From Mytilus edulis (lineage: Eukaryota), in assembly GCF_963676685.1 (NCBI RefSeq), contig NC_092347.1, positions 46,500,001 to 46,564,000 of the forward strand: a stretch of DNA of 64,000 nucleotides, given 5' to 3'. This document shows, in pieces, positions 1 to 64,000 of this stretch (positions are counted from its first letter, which is position 1; each line of letters opens with the position of its first letter). The notes under the pieces are model-generated. The model made no database searches, had not been told where the DNA came from, and saw only the letters and a list, made by a program, of their open reading frames with translations. A program made the position numbers and the translations under genes.

Positions 1-23
1 TAGATAAATTTTATTAGTGTTAT

Positions 24-62
24 CAAGGATTTGTATAGTTAGTCTAACTATACAAATCCTTG
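24..62. mobile_element. 39-bp perfect palindrome with 7-bp TSD (TIR-only, P-element-like micro-MITE)
   Basis: CAAGGATTTGTATAGTTAG-T-CTAACTATACAAATCCTTG flanked by GTGTTAT (17-23, 63-69). Confidence 0.7.
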
Positions 63-116
63 GTGTTATGAGGCTGAGGTTATGGGTATAGAGTTGGATA
101 GTCTATGGGCATTAGT

Positions 117-312
117 GAGGGAGGGTAGGAGGGGTCCTGATCCCGAAATCCCGAGCATAAAAACACGAAATCCCGAAATCCCGGCCTTAAAAAACCGGAA
201 TTCCCGAGGTCCCGAAATTCGAAAAAGAATTCCCGGATCCCGAAAGGGTCAATCCCCGATCTTAAAACTGACACCCGATCCCGAAGTCCCGATAAAGGTC
301 CTATCCCCCCTC
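117..312. mobile_element. MITE with G-rich TIRs and repeated ATCCCG motifs
   Basis: TIRs GAGGGAGGGTAGGA / TCCTATCCCCCCTC, TSD ATTAGT (111-116, 313-318), many internal TCCCG motifs. Confidence 0.8.
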
Positions 313-654
313 ATTAGTAATTGTAGAATAAAGAAGAAAAAATCACTTTGTAAGGGAAAAAAAGACAAAAATTTGAAGTGATAACAAAAACTCGAACAAA
401 AAATGTTAATAAAAAAATTGTGAAGTTTTCTAAAAAAAAAATTGAATAATTTGTATATTTTTTTTTATGATTACAGTTTAATTTGTTTATTTCTCTTTCC
501 TATTTGAATATTTTTTTTAGGGGGAGGTGCCTTTTTCCAGTCATTTTGGTTTGTTATGGGAAAAGTGTTTGGTATTACAGGTGCCATAGGGGCCTCTTCA
601 TGATTATTTCAAGAGTTATTTCCCTTGCTATCGTTCTTTTAACATTGTTGACAT

Positions 655-681
655 TTTACCTTAGAAACCATCACATCCGGT
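655..681 (+). promoter_or_regulatory. Candidate RFX X-box plus ETS site upstream of the ciliary gene
   Basis: TTTACCTTAGAAAC (655-668) resembles GTTRCCATRGHAAC with 2 mismatches. ACCGGATGTG lies on the minus strand at 672-681. Both are 50-80 nt upstream of the ATG. Confidence 0.35.
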
Positions 682-732
682 CAAATTTGTTGCAATTTTT
701 AACACCAGTATTTCCACTAATAACATACAACA

Positions 733-816
733 ATGAGTATCTTGAACCAAGGCAGAAATGAAATAAGATTTAATAATGCGGATGGAAAATGCTTGCTTGA
801 GAACTGGGTCGAGGAG
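733..816 (+). CDS. SPAG8: SPAG8-like exon 1 (MSILNQGRNEIRFNNADGKCLLENWVEE, NWE motif)
   Basis: ATG at 733, donor gtttgt at 817, phase 0. Confidence 0.85.
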
Positions 817-3800
817 GTTTGTAAACGGATACAATATTGTCAATAATTCAAAGACCTTTTTTTTTCCTGAGGGGTCATCTTCTCGTCAACTATGGATTTA
901 AATAAAACAAAACAAAAAAATCTCTAGCCAGACTTGTTAAAGAACAACCTGTGTATATGAAAATTTTAAGGCCAGCCTAGATCAGGGCTTTCATTAAAGA
1001 GGGTCCAAAATAAATGTCATTTTTTACTAATTTAAAAAAAAGATATGTCAGAACAGTTTTGCACACTCTGTATGTATCAAACTGTGATTCATGTCACCAC
1101 TTTAGAAAACAATATGATTAAAGTCACAAAGTAGTGTTGATTATACCAAGCTAATTGTAGCAGGTAGTGTATATAATCATTTTATATATTTCCTGATTCC
1201 AATTACTTGTTCCTATGTTAGTACATTAATTTTCAAGGGTTTATCACATTATAAATATGTACAGAACAGTTTTCCATAAAAAGGTATATTTTGGTTTATA
1301 GAAATTTTAAACAATTGTAATATTGTGTCACATACGTGTGGATAATTTTAGTATAACATAAAAAAAATATATATTAATATTTTATCTATCTATCATTCTT
1401 CAATTTTCCACTTTCAGTCACAACTTTGACTATTAAGTGCAGTTTCATGCATGGCTTATTTTTAATTTAAAAGAAATAAATTTTCAGTAAAAATATGTAA
1501 CACTGCATTGGTGCATAGAAAAAATAAAATAAAAATATAACAGTGATGTAATTAATTCTATTATGATATACAATGTAGAACTATTTATTCCTTTTAATAT
1601 TGGATTATTTTCTTTTATTTTAGAGGTCGGTTAATCCTTATGATTGTGTCGAAGAAGATGTTAAGGTCACAAGTAGTGCTGAAAGATTTAAAGATGGTCA
1701 TATAGGAATACTCACAACAGAGTTAGAAGCCCCTGCATCAAAACTCACAACAGTCAGAGAATCATATAAAAAACCAGAACCTTGTGGAGTTCGATTGATG
1801 GGTAATATATAATTTACATAATTTATTCAATATGTAAATGGAATTAAACAGCCATCATTTTTGTATGTCAAATAAATATATGCATATTCCATTCTCAATA
1901 TTATAGTTAAAGTATAAAAGTGCTATTTTATAATATAAATAACAGACAATAGACCATATATTCTATTAACACAAACACATTTACAATAAATGGCAATGAC
2001 AGAATGAATTAACATTGATGTGAAAATCCATGGATGGTACCAGCGGGATTCGAACCCTCAATCTTGGGATCTAAAGGCAGCGCTCTAACCAATTGAGCCA
2101 AAGAAGATCTCCCCTAACTCAACTAGTTAGACTACCTTTATATCCCCAGGTCTACAACACTCTTCCCCTTTTTCTTTTTTCGGGCTGTGTACCATCCATC
2201 CGAGCAACTCACAGGTCCACTACCTGTACAACCCCGAGACATCTACTCGGAAATCCTCTGGCCAGTTCCACCTAGATATGTCATGGTCATCCTATGACCA
2301 CTGTTCAACCACCATGACCCCATATCAAACTACCAGGCACCTATATACACTTGTTTGTACAAATAGTAATTGCTCGCAGCGCCAATGATGTGAAAATCCA
2401 TGGATGGTACCAGCGGGATTCGAACCCTCAATCTCGGGATCTAAAGGCAGCGCTCTAACCAATTGAGCCAAAGAAGATCTCCCCTAACTCAACTAGTTAG
2501 ACTACCTTTATATCCCCAGGTCTACAACAATATGCAGGGTTCTCACTAGGAATTTTTCATTGTGAGTCCTGGGTCTTAGTAAAATACAATCAATTATATA
2601 TACATGTTTATGTGAATAAAAAATCTAAGGTATTTGTAATAAAAATCTATAGCAATAGATTATTTTTTGAATTTAAATAATCTGTTACCAAAGAGGAAGA
2701 TAGTTTTAGTGCCCTGTAATATTTGATATTAAGTATAAGCTTTATTTGAATTTTATCGCAAAATGTGGTCATACTTTTTTCTGTAATTACAACATCGATG
2801 TACATCAACTTGAATTTTGCAAGAAATTATTTTGAATTTGTTTCTTTATTTAAAATTTGTTTATAAAATATATGAAATAATATTTTTGTAGGTAAAAAAG
2901 AACAAATGATGAGAGAAATGTTTTTTGAAAAAGTTGGGTAAGTTTTATCCATCATGTCTATTGGTAGAAGTTATAATTTTTGAAAATATTTGTTTTTCAT
3001 TATTATTATTTGACCAAGAAATAGTGTTCGGATATACATACTTCTTTAACTGACAGTCTAACATATAGAAGCTACCAATTGCAAAAATGAAGATATATTG
3101 GTACTTTTAAATATAACTCTGTACAGTTGAAATCTTTAGTTGACTCCTCATTAGAGTTATATTGCCCTATGGTCAATAACTTTTACCAATATTTTGCATT
3201 TTGCCTTTAAATAGATTGTGATAATAAAAATTTAAATAATAACAGATGATAGAAATTTTAAATATTTTCAAAATGAATAGTTACTAGACTGTCATTTTTT
3301 AAGAGCCTTTATCAGTCATGCTGCTTAGCACATTGAAAAATCTATCTATTCAGAATTTCTATGTAGTATCAATTTTCTGCTGTAAGATGTGAAATCCATC
3401 CATACAACCTTAATTTCCAACATTTTTCAGTAAGACAGAGTGTAAATAAAGAGTTCACTATTTCATGAGAAAGGCAACTAATTAACAGTATGAATTGCAA
3501 AATGATACTCTGCAAGTCTGACAGTCTTAATACATGTATTTTTACAGAGTTAAAATCAGAATGCATTGCTACCAATACATTTCATTTACAGGAGAGAAGT
3601 TTTCAATGAAGAATTAGAAGCATCACAACCAGAACCCACAGACTTTAGATCAGTTACAAATAAAGATTTCAATATTGAAGGTTTTAAATCTGTACGACCT
3701 CAGCCTACAAAGGTCAGTAGAATAAATTTGAATCATTAAATATGTGACAAGAATTGTGTTTGTTTCATTTACAAATTGGAGGTCATTAAAATTAAATCGG

Positions 3801-5404
3801 TGAAACCATATAGTAAACAATGATACATCTACAAAATAAACACATAATGAAAACTTTTTTCTGAAACATTAATAAACGTAGGTTAAAAAACTGTCAAAAT
3901 AGGTGCAATTTGGGTACCCTCACGTTACTTATCGAAAGTAAAATATTTCTTTGAACTTGAAACAAAATGATATAATATTATCATAATTTCAAAATTTCAT
4001 AATTCCATTCTGCATGTTTCCTTGTATTTTGATTCATTCTGTGAAGTGGGATTAAAAATGTTTGTGTATCTAGCTCAAATATATTGTTAGAAACCCTGGG
4101 CTGTTGTTTTTTTACACCATTAGAATTTTTGAAACCATAAAAAGAACTCTTTTTCTAAAGAAACTCTTGTCAGAAATCTTGATTAATTACTTCCATACAA
4201 TTATAAACATGTATCATTACAATGTACATCACTGTAAATTCAGAAATTATTGTGATTTTGTCATTTTAGACTAAAACACGATTTTAATTCTTGTGATATT
4301 GAGAAAAATCTTGTTTAATTCATAAGAAAAAATTTCAAAATGCGCATTTAAATTATTGCAATTAAAACCCTGTTGCATTTTTCACAATTATAAATACATT
4401 ACAATTATTTCTGAATTTACACTCCGTCATTGTTTACTTTGTTACACTAAATCTCAAATGAATATGACATATAAAGTTATTTTGATATATATAAAAACTA
4501 TCTTTTATTTCAGAATCACAATTACAAGAAAGATCAGCCTGTCACATATTGGTCAGAACACAAGAAAAATGTACATGTAAGTATAACTATTTAAGTATCA
4601 AAATAGAAGATATGGTATGATTGCCAATGAGACAACTCTCCACTTGAGACCAAAATGACAAAGAAATTAACAACTATAGGTTACCGTACAGCCTTCATCA
4701 ATGAGCAAAGTCCATACAGCATAGTCAGCTGTAAAAGGTAAAATGTAAAACAATTCAAACAAGAAATCCATTTGCTGGTAACTAGTTATATTGTCAATGT
4801 GTGTGCTCTATCCTCAGTCTATGTTTATATAACCAGAAGACATTCTGTGCTAAAATCTGGCAAATCTTAATAAGTCATAAGAGGAACTGGTTTCTTACCT
4901 ATTTTCAATTATAGGCAACCATATCACAGGTACTTTTGAAATAAAGGTATTTAGAAGAAGAAAAAACTCCTGAGACAAGTGCCTGTGAACTGTACAGCCT
5001 TCAACAATGATCCAGTCCTTTGATAACAATCAACAGTAATGATTTAACTACACCAAATTGCTTATAGACAATGTATGTCTCTTGAGTGTTGTGCAAGGCC
5101 AAAATATTTATGCAACTGATAAGGGCTGATATTCAAGCCAAACTCCAATAACTGAGGCATTCTTTAGAAAAACTTATCACCACTGTGGCTAAATGTAAGA
5201 ATTAAGTTTTTGATAACAAAAGTATATTCCAGTTTTGTATTGTTACACATTTTAATACTTCATAATTATTTACATTTTCAGGGAGTTAGTTCAGAAAAAA
5301 CAGGTGACACACCATTTAGGAAAAATGATGCCTTCAGCAAACCTATAGGAGAATACTGGGATGAAACACAGCCTTATGAACTGGAAAACTACCCCAAAAT
5401 GTGA
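733..5404 (+). CDS. SPAG8: Sperm-associated antigen 8-like (SPAG8/FAP143) ciliary microtubule inner protein, 6 exons, 204 aa
   Basis: Exons 733-816, 1624-1801, 2892-2937, 3592-3712, 4514-4576, 5282-5404. All introns are GT-AG, phases are consistent, and the total is 615 nt. The protein MSILNQGRNEIRFNNADGKCLLENWVEERSVNP...GHIGILTT...TTVRESYKKP...SVTNKDF...HNYKKDQPVTYWSEH...GVSSEKTGDTPFRKNDAFSKPIGEYWDETQPYELENYPKM matches the recalled SPAG8 C-terminal motifs in order (CLLxNWxEER, GHxGxLT, QPxTxW, DTPFRKN, PYExENYP). Confidence 0.9.
1624..1801 (+). CDS. SPAG8: SPAG8-like exon 2
   Basis: Acceptor ttttag, open frame RSVNPY...GVRLM(G), donor gtaata. Confidence 0.9.
2016..2529 (-). mobile_element. 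Complete TRIM (non-autonomous LTR retrotransposon) with tRNA-derived LTRs, Helenus-like
   Basis: 144-bp LTRs at 2016-2159 and 2386-2529 (143/144 identical, TG...CA). PBS TGGCGCTGCGAGCA at 2371-2384. PPT at 2160-2180. Pol III A box and B box in each LTR. Flanks ACAT/ATAT. Confidence 0.92.
2892..2937 (+). CDS. SPAG8: SPAG8-like exon 3
   Basis: Acceptor ttgtag, (G)KKEQMMREMFFEKV(G), donor gtaagt. Confidence 0.85.
3592..3712 (+). CDS. SPAG8: SPAG8-like exon 4
   Basis: Acceptor ttacag, REVFNEE...RPQPTK, donor gtcagt. Confidence 0.9.
4232..4422. mobile_element. MITE with TGTAAATTCAGAAAT TIRs
   Basis: tgtaaattcagaaattattgt / acaattatttctgaatttaca. Confidence 0.65.
4514..4576 (+). CDS. SPAG8: SPAG8-like exon 5
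   Basis: Acceptor tttcag, NHNYKKDQPVTYWSEHKKNVH, donor gtaagt. Confidence 0.9.
5282..5404 (+). CDS. SPAG8: SPAG8-like exon 6 (terminal)
   Basis: Acceptor tttcag, GVSSEKTGDTPFRKNDAFSKP...ENYPKM*. Confidence 0.9.
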   Translation, partial: GVSSEKTGDTPFRKNDAFSKPIGEYWDETQPYELENYPKM

Positions 5405-5532
5405 ACATTTATACATGAGTTATTGAACATTTATATGACACAATTATGAAACTATTGATGTAGCAATTGAAAGTTAAGACTAAGGTGCAAGCATTGTCAA
5501 CTGCCATGTAATAACTGTTTATTTAACAGTAA

Positions 5533-5538
5533 AATAAA
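5533..5538 (+). terminator. Putative polyadenylation signal of the SPAG8-like gene
   Basis: First AATAAA, about 130 nt after the stop codon. Confidence 0.45.
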
Positions 5539-6432
5539 TTTTATAAAATAAGTTTGAAAAACACTTTAAATGAGTTACCCTGTGCAGTTTAAATACTGTA
5601 AATGAATATTTTTTTTATTGCACTGAGTATTTATTGTTTTTTCTCCAACATCAATTTTCAATGCATTATGTTCTGTGATATATATTTTATTATCAAAACA
5701 GTTTAAGGGTAACTTATTTCCAACATTTTAAAGTTCTTGAAAATGGGGGGAGATCAGTATATAAAAAAAAATTTTAATTTTTCAGTGTTTACTCTTAACT
5801 TATTCTTACATTGCTCTCTTTATTATGTATATATACGAAACTTCAAACTGTATCTAGATTTAAAAAATAGATGCATTGAAGAAAAAATACTATTTATTGT
5901 TTTAACTTGTTTATATATTTATCATGTTTTTTAAATCATGTGATACAGAATTTGTGTTAAAAAAAAAGACTGAAATACTTAATACAAGAAATAAAATATA
6001 TATATCAAATGTGACTTTTAATTTTTGCAACCAGTTCTTCATAGTCTTTTTCAGTTTAGAGTGATTTTCTGTCCTAAATTTGGCTGTAGATATGTAACCA
6101 TGATGTAACTGTTTGGGTTGTAGAAAAGAAGTTTTACAACAATATATTGGCTGGCTCACAGCCACATAGCCTTCATACTTTTGGAAAGATGATTATTTTT
6201 CACACTTGTAAAGATGGTTTTGTACAAAACAATTGTACAAAAAAAATTCCTCACTTCAAAATATATGACATGAAATTGTGGAGTTGTCTCCCATTGTCCA
6301 TACTTTTAAAGTTTCCCATACAAACTGAGTATGCAAGTAAAGGATTGTAATACTTTCAGTAAATATATATAAAATGATGATGTACTAAAGATAATAACCT
6401 TATTTAGCACATGTAAATCCCTTTTTAAAATT

Positions 6433-6770
6433 AAGGAGATGTAGTATGATTGCCAATGAGACAACTGTCCACCAAAACTTAAATGAAGTGGATGTATGAA
6501 ATTATAGGCAATCATACAGCATTCAACAATGAGAAAAAACATATTGTATAGTCAGCTATAAAAGGCCCAGACTAGAAAAATATGAAACAATTCAATTGAG
6601 AAAACTAATGGCCAAATTTACCCAAAAAATTTGCTAAAATCAAATATGCCACTAGAACCTACGACAACTGAACAATAAGCTACTGACTTGGGACATGCAC
6701 ATATAGAATGTGGTGGGGTTAAACATGTTTGTAAGCACACACACTTCTCCAAACCTGGGACAGCGGTGTT
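6433..6770 (-). mobile_element. Long copy of the same SINE-like family
   Basis: gatgtagtatgattgccaatgagacaac...ctgacttgggacatgcacat. Confidence 0.75.
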
Positions 6771-8197
6771 GTCAGCATCTTATTCCATTAGGACAAAACA
6801 TATGAATGAATTACTACAGAAAATCACAAGCATTTTAGTCTTGTATTAAGCTTAGATTAAGAAAATAGATGTAAACAAATTATGATCCACGATGATTCAG
6901 CAACAATGAAAATACTGAAATGTCCAAACTAGTGTCGATGGACAGGAATGTTCCTAAGAATGTCTTCAACAGATCTTGTGATTTTCTTCAAAAAATTCAA
7001 ACCATGAAAAGGCTGCCAGCAGAGGTAACGTTTTGGACTAAAAATCAATGGGAAATTGTACTGAATATTTGAAAGGAAAAAGACCAGCCATGTAGAAATG
7101 TCCAGAAGGATATTCTTAATGTATTACTGGTATATTACTTAGGTTCTAATGAAAGATTTTTCATGCTATTTAGGCAATCACATACTAGTGAGTAATTCAG
7201 GGGCCTCTAGTTTCCATGTGCTCATGTACACAACAGCTTTGCAGCTGTAAAAAGTGTTGCTATGTTGATTTATATCATACTTATGATAGTGAATGGCATT
7301 ATGTATACTATTGCCAAGTGTTCTCTCCAGAGCCTTTTAGCACCATGGTAATATCATGCTATAATATTGCTAGAAAGTGATACTATCTGAAATGAGTATC
7401 TTATAGATTGTGTTATGGATGTGATGATTAAGTTTCTAGAAACAAGATGGTATTTCAAAATTCCTTGTTTACCAGGATGGAAGAAGAAAACTGGTTGCAT
7501 TTAAATCATTAGAACTACAACAATTTTTTATTTTGACCACATTTTACACCTCGCTAACGCTCAGTGTAAAATATCGACAAATATAATGCCTACCCATGTT
7601 AAAATGAGCATAGAGCATGACATGAAGGAATTATTTCTTAAAAATAAATGAGGCTGTTAGTTTTCTCATCTGTATTGTTTTATTTCTGTCATTTTTAAAA
7701 GCCATACAGTTGCTAAACTTGTACATTATTTGTTTACTGGTGAAGAGTTGTCCTTTGGCAATCATACCACATCCTTGTACTCTTATATTGGAAGTCAAGT
7801 GGCATATACATGTCGACAGCTCCAAACAACAATAGGTTCGCAATATCACAACATAAGTTCTTTCTATTGTAAATAGACTAAAAAGAGTCTCTCTTACTTT
7901 ATAGTTTGTCTTCTTTAAATCCATTAGTAGATCTCAGAAGTTGGCACAATCAAAGGACCATAATTGACAATGACATGTTGGCAAAAAAAACCATAAATGT
8001 GTCAAATATTTTAAAAACTTTTATTTACTGTGAAGCTTCCACTCATTGCTTTGTGAAAAATAAATAATCTTCAATAATATAATACATCATAACAACAAAC
8101 AATAAAAAAATGTAGATTGTGATCAAATATCTGATTAGTTAATATACCCTCATCAAATGGGTTTTTGTTTCTAACACCAAAGTATATTTTTGGACTA

Positions 8198-8406
8198 CTG
8201 TGAATTCATTATTATTCATGGATATCAAGTTTCTGTGTGTTTAGTGGGAACAGTTGAACCATGACTTCCAATGTTCAATGCATTGCGAATTTTCTAAAGG
8301 CTTTGTATGCGGAGATTAGCAAAACCACGAATTCAAATATCAATGAAAAGGCAAGTTTTCCTGAATCTGCGAAAATTGATACCCACGTAAAGAATTGATT
8401 TCACAG
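8198..8406. mobile_element. TA-flanked MITE (Tc1/mariner-type)
   Basis: TA-CTGTGAATTCA...TGATTTCACAG-TA; relatives at 35100-35293 and ~46236-46444. Confidence 0.7.
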
Positions 8407-11400
8407 TATGAAAATATGAAATTTGCAAATCTAATAACTCTTGAATTCTAGGTAACACTCCAAAGTACACGGTAATTGATTGATATTAAGATTTTTTTTT
8501 CAAATGGTATACTTTTGTTTTATTACATATTCATAAATAAGCAAATTCCCAATCCAGGTTCTGAAAATGATATTAGTGTTTACACCCATCATTAACATGA
8601 AAATAAAAAAAATCCTATTCAGTCAAATATAATTTGTACTGTTTCGAAAAGTTTTACACCATTTAATTACTTTTTATATTTAAAAAAAATATTTAATTTA
8701 TAGAAATTCCAATTGAATTTGTTAAATTATCTTGCATCATTAATTTACTTTTTGTTGTTTTTTAACTATTACAATAATCAATAAAACATTTCAATGACTA
8801 AACAATTAATTGCATCATTCATTTCAAAAACTGTTTCTATGATTTAAATATTTTGATCAAAAGATTGCATGCATGTCAAAATTTGGTCATAATAATTTGA
8901 CATATGATTAGTGATCAAATACAATGTAACAAATAATAAAAATAATTCTGTTTTTCACAGAAACATGGTTAGTAACCTGGAAAAAATCAGGCATGATAAT
9001 AAAAAAATGATATTCAAATAGACTCATAAATAAATAAAATACTTTTAAAATGATTTTAGAACGTCTTGTTTATGTATAAAAAAAATTACATTATGTCGAC
9101 TGTTTCACATAAGAATGAAATATATATACCTGTACTTATCCAAAGATTTTCACACTGCCATTTTTATTTCTACTTCTAAAGTGTTAAATATATAACATTG
9201 TCGAAAACATTTATGCCTGTCCACCACCCATTCCTTTTCTAAATAAAAAGCGTAAAGTGATGATCTTTATGAAATTATTGATAAAACTAAAATTACTCTA
9301 AATCTAATGAATGAAAAACAAACATATCTACATCATAAATTAATTTGTAAAAATGTCCTCATTTAATATTAATTATAGAATAACTGATCAAAGAATTCAA
9401 AAAGAGAAAAATATTCAACAAGTGACCGAACAACACATTACTTGTTGCGGGTAGTGTTCAAAAGTACAAATACTTTTAATAGTTGTCCTTTAAAGAATGT
9501 TTTGGAAAGTGCAACAGAAATTTGACATGGTGTCACATCATTTTTGTTTTGTTTTTTTACAGAAATAACAAAATAAAAAACATACATGTATCTACTTGCA
9601 TAGATAGAATATACAAATTGAAACTTGTTTCCTGGTTAAATGAGACAAGTTACAAACAAAACATAAATTGAATTCAAGAAATGTGCATACAAAACGACCA
9701 GAATAGGCCAGTCAGAATAAATATTTCAATCAGTTTCTGAGACTGCTTTACTTTAAAACTAGAATGAAAAAAAATTCTCACTTAGTCTTTTTTTTATATA
9801 CAATTTTATTCAGCGTTATCATAGTTCTAGATGTAATTTTATATTCTGCATGCACCCAATTCATAACTACAGTTTGTTTCAAGAAACTTTTAACAAGACC
9901 ATGTGTTTACTTTTAGATCTTTGTTTTTGTAACGTTCCATTACTGTCTCAGTTGATCTAACTTAAATTTTTCATTTTATAAAAGTGCTTTTATGCAGGGA
10001 AATCCATCGTTTTTGGCAAGTTTTTAAAATAGTTTTAAAACATCAATTTATGAACAATAAATATACTTAGATTTAAAACTTACATTTTTTTTTTACTAAT
10101 AAATTCAAAATTAATACTTTTTATCTCAGCCTCAATGCTACATTGATATTTCATTAAAAAATCAATATCTAACTTAATTACGAAGACTGTCATACAAAGG
10201 TTTAAGTACTTTTTGGTTACAATAATAACAGAATAATAAAACTGCTTGACCACACACCAGTTGCTTACAACCCTCAGCAAAGAACTGAATGTAAAGTAAG
10301 CTTAATATCACAGATCAAAATATAGCACTGATACAGAGATATAATTCCCTGTATAATACACACCAAATGATACAGTTCATACATTTTTATTCATGCCAGG
10401 ATGGTATTTTTACATGCAATGTAATTTGCAGGTGGGTGCCAATTTTAGGGAATTATTTGGCGCACTAAGTCGAGGAAATTAACTATTTATCAAAAGAATA
10501 ATTTAATCAAATGATATAAATTTTGAAGATCCAAGATTGATTTAAGGAAACATACCCTCCACATTTTTTTGTCAAATTTCAAAGATTATTTTACATGTTC
10601 TCTTTCAAAAGATCTTACAATTTAAACATTGCATAAATTTATTCAGAATCTTTACATACAAATCAGCTTTATGTTTTGAAAAACTTTTTTTACGACCAAA
10701 AAGGATCCTTCGTGCACCTTATCTTTTCTGACAGAACAAATGATGAACTCGGGTCTGTAGATATGTGAAAATTAAGTACAAGTCAATAGCTAACAATCAC
10801 TAAGTCTAACTACAAATAATTGATCATCAGAAACACAAGATTGTACAGTGATTTTTGAACATCTATTTGGCTTCCACAAAAAAAAGTTTTAATCATTGAT
10901 ACAAATAATGAACAGAATTTACAAAATCTACATATAAACAAATATTTGACTTTTCAAACTTAACAACAGACTTGTTAACAATTTCAAATACTTAACATTT
11001 ATCAATGGATAGTACAATACTGTTACAGAAAACTGGAAGTTGGTATTCAAAAACAGAAAGAGCTTCTTTAAAACAAGAGCTTATTAATTATATTACATAA
11101 ATTTCACTTGAAATACTTCCATGCAATTTTAAGATGAAAATAATTGTCTATATTGTGTTTTTAATGCAATTTACAAGAAAACATCCTCTTTTCAAGATAT
11201 TCCTGATATAGCAGTGGGCTCTTAATTTTTAAAAACAGGCACAACAGTGTTTATCTGTAGTAACAGATTTTCATATCTTCCCTATTTTTCATTCTGAGAA
11301 AAAAATTATGTATGTAAAATTATAATTTAAAATTGAATGAATAAAACAATAACAACAACTATAACAGTAAACAATAAAAACTTAATTGTCCTGACTTAAC

Positions 11401-12506
11401 ACTGGTCCTGTATTCTACATATTGAAAAGATGGTCTTTCATGAAAATCACGTGCTATTATCGTACACTACTCTGCTGTTGATTTATATGTATACTTTATC
11501 ATGTGTTTGACCTCTTGTACATGTTTGTGTCTGAGGAAATAAAATATTTTGTCTTTTTGTCTTCAAATGCGTAACTGAACAATACTGCTGCATTCTAGAA
11601 CTTACATCACAGCTATTCAAATCAGAAAAAAAAAAACATTTCAGGGGATTATCAAAATGTTTTTTGAGATCATCAGTATCATCTATAGTATGAAATAAAA
11701 ACAAATTGTCACAAGTAAGTCTTTGATTGTCATGATGTCATGAGAATAAAAAAAATGTTATTTTAATTATCTTTCATTCAGCAGAACAAACATATAGGTT
11801 TTTCATTCATAACCACAGGTTCAAGATGAAATGTAATATATTCAAGTTTTTTTGTGGAAGTTTTGAGATTTATCGGGGGAAAAAGCAATTAATAATAAAA
11901 CCTATTTTAATATTTTAAGATACTTTGACAACAGAAAGAAATTTAAATTCATCAAAAAATATTTTGACAAATTATCTCCCATATTATCAACTGCACAAAT
12001 TTTTACTTTGAAAATTAAATTTCTATCCTTATCAAAATGAATTCTTCACAAAAAGTAACGTCTAGTTATAACTTTTGTATTTGATCTGCATGTTTAAAAA
12101 TATATTTATATTTCAATTTCAGTCCACCTTTTACAAAAACTAAGAGAAAAAAGAGCAACAAGATAGGCAGTCTACATTATAAGTCTAACAAACACTACTA
12201 CAAGTGATCCAAAATGGAATTTTTACTTTAACACTGAATTACAGATGCAAATCCATTTCTGTATACAAACTTGATCGCAGATACACCATCCACATATACA
12301 GAACATACAAAATTCTATAAATATAATAATCCATCCTCAATAAATGTCAATAGAGAAAAAAAATTCTCTTATTTGAACATGCATTTAATAAAGCAAAGAT
12401 ATTAACAGATTAAAATAAATATCTCATTTGATCAGTTTAAAAATGTAAGTAAACTGATCTTTTAATCAAGTGACTCATAAAGAATAGACTTGATTTTGTT
12501 TTTGAA

Positions 12507-12730
12507 GGGGGTCTTATTGGGGTGTTCTGATCCCAGACCCTACTTACTGTTTTGTCAGATTCCCGTATCCCGCTACACTATGTACGTAAGTAATTCTCAT
12601 TTTTTTGTAATTTCCCGTGTCCCACTAGACTTCATTTCTCTTTTTCATGGCACAATAATTTGACTTTCATGTGTCACGCTTACAAAAAATCAGCAATCCT
12701 GTGTCACCCTTAGACCCCAATGAGACCCAC
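12507..12730 (+). mobile_element. Older copy of the 25669 MITE family
   Basis: Colinear similarity to 25669-25894; TSD not retained. Confidence 0.75.
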
Positions 12731-13846
12731 TTATTGTTAAGTATTGTTACAAAATTAATTTAACTAAAAAAACATTTAAAAATCAAGAAAATTTACAGGA
12801 ATTAAGAAAATCCATATGGATTTATTAAAATGCATAGTAATTGTAAACTTGATATAACACCTTATAGAATCGCCTTTTTTGCAGATAACAAGTAAGCATG
12901 ATTCACAGATAATGAAACACCTTGGTTTTGGAATACAGCACTTGGATTTTATAATGATTGTCATGTTAGTACATTTAATGAAATAAAGTAGCAACAGTTT
13001 TTCGATCCTATTTATTATCAACATTCGTAGGTGATGAAATATGAAAGCTGTACTATAGATGAAAGACCAAAATAACGATAAACCATTTATACATAATAAT
13101 GTTAGTACATTGTCAAAAAATTATAAATATCTTGAATCATGATTTGAGATAAAATGTTAAAATCTCTGAAAAAATCTCTAATATTATGTGTTTTATATAT
13201 AATATATTTGATAGTTATTAAAAGTAAAAATAAAAATATTTTGATAAACCAGTACAAAGGCTATGTCAGGCAGACATATCTCAATATAAAATGGAAGGTT
13301 TTTTTCTAATACTCTTCTCCTCATAAATTTTGCAGACTTTTGGAAACTTAAGTTGAGAAAATAAAAATAAGTCTGAAAATTAGGGCTTTCATTACAAAAC
13401 TGAATTATAGCTAAATATCCTTTGCCAGTGCCGGAACGTTTTACACAAATCTTACAACTAGTACCAACAAGTTGCATTGAAATCTTTATTACATATTAGT
13501 ACTTTTTATCATAAATTTTGTTCATGTAAAATGCTACTGAATATCTGCACACTAAAGCTGCTTATATTCAACATCATTAAAATTCTCAAGGTTTCAAATT
13601 TCTTAGAAAATTGCTTGCTGTACTATTTTATTTAGTCAGCATGCAGCTTCGAACTAATACTTGACATGCACCAAGGTAGCTTACAAAAATATATAATAGA
13701 TAACATATTTAATGAAAGGAAAACTTTTATCACATTGGACGGCAGTAAAGTCACTCTTCAAAATGACAATTCAAAAGCCATCAAAAAATAATGTTCTTAT
13801 CTTGGGGCTTTTTTTTTTATTATATATCCGATGAGAGTGAAAGAAA

Positions 13847-14136
13847 AACAAGAATGTGTCCTCAGTACACGAATGCCCCACTCGCACTATCATTTTCTAT
13901 GTTCAGTGGACCGTGAAATTGGGGTAAAATCTCTAATTTGGCATTAAAATTAGAAAGATCATATCATAGGGAACATGTGTACCAAGTTTGAAGTCGATTG
14001 GACTTCAACTTCATCAAAAACTACCTCGACCAAAAACTTTAACCTGAAGCGGGACAGACGGACGAACGGACGAACGAACGGACGCACAGACCAGAAAACA
14101 TAATGCCCCTCTACTATCGTAGGTGGGGCATAAAAA
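13847..14136 (-). mobile_element. Short Helentron-associated element (HINE; DINE-1/pearl-like)
   Basis: subTIRs ATGCCCCAC/GTGGGGCAT, ACGG/ACGA microsatellite, terminal hairpin GTGTACTGAGGACAC before TTCTTGTT, inserted in a T-run; sister copy at 40099. Confidence 0.85.
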
Positions 14137-14722
14137 AGCATTTTTGGTGGGTTTATTCTTTATAATTCTAAACATATATTTAAATCAGACATCTAGTAAG
14201 GACTAGCTAATATTATTATTTCATATATTTTTTTCAGTTTTCAAATCTATCCTTTTGATTTTTGTACATTTAAAATTTCCCAAAAGTTGGAATGTTGAAT
14301 TTGAATTGAACTGATTGCTGTGGTTCCTTCCAACAGAAAAAGACTTGACCTAAGAAAAAGAACATTATTTTTTGACAGCCTACACTAACTATTTTCTACC
14401 TGCCTACAGATATGCATAAACTATGTAACACTTAACTGATTGCATAAAGCAAGATCATAGGTCAATGATTGTTTTAAACCAGTGCAATAAGAAAAGCAAC
14501 ATAAATATTGACATGTATTCTTTCATAAAATATTGCACAAAAATTGATCATAACAAAACATTTCACAATTTGTAAAAATGTTGCATCACAGATATAAAAC
14601 ACAGAAAATGTGCCCTACTTCAACAGTCCTGATACAGGTTATATCCACACTATAAATAAACAATGGAATGTTCTGTCTTTTGATTTGGACTAGTCTATAC
14701 ACATGAACAGGAATGTTATGTA

Positions 14723-14803
14723 TCAGCTGCATTCAGTCTCTTTCTTTTCACACTGAGTTCTCTCTGGTCCCCAGGATTTTAATCTTTTCAAATCTTCACT
14801 TAA
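14723..14803 (-). CDS. GRAMD2-like terminal exon (LSEDLKRLKSWGPERTQCEKKETECS*)
   Basis: Pyrimidine tract plus AAG acceptor, stop TGA. Confidence 0.75.
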   Translation of the reverse strand, partial: LSEDLKRLKSWGPERTQCEKKETECS

Positions 14804-17800
14804 CTTCAAAAGAAGAAACTTAATTTACTTAAAATATTTTAATCGACACAGCTTATTAATAAATCTTCCAGTTTCTAAAACAAGAATAAAATCAAAACAA
14901 AAAAACATTTAAAAAAAATATGTGATCAAGCCTCAACTTTTCTTTATTTTCAAAGCATGTAGACTTTATTTTTTAATGTACTTCATCTAAGGCTAAAGTG
15001 GAAGCTTTGATTGTGTATGAGGTTTTTTTCTCAGTTACCTGGTTACAAGTAAGATGTGGTATACTACTTCTTTTATTTAAATGTCTCTATCATCAAATAT
15101 CAATAGAGCAGTTACCATAACAATATAAAGTTAATTAAAGGCAGTTTCATTTAAGGATGTACTTAGGTGAGGTTAGGTTAATTAGGTTAAAATTAAGAAA
15201 TTAAGAAATTAAAATTGATACTTTAAGCTGGTAGAGCATCACTTAAGGATAAAAATAAGCTAAAAATATTGATAGGTCATGGACCTCCTTTGCAAGATAT
15301 TTGAGATTTAAAATATGGCGGGAAAAGACTGACTCAGACTTTTACCTTATATTTGCATTGGTATTATTTGGTCTAAAAACAAAAGAAAGAAAATTAAGAA
15401 TCTTCTAAAATTTTAGTAAATGACCTTTCACAAGGTATTAAATCTTATATGAAAAAATAAATGGCTGTTATGGGGCAAAATATTTTACATTGTGTTGTAT
15501 GGAAAAACACTAAGGAGTCCGAACATTTGACAGAAATTCCAAAACCTCACCTATTTAAGTACATCCTTTAAACAGACATTCAAGAATTTACCTTAAATTT
15601 GTACCTTCACTATTAACATGACATTCTCGATTGTTTAAGTAATGAATAACTAATTTTAATGGATTGTACTACACAGCAACTATTTCTAATTTGTTGAAGC
15701 AATTCATATGTGTTTTCTTGTTTCTTGTTTTTTATATAGATTAGATTGTTGGTTTTCTGGTTTGAATTGCTTTACACTTGTCATTTTGGGGCCCTTAATA
15801 GCTTGCTGTTCGGTATGAGCCAAGGCTTCATGTTGAAGGCTGTACTTCTACTTTTTACACATTTATGACTTGGATGGAGAGTTGACTCATTGGCACTCAT
15901 ACCACATCTTCCTATTTCTAGTGTTTCATGTTTTCCCCCCATTTATCAGGATCATACATTAAAGTTTTGAGATCTTACCTCTTCTAAGACTTGCAGGTTT
16001 GATTTTAATATCTCATTCATTTGTTTCACCACACTGAAATGGTTCTGATTTTGTAGACCATATATTGATGAGTACATTTTCTCTCTGAAAAAATAGGTCA
16101 ATAAAATATAAGGTATTATACTAGTCAATTTTTATTATCCTTAAACTGCAAACATTCTTAAAATTATTCAATCTCTTCATAATGAATCTAAATAAGCTAG
16201 ATAAGTTGTGGTTGAACTCAACAGAAATTTTCTAACATATTCTGATGAAAGTTTGATAAACAAAAGTTCAACCAGTTACCTTTCGACTCAAGCTCAGTAT
16301 ACAGTATCAGTGACTTATACTGTTACATAGCACCCTACCATCACTATTTTTAAACAATTAATTCAACTTACAATATAACAAACACTTTTTCAGTTATGAT
16401 CAGTTGAAGGACATATTACTTTCTCTTTTATTCATGAGATGACATTTTGACATTTCAATTATAAAAAATTGGAATTGGTAAAAATCAATATTTCACTGGT
16501 AAACATAACTGTCTCATGTGACATTTTAAATAATAAAACATGCCAAGGGAGACAATTTAGATTTAAAAATGATAAGTTCATCAGATCAATTTAGAAATTT
16601 CTAAAACCAACTACAAGCATCCCTGAAATAACTGAAATAGCATTTGCTATCCCTAAAGACACATAACATTGACAGCACAGATTAACTTTCTTGTTTTTCC
16701 TGACAAATCATTACAGACTTGAAAGAAATGAGAAATTCAGTCTCAAAGGTTAAAGATAAAATAAACATGAATAAATCATGCACATAAAAAAGTAAATCAT
16801 TTCATTAGGTTTTGTAGAAAGTAGAATTAGAGAAAGAAGTGTAACAAACTTAGATACATTTTTGCTTGGTGTAAATAGGTGGCACATTCAATTATAATAT
16901 ACATATAAATGTGTTACATTTTCGATGTGCACAATTTTTTCACTAAAAAAAATATGTTAGCTTTATGAGTGATTGCATCAAATACTCTTAGGATCAGAGA
17001 AAAGTGTATCGAAGATTATTTGGTTCATTCAACGAATTCAAAAATTCAAAGTACATGTATCATAAAACAGGTACTAAGTACCGGGTAGTTATTTGAAAAA
17101 TCTCAAAAGTTTTCACACATAACAACTCAAGCTAATGACCAAATATACTGTCACTTTTTTTACCATGAAAAAAATGAAACCATACAAGTTTTGGAGATAA
17201 GGATAAAGAAAATACTTGTTGAACAAACAGAGGGACAAGGCAATTGCTAGAGTGAGAATATAATAATCACCCGACCAACATCTATGTACTTACCTCCACT
17301 GAGCTTTAGAAGATGGCGACCAGATATCTTTGGAATCAATCCTGACTTGCAACAAAAGGATTTTGTAGGTTAATGCCATGGCTGATACAATTAAAAATAA
17401 TGTCCTGAAAAACAAAATGTCACTATTAAAATATACTGTATGTACGAGTATAAACTTTTATTGGCAGAACTAATCTTTACTTTTACTTTAATGGTTTACT
17501 TTTACAAATTGTAACTTGGATAGAGAGTTGCATCATTGCCACTCATACCACATCTTCTTATATCTATTAATAACATTATATATTTTTTTTTTCATTCTTC
17601 AAGCATATCAAGTTCAGGATCACAAAATAAATCCATTTAACATTTCAAAATCACAAAGAAGTTGCAAATATCACTTTGATGAATTCAAAATATGAGTCTT
17701 TTTGTAAATAAATTTTACTTTTCATAAACTGAACACTTAAACAATATAAATTCCACCGTCTCCCTGATTGGTAATTGATGAGACAACACTGAAAGTTCTA

Positions 17801-20800
17801 CACTTACATGATAATGCATATTGCGAGGATTATATTGGTCCTTGGAATTCTGTCAAATAAAATAAATACATTTGAACAAGTTATACAATATAATTAACAT
17901 GACAAAGATTATAATATTTATCCTATATAACATACATCAAAAAGATAACTTAGGATCTTGTGAATTATATATTGCCTATAGTAGTGCTCTCTTGATAGTG
18001 TGATTATCTGTATTTAGACGGGCCATGTTTTTGGGTCAACTCAAAGACTTTACCATTGGAATTAGCTGCTTATCTGTCAAGCAGGCAGAATTTAGCAGTA
18101 AGATCAAAGACTCGTTGGTTGGAGACAGAACAATGTCTCTGGCTAGGATCATAGGATGACTATCTACCTGCAGACTGTTACCTCTCAAAAAAGCACATGA
18201 AAAATTCAAATCAATGTGTTCGTCTAGTACAAAGCAGGATCAATATTCATATCTCATTAACATACTCTTGTCCTGATATGCATATGATTTAATTTTGGAT
18301 GCAACAAGTGTTTTGATTGGCTGATGTTATTTTGTTATTAGCCCATAGACATAATTTAGTCATGTGACCGTGACATCATCAACGTTTTTTCATGGTTTTC
18401 TACGGTTAAAATGGAATTTAGAATTAAATTATAAGAAATGACTGTAATATTTTTTCTGTCTATTCAAAATAACATAAAAAATTCGGTGCACACTGTTAAA
18501 TAATCCGCTACGCGCGTTATTCAGCTCTTCAACTTTGTATTTGTTTGGCTTTTTAATTATTTTGATCTGAGCGTCACTGATGAGTCTTATGTAGACGAAA
18601 CGCGCGTCTGGCGTATAAAATTATAATCCTGGTACTTTTGATAACTATTATTCAGTGTGCACCAAATGTTTTATGTTATTTCTTCATAGACAGAAACAAT
18701 ATTACAGTCATTCCTTAAGTAATATTTGTCACTGCTTGATGAACCCAGTCATCAGCATCATCATCATCTTCAAATATCAACATAATTCAAATAGGAGATA
18801 ACTGTATTATATTTCAAGCTCTGACAGCATCAGTTGGTGATTTGATGGTTACAAATTTAGTTAACTGGGAATGCCTTAGTGGAGCCAGTAAACAGGTATT
18901 TGCAACCATCAAATCATCAATTGATGCAGTACGAGCTTAAAATATAATATTGTTATCTCCATTCTGATGAAACTGACAGAAAACATCAAATCATAAATTT
19001 AAAATCTGTCATATGTCATCTGCTGGCTTGAACATTTCATACTGATAGCATGAAAATTGGTGCCATATAAAATCAATAGAAATCAACAGAGAATATAAAA
19101 GATATGCCATCAACACCAAAAGAAGAAAAAAAGATGTAAAAGAATGTCCAATTTCAAAATGTATAAGGTCATGATTTAGGACAAGGGCAATTTAATTGGG
19201 GTCACTGAGAGCTTGTTTGTGAGTACTCAGCCATTCCTTAAATATCTCGCAATCACATCGCTAAAAGTATAGAGAAAACAAATTAAAAAAAAAATGATCC
19301 AGAAAAAAGATATAACTCCATATAATATCCTTATTACATTATCATACCCTGAAATTTTCAATTTTCAAATGAATTCTTAAGAAATCCTATTAGTGTTTTT
19401 TATTTGCATGCAACTCTTTAACACAGTATGTCGGAACTTAGTCACGAGTTTGATGAAAATGTCATCAAATGTTCATTATGATTCTTTTCATAGGCTTCAT
19501 TTTTGACATAAAAATGATCCTATTACTTTTATCATCTTAAAACAACATTATTTCTTAGCAAAAATAACTTAGTATTACGTGTACTTTAAAATATAATCCA
19601 TCGTATATTAATGGGTCATTAATAAAGGTTTTCTATTGATTTCAGTATGGTAAATAATAGATGTGGCCTTACTTTTGTTTGAATGTACTGTTAACTTGTC
19701 CTGACTTTATTAAGTAATTACTTGATTTTTAACGGGAATTAAAAAGTTTTTGTTTTTTTTGTACTAGGAAAATTGCTCCCATTATTTCATAGTCTTCTTT
19801 GAAAACACAACTTACATGCAGTCTGTTTATCAACCCATGTTGTTCAATGGATATTTGTAGGCGATTCTATAAGCACTAGAACTTGAGGTGATGTGGGGTT
19901 TCAGAAAGTATTTATTGCATACAATTTAAATTGATTGACCTGTAATCCAAAGATTTCTATAATATTCCACATCAAAATATTTTCCAAACAGAACAGTTTT
20001 CAAGTTATTTCTGGAGCATTTATAACTTTGTATTGTTTTCTGCTTACATGCTTCTAACTATGAATTTATTTTTTAGACAAGCTAGTACTTGAGTAAAAAG
20101 TTATGTCAATTTTTATAATTACCTTTGGAATTTGAGAGACAGCTGTGAAAAGGCTTCATACATTTTCTCACAGTCAAAACCTGTGAAAATTACAAGATTC
20201 ATATAAATGCAAAAAATACAATTCATAACAAAAACTTATTTTATCTATAAATCATTCTAACTTATTGTCTTCTTGCAACCATTCATCTGTAGTTTACTCT
20301 AAAATACAATTTCAGAAACGGGTCTTGAAAACTTAGTAATATAGAACAATGCCCACTTTAAATTAGATAAAATTTAGTATGCTAGTTTTTAATGTTTATT
20401 TCCTGTAATCAGCTTTCTTGTCAAGGTCTAGCAAATCTCTTTTGTATTTTGACAAATAAGTCAGTGCAAAATCAAGTCACAACTAATATTTACAAATTAC
20501 AAGTTTTATTGAAAAGTTAAGAAAAAAAGTGAAATAAAAGGTATTACATTTTTTTTAATTTTCTGTGAATTGATCGGATCAAACAAACTTCTTTTTTTTT
20601 TACATAAATAAGGACTTAAGTTTTCTAGTTTGAATTATTTTACATTGTCATTTCAGGGCCTTGTATAGCTGACTATGCGATATGGGCTTTGCTCATTGTT
20701 GAAGGCCGTATATTTGTTAATTACTGTGTCATTTTGGTCTCTTGTGGAGAGTTGCCTCATTGGTAATCATACCACATCTTCTTTTTTTATATTCTAAATG

Positions 20801-23800
20801 TATCTGCTCCTTTGTTTTATATGTTGCAAACTTATAAATAAACTTGAACTTTTTCACAAGATTATCCTTGACTGTTTGAACTGTACATAATAATAGATGT
20901 ACTTACACTGAAAGAAATAAGGAACAAACTTTCCACCGCCAATAAAAAATCGAGGTTTCACAGGTTTTGGTTTTTCATGTACAACAGTTGAGGTTTGAGA
21001 GATAAGAACATGGTTCTGATGTGATTTATTAACATTGTTTGATATGTCATTTTTCACATTTTCATCACTTGCATCCCTTGACCCACACGCAAGACACACG
21101 CCAGCGTCTGAATCTTCCGTGTCTGGCCGGGATATTATATGTCCATTTATCACATTGTTATTGTCTACATCATTGTTTTGTGACTCGTCAAACATTTTTG
21201 TTATGTCTGAATTGTCCATTGGTGTGTCGGGAGTTTGGTCCCTTAATGAATACGGCACCTGAAATGAAAATAAAATGTAAAGTTGTCTGATATGGAGGAA
21301 TCATAAAGATTCTACATATTATTTGGAAAAAAATATCTATTAATTAGACCAGACATTTATATGTAAATTTATATCAATTCAGACATCAATATGTGCATTT
21401 TATTACGCATGAATTGCGAATCCTTGACCACTTACAAAAATGTGAAATCTTATTAAAGCAACAGCATACATTTTATGAACAAAAAAATCACTACTGAAAA
21501 TAGGAAGGCACGTTTAATTATTGTGAACCTGGTAATGATGCATTAAAAAACATTGCAATAATTTCTGAATTAACCGTTAGTCAGCTATCAAATTTCTATT
21601 AGGTGGTTTTGAGACTAATATTCTTTCTAATTATCTATCTTTCAAAAACATTTTTTTTTATTTAAATATTAAACCAGCATATGAACTGTATTGAATTCTC
21701 AAGTATAGAACTTACATCTGATTCTGTTCCACTTGATTGATTTTGTAACAAGTTCTTGCTCTGAAAACAAAACCAAAACAAACACTTTATTTAAAGTTAA
21801 GTTGTGGACAAATAATATCAAATAATCCAAAATTTTTGAAAAAAAATACGACCTTTAAATAAGCTTTAGTTTACTCGGCATGTAATGGGTTTTACTTTGT
21901 TGTTCATTAACTACTGCTAACATGTTCCCTTTTGTGGTCCAATGGATGGCTGTAAATAATAGGAATAGATACTATAAAGCCAAAAACATTTGAATTGATC
22001 TACCATAAGATATTGTTTTAATTTTCCATGACAGAAATATGATGACTGCTTTTTTATTCACTATTTCAGCATACAGGGCATTTTGGTAATATTTTTAAAA
22101 ATGTGCACCATAAATGTTCGGATACACTGCCAATAGCATAACACTATTAAATTTTGCATACATACAATAAAAAAAACATTTCTCTGAAAAATTTCTTCAT
22201 CAGAAATATTTTTATTTGTCATATACATGTACTTGTTTGTAGAGAAGTCTTATTACTGCACTTTTTTATATAAATTATAAAAAGATACACTTTATTTTGT
22301 ATACTATGTATTATTATTTCATTCTTTGTACCAATGTGTATACAGTGGTTTTAAAGAATAAAATTGTCTTGTCTTGTCTTGAGAATATACATGATCAGAA
22401 ATAGTTTTGTTTCGGTTAAAACCTAAATCAAATATTTAAGTAACATATCTTTTGAAGATTTGCTTTTTAAGATTTTTATTAACAAATCTAGGCTAATCAT
22501 GTCTTCAGGGATTTTTTTTACCATACTTTTGTGACAAGTATATTCAAATCATACAATTTGAACCAAAAAAATATGAGATATTAATTTAATTTATTTGATG
22601 CATTATACCTGATTAATTTTTACAGATCTGTTTTGATATGTAATTAATCTTAAATTTTTCAAAGTACATTATAATAATACCAAAATGCATTTTTAAATCC
22701 CTGAACATAAAAATCATTTCAATTCAATCAAAATCAATCCATTATATATACTCTTTATTTATTCCATTTTAACATTTATTTTTAAAAGGTATAATATTTC
22801 GAAATCCTTCAACCAATTAAATTCCTAAATATTTCACAAGCGAACGATTTTATAAAGTAGACTAATTTGACAGTAACGTTATACCAGGTCAGCACTAATG
22901 GGATTTTTCTTGGCATACTTTCTTCGAAACAATACAAAATGCAATATATATATATTTTCAATATGTTAAAATTTAAAAGAGGACCAGGTGTTGGTATGTT
23001 TAGTTTTAATAAATTATTACTATTGTTTCAAATTGTAAAATCATGTTAATATAACAATTGAACAATCATGTGTTGGTATTATTGTATTGTATAGCTCAAT
23101 TACATTGTATTTTTTTCTAAAAATAGCAATGATTAAAAATTGAGAACAATGAAATTGTGAAAAGGACTGCAAAAACGTTTTGTGTTGAATTGTGGAATAT
23201 CTGTCTACATTCAAATTATGCCCAAAAAAAATGTGTAGAAACAACAGGTCTTTAAATATTTTGCAAGAAAACTTCATGGAATATTGTATACATTGTTTAG
23301 ATTGATTTTTTGATTTTTCATGATTTAATGCCACTTTTAAGAACTGCAGTTCGGCTATTTAAGTAACTTCTTAGACCACTCGGCCACACAAAAAGACATC
23401 AAAGGTCAATGAAATCCTATTCTGAGGTCAAAACTTGACTATTTCATTAAAACAAAATGAGCATTCTGCATAAATTTAAACTGTTTGAACCTCACACCTG
23501 ATCAATTTGTTAGTCCTGAATTGGTTCACTGAGAAAGTTAACTGAACATTTTTTTCATTTTCTTTGGTAGGTTTTTCATGGATAAAAGAAATTATAATTT
23601 TCATTGATACTTGATTAAATGGTTTTTCAAATGTTTACATATGAAATATTTATAGTTAAATGAACATGGTTTCATCTATACCCATGAAAAACATGAAAAT
23701 TGTTACCCAATGAAACCATTGTTTTCCAAATCTTACACTAAAAGTTCACATATAGATATGCAATACTGACCATTTCTTGACATCTTTTCCAATGACCAAT

Positions 23801-26800
23801 CACAAACTTGTAAGTACTGTCTCTTGTAAGGAATGAACCAAATGTATACTGAAATTATACAAATACTTATAGTTAAGTTATATATTCACAGATGGAAGAA
23901 ATGTTTTTTAAAATATAAAAACTAACATCAAAAGAAATAATAAATGTTTAGGGTGGGATTTTAACTAAAGCATGGAAAATAGTACTTATAAAAGCCAAGA
24001 ATCATTAAAAAATAGATAAAACACTACAAAACTACAAAAGCCAATACTTTAAATACTTGATTTGACAAAAAAACTTCGAACATCAATAGGATATAGACTG
24101 AGTAATCAACTCTAATGTTCAAAAGTTGATGTATTTTGTTGCATTCACTATGATATCTTTTTCAATTGATAAATTATTCAATGACCTAATGAAATGACAA
24201 TGTTTTAGCCTCCCTTGTCCTAAATGTTTATTACAAACTGGATCCCTGTCTTACCTTTTTACCAGCTGTTTGGAAACCAATGGCATTTGGAATGATAAGT
24301 GCTGTTTTTTCCCGTGTAATGCTGATAACTCGGCTCATTGGAATTTCCAACTGAAAGGGGAGAGAATAAAGTTATTTTTTACTTTCTTTTTTTATTGCTA
24401 AGGATTTAAATCTAACACTTAAAGGGAACTAGAAGGTTAGCTGAAAGGAATGATATATGCATGAAATGTACATGAGTAAATAATCCACAAGGAAATAGCT
24501 CATGTTATCTATGACTTCTATGCATTTGGTCTCTTGTTGAGAGTTGTTTTATTGGCAATACCACATCTTCTTATTTTTACATATATCAAAAGTACAGTAC
24601 AGTACTTAAGTTGTTGTCTTTTATCTCATAGTCACATCAGATCCTGTATACAGTGTATTACAGTAACATTAAAACATTGCATAGAATGGATTAAAGGCAA
24701 ATACTCCCTAAAATTCTTATATTCTTTTTCACACCAGTTACAGCTACTAATCTTTAAAAGAACATATGCAGCAGTTTAGGAACTGTGTATAAAATGGTTA
24801 AGTCTTTTCCTAAATGTAATTACCTATTTCAGAAGGTATATTATCATAACACATAACAGTACACCAGGTAAATTTGGTATGAGCACACAAACCTCCATGA
24901 CTTCAGAAAAGTTTTCAATTTTAAAGTTTTTTAGAAAATGGATACTTCACAAAAGTAAATAAACTCAACAATGAAGAAACAGTAACCTTGAAACTCACTG
25001 TACTAACATTTTTTAGAAAGAGCACAATTTTTTAAGTGATTATGGCTTTACTTGATTATAATGACTACATCGATGTGACATGAATAATTACGGAGTCCTA
25101 TAGAAAGTTACAGAACATATCAATTACATATAAACATTTAATTTCCCAATACTATATGAATGCTAAATCAACAAAATTTGTTTAAGGAAAGTGTTTACGC
25201 TGATAGAGTAAATATTTAAAGAACTGAAAATGATATCATATAAAATTTACATAGTCATTCAAATATGTATGCTACCAAGTACTGAAGAAAAGATTAACTA
25301 TTTTTAAAGATCATTTCTACCCTGGATGTAAATTTACCCAACCATATGAAAATCAGCTGTTTCTGATAGTAAACTGATATTATAATTTTCATCTATTTGT
25401 TTGGTAAACAAAGCCATATCAGATATACCTGATAGTTAATGATACTGAACATGTACTTTTACTTTTTTTGGTTAATGATGTTGAAACTCGGGTTCCTGTT
25501 GTTATAAATGTATAGGTTCTTTTGCACTATGTACAAATATTTGACTTTTTACAGCAATTGAGGTAAAAATATCAACTTTTATAGAACGGCAAATAAAAAC
25601 ATCAATGTTTTTTGTTGAATTATTGATTCATTCATATTTCTATGTCTTCATCACATTAATAACATGAAGGGGGTATCATTGGGGGGTTCGGATCCCGGAT
25701 CCCGCTTACTGTTTTATCAGATTCCTGTATCCCGCTTACACTATGTACATAAGCATTTCTCATTTTTTTGTCATTTCCCGGGTCCTGCTAGACCTCATGT
25801 CCCATTTTCACGACACAATAATTTGACTTTCATATGTCACGCTTACCAAAAATCGGCAATCCTGCGTCACGCTTAGACCCCAAATGAGACCCACCATGAA
25901 CTTACTATTTATCAGTCCAGAAAATAATAATTTCAATTTACTTCTTTTTATGTTCTTTCAAATGTTAGATTGATACTTATAAGTAATCCAAAAGAACGAA
26001 CTTTTTAGATTTTATATACAGGGTAACCTTATTCAAACTAAAACTGATAGACAACAATTGGATTAAAATGTGTTGAGAAAATTTAATATTTAAAAAATCA
26101 CCTCAATTGTTGCCAAAAGTTTTTTTTTTAAATTTCAAATATCCTATTCATTCTGAATAGTATCTTTTTCATTATGTAAGAAGTCAAGAATTTCTGTTTT
26201 ATAAGCCTTATGTACTCACATTAATAAATGCAAGCAAACATTTAAAATCAAGAGTACTTGTTATTTATGACAACCTTTTACACCCAACAGTTATATAATA
26301 TATTTTTTTTACTATTCATTTACATTTTATGCAATGTATATGATATTGAATGGATCTAGATGACTGATCATAAATACAATCACTGAACTATCGATAAAAC
26401 TTCAGGTTAAAAACTACATGTAACTGCAATACATGATATGAATTTCTTAAAGTGACATTTAACATCTATAAAAATATTTTGCAACTGTTATGAAATACAC
26501 TGTACTTATTCAACTCATTCAATATAGCAGATTTTAAGTGAAACAGATGCTCAGAAAAATGCAGTCATTGCTATAATATAACCATGATAACTGAAACATT
26601 TTCCCTTGCAATGACATTACAAGATTCCAAGGCTTCTAGTTGAAGAGGTATTGATCAAAGCATAAAGTCACTTCTACATGAAATAATTTTAAAGATGACT
26701 CCTTGTATTTGATGAGGTTTTTCGTCTCATCCCTTTATTTCTAGAATGTCATTTCATCTCCAAGAGGTTAACTAAGTTGATACAGCACATTTTAAGGACT

Positions 26801-29800
26801 TCTTCAAATATAAAAATAAGATGTGGAATGATTGCCATGAGACAACTCTCTACAAGAGCCCAAATGACACAGAAATAAACAACTATAGGTCACTGTAAAG
26901 CCTTCAAAAATTAGCAAAGCCCATACCACATAGTCAGCTGAAAAAAGCCTTGAAATGACAAATGTCTTCAAAGAAGATTATTATAGATTTCCAAATAATA
27001 TGTCCCCTGTGGTGAGTTGTCTAAACAAATTCAGAGAATCATTGGATACAATCAGGATATCCAGGTCTAACTCTTTTTTTCTTCTATATTTCCAATTTAA
27101 TTTCATAAATGTGATCTTAGCTTATGACAGCATTCCAGGCCAAGTTTTGCAATAAATAAATTAAAAAACTTCATGCAGAAAACTGAATTTTTAACAGTTT
27201 ATAAAGATTATTGTTACCAAATTAAAAAATAAATAAGGACACCATTTAAACCTCTTGTATATAATAATATGTGCCTAATTATAATATCTTTTTATGTAAT
27301 CAAACTTGTAAAGGAAAATCTCATTATTACATAATCTATACTCTAAATCCTAGTGATAAACAATGTATATTCAATGTCTATTATTTCTAGATCATATAAC
27401 TTTTACATGATTTAACTTAAATTAAATCATATTTCAATAAACTAGCATAAACAAGACCACAAAGTATCTACAAATCTAGTATAAAGGTGGTACCTAACAC
27501 TACAGGGAGGTAACTCTGTAAAATTAGCTAAATGTTTTAATTACGTTGCGTTGTTACTTTAAGGGAATATTAAGCTTTTCAATGTTCAAAATAAGGGTTT
27601 GTCAAAGTGCTATATAACCAGTGTAATTTTTCTGATGAAATTTTTATATTTTTGTCAAAGAGTCAAAGTAAATACTTTTACAAAATTTTATAAAAATTAA
27701 ACAAGCCAAATTAATTTTAGATAAGGTTTTGGGTACCACCTTAAATCTCTCCAAAGGTTTATTTTCTCATCTGTTTTGTCTAACTCCTCCTTAGCAAAAT
27801 TTCATTTTAGTATCTGCTTTTCAGACAGCTCTGAGACAAGTTAAACATGTATTATTTATATACAGAGTCATTTAAGGGGAACCTTAGCAAAGCACAAAAT
27901 GGTACTTGACAAAAATGGTTTGCTATAATGTCGTCTTCATTTAAGTCCTAATAAATGGAATAAACATAGTAACAACTTCATTTTAAGCAATGCTTTGGTT
28001 ACCCTGTGTTTACTGTTTTATCAAAACAGCTGAGGATTTACAAATGTATGAACAATATGATTGAGTTGTAACTTACCAATCGTCCCCTCCCCCTGATCTT
28101 GGAGTGAAAGCAGAAGAAATTCTGGGAGATATATAGATGTCCCTGGAGAAGAATGTCTCCAATAAAGGCACAGGAAAAATCTGTCAAAATATAATTGTAA
28201 TATTAATATATTCTTAGACAATTGTAGAAAAAGGATTTGATGTTATGGTTAAAACTCACTGAAATGTTTCTGTTTACTTTATATGTAACTTGTATCTATA
28301 TCTATTTGTTTAATGTTTGATTGTCTTTCAGTAGACTGTTGAATTAGCTTTGTTGCATATAATACTAGTGTAAAACATTGCATATTCATACTTCAGCTAG
28401 ATATGCTGATTATCACTGAAATAGTACATATTTTGGATTAGGGGCCAGCTGAAGCCTGCTTCCAGGTGAAGGATTATCTCCCTGTGTTGAAGAGCCATTG
28501 GTGGCCTTCAGCTGTTTTCTACTCTTTGGTCAGGTTGATGTCGCTTTAACACATTCTCCATTTCCATTCTCAATTTTATTGTATCACAACTGAAAAATGT
28601 CCTCTGAACATTATATCAATAAAATTACATAATATCATTGAATTTGTTGAAGGTACCATATGTCAGCGTTCGATAGTTCCAATGTCTGATCTATTTTTGT
28701 TAAAAAGTTCTCAAATCTGAACTATTTTTATCAAAAATTACAAGTAAGAACTTTGCCATATATTTGGATATTTTAAAAGACTTTGTCAATATATCCCCTC
28801 TGACTGTTTGGTTTGTATATAGTTTCACTATAAATACAAATCATTCATTGAAAATTTCAATAAATATCGAACATTTTTATGTCTTTGATTGATCAACAAC
28901 AATTTGAACTTGTAATTATATTTTCCAACTAAAATAAATCCTCTAGAAACTAATACTATGCTTTCTTACAATATTGACATTTGAAGCCCCTTTATATCTT
29001 TTGAACTTGGGTTTTTGATTGTGTCAAATTTCAGAACCTAATTCATTTTGCCATTTAAATCATTTTTAAAACCCATTAATCTATAAAATAAAAAGTGTGA
29101 GACGATTTAATGGCCATTTCATTTCAAACAATTCAAGAAAAATCTTTTATGCTCTTTAATTATACAAAAGTACACGTGCTATCACAAGAAATAATGCCAG
29201 CAAAATCCTCGCCAAAATCGATCACTATGTTCTAAGTTAAATAATCAATGACATATATTTTAACAATGAATTAAAACATTACAAGGCTGTGAATCAAATA
29301 AACCTATAAATACCATCTAGAAATAGACTTGATTCACTGATAGGGCTTAAAGACAGATTAAAACATTTTAATTGCAGTAATTTTCAAAAGATGTTACAGT
29401 TCATGTCAGGAACTGACAACTGCTTGCATGCAAGGATGTTTATTACAAAGGATCAGCATTAAATGCAATTTAACCTTTGCTATTTTCTTATACTGTTACT
29501 TGTATGAATAATTCTTATGTCCATGAATTCAAAAATATTTAGACCCAGTGTGATTCAAATTGAAGTAATGCATGGTTTCAGGGAATTACAAAAACTTGAT
29601 CAGATAAACAGAAATCCAACTACCAGTGTTGGAATTTGCACAAACTGCTTTTCAATTTTAGAAGACTTGAATGGGAAATGCAGAGTTTTTGCCTAAAATT
29701 AAAAGGATAAAAAAAAGGATTTCATAAAGTGTAATTGTTAGTTATCACAATACATGAGACAATTAAGAGCTTGAATATCTTTCTTTCTTTAAGTTTCTAA

Positions 29801-32800
29801 AATGGGTAAAAATTTAAAACAAGAGGCTCTCAAGAGCCTGAATCGCTCACCTGAATTTTTTTGGTTTAATCTCTCATCAATGATTATTTTGGCTTTTCAA
29901 TTTATTTAAATGTTCTTTGAATCGTCCTATTTTCTTCAAAAGCAAAAAAAAATCATTTTCTCCTATGTTCTATTTTAGCCATAGGAGCTATGTTTCTTGA
30001 CATACAAGGAAATGAAATATAAAATTTATACTAGATACTCTGAAACTCTGAAACTCATTTAGCCTAAGTTTGGCTGAAATTGATACAGCAGTTTCATAAG
30101 AGAAGATTTTTTTAAAATAAGTCAACATGATGAACAAATTGTGAAAAAAGTCTTTAAAGGGCAATAACTCCTAAAGAGGTCAATTGACAATTTTGGTCAA
30201 ATTGACTTATTTGTAGATCTTACTTTGCTGATCATATTTGCTGTTTACAGTTTATCTTTATCTATAATAATATTCAAGATAATGACCAAAAACTGCAAAA
30301 TTTCCTTAAAATTACCAATTAAGTGGCAGCAACCCAACAATTGGTATTTGATTCATCTGAAAATTTCAGGGCTGATAGATATTGACCTAATGAACATTTT
30401 TACTTCATGTCAGATTTGCTCTTAATGCTTTCGTTTTTGAGATATAAGCCAAAAACTGCATTTGACCCCTATGTTCTATTTTAAGTAACGGCGGCCATGT
30501 TTTTTGACGGATCAAAAATCAAAGCACACAATTTGTGCAGGATAATCTAAGGAACAACCATGCTAAGTTTTAACCAAATCCATTCAGTAGTTTCAGAGGA
30601 GAAGATTTTTTAAAGTTAGCAAATATGATGAACAAATTGTGAAAAATTGTCATTAAAGGACAATAACCCCTTAAGGGGTCAATTGACAATTTTGGTCATA
30701 TTAACTTATTTGTAGATCTTACTTTGCTGATCTTTTTTGCTGTGTACAGTTTATCTTTATCTATAATAATATTCAAGATAATGACCAAAAACTGCAAAAT
30801 TTCCTTAAAATTACCAATTAAGTGGCAGCAACCCAACAATTGGATGTTTGATTCATCTGAAAATTTCAGGGCTGATAGATATTGACCTAATGAACATTTT
30901 TACTCTGTCAGATTTGCTCTTAATGCTTTCGTTTTTGAGATATAAGCCAAAAACTGCATTTGACCCCTATGTTCTATTTTAAGTAACGGCGGCCATGTTT
31001 TTTGACGGATCAAAAATCAAAGCACACACTTTGTGCAGGATAATCTAAGGAACAACCATGCTAAGTTTTAACCAAATCCATTCAGTAGTTTCAGAGGAGA
31101 AGATTTTTTAAAGTTAGCAAATATGATGAACAAATTGTGAAAAATTGTCATTAAAGGACAATAACCCCTTAAGGGGTCAATTGACAATTTTGGTCATATT
31201 AACTTATTTGTAGATCTTACTTTGCTGATCTTTTTTGCTGTTTACAGTTTATCTTTATCTATAATAATATTCAAGATAATGACCAAAAACTGCAAAATTT
31301 CCTTAAAATTACCAATTAAGTGGCAGCAACCCAACAATGGTTTGTTTGATTCATCTGAAAATTTCAGGGCTGATAGATCTTGACCTAATGAACATTTTTA
31401 CCCCATGTAAGATTTGCTCTAAATGCTTTCGTTTTTGAGATATAAGCCAAAAACTGCATTTGACCCCTATGTTCTATTTTAAGTAACGGCGGCCATGTTT
31501 TTTGACGGATCAAAAATCGAAGCGCACATTTTGTGCAGGATATACTAAGGAACAATCATGTTAAGTTTTATTCAAATCCATTCAGTAGTTTCAGAGGAGA
31601 AGATGTTTGAAAAATTGTTAACGACGACGACGACGGACGCCAAGTGATGAGAAAAGCTCACATGGCCTTTTAGGCCAGGTGAGCTAATAATCTTGGGTTA
31701 TAATATTTCAGTGGAAAAAGTCCGTTTATCACATTTAGAAATTTTCCTACATGTACTGGTACTGAATGCAAATACAAATGCTAATATTATAGCTATGTAC
31801 AAGTCAAACATCAATATTTATAACTAACACACCCCTCTACTTACAGTCAATGGGCGATTCCTCTGGCGGGACAGACTTGAACAACTTGTGAAACTTTTCA
31901 TATCTGGAGTTCCTGCGAGTTGGTGAAGTTTCCTGAAACATAAACAAAGATTAATTAAATGAAAATTGAATTATCAACTGTAACGAAAATAGTTAATAAT
32001 ATCCTTATCACCCCTTCCATAAAAAGAAAAAAATAAATAACAAAACAACATTCAACCATTACAATAATACCAAAAAGGGATTAAAGGTGCCATTAGGAAT
32101 TACTTTCAGCTTGAGACTACAAGAGTAGGTGTGCTTAAATTGCAAGCCACAAGGAAGAAAAGTATTCAGTAAAATGATAGTAAATTATAACTCTCTGAAA
32201 CTCAAGAATACCTGATGCTCAGGGGCTTAAGACTTAAAAAAAGCACCAAACAAAGGCCAGTAATATGGTAAGTGTAAATCTTCTATTCTTGTTGTAAATA
32301 AGTTCTCTATTCTAGTATAGTCCCTTAAATTTAATATTATCGAAGGTTTTAAGTTTCTCTCTTTTTCTTGGATTAAAGTTCCAAATTGACTTGTAGGGTT
32401 TTAAGTTTGCTTTATCTTTGTTAATGTGAACTTTTTATTTTATGTAGATCCCTATGGATCTTATCTTACCTATTCTACTTAATTTTAGGTTTGCTAGTCT
32501 TGTGCATTTTAATATGTAACATAGGTTGGTCCTCATGATTTTTTTCTCTTGACCTAATACTTTTATAGTGTTTTTTTGTAGTAAAATTATAATTAAATTA
32601 TGTCAGAACTCAATGATCAAATTCAACTTAACCTAAAACCAGTCCTATTCAGAACAAATCAATGTTTTGAACTACTTTCAATCAAAACATGACAAAAGTT
32701 TCTAAAATTAACTTCAATTTTAAAAAAAAACTTCAATTTAAATTCCAATACAATACTTCCTAATGTTATGGAAAATCTGATAAAGCTGGACTGCACAATT

Positions 32801-35800
32801 ATTATGTACATATAACACTCCAAAAGCATTTAGTTTTGTCAATTTAAAACCTTGGGCCAAATAATGTCGGTTTTTGAAAAGTCAATCTGTCTACAAAAAC
32901 ACATGACAAAGACTGAATAAACAGAATTATATTAAGTTAGCTCAATTTAGCTGACTTTTAAATGAAAGAGATCAGTGTATGCCTAAGCTATGGAATTTCT
33001 AAAATAAGATAAATACAATATTTTTCTGAAAGACCGAACTATATTTTTAACCCGTTCTCAAAAATGTTCATGCTGTTTGATTGAAGCATTGATTGCGTTC
33101 AGTCAGCAACCTGTCTGTCATATTCAGAACTACTGCATGTTATTGGCAACACTACTTTGAACTTGACCAATAATGCTTATCTGTCCTTGCTAACTCACAA
33201 ATAAAAATTAGTCAGAAGTCTGAAGCTAATACCGGTAGCTGCTTGTCCTGAACATGCATGATATATATATGCCACAGGGCATTAAGCAATGCACTACCAA
33301 TCAAAAATATAATATAAGCTGCGTTTGATGTAGACAATGTGCCTCTCTTGATGTTCATACTAACAGTTTTAAAACAAATCTGTATTTTCAATAGTTTTCA
33401 CTGACATTCTGAAATAATATGATTTCAACCAAAATTTGAATTTAAACCATTCACGCTCTATAATCAAAAAGACAGTGTTAATTGATAAACTAAAAAAATT
33501 AATTATCCTAGAAAACTAATTAAAATCATGTTAATTTTTAATGAGATCTACCATTTTAATATATTCCAATTTTCTAGATTTCATATTAAGTTATTTTAAA
33601 ACACTTCTCAGTTTGAAAAGTCACCACAAATGTATTGTTATAATATCATTAGATTATTTCAATGATGAAAATAAAATTAAAATATGATACAAATGGTTAT
33701 TAACAAAGCAATGAAAGTTGGTCCTCTGAGCAACATAAACGACTGCCTCTGCAGTAACATTTATATAACATGACATTTATTTGTTTTTTTGCCATGACAT
33801 TCTCAATTTATGAGTTTCAATGTCCCTTTTGTATCTTTCCGTTCCTTTTTATTCTCTATGTCTGCTATAACAAATCATGTGCAATTCGAGCTATCTACCA
33901 ATTTTACAAGTGACATACTTTTATAGGGAATTCCATATAAAAGAGGAAAAAAATGTCCTCAGCTTTCAGACAGCATTAAATTATAAAATTTCAGAAATTG
34001 TCAATACGTTTCCAGCTCTTTATCAGTTTTTGTGACTTTTAAAACATTAATTTCATCTGTGCAGACTTCTCTTTAAATGTCAATAATATTGTTATCTCCG
34101 TTGAGACTTCTGTTCACCATTAGACACAGCAGTTTTTTCCTGTCTACATGTTAATATTGACGACTCAACAAGGAATAGTATTCATCCTTTCAAATTGCAG
34201 ATATTTTTCCGTCACGTCACGTTTTTCAAACAATGGATACTTCTCGCTTATATTTCATGACACACAAAACAAAAAGTGTTATATCTAACAGCATCATCGA
34301 CAATGGACACTATTTAAAAGTAATATTATATGACTAACAGAATGACTATAGTTCTTATAATAAACAATCCATTGTTTATCTATTGGAAAACGGATAGTTT
34401 ATTTATCTGCAATGTGAGAATTATCACAATATTCTATAGTCATGATAGCTAAGACTGCTTCCTCTTTTGAAAAGTAGAACATTGAATTGATTGAGTGTCG
34501 TCTGCCTAATGCCCAGTGGCAAATTCAGGAAAAGAACAAATCTAAAAATGTATGCAATAAGAAATTTCGTAGAGTAGGTCAACTGGGATCCTAACAAGTT
34601 TGGTAAAAAAGCCAGCTATTAATCACATTTAAAAATGATTGCAAAAGATCAATATTTTTTTCTCTGCTCCTCATTTGAATCAGTCTAAATTGATACTTTA
34701 TTCAACTCAGCAGATTTCATTAAAGACTAAATAAGATTGCTCTTAATCAGTTTGGTATATCTTATAAAGGCATCCCTGCTATGATGATAAACTGATATTT
34801 AAGGTTCAGTGGCAAATATTACATGCATATCAGGAAGAGAACGTGTTAATATGATATGAAACTGATAACTGAATTGAACTCCAAAAAAATGTTTATAAAG
34901 CCTGAATTTAAACATGCTTTAAGTTCACAATGTTTGTGAGTAACTGTCTGCTTGAAGTCTATCTATAAAAAAGAAGATGTGGTATGATTGCCAATGAGAC
35001 AACTATCCACAAAAGACCAAAATGACACAGACATTAACAACTATCGGTCACCGTACGGCCTTCAACAATGAGCAAAGCCCCTATATCCGTAAACTATTAC
35101 TGTGGATTCATTATTACATTTATTAGTTTGATACCAATTCATGTGAATCACAAATTAAATGCTCAACAATTGACAAATTTTGTTAAGGCTTGTATACAGA
35201 TTTGGGTAAAAACATGAAATTAAATATCTATGAACATGAACATTTTCCTGAATCCACGAAAATTGGTATCCGCTAAAATAAATGAATGCACAGTAATTAA
35301 TATAAGACCTACCTTGTGTGTATCTTTCTTGCTCATCACTGTCCACCAAGATCTACCTGTAAAAAATAATAAAAATCATGAGGTCATTGTTTTCTGTACA
35401 TCCTTACTTAAGCTCTAAAATTGAGAATGGAAATGGGGAATGTGTCAAAGGGACAACAACCTGACCATATAACAGACAACACAGGCCCGTAGCCAAAAAT
35501 TTCCAGGGGGGGGGGGTGTATTTGGACTCGTGAACTCGACCTTAACACTCACAATTTGAAATAAGGTTTTGTATTTGTTATTTTGAATAATTCTTTCAGT
35601 CTCTTTGAGGTTACAGCAAAGATTCTAGAATTACATTTAACCATTTTTCAATTCTTAGTTAAAAGTTTGTTTTATTTCCAACTAAAAAGATTTCTAAAAA
35701 TTATCCGAACTACATTCAATTACCATTCTTTTATCAACTAACAGAGGTGTCACATTCTTATTCACTTACGTTTCATTGTTAAATAACAATTCCAAAAAGA

Positions 35801-38800
35801 ATTTTCTACAAGAGAAGTTAAGTTGTCAAAAGTGGTATTTTATACAAAAAGAGTACATGTACTTCTTTATAAAATGTTTTCAAGTGGTATATTACATCTA
35901 CTTGACAAAATTTCAGTAAGATTTTGTTTGGGCTTGTTATTTCCGTATCAATTGTTTTGTAATCAAGAGTGGGGCTTTAACTTAATATATGGAAGTTGAA
36001 GTAAATCAATATTTTCATCACTTAATTTTTATTTATTTTTTCTCCTTAAAAGAAAATCATTCCAGAATTCAAAAGTTTCAAAGCAGGCTTGAACCAAACA
36101 GATATACATAGCCTCATATTCTACTTGTTTGTAAGCCTTAATCAAACATATGTAAAAACACTTATATACATTTTGGTCAATGGAAAGTTATTCTATATTT
36201 ATCTAAATTTTTATATCTTTTTTTAAAAGGACAAAAATCTACCTGCACATTAAGTAAATATTCATTTAATTCTAATTTCTAAGACTTGCTGAACAAATCC
36301 TTCAACACCACGATTAAAAATTTGATAGACAGTTAAATTCTATAAAATAATGCATTGGCTTTTCTAATGGAGTTTAGTATTTAGATGTACAACATATAAG
36401 ATTTAAAATTAAAAACATGTACTGAAAAGTTCAATTATAGAGAATCTTCATTGATTATCCTAAAAACCTTCATTCTATGTGTGTCTGAGTAATGTAAAAG
36501 ATCATATATGGCTTCTTAATTTTATATTGCATCTTCACTCGAATTTCTCATGCATATTGCCTGCCACCTTAGGTATTTGCAAAGACTAATTATACTCTGT
36601 TGGATAGGTTTTCAAACAAATATATAAGTAAATTCATGATATGTTTGGAACCTATAAAAATTTCAGTGAAACTTGCTAGAATAAGTCAAATAAAACATTA
36701 AAATAAAAAATATTCAAATTGTTTTCAATTACTTTTAAATCATTATCAGTTGTTTACCTTTTGGGGTTCAATTACAATGATATTTTCCAACAAAAATTCC
36801 TGAACAGTATATGCTAATGTTTGGTGGTTTTTATCTTTATTTTTGCTAAGTTGAACATAGAAGTCTTAAAAAAAATCAAGTTCAATAAATTTGAAAGCAT
36901 ATATATTACTTACATAAATAAGTTTAAATCCAACACAGCTAGCCCAATGAATGGAATTTAAACTTTAAATTTATACCGTTTTAAAAATGTCCATTTGAAA
37001 ACTTGGTGAAATGCTTTGTTTTTTTTATTACTAACCAAAACAAAAGCCCTGTATAGTTGAAAATCTAGTACTTACAATAAGTTTCCACAAATCAATTGAA
37101 AAACTTACAATTTTAACTAGGATATAATGACATTCGTTAATCAAATAGGAAATAAATAATATATAATTATAGTATTTAGACAACAATGACCAGTAATTAA
37201 AATATCAATAGTTTTAAACATGTTACCACTTGAGTTACCTGTCCATTTGTAATATTCACCTGGTCATTTCAGGACAGAATGGACACACACATTTGTATCA
37301 TATTTCAATCAGTAAACTTTTTAATTATATAATATGAAGTATGAATTTTTGAATACAATATGGGTATACATTAATGAGACTGGGTATTACATCTAACCTG
37401 TAACCTGAACCACAACAATAATCAAATACTCAACTTATGTCTGTGTCATTTTGGTCTTTTGTGGATAATTGTCTCATTGGCAAACATACCACATCTTCTT
37501 TTTTATATTATGTCTTCAACAGACTAGTGTCAAATACATAATCTTAGACGCTCTTTACTTTCTAAATGGAGTATATAAGACTAGACATAAAACTTCTAAA
37601 TAATTAATTAATTTCATAAAATTATTTTTAAAAAAATTTATACTTTATCCAAGGCCTTAATTCTAAACTTACATCTGTATATTATAGTACAAGGAGTTAC
37701 TTTACAGAAGTATGCATATGTTGCAAGAATTCAATATGAGATTTTCCACATTTTCTCGAGCTTCTTCCACTGAAATAGGTGCTGTTGCTTTATACAAAAT
37801 AAATTACTTTCCCGCCCTTTATATTTTAGTTTTATATGGTCTATCTAAGTTAAATGCTTCATATTTTTAATTTCTAATTAAATTCATCCAAACAAAACTG
37901 GTCATAGAAGATCTCACTGTCTGTACCAGAAATTGAGAGTCAAAAGATTTTGACATGTTTTTTTTTAAAATAAGCAGAAATTTTCAGTCCTAATTAATTT
38001 TTTAATTTGAAAAAAAGCTTCCAGATCATATTCTCGAGACTCATACTGATATATATCCCCACTTTTATCACCGAAAACAGCATGTTCTTACGTACAGTTT
38101 CTATTGGTAATTCTTATTCTAATGATCTGTCAATCATAATTACATATAAATTTTAAAAAAATAAAATCATTCCATAAACTGACCTACCAAAACTAATCAA
38201 GCAATAAATATATGACTAGCCATATTACAGTTACAATCATTCTAATTATTAACTGCTGTTCTTTAATTTAACTCTTAATCTTAAAATCTGCTTATATACC
38301 ATATATATAAATATATCAGAAAATTACATATCAGTCTGATAATTTCTTTGCTGCAGATTTTGTTTATAAGGTCCCTAAGTCAGGCCTTCATAACTTTAGT
38401 ATATAAACGAGGAACAATATGCCATTTTCAAATACCGACCGTGCAAGGGCTGTATAGTCAGTCAAGGTCGTTAAAAACTTCCATTTGTTGTTGTCATTTT
38501 CAAACCATATAAGTCAAATCCTATGTATATTTTAATCTTTTTTTCAGTTCTGAATGATAATTTTCAGGTGTGTTAACAAAGTATGTTGTTTCACACAATA
38601 TAATTTCTATATATCCATAATATATTTCTGAGAAAAATAGGCATATGAGAAAACAAATAAACAAAGACAATTGAAAATAAGTTCTTCAACATAAGTCAAA
38701 CTCTAATTAATTCAAAATTTCTTCCTTTTTTCACATTACAAAAAAAGAATGTACAAAAAAAATGTTACAGTAACATAACAATTAAATTAACATCATTACA

Positions 38801-41800
38801 AAACAATTAATTTTCAGCCAGCATTGAGTGTGACCAACAAAAAAATTAAACTTTCTATTTCAACTGTACAACATGTTAATTTGACATGGGAGCCTTTGGT
38901 TTGCCACTGTTTGAAACATGGCACCTATTAAATTTTTGCATAAAATGACCTACATGTACCAGTTAAACTAGATAATTTAATGCTTTTGCAACAAGTATTA
39001 TCCATTTCATAAATTCAGTGAAATTGGATTTATGTAGTTCCATGGCCACATAATGGCACATTACAAATATAAATGCAAGATCAATATCAGAATCTGTCAG
39101 ATTGGAGTGTTACTCCTATCCGGTTGTATAAAAAGTCTGCTGGGTGTGATGACATGATTGCATAATGTGTGGTTATCATGCAATGGTAGAAATGTCATCT
39201 CCATGATCATATATATATCCATCTATATTATTAATATTGCAACGATTTTCATTTCTACAGATTATCAATTATACTACATTGTAGTTGTATAATGTAATAT
39301 TGTATTTCTATTTTTGGACATATTTAGATAATTTCCTTGTTGTTATACTTAATTCATTTTATTTACTTCTCATAATATAATCACTTCCTTTAATTAAGTA
39401 TTTTGTCCAATGTTTGTAATCTCCATCAATGAGGAAACAGGATCGAATTTATATTTTTAATTTTTTGTTGTTGATTAAGTGACAATGTTTAGTAAATTAG
39501 AAACAATTTTGTGACAATTTCTGCCTATTTTTCTTGTAATAAGTTTTAAATAATGTGCGTTCAATTATTTTTGTGATTACACATTTTTGTGGACCAAAAG
39601 TGTGTTTTGGTGCATTCTTGATTTCAGTTTTTCATCAATTTTGTATACAAGTCTAAAGAAAATTGGTGAAAACCTCAATTTTTGGTTTGAAAACATATCA
39701 TAGCCTCTTTTTTAATCGTTGCATGTAAACATGGCTAACAATACTTGACTGAAGAATCACCAAAAAAAGGATTTTGTAAAAAAAAAAAAAAAAAAAGGAG
39801 CTTTAAAAAAAAACATCCCTACCAAAGCCTTTTGAAATTGACTAACACATATGTTATCTTTCATGATCATTCAATTTAACTTCTATCCTTTTTATATACT
39901 TTTTTAGTATATACTTTCAGTAATTCTTTCATATATTCAAACCTTTGTCAATGAGTATGCCTTTTGGTCATTGCAGGAAATCATTTTTTTTTAAATATTA
40001 CAAGGTACATAGAGACTTAATCTGATTGTCATATGAAACAAATTCATGTTTCTTACAGAGCAGTTCCCTTTGTTACAGTTAAAAGCAAAATTATAAATAA
40101 CAAGAATGTGTCCCAAGTACACAGATGCCCCACTCGCACTATCATTTTCTATGTTCAGTGGACCGTGAAATTAGGGTCAAAACTTTAATTTGGAATTAAA
40201 ATTAGAAAGATCATATCATAGGGAACATGTGTACTAAGTTTCAAGTTGATTAGACTTCAACTTCTTCAAAAACTACCTTGACCAAAAACTTTAACCTGAA
40301 GCGGACGGACGAACGGACGCACAGACGGTACGACGAACGGACGGACGAACGGACGGACGAACGGACAGACGAACGGAGGCACAGACAAGAAAACATAATG
40401 CCCCTCTACTATCGTAGGTGGGGCATAAAAAGGTAATCAAATTTAGTTTTATGTCTTTTTAAACCTAACATTGGGAGGATGGTAAATAATACCTTAAACC
40501 AAGGAAGTATATTATATATGTTATTTATACGTCCTTGCTTAAACATAGCAAATTGATTTATTAATGTTTAACAGCCTATCTGATGTACTGGTTTTTACTC
40601 CATATAGTCAAACACGGAAGCCATCCTTAATTGGAATTATAAAATAGTTACAATGTATCAGCAAATTTTACAACACGCAGGATTTCTTAAGTTAAGCCGA
40701 TCAGGCAAACAAAAGTTTATATTGTACTGGGTATTCATTTGTTTGGTGCACATTATTCATGCGGTTAAACAAAAATCTCTTATTTGATAGTACATTTGTA
40801 CTTAACTCAATAACTATTTCATGGTCGTATCAAAGAAATTTATTTTTTGTATTTTATAGAGTATTTAAGTTCATCAATTATTCTTAACCACCAAAATTTG
40901 TAAGTATTGAACTATCATAAATAAATCCAGTGACTGTAAGCAGTCATTGCGGGATCAAGAACTTTTTATAAACAGATAGAAAACTGACTGCTGATAAGAG
41001 GGGTCTCCCTACAGTCATGCTGTCTGTGATTCCCTATATAACAGGCCTATAGCCAGAAATTTCCAAAGGGGGGTTATTTGAACCCACGAACTCGACTTTA
41101 ACAGTCACAATTCGAACAGAACGTTGACTTTAACAGTGCTTATTTGTTTTCAAGGTGAGGTTCGTCCAAACCCCTCGAACCCCGTGGCTACGGGTATGTA
41201 TAATCAACAAATTTTCCCACAAAAAAGGAATGAATAATTACATGAATTGTAGTTTTTGTCAACTACATGTTAATTATAGATACTGGTATTTAGTCAAATG
41301 TCTTACCTTACACACATTTTAGAAATAACTCAATTCCAATATAACGTTTGTGTCACATATAAACAATCGAGTATAGGTGATAAAATTATAATGGAGAAAG
41401 ACTCATTTGGATACACAAGGTTTCCCCAAACATATCAATAAACAGAAATCTAAATAAGAGAGGTATCTGCATGCCATTATACACTTTGATGAAGTTTGTT
41501 TATAAAAAAAAAGGTTGCACAGTTGTACACAAACTTACGACACGTGTCTTTTCATATGAATGCTGCTACTGCAAGAGCAAAAAAAAATGTTAATTACACA
41601 CAATTTAGATTCCTTCCTGCAAAACAATTTCTAATCATTAACTATTTAAAATTAATTTAGCTTTCAATTCTTAATTAAGAAGTTTAGTACAAAAAAATAC
41701 CAAGGTAACTAAAAATATGCAACTATCTTAGTATCTACAATGTATTTAAGTTTAAAACAGGATCTTTCCTGGTTAGATTTAGAAAAAAATATACAATAAA

Positions 41801-44160
41801 TATCTGCTACAGAAACAGATTAAAGATTAATTTTCTTGACATAATCAAATGTTAATATATTTTTTTTATATAAAAGTTTAATTCTGGATTCCTATTTAAT
41901 TTCAACCTTACAGATATAGATAAAGATCCTCGGCAAGATTCTTTGCTTTGTCTATATAATATCACTCCCTTTCAATTGTAATGTTTTTTGGGTTACTTTG
42001 GAATCTTGGTATGGTTTTTTGGGTTACTTTGGAATCTTGGTATGTTTTTTGGGTTACTTTGGAATCTTGGTAAGTTTTTTGGGGTTACTTTGGAATCTTG
42101 GTAAGTTTTTTGGGGTTACTTTGAAATCTTGGTATGTTTTTTGGGGTTACTTTGGAATCTTGGTAAGTTTTTTTGGGGTACTTTGGAATCTTGGTAAGTT
42201 TTTTTGGGTTACTTTGGAATCTTGGTAAGTTTTTTGGGGTTACTTTAGCATCCTGGTAATTTTTTAGGGTTTGTTGATTAATAACAAAAATTGTCATTTA
42301 AAGCTATAACTCCTAAAGGGATTATCAAATTGTTTTGCTATATTGGTATTTTTGAGTGAAATGAGCTAAAAATCCTTCAATCAAAATTGGAGGCTACAAA
42401 AGTCTAAATTTCCAGCCCTGAGTATGTCATTTTACATTTTTCAAAGGAAATAAAAATGTTCATGATGCACTCTCTGCCATTCCTTCTTATTTCCCAATAA
42501 ATTTGCTCATTTCTATAATCTTGCATTTTTCCACAACTTTAATAATGTATGAAATATTTACCACATTAGGCTCTTAAAGCAAACGGAAGCCAATCAATCA
42601 AAATATCTCCAGCATGTCTCCACCTACAGCTGTTATATACAGGGAACCAGTTTAGAACCAGTTTAGAACCAGTTTCCCAGGACATCAATAATCCAATTTA
42701 TACATGTCATACATACAAAGTTACAAATTGTCCTCAACTTCAATCAGAAATTACTAATTTATCTCTGATGATTGATTTGAATTTGATCACCATATAAACC
42801 AACAGATTTCTGGGAAAAACAAAGCTTTTATCACTAAGTGCTGACCATTGAACAATTTGTCTTATATACCACTCTAATAGGAAACAATTCTGAAATATGT
42901 ATATCCATTGTTATTTATGAAGTATGAGCCATTTCCTCTTTCATACTACAGGAATTTATATAGAGATGTTAACATAAATTGTCGTTAACCTAGAATTATA
43001 AATTTAACGCTCAATAACAAATTGATAGATTGATTGTTGTTTGCTTATCGTCCAGTGGCAAATATTTCATGCATATTCAGGACGAAAACAAGTTCACAAT
43101 AAATACAATAGGTAGGTTGTCATAATGGAGGCCATTTTGGGATGATGGTCGGGGAAATTTGGACTGCCACTGGAAAATGAGAGTATATTGGATAGGGACA
43201 GAAATTTTGCCTTGCAACAGGCCACCTACGGACCCCTCAAAGAGTTGTTGCAAGGGTTCTTAACGTGCAAGGAGCGTGGCACTCTCTTTACATGAGACAT
43301 CGGACATAACGTGCCCATTCTGACCAGACGTGACTGCGAACTTATTACATCCTGCACAGCCAAACGGACACCCCACTTTGGCAAGCGTTATACTGCCGGT
43401 CGGGAGAAGACCAAGTGACCATATTTCTATTCCCCAGTCACCCTTGGGGGCCTCAATAACAAAGGCAGTGTTTATATCAGTATAAAAGATTGGGTCATTT
43501 TAAAATTTTTCATTGAAGTTTTTATTTTTCAATTGGCCATTGATTCTCCAATGATCTATAGGTCAATATCTTTTTTTTTCAGTGAAACAGTTTTCACATG
43601 AATACAACTTTTCTTTAGTACATTAAACCTGGTGCATAAAAACAAAACAAATGAATGACATTAAAAAAATTGCCAAAAAATATGTAAAAGGCTTTGATCT
43701 TTAATGACACTCCTTTTCAATTTTGTAATGTTTTTATAGTTTATGTATGTGACCTTGGCATCTTAACAAGGAAATTCCAAAACTGTGTTCCAATTGACAA
43801 AATATGAATACAAGAAGTTTTATGATATTACGTCAATGTAACAGTATCCTAACAATAGATAAGTGTATTTACAATGAGTTAAAATTCATCAGAAGGAAAT
43901 ATGGTATTGTTTACAACCCAAAATTTACTCGAGTACAGACAAACTAACTTGAGTACAGACAAACTAATGTGTGTACCTAGAAATGTTTTGAGGCCTGGCA
44001 GGACCTAGCTATATATAAGTTATATGCATATGCATTTATGTTACAGAAAAAATTAACACTCATACCGTCAGAGTTCAGTCAGGATGTTTCACTCACTCAG
44101 CCGCCTTTCATGTATGTAGCTGTGGGAACCTGAGATTACCTTACTCCAGATTAACTGCAT
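14723..44160 (-). CDS. GRAMD2: GRAM domain-containing protein, GRAMD2-like (GRAM, disordered linker, C-terminal TM and helix; no VASt/StART-like domain), about 422 aa
   Basis: Minus-strand exons 44097-44160 (candidate first), 35313-35356, 31845-31932, 28077-28180, 24255-24350, 23771-23848, 21716-21760, 20907-21258, 20123-20180, 17808-17849, 17294-17404, 15979-16084, 14723-14803. All introns are GT-AG and phase-compatible, 1269 nt in total. GRAM signature: FHKLFKSVPPEE...YFSCAFIGDILLQGHLYISQNFFCFHS...LEIPMSRVISITREKTALIIPNAI...YTFGSFLTRDSTYK. TM segment: IILAICIIMTLFLIVSAMAL. Confidence 0.85.
15154..15567. mobile_element. TTAA-type MITE (Kolobok-like)
   Basis: TIRs AGGATGTACTTA-GGTGAGGTT / AACCTCACC-TAAGTACATCCT. 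Confidence 0.7.
15979..16084 (-). CDS. GRAMD2-like exon (EKMYSS...EILKSNLQVLEE)
   Basis: Acceptor tttcag, donor gtaaga; amphipathic or coiled-coil helix. Confidence 0.85.
17294..17404 (-). CDS. GRAMD2-like exon (TLFLIVSAMALTYKILLLQVRIDSKDIWSPSSKAQW)
   Basis: Acceptor tttcag, donor gtaagt; end of TM. Confidence 0.85.
17808..17849 (-). CDS. GRAMD2-like exon (IPRTNIILAICII), start of TM
   Basis: Acceptor tgacag, donor gtaagt. Confidence 0.8.
18525..18647 (+). mobile_element. 123-bp hammerhead-bearing insert (Penelope-like pLTR or retrozyme fragment)
   Basis: Flanked by the 8-bp direct repeat TTATTCAG (18517-18524, 18648-18655) and interrupts a palindromic host element. Confidence 0.75.
18571..18614 (+). 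ncRNA. Minimal type I hammerhead ribozyme
   Basis: gcgtca-CTGATGA-gtct tatgt agac-GAAA-c gcgc-GTC-tggcgt: intact core, stem I gcgtca/tggcgt, stem II gtct/agac, palindromic stem III ACGCGCGT, cleavage after C18608. Confidence 0.88.
18794..18960. mobile_element. Second foldback/hairpin element
   Basis: Imperfect inverted arms ggagataac...aagctc...tgatttgatggtt / aaccatcaaatca...gagctt...gttatctcc. Confidence 0.6.
20123..20180 (-). CDS. GRAMD2-like exon (FDCEKMYEAFSQLSLKFQ)
   Basis: Acceptor tcacag, donor gtaatt, phase 1/2. Confidence 0.8.
20907..21258 (-). CDS. GRAMD2-like large linker exon (VPYSLRDQ...KFVPYFFQ)
   Basis: Matches ORF 20854..21258; acceptor tttcag, donor gtaagt. Confidence 0.85.
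21716..21760 (-). CDS. GRAMD2-like exon (SKNLLQNQSSGTESD)
   Basis: Acceptor tttcag, donor gtaagt, phase 0/0. Confidence 0.75.
23771..23848 (-). CDS. GRAMD2-like exon (YTFGSFLTRDSTYKFVIGHWKRCQEM)
   Basis: Acceptor tttcag, donor gtcagt; PH-GRAM terminal helix. Confidence 0.9.
24255..24350 (-). CDS. GRAMD2-like exon (LEIPMSRVISITREKTALIIPNAIGFQTAGKK)
   Basis: Acceptor tttcag, donor gtaaga; GRAM motif KTAxxxPNAI. Confidence 0.92.
25669..25894 (+). mobile_element. MITE of the GGGGGTxTCATTGGGG family with 6-bp TSD
   Basis: TIRs gggggtatcattgggg / ccccaaatgagacccac, TSD CATGAA on both sides, homologous to 12507-12730 and ~61190-61830. Confidence 0.8.
27484..27742. mobile_element. TTAA-type MITE (Kolobok-like)
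   Basis: TIRs AAGGTGGTACC / GGTACCACCTT. Confidence 0.7.
28077..28180 (-). CDS. GRAMD2-like exon (FSCAFIGDILLQGHLYISQNFFCFHSKIRGRGRL)
   Basis: Acceptor tgacag, donor gtaagt; GRAM core motif. Confidence 0.92.
28440..28580 (+). mobile_element. 3' fragment of a second retroposon family ending CCATTTCCATTCTCAATTTTAT
   Basis: A reverse-oriented sister fragment lies at ~35417-35482. Confidence 0.6.
29818..31690 (-). mobile_element. Long HINE with an internal ~499-bp tandem array
   Basis: subTIRs GCTCACCTG/CAGGTGAGC, hairpin GGCTCTCAAGAGCC, GAC microsatellite near 31620, repeat periods 499 and 498. Confidence 0.88.
31845..31932 (-). CDS. GRAMD2-like exon (ETSPTRRNSRYEKFHKLFKSVPPEESPID)
   Basis: Acceptor tttcag, donor gtaagt; start of the GRAM domain. 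Confidence 0.9.
35100..35293. mobile_element. TA-flanked MITE, same family as 8198
   Basis: TA-CTGTGGATTCATT...AATGAATGCACAG-TA. Confidence 0.7.
35313..35356 (-). CDS. GRAMD2-like exon (RSWWTVMSKKDTHK)
   Basis: Acceptor tttttacag, donor gtaggt, in frame with the downstream exon. Confidence 0.65.
40099..40431 (-). mobile_element. Short HINE, second copy
   Basis: Highly similar to 13847-14136, with a longer ACGG microsatellite. Confidence 0.85.
41042..41198. mobile_element. hAT-like MITE
   Basis: CAGGCCTATAGCCA / TGGCTACGGGTATG; relatives at ~35482-35560 and ~52302-52515. Confidence 0.5.
41980..42268. repeat. 30-31-bp minisatellite, about 9 copies
   Basis: Unit ttttttggggttactttggaatcttggtaag. 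Confidence 0.9.
43022..43451 (-). mobile_element. SINE with Deu/Nin-like central domain and AATC tail, probably 5'-truncated
   Basis: 12-bp TSD CTCAATAACAAA (43010-43021, 43452-43463), GCACGTTAAGAACCC motif, CAATCAATC tail. The same tail type occurs in fragments at ~33240, ~34490, ~34805 and ~48540. Confidence 0.75.
44097..44160 (-). CDS. GRAMD2-like candidate first coding exon (MQLIWSKVISGSHSYIHERRL)
   Basis: ATG, 21 codons plus 1 nt, and a strong donor GTGAGT. Its phase 1 fits the next exon. No homology support. Confidence 0.4.
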
Positions 44161-44505
44161 GTTCACAACATGATACAAACAAATTGCTTCAAGTTAATAT
44201 TGTTATCATAATTCAAATAATAATGAAATATAACTTTTAATTCACTTTTTTCAAGATAGCAAAATTTTATTTCCCCCCAAATGATTTATTGATAGTACAA
44301 GTTATATTTTCAGCAGTAATTTGAACTTATCATTTAGTGGTCAAATAGAGTGAACAGGGGGTCCCCGATTCCCACTTCCATCCTCCATAATGCCCATCCA
44401 TTCTTACTACCAGACCTCAAAAATCAGTAAAAAAAATAATCCCAGAATATCCCATTTTATTCCCTCTTCTCCCATTATTCCCACTGTCTCCTACTTCCCT
44501 TGCCC

Positions 44506-44717
44506 TGTCAACGTATATTTGTTCCATCTAACAGAAGTTCCAATGGAAACTTTGTTATAAACATTGTCATAATATCTATTTCCGTTGGAACAAATATTCT
44601 ATACCATTTATTCCGTTAGGAACATATACTGTAATATTTATTCCTGTGGAAATAATATTCCAGAATATTTTTTTCCTTTTGGAACTTATATTATGAAGGA
44701 ACTTCTATTCTGTGACA
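44506..44717. mobile_element. Ginger-like MITE nested in a C-rich MITE remnant (~44355-44777)
   Basis: TGTCA...TGACA termini, 4-bp TSD GCCC, internal TTCCnnnGGAA mini-palindromes. Confidence 0.55.
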
Positions 44718-45184
44718 GCCCGACTCCCACTTCCCATCCCCTAATTCCAATGTTTCCATAATCCTGTCCACCCCCTCTTGACTTGAAAAGTACAATCTTT
44801 AATTACAATGTACCAGGACTTTGAGTATCCTTGCAGCTAAAACTACCATGAAAATTCAAATCATCTTGATTCATGTAAGTCATTTTACTTTTAGGTTTAT
44901 TGATAACTGACTCATTGAGAAGGAAATCTATTTATTCATCAAGAAAGTGAGCAGTATTAACCTTAAAAAATATTTTTCTTGATAAATAGCTTTTCATGAC
45001 ATTGAGATGATTTTACTGGTTAACTAAATCTGACAAGGTAAAATTCTTAACTGGCCATTCTTTTCTATTTTTTTTATTTTAGTTCAATCCATAAACAAAA
45101 TATACATATATTCTTCCTAAAAATTATTCTGAAAAATTATTCTGTAAAATCTAATTAAAAATACAAAATGTAATTCTGAGCGTT

Positions 45185-45512
45185 CCAGGTAAAGGGGAGG
45201 GGGTTGGCGCCAGGAAACTAGTTTACCCCATCCACTACCCCCGGCTGCATGTGCCTGTCCCAAGTCAAGAGCCTGTAATTAAGTGGTTGTTGTTTGTTGC
45301 TGTGCAACATATTTGATTTTCATACATAATATTTTGTACATAAATCAGGCCATTAGTTTTCTGTAATTTTTTTTTTTTACATTTGTCATTTCGGTGACAA
45401 TGTGGTATGGGCTTTGGACATTGTTGAAGGCCATACAACAAAGTTGTTAATTTTCTGTTTCATTTGGTCTCTTGTGATGAGTTGTCTCATTGGCAATCAT
45501 ACCACATCTTTA
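45185..45512 (+). mobile_element. High-copy dispersed SINE-like repeat ending TTGTCTCATTGGCAATCATACCACATCTT, long copy
   Basis: Other copies: ~4605-4765(-), ~6433-6770(-), ~7700-7790(+), ~15690-15920(+), ~17480-17567(+), ~20613-20791(+), ~24510-24580(+), ~26814-26964(-), ~34964-35080(-), ~37436-37508(+), ~48260-48410(-), ~63335-63505(-). Confidence 0.8.
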
Positions 45513-46235
45513 AATTTGTATAAACACCATTCAAAAATGGAAAATTAACAATTAAATAAGCTTACAGTAATTGTTTTTAAATTTATCAATTCAAGTCATT
45601 CTGACAGTATTATAGCCTCTAGACTTTAAAAAAAAACCCACATACATCTATTCTTTTCAAAGTACAGTACCTTTCTTTTCATGTTGATCTTTTTCTGTAT
45701 TTATCCATGGCTTAATTTTTCTGAGTCTACACAACTTTTTACAACCATGCCTCATCTTAATAAGGTCAAACAAGATTCATCAAGATAATGCCACCATCAA
45801 AATGAAACCCCCAATGAAATGTTGGATAAATGTACGATTCCCCATCAATTATCCATCAAGAAATATTGTATTTCAATAGATCAATCAACAATTGATAAAT
45901 AAGTAATAAGAAATAACTAATTAATGGCAAAACATATAATTAAATAGATACTTTAAATCCCAACAGAACACTTTATGTCATAGAATGTAACATTAATTAG
46001 TAATGACACCCCTTACAGGTGTAATATGGTCATTTCAATCTACATAACATAATTATTAGAAATCATTTACAATAAATATTTTATATTGTTGAAAGAGCCA
46101 TAAACTCCTAGACTTTTATCATAATATAAATTATAATTACCTGCCCAATGATTATGATAAACTTCAAGCCTTTTTTTTTACTCTAAAAATCCATCAAAAT
46201 TTGTTACCTCAACTTTGACAATTTATGTTACTCAC

Positions 46236-46444
46236 CGTGGATTCATTTTCGTGGGTATCAATTTTCGTGGTTGCAGAAAGTTTGCACATTCGTGGATATT
46301 TGATTTCGTTGTTTTGCCAATCTCTGTATACAAAGACTATTGAAAATATATTATTCGTTGAACATTTGAATTTGTGGTTCATCTAGATCTGTACCCATGA
46401 AACCCACGAAAATTGGTATCTAATGAATAATAATGAACCCACAC
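46236..46444. mobile_element. MITE, same family as 8198
   Basis: ccgtggattcatt...cccacgaaaattggtatc...aatgaacccaca. Confidence 0.6.
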
Positions 46445-47823
46445 TATACTAACCCTGTCTATTATATTAAAAAAGTTAACTATTTTGTTGAAGTCAACCT
46501 GTATTTCACAATTGAACTTTTACACAGAAATTGAGGTACAGTTTATGACCTGACACACGCCATTCCTTTGCAATACCATTTAATCAAATATAATTGAAGG
46601 ACCATTGACCAAAGATGGTTTCCATTCAAATTTAAATTATTTTGTATAGAATTACCAATAAAATATTGGAGGTAAAAAAATTCACTCATTGACCATTTAT
46701 TAATCATGTTAAAGCAACATACAACATATGCCCTGATATTTTTTTTAAATAAAAGCAAACTTATAATTCTGATTTACAATCTTGATTTTTTAAGATTTAT
46801 AGAACTTAAACAGACTAAACACATAAAAATCTGTGATACAGTGAATTTAAGTTAAGATTGAAAAAGATATTTAAAATGACCCAGGTGCAAAATAAATTCA
46901 GGAGAAATTGACCCTACCACTTTGTTTTAAAATCTGTACAACTACCCCTACAACAACTTGCAAAAATAAATCCTTTGCTATATATACACTTTAAAGTGTA
47001 AAATAAGACTGCTCATTTTCACTATTCGAATAATTTTATCAATAGAATTAAATCTATACAATGTACTTCTAATTATTGTATTTGCAACACCGCTTACCGT
47101 AAGCGAGAAATTAATCACAGTTTTATCAACACAGGATCAAATCAGTTTCCAGTTTACTCTTATATATCATTTCATTTAATCCTAGACTTTCTGGAAGTCT
47201 TCTGATTTAGTTCCGACCAGTCAGAATATAGTACTAGTTTTTAAACTTGTAGAACTCGGCACATTGGTAACGGCTGTGTCTATTTAACAATAATCTGATA
47301 GTAAGGGTTTTTGTTTGACCAAAACGATCAATTGACATATAAAAAATAAACGAAGGCCATTTAAATATTAATAAGGTTTAGAAATGAAACCACTGAGGTG
47401 AATCAAAATTATCTTTAAATCATAAATGTTAATTAGAGTTCAGCTTGAGACCATTGCAGGCCTTCAAATTTAGATTTTAAAGGTCTCTTTTGGGAATCTC
47501 AAAAATAATGACATAATAAAGATTGATTCTTTAAGGTTGTTTTGAAACAACAATCAAGTGACCTTAGAGACACCAAAACAGTCTGGGAAAGAAAACTCTA
47601 AATTTTGACCTGTTAGAGACATTTATCACATGAAATTTTCCTATCAATGATGAAATAGCTAAAAGTGTGGGAGGTTTTGAGAAAGCAAATAAACTTAACA
47701 ACCATCAAAGACAACAAACAATCTGAGAATCCTTTATACTATAAAGTATATCCAATACAAACAAATAAACAAAAGCTATAAGATTTCAAAAATGAACTCA
47801 AAATAATCAAGTGTTGCTGCTAA

Positions 47824-48046
47824 GGCCAAATAAAAATATATGTGTGGTTCCAGTAACCCTACCGGGCTTAAAAATAGCCTACCCTAAAGATTTTATTGTC
47901 ATTTTTCATTAAGAAATCTTAATGTCAGAATGTTGCTCCCATAGACTCAATGTAAAAAAAACCATAAAATAAAAAATACCTACCTACCTACCCTAACTTT
48001 TTTTTTTCAGATGTAACTGGAACCACACATACTTTTTTATTTGGCC
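47824..48046. mobile_element. PIF/Harbinger-type MITE
   Basis: TIRs of about 30 bp (GGCCAAATAAAAA..TATGTGTGGTTCCAGT) and a TAA TSD. Confidence 0.85.
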
Positions 48047-49357
48047 TAAGGGAGACCTAAAAATATATAATGTTACCATCAATTTACTACAGAAGTTGTT
48101 AATTTTCACTGAGTTTAAGTTTTTTTTTCTAGGGTCATACTAGTTTGTGAGGCCTTTTAGCTTCATGTTTTTCATATCTGTGATGTTTCTTAATATCATA
48201 TATTAAATTTTATGCAGTAGTAAGCCATTTACTTCTAAAAAATACAAATACTAGTAAATAGATATAGGGAGATGTGTTATGAGTGCCAATGAGACAACTC
48301 TCCGTCCAAGTAACAATTTATAAAAGTAAACCATTAATGGTCAAGGTACGTCCTTCAACACAGAGCCTAATGGTTCACACTGAACAGCAAACTATGAAGG
48401 GTCCCAAAATAGATTTTTTTCTCAGAAATTGGTACTTCTACCATTGTTACACAACTATTTATTACCCTTTCATGCCCTTCATCTCTATAAGCCCACTTGA
48501 AGAACCTACATTTTGTATACCTGTTTATTTGTTTTCCTCCTGATTGATTATGAATGAAATATTTGCCACAGGACATAAGGCAAACAACTGTTACAATGAA
48601 TCAGTCTTTCATTTTATTACCAATGTAATTACAGAACTGTTATAACATCGGTCTGTGAGATAAATAAATCATATTCAAACTAATCAAATGATCCTGTATG
48701 ACAAGGAAAAGTCAAGTTCTTCAGTTCCACAAAGTTTGTCCACACAATACTCTTCTCTAATTTGTCAAATGTTAACACTCCACATTATTGTGCCATGAAT
48801 AGAAAATTAGTATGTTAACAAAAAGACTGTGGATTGTATTTTATGCTATTAAAGTTGATAAAAAATTTCTGCATAAATTTGTTTCTGTTTCAACTGTATT
48901 TAACGTTTTTTTAAATTTTGTTTCCCCTATCTTGGATTAAAAAAAACATGAAATAAATTCGATGTGATTTTTTCCATGAAAAGCATGTGTCACCTGCATA
49001 TTTTAAATTACCGGTAAGTTATTGAAATATGTGTTTCTAATCCATACAGAAAAGCTACATAATCTGAGAAATCTATATATTGAATACAACACCTTTGCAC
49101 GAAGTTAACTCCTTGTATAAGAAGCTGTCATTTCAAATTTGATTTGTTTCTGCAGTTGCATAATTTTTTAAGAGGGGATTCAAAAAACAGGAGCAATTAA
49201 AGGATGTGAAAAAACATCAAATGGTAAACTTAACATCATCATCATGCACATAAATGTTGATAACAATCATATGAAATAGTATCATTAATTTATCTTCTCT
49301 CACTCTTAATAGCCACACCCTGCACAAAGAATAGGAAAGTTCATTTAAAAATTTTAA

Positions 49358-49976
49358 GGGCATACGATACAGTTTTGAACCTGTATTTACAAGTTGATGA
49401 AAATTTGCATATAGGCTATTTTTTACCTGATTAAATCATATATGTCATAAAAAATATACCTTCATGTGCTACTCTTTGAGTAAAATGAGGTCGAAATTTT
49501 GTATATTTGCTCAAAATTCAGATTTGTGTCCGTATTTTCTTTTTCGAAAGAACAACATAACTTTTTTTCTTTAAAAGATAAACACAAATTGTTTTTTGTT
49601 AAATAATCGGTAATTTCTGTATTTTATAAGTATCATTAAAAATTATGCAATTTTTATTCCGAAATAACTCTATATTTATCAAATGTTAATGAATAGAGGA
49701 AAAACGTCATTTTTTGCTGCATGTTTATTAACATTTAAAAAATTGCGCTATTTACAGTTTTATAAAATTTGGGTCACATAATCTCCTTGCAAAATGAAAC
49801 AAATTGCTATTTTAAAAAATAGGGGTCCATGCACTTGTTTTCAAATTAAATCAGTTTGAATGATAAAAATCAGTTAAAAAATGCATCTTTTCCCGATATG
49901 TCATAGTTTGAAGTCGCGAAAATAACATTTTACGTTAGCAACGCCATTACCTTCCCTGTAACTGTATTGTATGCCC
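49358..49976. mobile_element. TTAA-target non-autonomous DNA transposon (Kolobok-like)
   Basis: TIRs GGGCATACGATACAGTT / AACTGTATTGTATGCCC, TTAA on both sides. Confidence 0.85.
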
Positions 49977-52900
49977 TTAAGGAATGTCTCTTATTTTCTG
50001 GACATCCTCAAACAGTATAAAAGTAACATTCATAACTTTTTTACTTCAATTTTTTTTTAAACTATCAAACAATCCGACAGAAATTACACAGACCAAAAGG
50101 CAAGGTTAGGTTCTAATGAATTTCAAATTAGAACATGACCCCAATCATTATCAAACTGACATACTTTCAGATTGTCAAGACGGAATTCCTAACCAATAAA
50201 ATGTATCCTTAAAAAAGTTAATTATAGGATGAAATATCAACTTCACATTACTTCTGGTTTAAAAATACAAGCAGAAGTCAAAAAAGGTTCAATTTTATGG
50301 GTTTGTGGGTTTAATTTCATCAAAATCAAAACAAAATGTCAATTTCCTTTATAATGATACTTTGGACATTTACAATTGGACTCACTAGTGCAGTCATGTA
50401 CATAATACCATACAAATCCAATTCAATAGAAACAAATAAAGGTTTGCTAAAAAAAAGTATTGATAATGACACTATTGCTCATAAGAGAACGAATTTGCCA
50501 TAAGACAATTCTCAAGTTCATTTCTTCAATGGATCTATAAACTTACTTTAGAAATTATCATTAAAAACAACAATATTCTGATACATGCGCATATATGTTA
50601 AAAAAATAATTTGTAAAAAATTCTTCAATGACAAATGAAACTCAGAGAAAACAATTCTAAAGAAATATATACCCATAGAACTTTTAAAAGTAAATACATT
50701 TTAAAGATGACAAGCAAAATCTGTTTTCTTGGAATTTTATAAGTGCTAGCTATCAGTTAAACCCTTTATCTAAATTTCGTTTTTTGCTTTCTGTGATCAA
50801 CTTTGATAAACATATATAGCTTTAATTTTATTAATTGTCTGCATTCTAATTTTTATAATATTCTAGAGGTGTTGAATTAACTATTCTAAATAAAGACACA
50901 CATGCATTTAAATGTCTTCATATGCCATAAAACTAAAGGGTCTAGTTGTTGCCTTTCATAATAAAATAATGTAAAAAATAATTGATTAATTTTATAGATC
51001 CTAATGAAACAGATATTGTCTAGTTTCTGGCTGCAACGTTTCTATGTTCAATATGAATATGATAAGCATATCAAATTATCTTAATCAACAGGGTTAAAAA
51101 CACAGATAGAAAGATGATAATCATGAATAATCCCCTGCTGCATAATTATACTGTGTAGCCTGTGTTAAAAAATATCATATTAAGCAGGGTGTCAAAATAC
51201 TCAGGTTGTTTTTGTTGCAAGAATAGGCATATTTTCAAACCCTTAAAATGTGTTGGATAAAGCAGGATGTTGGAATACTCATCAGGTATGGGATTAGGCA
51301 GGTTGCACTATATCAGTCAAAATAAGTTTTGTAATCCTTGTACAGACTTTCCTACAGTCATTGACTTGTTTGAAGCTTGTTGAGTATGCATGCAGAAAGT
51401 AATACAGTGAAACCTTTCCAAACTGATCATCATCTACTAGCTTGGTGCGAGCATCTTGTAATCAAAAATAAAGATTTGTTTACAGCATGCTGCAAGCTTG
51501 TGACTAACATAATATTAAGTCTAGAATGCATGCAGTTGGCTTGCAAAAAGTGCTGTATAAATTATCATCTGCTATCATGCGGGAGCAGTTTTCAATTATA
51601 GCAATATGATGATTGCTTGTAGCATGCATGGGTCAACCTTGCCAGTTGCCGTAGTGATGAGCAAGTATGCAGTTTGGTTTGAGTTTTGCTACACCATGTT
51701 CATTTTCTTTCCATATTCCTATTTTTCACAGCATTTGGGTTGTATTTATCAAACAAGATTATAAAATTCCATTGAAAAACACAAACTTTCAAATTAAACT
51801 GTTATCGGTAATTTCAAACAGTTGAATTTAAAACCATTTAAAAGTCAATAAATCTATTACTTACAATAATTTAACAATAGCAAGCAATAGCTGATAGCCT
51901 GGATAACTTGGGTAAGAGTAAATTGATTTTTTAAAAGAAGTCTAAAATATATTGAATTCAATTTACCTACCCCTTCAACATAAATTTTCTGTTTCAAAAC
52001 AATTTGATACCTAAATTCTAGTTTTCAGAAAGTGTATGATACTTTAATTTAAAATTCTAATGTCAGAGTTAATTTGCTCTCCATTTTTTTATTATTTATT
52101 TCAGTGTGTACATTTAGATCATGGATATTTTCAATTGTCATTATAACAGCTATCCTGTTCACTTTTCCTCATTTCAGATCATTTTAAGGCATTCCCAAAT
52201 GCTACTTATCACTATAGGTTTTTACTCAAAACAAACAACACAGGAAATGCCACTTAAGTGGAGCAGGAACTATTTACCCATCAAGAGAACCTGTCTTTGC
52301 ACTTGTAGCCAGGGGGGTTGAGGCCGGGTTCTTACAAACTCCCCTTAAAAACAAATAAGCACTGCATTATCAGTTGAAGTCAATGTTCTATTACAACCTC
52401 CCTTTGAAAACAAATAAGCACTGCATGTTGAAGTCAATGTTCTAATTAAATGATAACTTTGATTATGATTGTAACGAAACCCCCCATCTCTAAAAAATTC
52501 CTGGGTACAGGTCTATGTCTTAATTCAACCCTGGATTTTGTTTAGGATTATTTCGTTTTGTGTTTTAAAATAGTGAATTGTTGTCTATCGTCTGTTTACT
52601 TTTGGCCATCATGCTGTCATTGATTTTTGGTTCTAATAGTTACCCCATCTGTATCTTCTCCAGAGTACTTCAGGGCTAATTACCTACATGGACGTCATGG
52701 AAAACAAATGTGGATTTCTTATAAAACACCTTTATTTTTGCCAAGTTCGATTCACATTGCAGTTTACAGTTCTAAAGATAACAATTTTATGTGTAAAGTT
52801 TATTGATGACAGCAGATTAGGACGATGGCCATAGCTAATCCAACTTGTTGAGTAACCTTTTTCAGGCTAGATTAGCTTAAAAGATTGGTCTGAATAAATT

Positions 52901-54236
52901 CAAAGCATGAAGGTGTATCATCAATTGCACATAAACCAGTAAATAAAAAGTTTAACATTTTAATATCCGAGTCTATAACAAACATATGGCTTTATGTCCA
53001 TTACTGTTAAACATCTAAGTGGCCTCTTTCTCATTTGATTTATTTTTAGATGACACCTACAAATTAATTTCACATGAAAGGAACATGTGACCTGAATAGA
53101 AAAATAACAACGCATTTAACAATGCATATTATCTTAACCAATTAAAATTTCCCTCTGACATCACTAAATAATTTAGTTACAAATATCAAAATAAATAGTT
53201 ACCCTGATTGAGCACAGGTTTTCCACTAACATACTCTTCAGAGTTTATTGTTTTACCTGACTAAACACATGTTGAATACAATTGAATTTTTCTTCCTGCT
53301 TCACGGGAAGACAAAATGGAAAGGGAAGTAACTCTGAAATGTTATATATTTATTTCTAATAAAATACTCTGGATTGTGTGAGAGAACATTGTTAATAACA
53401 AAGGCCTAAACTTTTGGGGGGGAAAACCTTTAAAATTACGAAACTTCTGATAAAAACAACAAAGATATTCAATCGTCGAATTGGAAAAAAAAATTATGAA
53501 TTCTAGATAAATTAGCCTTGATCAAAGTACATCCACTTACAAAGCAGCAAGCAATTCCCAAAGACAATTATGATATTAAAAAGTATAGAAAGATCTACTT
53601 TGATATACAGAAATGTCTATAGATTTATAAGTCAGTTCATTCTAAATGTTTTATGTCTATAAATGTTTTATCATGACATTTATTCTAATATTGATTTTAT
53701 TTACAAATCTAAATTCCTAGGAGAACAATATTTCCAAAGCTTTATGGCCATATTATAGACATATTATATATTCACACAGTATATATGTCGTAAAATAATC
53801 CTAACATAAAAAGATTAACTGCATAAAATTTAAAGTACCAGTAGTATATTTGCTCTCAAATTTATCCTTCAAGTTCTACATAAAAATTATCTATGTCAAT
53901 ATAACATTTCAAATTTTAAAATGCCATCCAGAATAATGTCAGTGCAGGTTGCATTATGTTATATCTTGACATTTATTTGGTTATTTGCATTGGCGAGTTT
54001 AGTGTCAATTGTTTTATTGTCAACTTTTAAGGACTATTAATTGAGTGATATATAATATAGACCTAATGTCTGTTCTTAAAGACTGTATGATTATCTCTTA
54101 CTAGATGTTTTTGGTTGTTTGTGATGTTGGATTGCTTTCATATTGACATATATTTCCAATACATCCATGTATCTCCCTTTTAATACCATATATATCAACA
54201 AATTGAAAGGAATAACTGCCTCAAATTAAATAGATG

Positions 54237-54272
<36 letters not shown>

Positions 54273-57200
54273 AACTAAATTTATTAAAATAAACAAGAGT
54301 AGATATTAATTCATAAAAACCTTCACAATTTGTAAAGAATTTTTTTCAAAATACAAAAAATTAAATACCCCCTTCTAATATAATAGAAGCTATATATTTT
54401 AGTCCTTGTTTTGTTATAAGTTACCCAAGACAAATCATTGGAACAATATATAAGATCAGAAATGTAACATATATACCAATACACTACACAAGACTCACTG
54501 ACTGTCAATGCATATACTCTCAACTGACTGACTTCAGAAAATGTCCATGTAATTTTCTATTCAAGTTACTTACCTTTTTTATTCTGATTAACTTTAAATT
54601 TTTTCACATTCATTTTTTTTTTCTAAATCCAAATCATAGAACTTACATGCCAAAAATACATTTGTTTAGCTTTCTTTGAGCAACCAGTAGATTCCAGCAA
54701 TTCAACAGAGCTGAGATTGCTTTCAGACAATCAAAATAAATATTTCAGAGAATAAATTGCATGACTTTTTGTACCAGACATGCAAGAACTTAAATTATGA
54801 ATGAAAAACAAAAAAGTCTGAGCTTTCTACTCATATAATCTTGTATCAATGATCTATTGTTGAATCATTGATGATGCAAATATCATGATGCTAACAGACT
54901 CAGATTGACAGAAAGATCTTTTTAATATCATTTACGAGAACCAATTTGTAAATTGACTTCATACATGTATGTATGACATAATGTTAAATCAACAAAAACA
55001 CGTTTTTTTTTTAAATTTGTATTCATGGTAAATGCCACCTCAAATTTCCTCATCAAGACAATCGCAATAATATTTGAATGTAAAGCTATATTTGCTCAAA
55101 ACTATAAACATTATACACAGCACAAAAGCATCAGAATTCTCAAATGCAGGAGCAGGGAATATTCAAGCCAGTAAACAATAACTAGATTTTAGGCAAGATA
55201 TAGAAATGTTTCTTTATCGTTTTGTTCTTTTTCATTTCAAAAAGGCAATGCTATTCACTGTGCATAATCTATATAAAAAACTTTTTGCTTTCCTATTGCC
55301 ATGTCTTCAGTCTGATAATAAAATTGAGAATGTTTCTGCCCATTTAGCCTACTGCACTTGCACCATACTAACAACCTCTCACAAAATGGCCTAAAACTGT
55401 TGGAAGAAATTATTTCATACAGGTACTTGGAAAAACCTTTAAGCCAACTGGTAATACTATGCAAAAAATTAAGGCTAATACAAGATACAATAAGCTTATT
55501 CATAAACGTAAAGACCATCTTCTTGTATGATCTGATTCATTCCTTATCAAGAATATATCAGGCTGTATATTACTGATTTAAGTTATATGGATGTATAATG
55601 TTGCAAATGGTTGTCCTCATGCTAAGGGTAAGCAGGATTTAAGTAAGTGCTTGATATTATTGATGAGTGTCCCATGAGAGGGTCTTCAGAATTTATCAAA
55701 CTCTTTACTTGTTTACAAACTGTATTACCTAACCTCAATTATTATCTATACATATTTATGATTTCACATGTATATATATGCATGCTGCGTGAGTTAATCA
55801 AAATCATAAATTGAAATATCTATTCAATGCATATGCACATTTTATAAAATCAAAGAATTAAAGTTTCTTAAAGTTCTTAATCAGTGATTGATAAACAATA
55901 TAATCTTTAAAAGTACATTGAAAAAAAGTATCTTATTTATAGATATTTGTTTAACCTGTGAACAAGGAAGAAAAGTGAGGCCCAATAAGCTTTTCTCTTG
56001 TTTTGTATCTAGTGCAAAAATATCTATATTCAGGAACATTGTAAATATATAACACTATAATATGAGACTGTTAGTGAGTCCATGCAAAAAGGTACTAAAA
56101 ATGAAAAATTTCAGGAATTTTCAAAGTGTGCACAATTGTTGGTAATAAGTAGACTTGTGTTCCATAAAATTAACAGTTAATTTTCCTCATACAATTAAGT
56201 TGTAAGGTATACACACCTTTCATTTTAGCAGTTGGGATAAGGCTCTTGCTTACAAAGCAGAAATCAGTGCAGTTTTATGTGTTCATTAATTCAAATCCTG
56301 CACAAGGAAGATAAATTTATATAATATTAAACAACTCATTTTAATTCAAATTATAATTTCAAAAACCCAAGATGACATCATTTTTGCATTTTCCCTATTT
56401 TGTTCCTTTCTTGCGTTAAGTAGAGACGATGAAAACTGTTGACCTTTTCTCTCATTGGTGTCGTAAAATGGTTTTATTTTAGTGTGAAGTATGATTCCGG
56501 GTGACAAAAGGACAAAAACTCAGATATTTTCAAAGTTTTTTCGGTCTGACATTTTTATGAATGTTTTCATTTATACCAACTTTCACAGATAAAATATTTT
56601 AAAGAACTTTATAACATTGTATCCTGTAAAGTTTATCAAAACCACTTTTTGTACCTTTTTCACATGGAGTGCATGGCTCATATAAATTTATGTTAAGTTT
56701 TAAAATACTTAGCCATTATCGTTTATTTTTCATAGAATAATGACATTGGACAAGACCCATAAATAGGGTATCATGAGAAAACTTTGCAATAAACAGCAAT
56801 TTGAATATGATCTCATTTCTTGTGAAAGCACATAATATTAAATATTCTAACCATATACAGAAACAGGGTACCAGGAGACGAGTTTGTCTTCTTTACCGTT
56901 ATTGTTGGAGTTTATCTATATCTTTAATAAATCATAATTGGACGATTGACTATTACAAAAATTTCACATTTCATTGCATGTATTGAGGATTCATAATTTT
57001 ATAATCTGGATTTTCAAACGACAAAAGGAATAATCTTTTCAAAAGAACATAATGAACAAGGAAGTAATTTAGTTTACTGAAAAATAAAATTTCTACATTA
57101 TGGAGGAAACAATCTAAATCAGTTTAAATTCTCTCCATACAGAGGATCATACAATACAATGTTCCAAGGCTTGTGTTTCCTATCAGGAATTCCTAGATTA

Positions 57201-58467
57201 GAAGGTTGATGCTAACATAAAGACTATTTAACAAATAGTTCTTAATCAATTGTAAAGTTAAAAGCTTTATTGATACAATAATCAATTTTGAATGCCAATT
57301 ATGGAATTTCCATGTTACATGAGACTATAAACCTTTTGTTTATATAGTCAGAATCCTGTTCTTCTTTCCTTGTTCATGACATTTTTTTTTATTGCTTCCC
57401 TGATCATGCTGATGTCTTCTTATTTTTGTAACTTTTCATCATTATTTTTCAGGACTACAATTTGAATGTTTCAACTCACTTTCAAGATAAGCCCAACTGA
57501 ATGGTAAAACTAAATTTTGTTAATTAAAACTAACAAAACAAATTTTTACTTGCCAATAGATGGTTCCAAAACCTTTTATCTACCGGTCAGAAACAAGTGA
57601 AATAATAACAAGAATGCATGTGATGTTGGCAATTTTTCGTTGTGTTAAGAATGTCCAAGCATTTCTAATTCAAAAGATCAGAAAATGGAATGTAGGTGTC
57701 TGACAGATTTCCACTTTCCAGATCAAGAAAATTTAGTTAAGCTATATAATTTACATATATGAACAGGTGTTGAAAATATATAAATTTACAATTATTACAG
57801 GAAAGGCACAGCTAGGCAACTCATAAAAATTCTATGTTTACTGTTGCAATTTTTGAGAAGAAAGGTATATATAACAATATGATAACATTCAAACAACACA
57901 AAAATCCAGAGTTATGTACCTTAATTCAAATAATTTATGTTGCTTAATGACTAATAGTTGATATTTTTTTATGAAATCAATAGTAATACTTGTACTTTAT
58001 ATGATTTCAGATAGCAATAAAATGCTTGATCCCCAAATTATAGAGCTGATGCATTTCTATTGGTGATCAGTATAAATCTTTCATGTAACTTTCGTATAGA
58101 ATAATAATTACAGCTAAAGACTCTATCAATGGCGAAAATTTACAACTAATTATCTGACAATCAGCTTATTCCTTCTGTGTCACCAAGATCATGCAGTGAT
58201 TTAACAACATCTCCTTACAGAGATCAAAATCCAATTAGTGCAACAGCAAGACACAGATTTTCACTATATAGGAGAAAATTAAGCATACAACAACTATTTA
58301 AAAGATGTGAAAAAGATTTTTTTTTTTAAATAATACCAGTGAAAGATTATAAATATTTTCAAGATTTTTTAAATTTTTTTCCCTGAATATTAGATGAAAG
58401 TTTATACATTACACAAGAATTCATTGAAAGTAAAGTATTCATCTCGAACATCATCCTGGCTAAATAA

Positions 58468-60453
58468 AACCAGATGCTCCGCAGGGCGTAGCTTTATACG
58501 ACCGCAGAGGTTGAACCCTGAACGGTTGGGGCAAGTATGGACACAACATTCAAGCTGGATTCAGCTCTAAATTTGGATTGTGATTAAATAGTTGACACAG
58601 CATAGGTTTCTGACACAGAATGAATGTGTTCTAATGAACTTAAAATTTTTGTTTTCTCTTAGAGCAATTCACTATGCTGTTGAATATTAATCCTCTCAAA
58701 AAAATGTTTGAAGAAATTTTCTTTTTTATTTATGAAATTTCAAATAAGAAAAATTGAACCCAATTTTTTTAATCACATCCCCCTTTCCCTTATTCCAAAA
58801 CTAATCTCAATTAAAATTTCTAATGGAGTTTGCAACAATAACTACTCATTTAAATACATCATAAAATATTAAGATGTAAAAAAACTGCTTGTTATCACTG
58901 AATGGTAAAGATTATTTTAATTTATCAGTTGGTAGTGTATATTGTATATAACAAAGATTTAAGTTGATTCTGGACAAAGAAAGATAACTCCAATTAAAAA
59001 AAAATCTTGCTATTGCACAATATTTTGCAATTAGATATTTTTTGCTTACTATTCTGGACAAAGAAAGATAACTCTAATTAAAAAAAAATTTGCTATTTCA
59101 CAATATTGTGCAATTAGATATTTCTTGCCATTGCGCAATACTGTGCAATTGAAAAGACTTGCTATTGCACAATACTTAATATAATAATTTTAGATCCTGA
59201 TTTGGACCAACTTGAAAACTGGGCCCATAATAAAAAATCTAAGTACATTTTTGGATTCAGCATATCAAAGAACCCCAAGATTTCAATTTTTGTTAAAATC
59301 AGACTAAGTTTAATTTTGGACCCTTTGGACTTTAGTGTAGACCAATTTGAAAACAGGACCAAAAATGAAGAATCTACATACACAGTTAGATTTGGTATAT
59401 CAAAGAACCCCATTTATTCAATTTTTGATGAAATCAAACAAAGTTTAATTTTGGACCCCGATTTGGACCAACTTGAAAACTGGGCCAATAATCAAGAATC
59501 TAAGTACATTTTTAGATTCAGCATATCAAAGAACCTAACTGATTCATTTTTTGTCAAAATCAAACTAAGTTTAATTTTGGACCCTTTGGACCTTAATGTA
59601 GACCAATTTGAAAACGGGACCAAAAGTTAAGAATCTACATACACAGTCATGACAGTTAGATTCGGCATATCAAAGAACCCCAATTTATTCAATTTTGATG
59701 AAATCAAACAAAGTTTAATTTTGGACCCTTTGGGCCCCTTATTCTGTTGGGACCAAAACTCCCAAAATCAATACCAACCTTCCTTTTATGGTCATAAACC
59801 TTGTGTTTAAATTTCATAGATTTCTATTTACTTATACTAAAGTTATGGTGCGAAAACCAAGAAAAATGCTTATTTGGGTCCCTTTTTGGCCCCTAATTCC
59901 TAAACTGTTGGGACCTTAACTCCCAAAATCAATACCAACCTTCCTTTTGTAGTCATTAACATTGTGTTTAAATTTCATTGATTTCTATTTACTTAAACTA
60001 AAGTTATTGTGCGAAAACCAAGAATAATGCTTATTTGGACCCTTTTTTAGCCCCTAATTTCTAAACTGTTGAAACCAAAACTCCCAAAATCAATCCCAAC
60101 CGTTCTTTTGTGGTCATAAACCTTGTGTCAAAATTTCATAGATTTCTATTAACTTAAACTAAAGTTATAGTGCGAAAACCAAGAAAATGCTTATTTGGGC
60201 CCTTTTTGGCCCCTAATTCCTAAAATGTTGGGACCAAAACTCCCAAAATCAATACCAACCTTCCTTTTGTGGTCATAAACCTTGTGTTAAAATTTCATAG
60301 ATTTCCATTCACTTTTACTAAAGTTAGAGTGCGAAAACTAAAAGTATTCGGACGACGACGACAACGACGACGACGACAATGACGCAGACGACGACGCCAA
60401 CGTGATAGCAATATACAACGAAAATTTTTTCAAATTTTGCGGTCGTATAAAAA
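58468..60453 (-). mobile_element. Long HINE with three different internal tandem arrays
   Basis: subTIRs TTTATACGACCGCA (58493-58506) / TGCGGTCGTATAAA (60438-60451), terminal hairpin GCTCCGCAGGGC, GAC microsatellite at ~60350-60395, arrays of ~84, ~126-144 and 159-161 bp. Confidence 0.88.
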
Positions 60454-61189
60454 TAAGACCATATTTCGATAATTTGCCAGAATGTTGTTTATATTAAGCT
60501 TTTTTCAAAAATGTATGAAGTATGGGTTAATTTTTTTTATAGATAAAATGACATGATAATTCCTAACATATGCTTTCTGAAAATAAAAACAAAGTTGCGG
60601 CCAAGGGACTAGTTTGTTGCTAAAAAACGAAACAGGCAAATTCCCTACACATTTCTTTATATAAGAGTAATGTTATTTTAGTTATCTCCCCTTATATGTC
60701 AAAGTTGAAAAAAATGATTCTTACAAGAAATGTTTTATCTTTTTAAAGATTTGTTTTTAACACTTAAAAGTTTTTTCCTTAAGCTTTTAAGGCTTAAACA
60801 GCTTTAAAAAACAAATTATATTAATTTACCAAAATTTGCATATTTTATACAGGATATAGACCAATGGTGTTCTGATATTATACAATCCAAGATGTAGAAA
60901 GACACCCGTTCTACTGTATACCTCAAACATAAATTCTTTCATCCAATGTTTGATATTGCTTACAAACAAAGTTATATAAATATAATGTAGAAGAGCATAA
61001 ATTTGCATGCTATCATGATTTATACATTGATTTGTATAGTGTCTGTAACTTTAGACCTATATGAACATTCATAACTAAGTTAACAGAATTGGACACTACA
61101 ATATTCAGTATTTTATTTCTACAGGTAGCATGATGTTTAAAGTAATTGTCCTTTTGTATAATTATTTAATGCAATACTAGTTTGAGGAG

Positions 61190-61830
61190 GAGGGGGGGGG
61201 GGGGGGGGGGGGTCTGGACTGATCCCAGATCCCACTTATTGTTTTTTCAGAATTCTGAATCCTGTTTATTGTTTTGTCAGAATCTTGTATCCTGCACTTA
61301 TAATTGTAATATTACTATAATTAGCGCTTGTAATTTCATTTCTTCTGCTTACTATTGCAATATTACTATAATTAGGGCTTGTAATTTCATGTGTTCTGCT
61401 TACCATTGCAATATTAATATAATTATATAGCGCTTGTAATTTCATGTATTCTGCTTACCATTGCAATATTACTATAATTATATAGCCCTTGTAATTTTAT
61501 GTGTTCTGCTTACCATTGCAATATTACTATAATTAGCACTTGTAATTTCATGTGTTCTGCTTACCATTGCAATATTACTATAATTAGCACTTGTAATTTC
61601 ATGTGTTCTGCTTACCATTGTAATATTACTATAATTAGCGCTTGTAATTTCATGTGTTCTGCTTACCATTGCAATATTACTATAATTAGCGCTTGTAATT
61701 TCATGTGTTCTGCTTACCATTGTAATATTACTATAATTAGCGCTTTTAATATCCTGTGTTCCACCAGACTTTTTTTTGTCATATTCATGCAAAATAATGA
61801 CTTTCATGTGTCACTCTTGCAAAAAATTTG
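61190..61830 (+). mobile_element. Diverged copy of the same MITE family containing a 51-bp minisatellite
   Basis: Poly-G start, gatcccagatcccactta...ttttgtcaga, and 3' gactttcatgtgtcac...caaaaaat. Confidence 0.6.
61303..61745. repeat. 51-bp minisatellite, about 8-9 copies
   Basis: Unit gtgttctgcttaccattgcaatattactataattagcacttgtaatttcat. Confidence 0.9.
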
Positions 61831-64000
61831 TCTTTTACATAAAACTACACAAAATAATTCATAAAGCATGAGAAGTGCTAAAACTTATGGCAAAGAATCC
61901 CTAGGAGCAGCCTGCAACACCTGCAAATACTATCCCCAAATCAATAAATTAATTATGTTATAAATCTTCATTAATAAAAAAAATCATTACCATTTTTCAT
62001 GGTCAGTTGACAATTTTAATAAGATTTGCTGACTTTTAATTAACCAGTGGGACCTAAAATCTAGATAACAAATAAAGCCTTACCTTAGCAATTTGGTTCC
62101 TGTCTATTTCAATAAACCAAGAAAAATCAGAACCCAAATCCTTCACTCTTTATTAAAATAAAATCTTCAATTTCATTGAATGACAGTATCTTATTACGAT
62201 CAATACAACCAAAGTACAAAAAATTGATGAATTGTCGACAATGATTAATAATAATAATCATTTATGCCATGCAAAGATATAAAATAACAAAACTTGACGT
62301 CACAAATTATATTTTTGTATATGTAATATCTTATCAATGTATTTTGAGATATGAACTTTTATTTTAATGACTCTTGATTAATAAATTAAATCATATCAGA
62401 TTTCATTTCTTCACTCCTTTTTTTATCCATCCATCATGTCCATATGATATAACGAACATTAACATTGGCTAGTCAAATAGCTGAATTATGGGAGAAAATG
62501 AACTATATTTCCAAAGAAGATTTTAAGTCTTCAGCTAAGAAACTCAAACTCAAGATTAAGAATAACGTATTCTAGACATTTCTTTAAATGAAATCAGAAG
62601 TTAGAGTGAAACTAAAAGCTTTGAATTAACAAATTGGGTGCATTATATATTGCAGAACATTCTATCGAAATAAGAGATCAATAAATTACCAGAGAAAAAC
62701 TTCGTAATATTTACACAATGAACTGAGAATGTCTGTACCTACAACTGCAAAATCCATTTTGTCCTTAAAATTGACCTAAATACTTAAAAAAAACTTTCTG
62801 CCTAAATAGGAATTGATCCTTGAATAATCTTCAATCAAAGTTAATTAAAGGTGTTGGGGTTTTTTGTCAATATATTGACTAAAAAAGGATGCTCTGAATT
62901 AAATCAATCCTATGGCAATGGGTGGTGCTTTTATTCACAATAGTATTATGACAAGAAATTAAGCTTCAAATTATTTTCCACTGTGATTTTTTTTTTGTAT
63001 TGTAGTTTTCAATAATAAAATTGAGAATTCAATAAATCTACAAATATTCCAAACTACACAAACTTGATTAACTACATGTATGTGAATCTTCATCATATGA
63101 AATAGTATTTTTTGCTTGGCTAGATATTTTAGAGCCAATCACTAATGAACAGCTGAAAACAACAATCCACCAAATGTTCATGTTTTCCTATTCTAAAGAA
63201 CCATAACTCTTGGAGATATCAATCAGCATACTATTAAACATATAATAATGAAGATAAAGTTGGCTTGAACAAGCTTTCAGGCACTGGGACTCTTTCTGAT
63301 AGGCACTTTGTGACTTTTGAAAGGGTCTTTTTATTATAAAAAAGAAGGTGTGGTATGATCGCCAATGAGTCAACTCTCCACAAGAGACCAAAGGACACAG
63401 AAATTAACAGCTATAGGTCACTGTACAGCCTTCAGCAATGAGCAAAGTCCATTCTACATAGTCAGCTATAAAAGACCTCGAAATCACTAATATAAAACAA
63501 TTCAATTAGTAACGTAGTTTTAGTGCTTAGTACCAATCTGTTGAGTCAAGCACCTGTCTTTTAGTCCTTTTACAGGATAGTTGTTTCTTTTACAATCATT
63601 TCCTACTCTTTGATCTTAAATATATCAATATTTATATGCCAGGCTTAATGTCATTTAACAAAATTAAGTAGACCTTGGTTCAGGCAGATAACTCTAAAAA
63701 TTAGTTATGCGCTTGTTAAAGTCAAGTTTCATCAACGTATTTTAAGCTTTTTCCTGAAACAGATTGGAAGCAGTCCATGTAACCAAGAAGGTTACAATCT
63801 ATTCATGAAAATGGTTGCCACAAACGTACTGACTATTTCCCTTATCCTAGGTCTACCTTCTTTAGAACCTGGGATACTAAATAAATACCAGTCTATTCTA
63901 TATTGACCTTAAGAAGTCTTATAATCATTTATATCTTTAGTTTTAGAACTCATTGGCCAATTTGGACTATACACTATGTTATACAAATTTTGCTAAAAAC

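What the first reader, a model, noticed from the sequence alone, without database searches (positions are those of the whole stretch)
2016..2529. Young, structurally complete TRIM whose LTRs are built around a tRNA-derived Pol III promoter
Seen: two 144-bp TG...CA direct repeats differing at one base (2065 T vs 2435 C). On the minus strand each contains an A box (TGGCTCAATTGG), a D-arm-like hairpin, a B box (GGTTCGAATCC) and a terminal CCA. A 14-nt PBS lies 1 nt inside the 5' LTR, a purine tract abuts the 3' LTR, the 226-bp core is non-coding, and the flanks are ACAT/ATAT. Knowledge: this is a SINE-like promoter in an LTR-retrotransposon chassis, the tRNA analogue of Cassandra (5S in LTR). It matches my recollection of the Helenus group of TRIMs, with 4-bp TSDs in animals. 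Inference: it is recently inserted, is mobilised in trans by a Gypsy-type partner, and may be an uncatalogued family.
Basis: partly seen in the sequence, partly recalled or inferred. Interest (0 to 1): 0.85.

Follow-up and report, generated by a model that had tools for sequence, protein, structure and literature searches.

The report
Known mussel Helenus-2 miniature retrotransposon copy

Summary
Two 144-bp TG...CA direct repeats (2016-2159 and 2386-2529) differ only at 2065/2435. They flank a 226-bp non-coding core on the minus strand, with a 14-nt PBS, a 22-nt purine tract, and A and B boxes in each LTR.

LTR, core and total length (144/226/514, 4-bp TSD) equal Helenus-2_MyGa of Kojima 2024 (PMC10886601), at about 98% identity, so the genome is a Mytilus or a close relative.

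The family is dispersed and small: about 80 LTRs and 13 cores of this type. Nine of 15 independent full copies have perfect 4-bp TSDs.

New here:
- The PBS pairs perfectly with the genome's own tRNA-Ser(CGA/TGA).
- A candidate autonomous Ty3/Gypsy partner has the same LTR ends, primer tRNA, similar PPT and 4-bp TSDs.
- RNA reads have 5' ends at LTR position 50, 10 nt upstream of box A but also about 30 nt downstream of a TATAAA.

Pol III use therefore stays unproven. The "terminal CCA" is not in tRNA register. The insertion lies antisense in an intron and occurs in samples under two organism labels.

The parts
2012..2015 (.). Target-site duplication copy on the element's 3' side (ACAT on +, ATGT in element orientation)
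   Evidence: It matches the other copy at 3 of 4 positions.
2016..2159 (-). 3' LTR, 144 bp, TGTTGT...CACATCA. It carries CpA at LTR 95-96, where the 5' LTR and the published consensus have CpG.
   Evidence: Compared with Helenus-2_MyGa-LTR.
2023..2026 (-). T4 run (LTR 134-137) in the 3' LTR, the expected Pol III stop and end of R
   Evidence: Sequence. TTTT lies in the last 25 nt of 41 of 42 LTR copies. The function is inferred.
2046..2056 (-). Box B GGTTCGAATCC in the 3' LTR
2089..2100 (-). Box A TGGCTCAATTGG in the 3' LTR
2160..2181 (-). Polypurine tract GAAAAAAGAAAAAGGGGAAGAG abutting the 3' LTR
   Evidence: The same tract is in the published Helenus-2_MyGa-I.
2160..2385 (-). Internal portion, 226 bp, non-coding
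   Evidence: Longest ATG-ORF is 36 aa. It differs at 6 positions from the published core (by eye). The same six positions appear as variants in family reads.
2371..2384 (-). Primer-binding site TGGCGCTGCGAGCA, one nucleotide (2385) after the 5' LTR
   Evidence: It is perfectly complementary to the 3' end plus CCA of this genome's tRNA-Ser(CGA/TGA) genes.
2386..2529 (-). 5' LTR, 144 bp
2416..2426 (-). Box B in the 5' LTR
2459..2470 (-). Box A in the 5' LTR
2480..2480 (-). Pile-up of RNA 5' ends (LTR position 50), 10 nt upstream of box A
   Evidence: 46 of 67 molecules end here. These are family-wide reads from a run labelled organism C, not this copy alone.
2507..2512 (-). TATAAA (LTR 18-23), about 30 nt upstream of the RNA 5' ends
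   Evidence: Sequence. Present in 34 of 42 LTR copies, with TATA-like letters at the same place in the Modiolus and Limnoperna Helenus-2 LTRs.
2530..2533 (.). Target-site duplication copy on the element's 5' side (ATAT)
1801..2890 (+). Host intron (GT..AG) of an expressed + strand gene. The element lies inside it, antisense.
   Evidence: splice joint 1800->2891 in 36 reads with 17 start places.

Best explanation
Window 2016-2529 (minus strand) is one full-length copy of Helenus-2_MyGa. This is a catalogued tRNA-promoter TRIM ('TRIMp3') of Mytilus mussels.

Shown here: the element has two 144-bp LTRs, a tRNA-Ser primer-binding site, a polypurine tract and no coding capacity. Its family is dispersed and makes 4-bp target duplications.

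Inferred mechanism:
1. RNA starts at about LTR position 50, just upstream of the tRNA-like A and B boxes of the 5' LTR.
2. It reads through the weak T4 at LTR 134-137 and ends at the same T4 in the 3' LTR. That gives R of about 50-137, U5 of about 138-144 and U3 of 1-49.
3. It is reverse-transcribed from host tRNA-Ser(CGA/TGA).
4. It is integrated by the proteins of an autonomous Ty3/Gypsy element that has the same LTR ends (TGTTGT...TCACATCA), the same primer tRNA, a similar PPT and 4-bp TSDs.

The tRNA-like part is a promoter relic, not a working tRNA. This copy is relatively young and sits harmlessly, antisense, in an intron.
For: Identity with the published family:
- Published Helenus-2_MyGa has LTR 144, internal 226, total 514 and TSD 4.
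- By eye, its sequences differ from the window copy at 2 positions in the 5' LTR, 3 in the 3' LTR and 6 in the core. That is 11 of 514, about 98% identity.
- The same LTR and core positions appear as minority letters against family reads.

The family is mobile:
- At least 20 full copies lie on many contigs.
- Nine of 15 independent copies have perfect 4-bp TSDs: TAAC, TTAT, GTGA, ATAC, ATCA, GAAA, TCAT, ATAC, ATAT.
- LTR-LTR identity per copy runs from 84.5 to 100%.

Primer: 287 matches to the tRNA-Ser 3' end form a tandem array on C6, and the sampled locus holds four ARAGORN-called tRNA-Ser genes with CGA or TGA anticodons. Their 3' end plus CCA is the exact complement of the 14-nt PBS.

Candidate partner, G000:C6:4919786-4926264:
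- 289-bp LTRs that are 100% identical, and a 1712-aa ORF with RVT_1, RNase H, integrase and PHD domains.
- Ends TGTTGT...TCACATCA, a 1-nt spacer, PBS TGGCGCTGCGAGCAGGGTT, and PPT ...GGGGAGGAG.
- TSD ACGA. Other copies have TSDs ACAT, ATAC and GTAT.

Promoter:
- A-B box spacing is 44 nt, as in tRNA.
- About 55 nt around position 50 and box A are identical between the Mytilus and Modiolus Helenus-2 LTRs, although their cores are unalike apart from the PBS and PPT (by eye).
- Sense-strand RNA 5' ends pile up at LTR position 50.
Against: - Pol III use is not shown. A TATAAA about 30 nt upstream of the same 5' end fits a Pol II start equally well.
- The RNA reads come from a run labelled as another organism (C) and mostly from a diverged subfamily.
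- RNA coverage stops at 2165 in the PPT and hardly enters U3 of the 3' LTR. The standard genomic-RNA model does not predict this.
- This copy's TSD is imperfect (ATAT/ATGT).
- Similarity to the Gypsy candidate is limited to termini, PBS and PPT.
- Most other copies of that Gypsy carry a PBS variant with a 2-nt insertion.
- The window copy was compared with the published consensus by eye, not by program, because the consensus could not be loaded without typing it.
Confidence: 0.9

Rival explanations
1. Same element and family, but transcribed by RNA polymerase II from the TATA box in U3. On this reading the tRNA-like module is an inherited relic, for example of an old SINE insertion, with no present promoter role.
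For: TATAAA at LTR 18-23 lies about 30 nt upstream of the observed RNA 5' ends at position 50. TATA-like letters sit at the same place in the Modiolus and Limnoperna Helenus-2 LTRs. RNA coverage does not drop at the T4 of the 5' LTR. The reads come from an ordinary transcriptome library.
Against: There is no AATAAA in the LTR to end a Pol II transcript. Box A, box B and their tRNA spacing are kept across three mytilid genera while U3 and the cores diverge. The 5' end lies exactly where a type-2 Pol III gene would start. In insects and yeast, upstream TATA-like elements also serve Pol III tRNA genes (general knowledge).
Confidence: 0.3
2. The present copy arose by recombination between two older Helenus-2 copies, or its LTRs were homogenised by gene conversion. 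Near-identical LTRs would then not date the insertion, and the flanks would not be a true TSD.
For: The TSD matches at only 3 of 4 positions, although the LTRs differ at 1 of 144. In AT-rich DNA a 3-of-4 match has roughly a 10% chance by my estimate. The insertion is present in runs under two organism labels. The core differs from the published consensus at 6 of 226 positions.
Against: Both LTRs share the two private letters G15 and G49, as expected from a single reverse-transcription event. The flanks belong to one continuous host repeat whose other copies run straight across the site, so no rearrangement of the flanks is seen. One point change in a 4-bp TSD is enough to explain the mismatch.
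Confidence: 0.1
3. It is a local tandem duplication of a tRNA-derived SINE, not an LTR element.
For: Two direct repeats each contain a tRNA-like head.
Against: At least 20 dispersed copies share the same two-LTR structure, TG...CA ends, PBS and PPT, and have 4-bp TSDs of different sequence. There is no A-rich or LINE-like tail.
Confidence: 0.01
4. The LTRs carry working tRNA genes, so the element spreads tRNA copies.
For: The D-arm is intact, the T-arm has 4 of 5 pairs, and A and B boxes are present.
Against: ARAGORN finds no tRNA. Rfam scores 21 bits, below the gathering score of 29, and only over model positions 8-63. There is no acceptor stem and the anticodon arm is broken. Kojima 2024 reaches the same view for most Helenus families.
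Confidence: 0.02

Closest known systems
Helenus-2_MyGa (Mytilus galloprovincialis; Kojima 2024, Biology 13:119, PMC10886601, Data S1 and Table S1)
   Same: LTR 144 bp, internal 226 bp, total 514 bp and 4-bp TSD. The termini, PBS, PPT and A and B boxes are the same, at about 98% identity.
   Different: There are 11 single-base differences, two of them shared by both LTRs (G15, G49).
Helenus-2_MoPh (Modiolus philippinarum) and Helenus-2_LimFor (Limnoperna fortunei)
   Same: They share the tRNA-Ser PBS (TTGGCGCTGCGAGCA), the same tRNA-like block in the LTR and 4-bp TSDs. About 55 nt around box A are identical to the Modiolus LTR.
   Different: Their cores have different sequence and length (268 and 251 bp). 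Their LTRs begin TGTAGT and end CACAACA.
Cassandra (plants) and Ajax (nemerteans)
   Same: All are TRIMs with a small-RNA-derived Pol III promoter inside each LTR (class TRIMp3).
   Different: They carry a 5S rRNA module rather than a tRNA module, make 5-bp TSDs, and occur in other host groups.
tRNA-derived SINEs (SINE2)
   Same: They have a tRNA-like head with A and B boxes, are short and non-coding, and are mobilised in trans.
   Different: SINEs have no LTRs, PBS or PPT. They are copied by LINE machinery, with a tail and variable TSDs. None of that is seen here.

Membership tests
Helenus (tRNA-type TRIMp3, Kojima 2024) | Short non-coding element with two direct LTRs (TRIM architecture) | tested here: met
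   LTRs of 144 bp at 143/144 identity, total length 514 bp, longest ATG-ORF 36 aa.
Helenus (tRNA-type TRIMp3, Kojima 2024) | tRNA-like sequence in the LTR with box A (TRGCY...YGG) and box B (GGTTC) | tested here: met
   TGGCTCAATTGG and GGTTCGAATCC lie 44 nt apart. The Rfam tRNA match is partial, at 21 bits.
Helenus (tRNA-type TRIMp3, Kojima 2024) | PBS complementary to a tRNA just inside the 5' LTR, and a PPT before the 3' LTR | tested here: met
   The 14-nt PBS is the exact complement of the genome's own tRNA-Ser(CGA/TGA) 3' end plus CCA. The purine tract is 22 nt.
Helenus (tRNA-type TRIMp3, Kojima 2024) | 4-bp TSD in animals | tested here: met
   At family level, 9 of 15 independent copies are perfect. 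This copy matches at 3 of 4.
Helenus-2_MyGa (the specific family) | Sequence identity to the published LTR and internal consensus, with the same lengths | tested here: met
   The lengths are identical. About 98% identity was read by eye. The variant positions agree. No program alignment was run, because the consensus could not be loaded without typing it.
TRIMp3 (functional definition) | Transcription by RNA polymerase III from the LTR's internal promoter | tested here: inconclusive
   RNA 5' ends lie at LTR 50, 10 nt upstream of box A. However, a TATAAA lies about 30 nt upstream of that point, the polymerase was not identified, and the reads are from a diverged subfamily.
Helenus (animal) | Trans-mobilisation by a Gypsy-superfamily element | tested here: inconclusive
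   The candidate has identical termini, the same tRNA-Ser PBS, a similar PPT and 4-bp TSDs. Mobilisation itself cannot be tested with these tools.
Cassandra / Ajax | 5S rRNA-derived sequence in the LTR | tested here: not met
   The Rfam scan of 1500-3100 gives only sub-threshold tRNA matches in the LTRs and no 5S match.
SINE2 | Single tRNA-derived head plus body and tail, with no LTR, PBS or PPT | tested here: not met
   The two-LTR structure with PBS and PPT is repeated in all full copies.

The most novel reading that the evidence does not exclude
The most novel reading the evidence allows is incremental. First, the sharp RNA 5' ends at LTR position 50 would be the first in-vivo sign that a Helenus tRNA-like module really sets the transcription start, which Kojima 2024 says is not yet validated. 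Second, the tRNA-Ser-primed Gypsy with a C-terminal PHD finger would be the first named autonomous partner for the tRNA-Ser group of bivalve Helenus, for which the paper's Figure S2C lists none. Third, the stop of RNA coverage at the PPT might point to an unusual transcript form.
Probability: 0.35. Interest if true: 0.4.

Novelty: already known. Interest (0 to 1): 0.2.

Why it matters
This copy is one more instance of a published family, so it changes little. It is a sound annotation: tRNA-like hits here are repeat-borne pseudo-tRNAs and should not be counted as tRNA genes.

Three small additions could help anyone who wants to test whether Helenus elements are truly Pol III-driven and which Gypsy element moves them:
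- the exact pairing of the PBS with the genome's own tRNA-Ser;
- a concrete candidate partner;
- an RNA 5' end next to box A.

Kojima 2024 leaves both questions open.

Tried and rejected
- ARAGORN on the whole window found no tRNA, so a working tRNA was rejected.
- I looked for the autonomous partner among family hits that cover only LTR plus PBS (C11:31010660 and C11:31646521). They turned out to be one segmentally duplicated 4.7-kb stretch with no long ORF, so they were rejected as partner.
- Other tRNA-Ser-primed LTR elements:
  - L042/L050 on C2 has degraded ORFs.
  - L045-L047/L049 on C8 has LTR TGTAGT...CACAACA and no ORF of 150 aa or more within 8.8 kb. It was not pursued, but it could serve the CACAACA subfamily.
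- BLAST of the Helenus core against the Gypsy interior found nothing beyond the LTR end, PBS and PPT.
- Within-genome LTR copies show no extra conservation of boxes A or B. This is uninformative, as expected for neutral decay.
- A search with the tRNA-like 76 nt alone, to find a parent SINE, returned only Helenus-2 LTRs.
- No empty-site read or contig was seen in three DNA runs. The organism C contigs simply do not reach the junctions, so this says nothing about polymorphism.
Full report
**Observation**

The window holds two 144-bp direct repeats at 2016-2159 and 2386-2529. They start TG and end CA and are 143/144 identical. On the element strand it is a CpG in the 5' LTR, as in the published consensus, against CpA in the 3' LTR. 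That is the commonest kind of decay.

The element reads on the minus strand in this order:
- 5' LTR (2529 down to 2386);
- one spacer T (2385);
- a 14-nt PBS TGGCGCTGCGAGCA (2384-2371);
- a 226-bp core whose longest ATG-ORF is 36 aa;
- a 22-nt all-purine tract (2181-2160);
- 3' LTR (2159-2016).

The flanks are ATAT and ATGT in element orientation, a 3-of-4 match.

Each LTR has box A TGGCTCAATTGG (LTR 60-71), a D-arm GCTC/GAGC and box B GGTTCGAATCC (LTR 104-114). The boxes are 44 nt apart, which is the tRNA spacing. Rfam's tRNA model matches only positions 8-63 at 21 bits, below the gathering score of 29. ARAGORN calls nothing.

With T8 at LTR 60 and T54 at LTR 106, the 'CCA' at LTR 123-125 is at tRNA positions 71-73, not 74-76. 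The would-be acceptor strands (TCTTCTT and TGGTACC) also cannot pair. The module is a tRNA-derived promoter relic, not a tRNA.

**What it is**

A search of the window's own genome (1.37 Gb; the window is C4:46500001-46564000) finds at least 20 full-length copies on many chromosome-scale contigs, at 81-96% identity. I placed LTRs and cores in each locus and read the flanks.

- Nine of 15 independent full copies have perfect 4-bp TSDs of unrelated sequence: TAAC, TTAT, GTGA, ATAC, ATCA, GAAA, TCAT, ATAC, ATAT.
- Four copies, including the window copy, match at 3 of 4.

Kojima 2024 (PMC10886601) defines Helenus as TRIMs with a tRNA-like sequence in the LTR, with 4-bp TSDs in animals, and lists 51 families in pteriomorph bivalves.

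- Table S1 gives Helenus-2_MyGa (Mytilus galloprovincialis, assembly MGAL_10) as LTR 144, internal 226, total 514, TSD 4. These are exactly the dimensions here.
- Data S1 prints its LTR and core.
- Compared by eye, the 5' LTR differs at 2 positions (15 and 49), the 3' LTR at those two plus the CpG site, and the core at 6 positions. That is 11 of 514, about 98% identity.
- The same positions (2111, 2145, 2481, 2515, and 2169, 2188, 2300, 2304, 2332, 2363) are where family reads from three DNA runs carry the consensus letter. This checks the count independently.

So 'may be uncatalogued' is refuted, and the genome is a Mytilus or a very close relative. Organism names in the read tools were coded.

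**Family portrait**

The family is small.
- A 27-mer over box A (up to 2 mismatches) occurs 80 times in the genome.
- A 27-mer of this core type occurs 13 times.
- LTR-LTR identity within copies runs from 84.5 to 100%. The window copy, at 99.3%, is among the three youngest of 15.
- One tandem array LTR-I-LTR-I-LTR, with TSD GAAA, lies at C5:95526784-95527705. Kojima notes such arrays for another Helenus family.

A second subfamily has LTRs 93-96% like this one but a core only about 77% alike, with LTR ends CACAACA or CACAATA. It is not among the four MyGa families in the paper's data file.

**How it most likely works**

Primer. The genome has a tandem array on C6 near 73.35 Mb with 287 matches to the tRNA-Ser 3' end. 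The sampled locus holds four ARAGORN-called tRNA-Ser genes, with anticodons CGA and TGA alternating. Their 3' end ...CCTGCTCGCAGCG plus CCA is the exact complement of the 14-nt PBS. The paper aligned this PBS to an Aplysia tRNA-Ser only with a gap. With the host's own tRNA the match is perfect.

Partner. I searched the genome for the PBS extended to 17 nt, as the tRNA predicts. This gave six places in four LTR families. One of them, at C6:4919786-4926264, is an uninterrupted Ty3/Gypsy element:
- 289-bp LTRs that are 100% identical;
- one 1712-aa ORF with RVT_1, RNase H, integrase zinc and core domains, and a C-terminal PHD finger;
- LTRs that begin TGTTGT and end TCACATCA, exactly like Helenus-2;
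- a 1-nt spacer, PBS TGGCGCTGCGAGCAGGGTT, and PPT ending GGGGAGGAG (Helenus: GGGGAAGAG);
- TSD ACGA.

About ten paired-LTR copies of this family exist. Four more that I checked have the same termini, with TSDs ACAT, ATAC, GTAT and ATAG/ATAC. Most of them carry a PBS variant with a 2-nt insertion. Beyond termini, PBS and PPT there is no similarity, which the paper expects for a Pol III TRIM and a Pol II partner. This makes it a good candidate, not a proven partner. The paper's Figure S2C names no Gypsy for the tRNA-Ser group.

Transcription. Kojima states that Pol III use by Helenus lacks experimental validation. I laid raw stranded RNA reads of one run (X21, labelled organism C) on the region.
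- The host gene's reads have the first mate on the minus strand, and a GT..AG joint 1800->2891. The gene is therefore on the + strand, and the element lies antisense in a 1090-bp intron.
- Reads of the opposite direction, which is the element's sense, cover 2165-2480 at depth 37-139. Forty-six of 67 molecules end at 2480, which is LTR position 50.
- Position 50 is 10 nt upstream of box A, where a type-2 Pol III gene should start. It is also about 30 nt downstream of a TATAAA at LTR 18-23, so a Pol II start fits as well.
- Across genera (by eye), about 55 nt around position 50 and box A are identical between the Mytilus and Modiolus LTRs. Box B and a T-run near the LTR end are also kept, while U3 and the cores diverge. 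This argues that the module is under selection.
- The first T4 on the sense strand is at LTR 134-137. On the Pol III model it must be read through in the 5' LTR and used in the 3' LTR.

I give Pol III about 60% and Pol II from the TATA box about 30%.

Caveats on the RNA evidence:
- The reads are from another organism label and mostly from the diverged subfamily. Clipped continuations at 2269 and 2372 match subfamily-B cores.
- Coverage ends sharply at 2165, inside the PPT (74 of 108 molecules), and hardly enters U3 of either LTR, although DNA contigs of the same organism cover U3.

**Age and site**

- One CpG change in 144 bp says the two LTRs were copied recently in relative terms.
- The two letters shared by both LTRs, and the six core differences, are best explained by a source copy that was already slightly diverged.
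- DNA contigs spanning both junctions exist in a run labelled organism B. A contig spanning the left junction exists in the best organism A run, which may be the assembly's own sample. The insertion is therefore not private to one individual.
- No empty-site allele was seen, and the organism C contigs do not reach the junctions.
- The target lies inside another high-copy repeat. Other copies of that repeat run straight across the site. They favour ACAT-like letters as the original target but do not settle it.

**Comparison and verdict**

This is a member of Helenus-2_MyGa. All structural criteria are met, and only the functional ones (Pol III use, Gypsy mobilisation) remain inconclusive. It works like Cassandra and Ajax but carries a tRNA module rather than a 5S module. 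It is not a SINE.

Novelty is 'already known', and interest is low. The small additions are the own-tRNA match, the candidate partner, the RNA 5' end and an unlisted subfamily.

An earlier first-stage note of this scan (s1-834646) describes a similar tRNA-bearing miniature LTR element elsewhere in this genome. I did not test it.

Only short patterns were typed. The direct mobilisation test was referred.

Noticed in passing
G000:C6:4919786-4926264 (locus L048, minus strand): Uninterrupted Ty3/Gypsy element with 100% identical 289-bp LTRs and a 1712-aa ORF. The integrase is followed by a PHD finger (Pfam PF00628, E 7e-9) instead of a chromodomain. It is tRNA-Ser primed and has TSD ACGA.
   Followed up: partly
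G000:C6:73350162-73386330 and on (loci L035-L040): A long tandem array gives 287 matches to the tRNA-Ser 3' end. The sampled locus holds four ARAGORN-called tRNA-Ser genes, with CGA and TGA anticodons alternating at spacings of 315 and 423 bp.
   Followed up: partly
G000:C11:31010660-31011083 and C11:31646245-31646670 (L031, L033, L041): A Helenus-2 LTR, then T, then an 18-nt tRNA-Ser PBS, is joined head-to-head to an inverted, diverged (about 75% identical) LTR of the Gypsy family. The structure sits in a 4.7-kb segmental duplication. It is a possible relic of an aberrant reverse-transcription or recombination product between the two elements.
   Followed up: partly
L010, L012, L014, L016, L018-L025 (e.g. 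G000:C12:447671-448198): A second Helenus-2 subfamily has LTRs 93-96% like the window's, but a core only about 77% alike and LTR ends CACAACA or CACAATA. It is not among the four M. galloprovincialis families in Kojima's data file. Most sense RNA reads in run X21 seem to come from this type.
   Followed up: partly
window 2165 and 2480: Sense-strand family RNA has sharp limits at LTR position 50 and inside the PPT. It hardly covers U3 of either LTR. The stop at the PPT is unexplained.
   Followed up: partly
window 1935-2015 and 2577-2620: The element sits inside another dispersed repeat, with at least 40 scored copies at 81-86% identity. Other copies of that repeat run straight across the insertion site.
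   Followed up: partly
window 2535-2573: A roughly 40-nt hairpin-like stretch (CAGGGTTCTCAC...GTGAGTCCTGGG) has extremely high depth in all three DNA runs. It replaces about 9-15 nt found in other copies of the host repeat. It may be a very abundant miniature element.
   Followed up: no
G000:C1:65564652-65565389 (L026): A Helenus-2 copy is interrupted by a solo LTR of the candidate Gypsy partner (C1:65564963-65565242, 92% identity, opposite orientation).
   Followed up: no
G000:C5:95526784-95527705 (L011/L013): A tandem array LTR-core-LTR-core-LTR of the second subfamily is flanked by a perfect TSD GAAA.
   Followed up: no
G000:C8:75557188, 75817845, 75925285 (L045-L047, L049): Another tRNA-Ser-primed LTR family has LTRs beginning TGTAGT and ending CACAACA plus spacer T. 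These are the ends of the Modiolus and Limnoperna Helenus-2 LTRs and of subfamily B. No long ORF was found in the 8.8 kb examined.
   Followed up: partly
window 1600-1800, 2891-2938, about 3593-3720 (+): These are exons of an expressed + strand gene, shown by spliced reads. The peptide pieces read ...TTVRESYKKPEPCGVRLM / GKKEQMMREMFFEKV / REVFNEELEASQPEPTDFRSVTNKDF.... The gene was not identified.
   Followed up: no

Follow-up and report, generated by a model that had tools for sequence, protein, structure and literature searches.

How did a 123-bp segment with a hammerhead ribozyme come to lie in an intron of a GRAM-domain gene of the mussel Mytilus edulis, and which enzyme placed it there? 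The window analyzed here is a single stretch of 64,000 nucleotides, with the insert on its plus strand. In our preferred reading, which we hold to be probable, the insert represents the 3′-terminal 123 nt of a non-LTR retrozyme already published from mussels. It entered another repeat, where 8 bp of the target were duplicated, is likely inactive, and was likely made by a Naiad reverse transcriptase (RT) that would bind a hairpin common to Naiad and the retrozyme and start copying just upstream of it. The features on which this reading draws are as follows.

17850..20122, minus strand: intron holding the insert; 11 RNA reads skip it, with CT..AC borders on the plus strand
18284..18718, no strand assigned: dispersed non-coding host repeat, about 305 bp long in its empty form, split by the insert
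18517..18524, plus strand: left 8-bp target duplication, TTATTCAG; its last G is common to monomer position 232
18525..18647, plus strand: 5′-truncated retrozyme copy; the last 123 nt, positions 233-355, of a 355-bp monomer
18571..18614, plus strand: canonical type I hammerhead, from the sequence, Rfam RF00163 and published definitions
18609..18647, plus strand: 39-nt tail between the predicted cut site and the fixed 3′ end of the family
18648..18655, plus strand: right 8-bp target duplication, TTATTCAG; its first two T are common to the element's continuation
28077..28190, minus strand: GRAM-domain exon of the host gene (PF02893, 34.2 bits)

Near its 3′ end the host repeat carries a long inverted repeat, with arms at 18432-18502 and 18646-18717, and it has 1,878 candidates in the genome, the other copies being 94-95% identical among the 40 scored. 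Because the right TTATTCAG falls inside an arm of this inverted repeat, the 8-bp duplication reported by the initial annotation might have been illusory. Twenty of the 40 scored loci were fetched, one of which is the window itself, and the remaining 19 are all empty sites with a single TTATTCAG and no insert. The duplication is therefore genuine, in keeping with the retroposed insert first proposed. The same empty copies rule out a chance product of the host repeat's inverted arms and, since they lack the insert, a ribozyme-bearing subfamily of the host repeat. A stand-alone 123-bp family is likewise ruled out, given that the source unit is a 355-bp tandem monomer. The element and its flanks have in common a single base at the 5′ junction and two bases at the 3′ junction. 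That the target is itself a common repeat had gone unnoticed. The insert lies within an intron of a minus-strand gene, which places the ribozyme antisense to the host pre-mRNA, as first described; the junctions listed span part of the introns between this intron and the GRAM-domain exon.

The core, stem I and stem II of the initial annotation are all present. Stem I pairs 18571-18576 with 18609-18614 (6 bp, two of them G-U), CUGAUGA occupies 18577-18583, stem II pairs 18584-18587 with 18593-18596 (4 bp around a 5-nt loop), and GAAA occupies 18597-18600. ACGCGCGT spans 18600-18607 and C17 is C18608, after which the cut is predicted. Stem III had been described as a bare palindrome; the 8-nt region is indeed perfectly palindromic (duplex −13.3 kcal/mol), but it forms a 2-bp helix III capped by a GCGC tetraloop, the canonical metazoan form. 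The label "minimal" does not hold either. In the canonical hammerhead as defined in PMC4209133, helices I and II measure 6 and 4 bp, and a palindromic loop closes a helix III of 1-2 bp. The minimal hammerheads of Penelope pseudo-LTRs described there share the type I topology and the palindromic helix III region, but their helix II is longer (7-8 bp), their helix I shorter (4-5 bp) and their helix III absent or nearly so, and an additional unpaired base follows A9. The mussel ribozyme, with 6, 4 and 2 bp in helices I, II and III and no extra base, is canonical.

Against Rfam Hammerhead_1 (RF00163), the search proposed at the outset, 18571-18614 matches over the full length of the model with all pairs standard (33 bits, E 4.4e-6). 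This score lies 1 bit below the gathering score of 34, which is why an Rfam scan of the window at gathering level returns nothing. A loose core pattern alone finds a match in 18 of 100 shuffles, a rate compatible with chance, and for the 18525-18647 copy the hammerhead fold (−5.7 kcal/mol) is not the one of lowest energy (−9.2 kcal/mol; z +0.8). It is therefore the model match, together with copy number, that carries the case for the ribozyme. The window copy has neither the 5′ leader hairpin of the family, described below, nor a second ribozyme, and the leader model has no match anywhere in the window. With one ribozyme and no leader, the copy is predicted to yield no circle and to move no further, and is likely inactive. 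The copy itself is ordinary and belongs to a family that was already in the literature.

The source monomer is a non-coding unit of 355 bp that occurs alone or in arrays, which count from 2 units to 7 or more at a spacing of 354-356 bp. The exact 32-nt core occurs 8,118 times (4,199 + 3,919) in the 1.37-Gb genome, with 0 matches to the reversed control, and across the 123 nt the best-matching other copies reach 98% identity, in line with the early suggestion of a recent retrozyme family. The family is dispersed and of high copy number, has a GC content under 50% and no long terminal repeats, and its tandem unit falls within the 150-450 bp of metazoan non-LTR retrozymes, with one type I hammerhead each. 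By eye, its ribozyme, tail and start match the 375-nt retrozyme of M. galloprovincialis (PMC4918200 Additional file 11), and on this likeness we place it as a sister subfamily of that element. Earlier work describes about 5,000 mussel hammerheads in two families of ~350-390-bp repeats (PMC7229834); like the present family, the published element has tandem units that each carry a single type I hammerhead, reaches thousands of copies and is low in GC (PMC7229834, PMC4918200). The window copy differs in being a truncated single copy of 123 bp. A second retrozyme family in the genome (350 bp, 70% identical) has the same layout, and the same leader follows its own fixed end.

Cleavage as dimers, also proposed for this ribozyme, is at odds with published kinetics. 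During transcription, a mussel repeat cloned with a single ribozyme was cleaved at about 0.1/min (PMC7229834), and most invertebrate motifs are reported to cut as monomers (PMC7761336). The palindrome could still allow dimers; it is kept with different letters in two further families, so that dimer cutting may add to monomer cutting. As to conservation of the core in other copies, offered as a check on the ribozyme, the core is invariant in 62 young copies, a figure biased by how these copies were selected. In 25 older incidental copies the core is kept at 79% versus 76% for the flanks, and selection on the core is not seen.

RNA evidence comes from one stranded raw-read run (X24) under the same species label, of which about 6% was read. 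On the monomer, 5,994 reads give a first-mate depth of about 730-1,840 on the minus strand versus 100-760 on the plus strand. Reads of the host gene show that first mates are antisense to the RNA, and the family is therefore transcribed mainly on the ribozyme strand. These reads describe the family as a whole and are not assignable to the 18525-18647 copy. In a check for the presence of this copy in other individuals, no contig crossed the insertion site. No pile-up of X24 read ends appears at the cut site of the monomer, and reads that join the end of the monomer to its start fit arrays as well as circles.

The ends of individual insertions constrain how the family is copied. Among the first 30 exact-core matches on contig C1, which represent 24 distinct insertions of 90-848 bp, the 3′ end lies at monomer positions 352-355 in 19 and elsewhere in 5, while the 5′ ends fall at 19 different places. 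One locus (L024) is a single insertion with 7 or more units. The fixed 3′ end bears neither poly(A) nor a short tandem tail. It lies about 39 nt past the cut site, so that the template must be continuous across the cut, either uncut RNA or a re-closed circle; a cut linear monomer as template is, we infer, excluded by the tail. As a family-wide rule, short target duplications are weak: those of at least 6 nt flank 7 of 43 insertions versus 6.8% of controls, and two of the seven are junction artefacts and one a microsatellite. End duplications of the Penelope type measure 30-40 bp. Longer duplications flank 3 of 43 insertions versus 0.8% of controls; one of them, at 35 bp, is a clear example of that type, and the other two are a microsatellite and a tandem repeat.

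Which enzyme produces this pattern? The initial annotation had tied the ribozyme to Penelope-like elements and proposed a search for tandem copies beside RT/GIY-YIG reading frames. The tandem copies exist, as the 355-bp arrays. A GIY-YIG search of the genome gives 150 scored matches, and the 30 short and 18 longer GIY-YIG loci analyzed contain incidental pieces of the retrozyme only. No end common to the retrozyme and the C-terminal-endonuclease elements among these loci was found; having no common end or leader, those Penelope-like elements are ruled out as the source. True minimal hammerheads, with the extra base after A9, a long helix II and a one-pair helix III, are present in other Penelope-like loci (L081, L082 and L107/L126) of the genome, which also holds several hammerhead-bearing families of the Poseidon/Neptune type with intact frames.

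One GIY-YIG locus is a Naiad, and its start, just past the pseudo-LTR, resembles the first 60 nt of the retrozyme unit. With the endonuclease of that Naiad as a query, three Naiad families, A, B and C, are recovered. Family A is Naiad_Mgal, and family C comprises dozens of near-identical copies with intact frames of 1,000 aa. These candidate helpers carry GIY-YIG N-terminal to the RT and occur as pseudo-LTR tandems; the CxC and DKA motifs were read in family A, and the RVT_1 scores of families B and C lie below Pfam's cut-off. One copy of Naiad A contains 27 nt of a retrozyme end, which proved to be an insertion into the 3′ UTR of that copy and not a common end. As expected of a non-autonomous partner, a terminal cis element is common to the retrozyme and the Naiads. 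The early link to Penelope thus survives in part: a Penelope-like partner is likely, but the ribozyme is not part of a Penelope terminal repeat, and sequence comparison points to the hammerhead-free Naiad clade as the likely helper.

The common element is a bulged hairpin of about 60 nt that directly follows the fixed end of the retrozyme and also opens Naiad families A, B and C. Monomer nt 1-70 scores 86, 43 and 38 against Naiads C, B and A, and none of the 100 shuffles run for each family reaches these values (shuffle maxima 25-28). Against five further Penelope-like loci it scores 18-25, which 3-88 of 100 shuffles equal or exceed. Across the five families, two of retrozymes and three of Naiads, the 3′ ends of terminal copies lie 2-10 nt ahead of the first stem (51, 8, 23, 14 and 14 copies, limited to those that hold an anchor about 10 nt upstream of the hairpin). 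The five leaders are predicted to fold alike (z −2.2, −1.7, −3.6, −2.2 and −3.6) into two 6-bp stems followed by an invariant bulged stretch and a small hairpin; the family A leader has an extra hairpin inserted. Across 84 cells, one decayed copy included, the named pairs hold in 97.6%, and 7 of 12 pairs have changed on both sides (0 of 500 shuffles). A second alignment has 189 cells, of which 99.5% are paired, and double-sided changes at 6 of 21 pairs (0 of 500 shuffles). The covariation draws on 7-9 related sequences, and the structure was read from the same sequences.

Published Naiads extend this picture beyond the mussel. In the PMC8557442 supplement, an exact 11-nt core of the leader has 11 matches, all of them in Naiad consensuses and located at the beginning of the main body or close to it; it is thus present in 11 of 54 Naiad consensuses, from bivalves, two hemichordate species and one fish, and absent from 43. 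Ten of the 11 cores lie within about 60 nt of the start of the record and one follows an upstream stretch. By eye, both stems in these records retain at least 5 of their 6 pairs, formed by different letters (the start of one record is clipped), and in one hemichordate Naiad a hairpin is inserted where family A has its own. Applied to selected loci, the leader model recovers the four Naiad loci (for families B and C this follows from its construction) and a pair of old retrozyme copies; at 16 other Penelope-like loci it finds nothing beyond those two copies. In a metagenome scan both stems occur in 6 of 119 loci, including other retrozymes and a further Naiad-like start, and 109 of the 119 are GC-rich and have neither stems nor a Naiad match. 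Rfam holds no such family, giving for the Naiad leader one chance match (E 0.63), and by eye the leader does not appear to fit twister, pistol, twister-sister or HDV-like ribozymes. A search of the PMC8557442 main text for "hairpin" gives no match.

These observations suggest a mechanism. Tandem arrays, which at the level of the family are transcribed mainly on the ribozyme strand, would be cut by their hammerheads, and a host ligase would close the products into circles of about 355 nt, as published for the mussel family. A Naiad protein would bind the ~60-nt leader hairpin, and its GIY-YIG domain would nick AT-rich DNA. Reverse transcription by this putative enzyme would start inside the RNA, 2-10 nt 5′ of the hairpin, where the observed ends lie. 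On a template of uncut or re-closed retrozyme RNA, copying would cross the cut site after about 40 nt and continue until the enzyme falls off, an outcome consistent with the copies seen in the genome, which are tandem or truncated but have a single fixed 3′ end. At 18525-18647, copying would have ended once 123 nt were made, so that the copy has a single ribozyme and lacks the leader. We cautiously favor a wider form of this proposal, in which Naiads of bivalves, hemichordates and fish carry a conserved 5′ hairpin of about 60 nt that their telomerase-related RT binds to start a few bases upstream, and mussel retrozyme circles took over this hairpin, so that a hammerhead-free element would drive rolling-circle insertion through a 5′ signal and not a 3′ tail.

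The closest biochemical precedent is the Poseidon element PAc of Anolis. According to PMC11167929, its protein nicks AT-rich DNA and starts internally, in a stem-loop downstream of the hammerhead; RNA 3′ of the start is required, and hammerhead cleavage is dispensable in vitro, where uncut RNA is the main substrate. The mussel family would resemble PAc in an internal start beside a stem-loop downstream of the cut and in a need for RNA 3′ of the start, and its targets are likewise AT-rich. PAc belongs to another clade, has its signal in the ORF start and was studied in vitro, whereas the Naiad case is read from genomes. With the Naiad protein as the candidate enzyme and the leader as its candidate binding site, the mussel pattern fits the Poseidon logic.

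That precedent also raises the question of whether circles matter at all. A Naiad could be the helper while the template is an uncut linear read-through multimer, with the hammerhead and the circles a side product. Hammerhead mutants left Poseidon insertion unaffected, with no reads ending at the cut site (PMC11167929); mussel RNA likewise shows no read-end pile-up there, and a tail that runs past the cut is equally compatible with uncut RNA and with a re-closed circle. Set against this are the circles, reported as abundant and as the main form in mussel tissue (PMC7229834), and the core, which is present in both retrozyme families despite their 70% identity. The insertion with 7 or more units is also easy to obtain by rolling round a circle, although a long array could equally have been its source. 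We therefore hold this version to be unlikely, if the most serious competitor. The leader, in turn, can reflect descent or a common promoter rather than a start signal. It would then be an internal promoter or a relic of Naiad ancestry, and copying would fall to another RT, either that of a hammerhead-bearing Poseidon or Neptune or that of a LINE. A promoter and a 5′ intron do occupy the same boundary in Penelope and in Chlamys (PMC8557442), and a preprint links vertebrate retrozymes to pseudo-LTRs and finds Neptune and Poseidon widespread (bioRxiv 10.64898/2026.07.22.740005); several such families have intact frames in the mussel genome. Compensatory pairs, however, point to a folded single strand and not to a double-stranded promoter; the distance from 3′ end to hairpin is equal in retrozymes and Naiads; the leader occurs in 0 of 16 other Penelope-like loci outside the two old retrozyme copies; and the fixed end lacks poly(A) and a short tandem tail. 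We rate it as distinctly improbable.

Two readings of the ribozyme itself carry less weight still. That it is a minimal hammerhead of a Penelope terminal repeat, cutting only as a dimer, we consider very unlikely: its geometry is canonical, its source is a 355-bp non-coding tandem unit, and the mussel clone with one ribozyme cuts at about 0.1/min (PMC7229834), even if the region of helix III is a perfect palindrome, palindromic in two further families too, and short helices III are reported to hinder monomer cutting (PMC4209133). A function of the 18525-18647 copy in the GRAM-domain gene, for example in cutting an antisense transcript, would be compatible with its intact core and with the expression of the gene. 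We find this scarcely credible for a young copy (98%) that is one of thousands, antisense and inside another repeat, and over which the reads are those of the whole family and not assignable to the copy. Copying by a Naiad RT from the common leader accordingly remains the reading that we prefer.

How does this reading compare with known systems? Penelope-like elements had been proposed as likely helpers of mussel retrozymes (PMC7229834), and the published work, in the main text of PMC7229834 and Additional file 11 of PMC4918200 as far as we had them, leaves the helper clade unnamed and the fixed 3′ end and leader hairpin undescribed. Naiads (PMC8557442, in part) share with the retrozyme the 5′ leader hairpin and, in tandem copies, a 3′ end just before it, as well as 5′ truncation, partial tandems, AT-rich targets and unclear target duplications. 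They differ in that Naiads encode GIY-YIG and then RT and lack a canonical hammerhead, whereas the retrozyme is non-coding and has one; moreover, no 3′ UTR is common to the retrozyme and Naiad families A and C. The non-autonomous elements of Chlamys described in the same paper have common 3′ ends and not 5′ leaders. Vertebrate retrozymes (bioRxiv 10.64898/2026.07.22.740005) likewise depend on and resemble Penelope-like elements, but that likeness, shown in Xenopus, is to a pseudo-LTR, whereas the mussel element resembles a hammerhead-free clade in its 5′ leader; in the portion of the preprint at hand, no mollusc is sampled and Naiads are found in a coral only. Among the papers that a search of the open literature brought up, none is seen to link retrozymes to Naiads.

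The papers leave two questions, namely the enzyme that moves animal retrozymes and the RNA signal recognized by a Penelope-like RT. A covarying hairpin beside the fixed end of both retrozymes and Naiads names a candidate enzyme and a candidate start site, and we regard this lead to the helper and its start signal as well supported at the level of sequence. If correct, it would describe a helper-parasite pair joined by a 5′ leader, unlike the 3′ tail of SINE-LINE pairs, would explain the fixed end of pseudo-LTR tandems, and would supply a compact RNA handle for a telomerase-related enzyme.

The target of the hammerhead-bearing insert is the loop-stem border of the long hairpin of the host repeat, the dispersed repeat that the insert splits. 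At window 18510-18517 this host repeat carries the palindrome ACGCGCGT, which is identical to helix III of the retrozyme and whose end is the first base of the target duplication. Because the palindrome is also found in 18 of 19 empty copies of the host repeat, its presence in both host repeat and helix III is probably a coincidence. A further inverted repeat lies close by:

Window 18787-18967: inverted repeat beginning 70 bp to the right of the host repeat, with 70-nt arms that are 83% complementary and a 41-nt spacer

A second retrozyme family (L182-L208) is built of 350-351 bp units in arrays of up to nine, for example:

G000:C1:41945303-41948128 (M. edulis genome contig): second retrozyme family

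This family shares its leader, the bulged hairpin that opens the monomer, and the GCGC loop of helix III with the 355-bp retrozyme; the helix itself consists of A-U/U-A pairs, and the units have a fixed end about 34 nt beyond their own cut site. Other retrozyme-like units that retain the leader occur in AT-rich metagenome contigs (L225, L247, L250 and L313), with a hammerhead-like core that either follows it at a distance of about 260 nt or precedes it by 80-90 nt. A third dispersed repeat with a hammerhead (L009, L109/L123, L118, L120 and L128) has CCGG as its helix III loop and is conserved for at least 200 nt beyond the ribozyme; no leader was found within 300 nt.

Pieces of the retrozyme also reside in the 3' UTRs of Naiad Penelope-like elements:

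L161:5642-5868: decayed retrozyme stretch in Naiad family B, hammerhead core broken
L112:1092-1118: 27-nt retrozyme 3' end inserted in a copy of Naiad family A (Naiad_Mgal), the shortest retrozyme copy among those seen

The stretch in family B (L159-L164) corresponds to monomer positions 116-347 at about 71% and is located upstream of a segment that family B has in common with family A. It is more likely to be a captured old insertion than the source of the retrozyme.

Directly after the leader, retrozyme units carry a small hairpin capped by UUCG (L008:1692-1708 and the equivalent sites of L182 and L247), which is kept in three of the four units compared and altered in L225. Naiads, in contrast, share another conserved stretch, further downstream, in its place. 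Among Penelope-like copies with a C-terminal endonuclease, several (L113-L115, L117, L119 and L125) contain an additional open frame, 300-425 codons long, which precedes the one for the RT.
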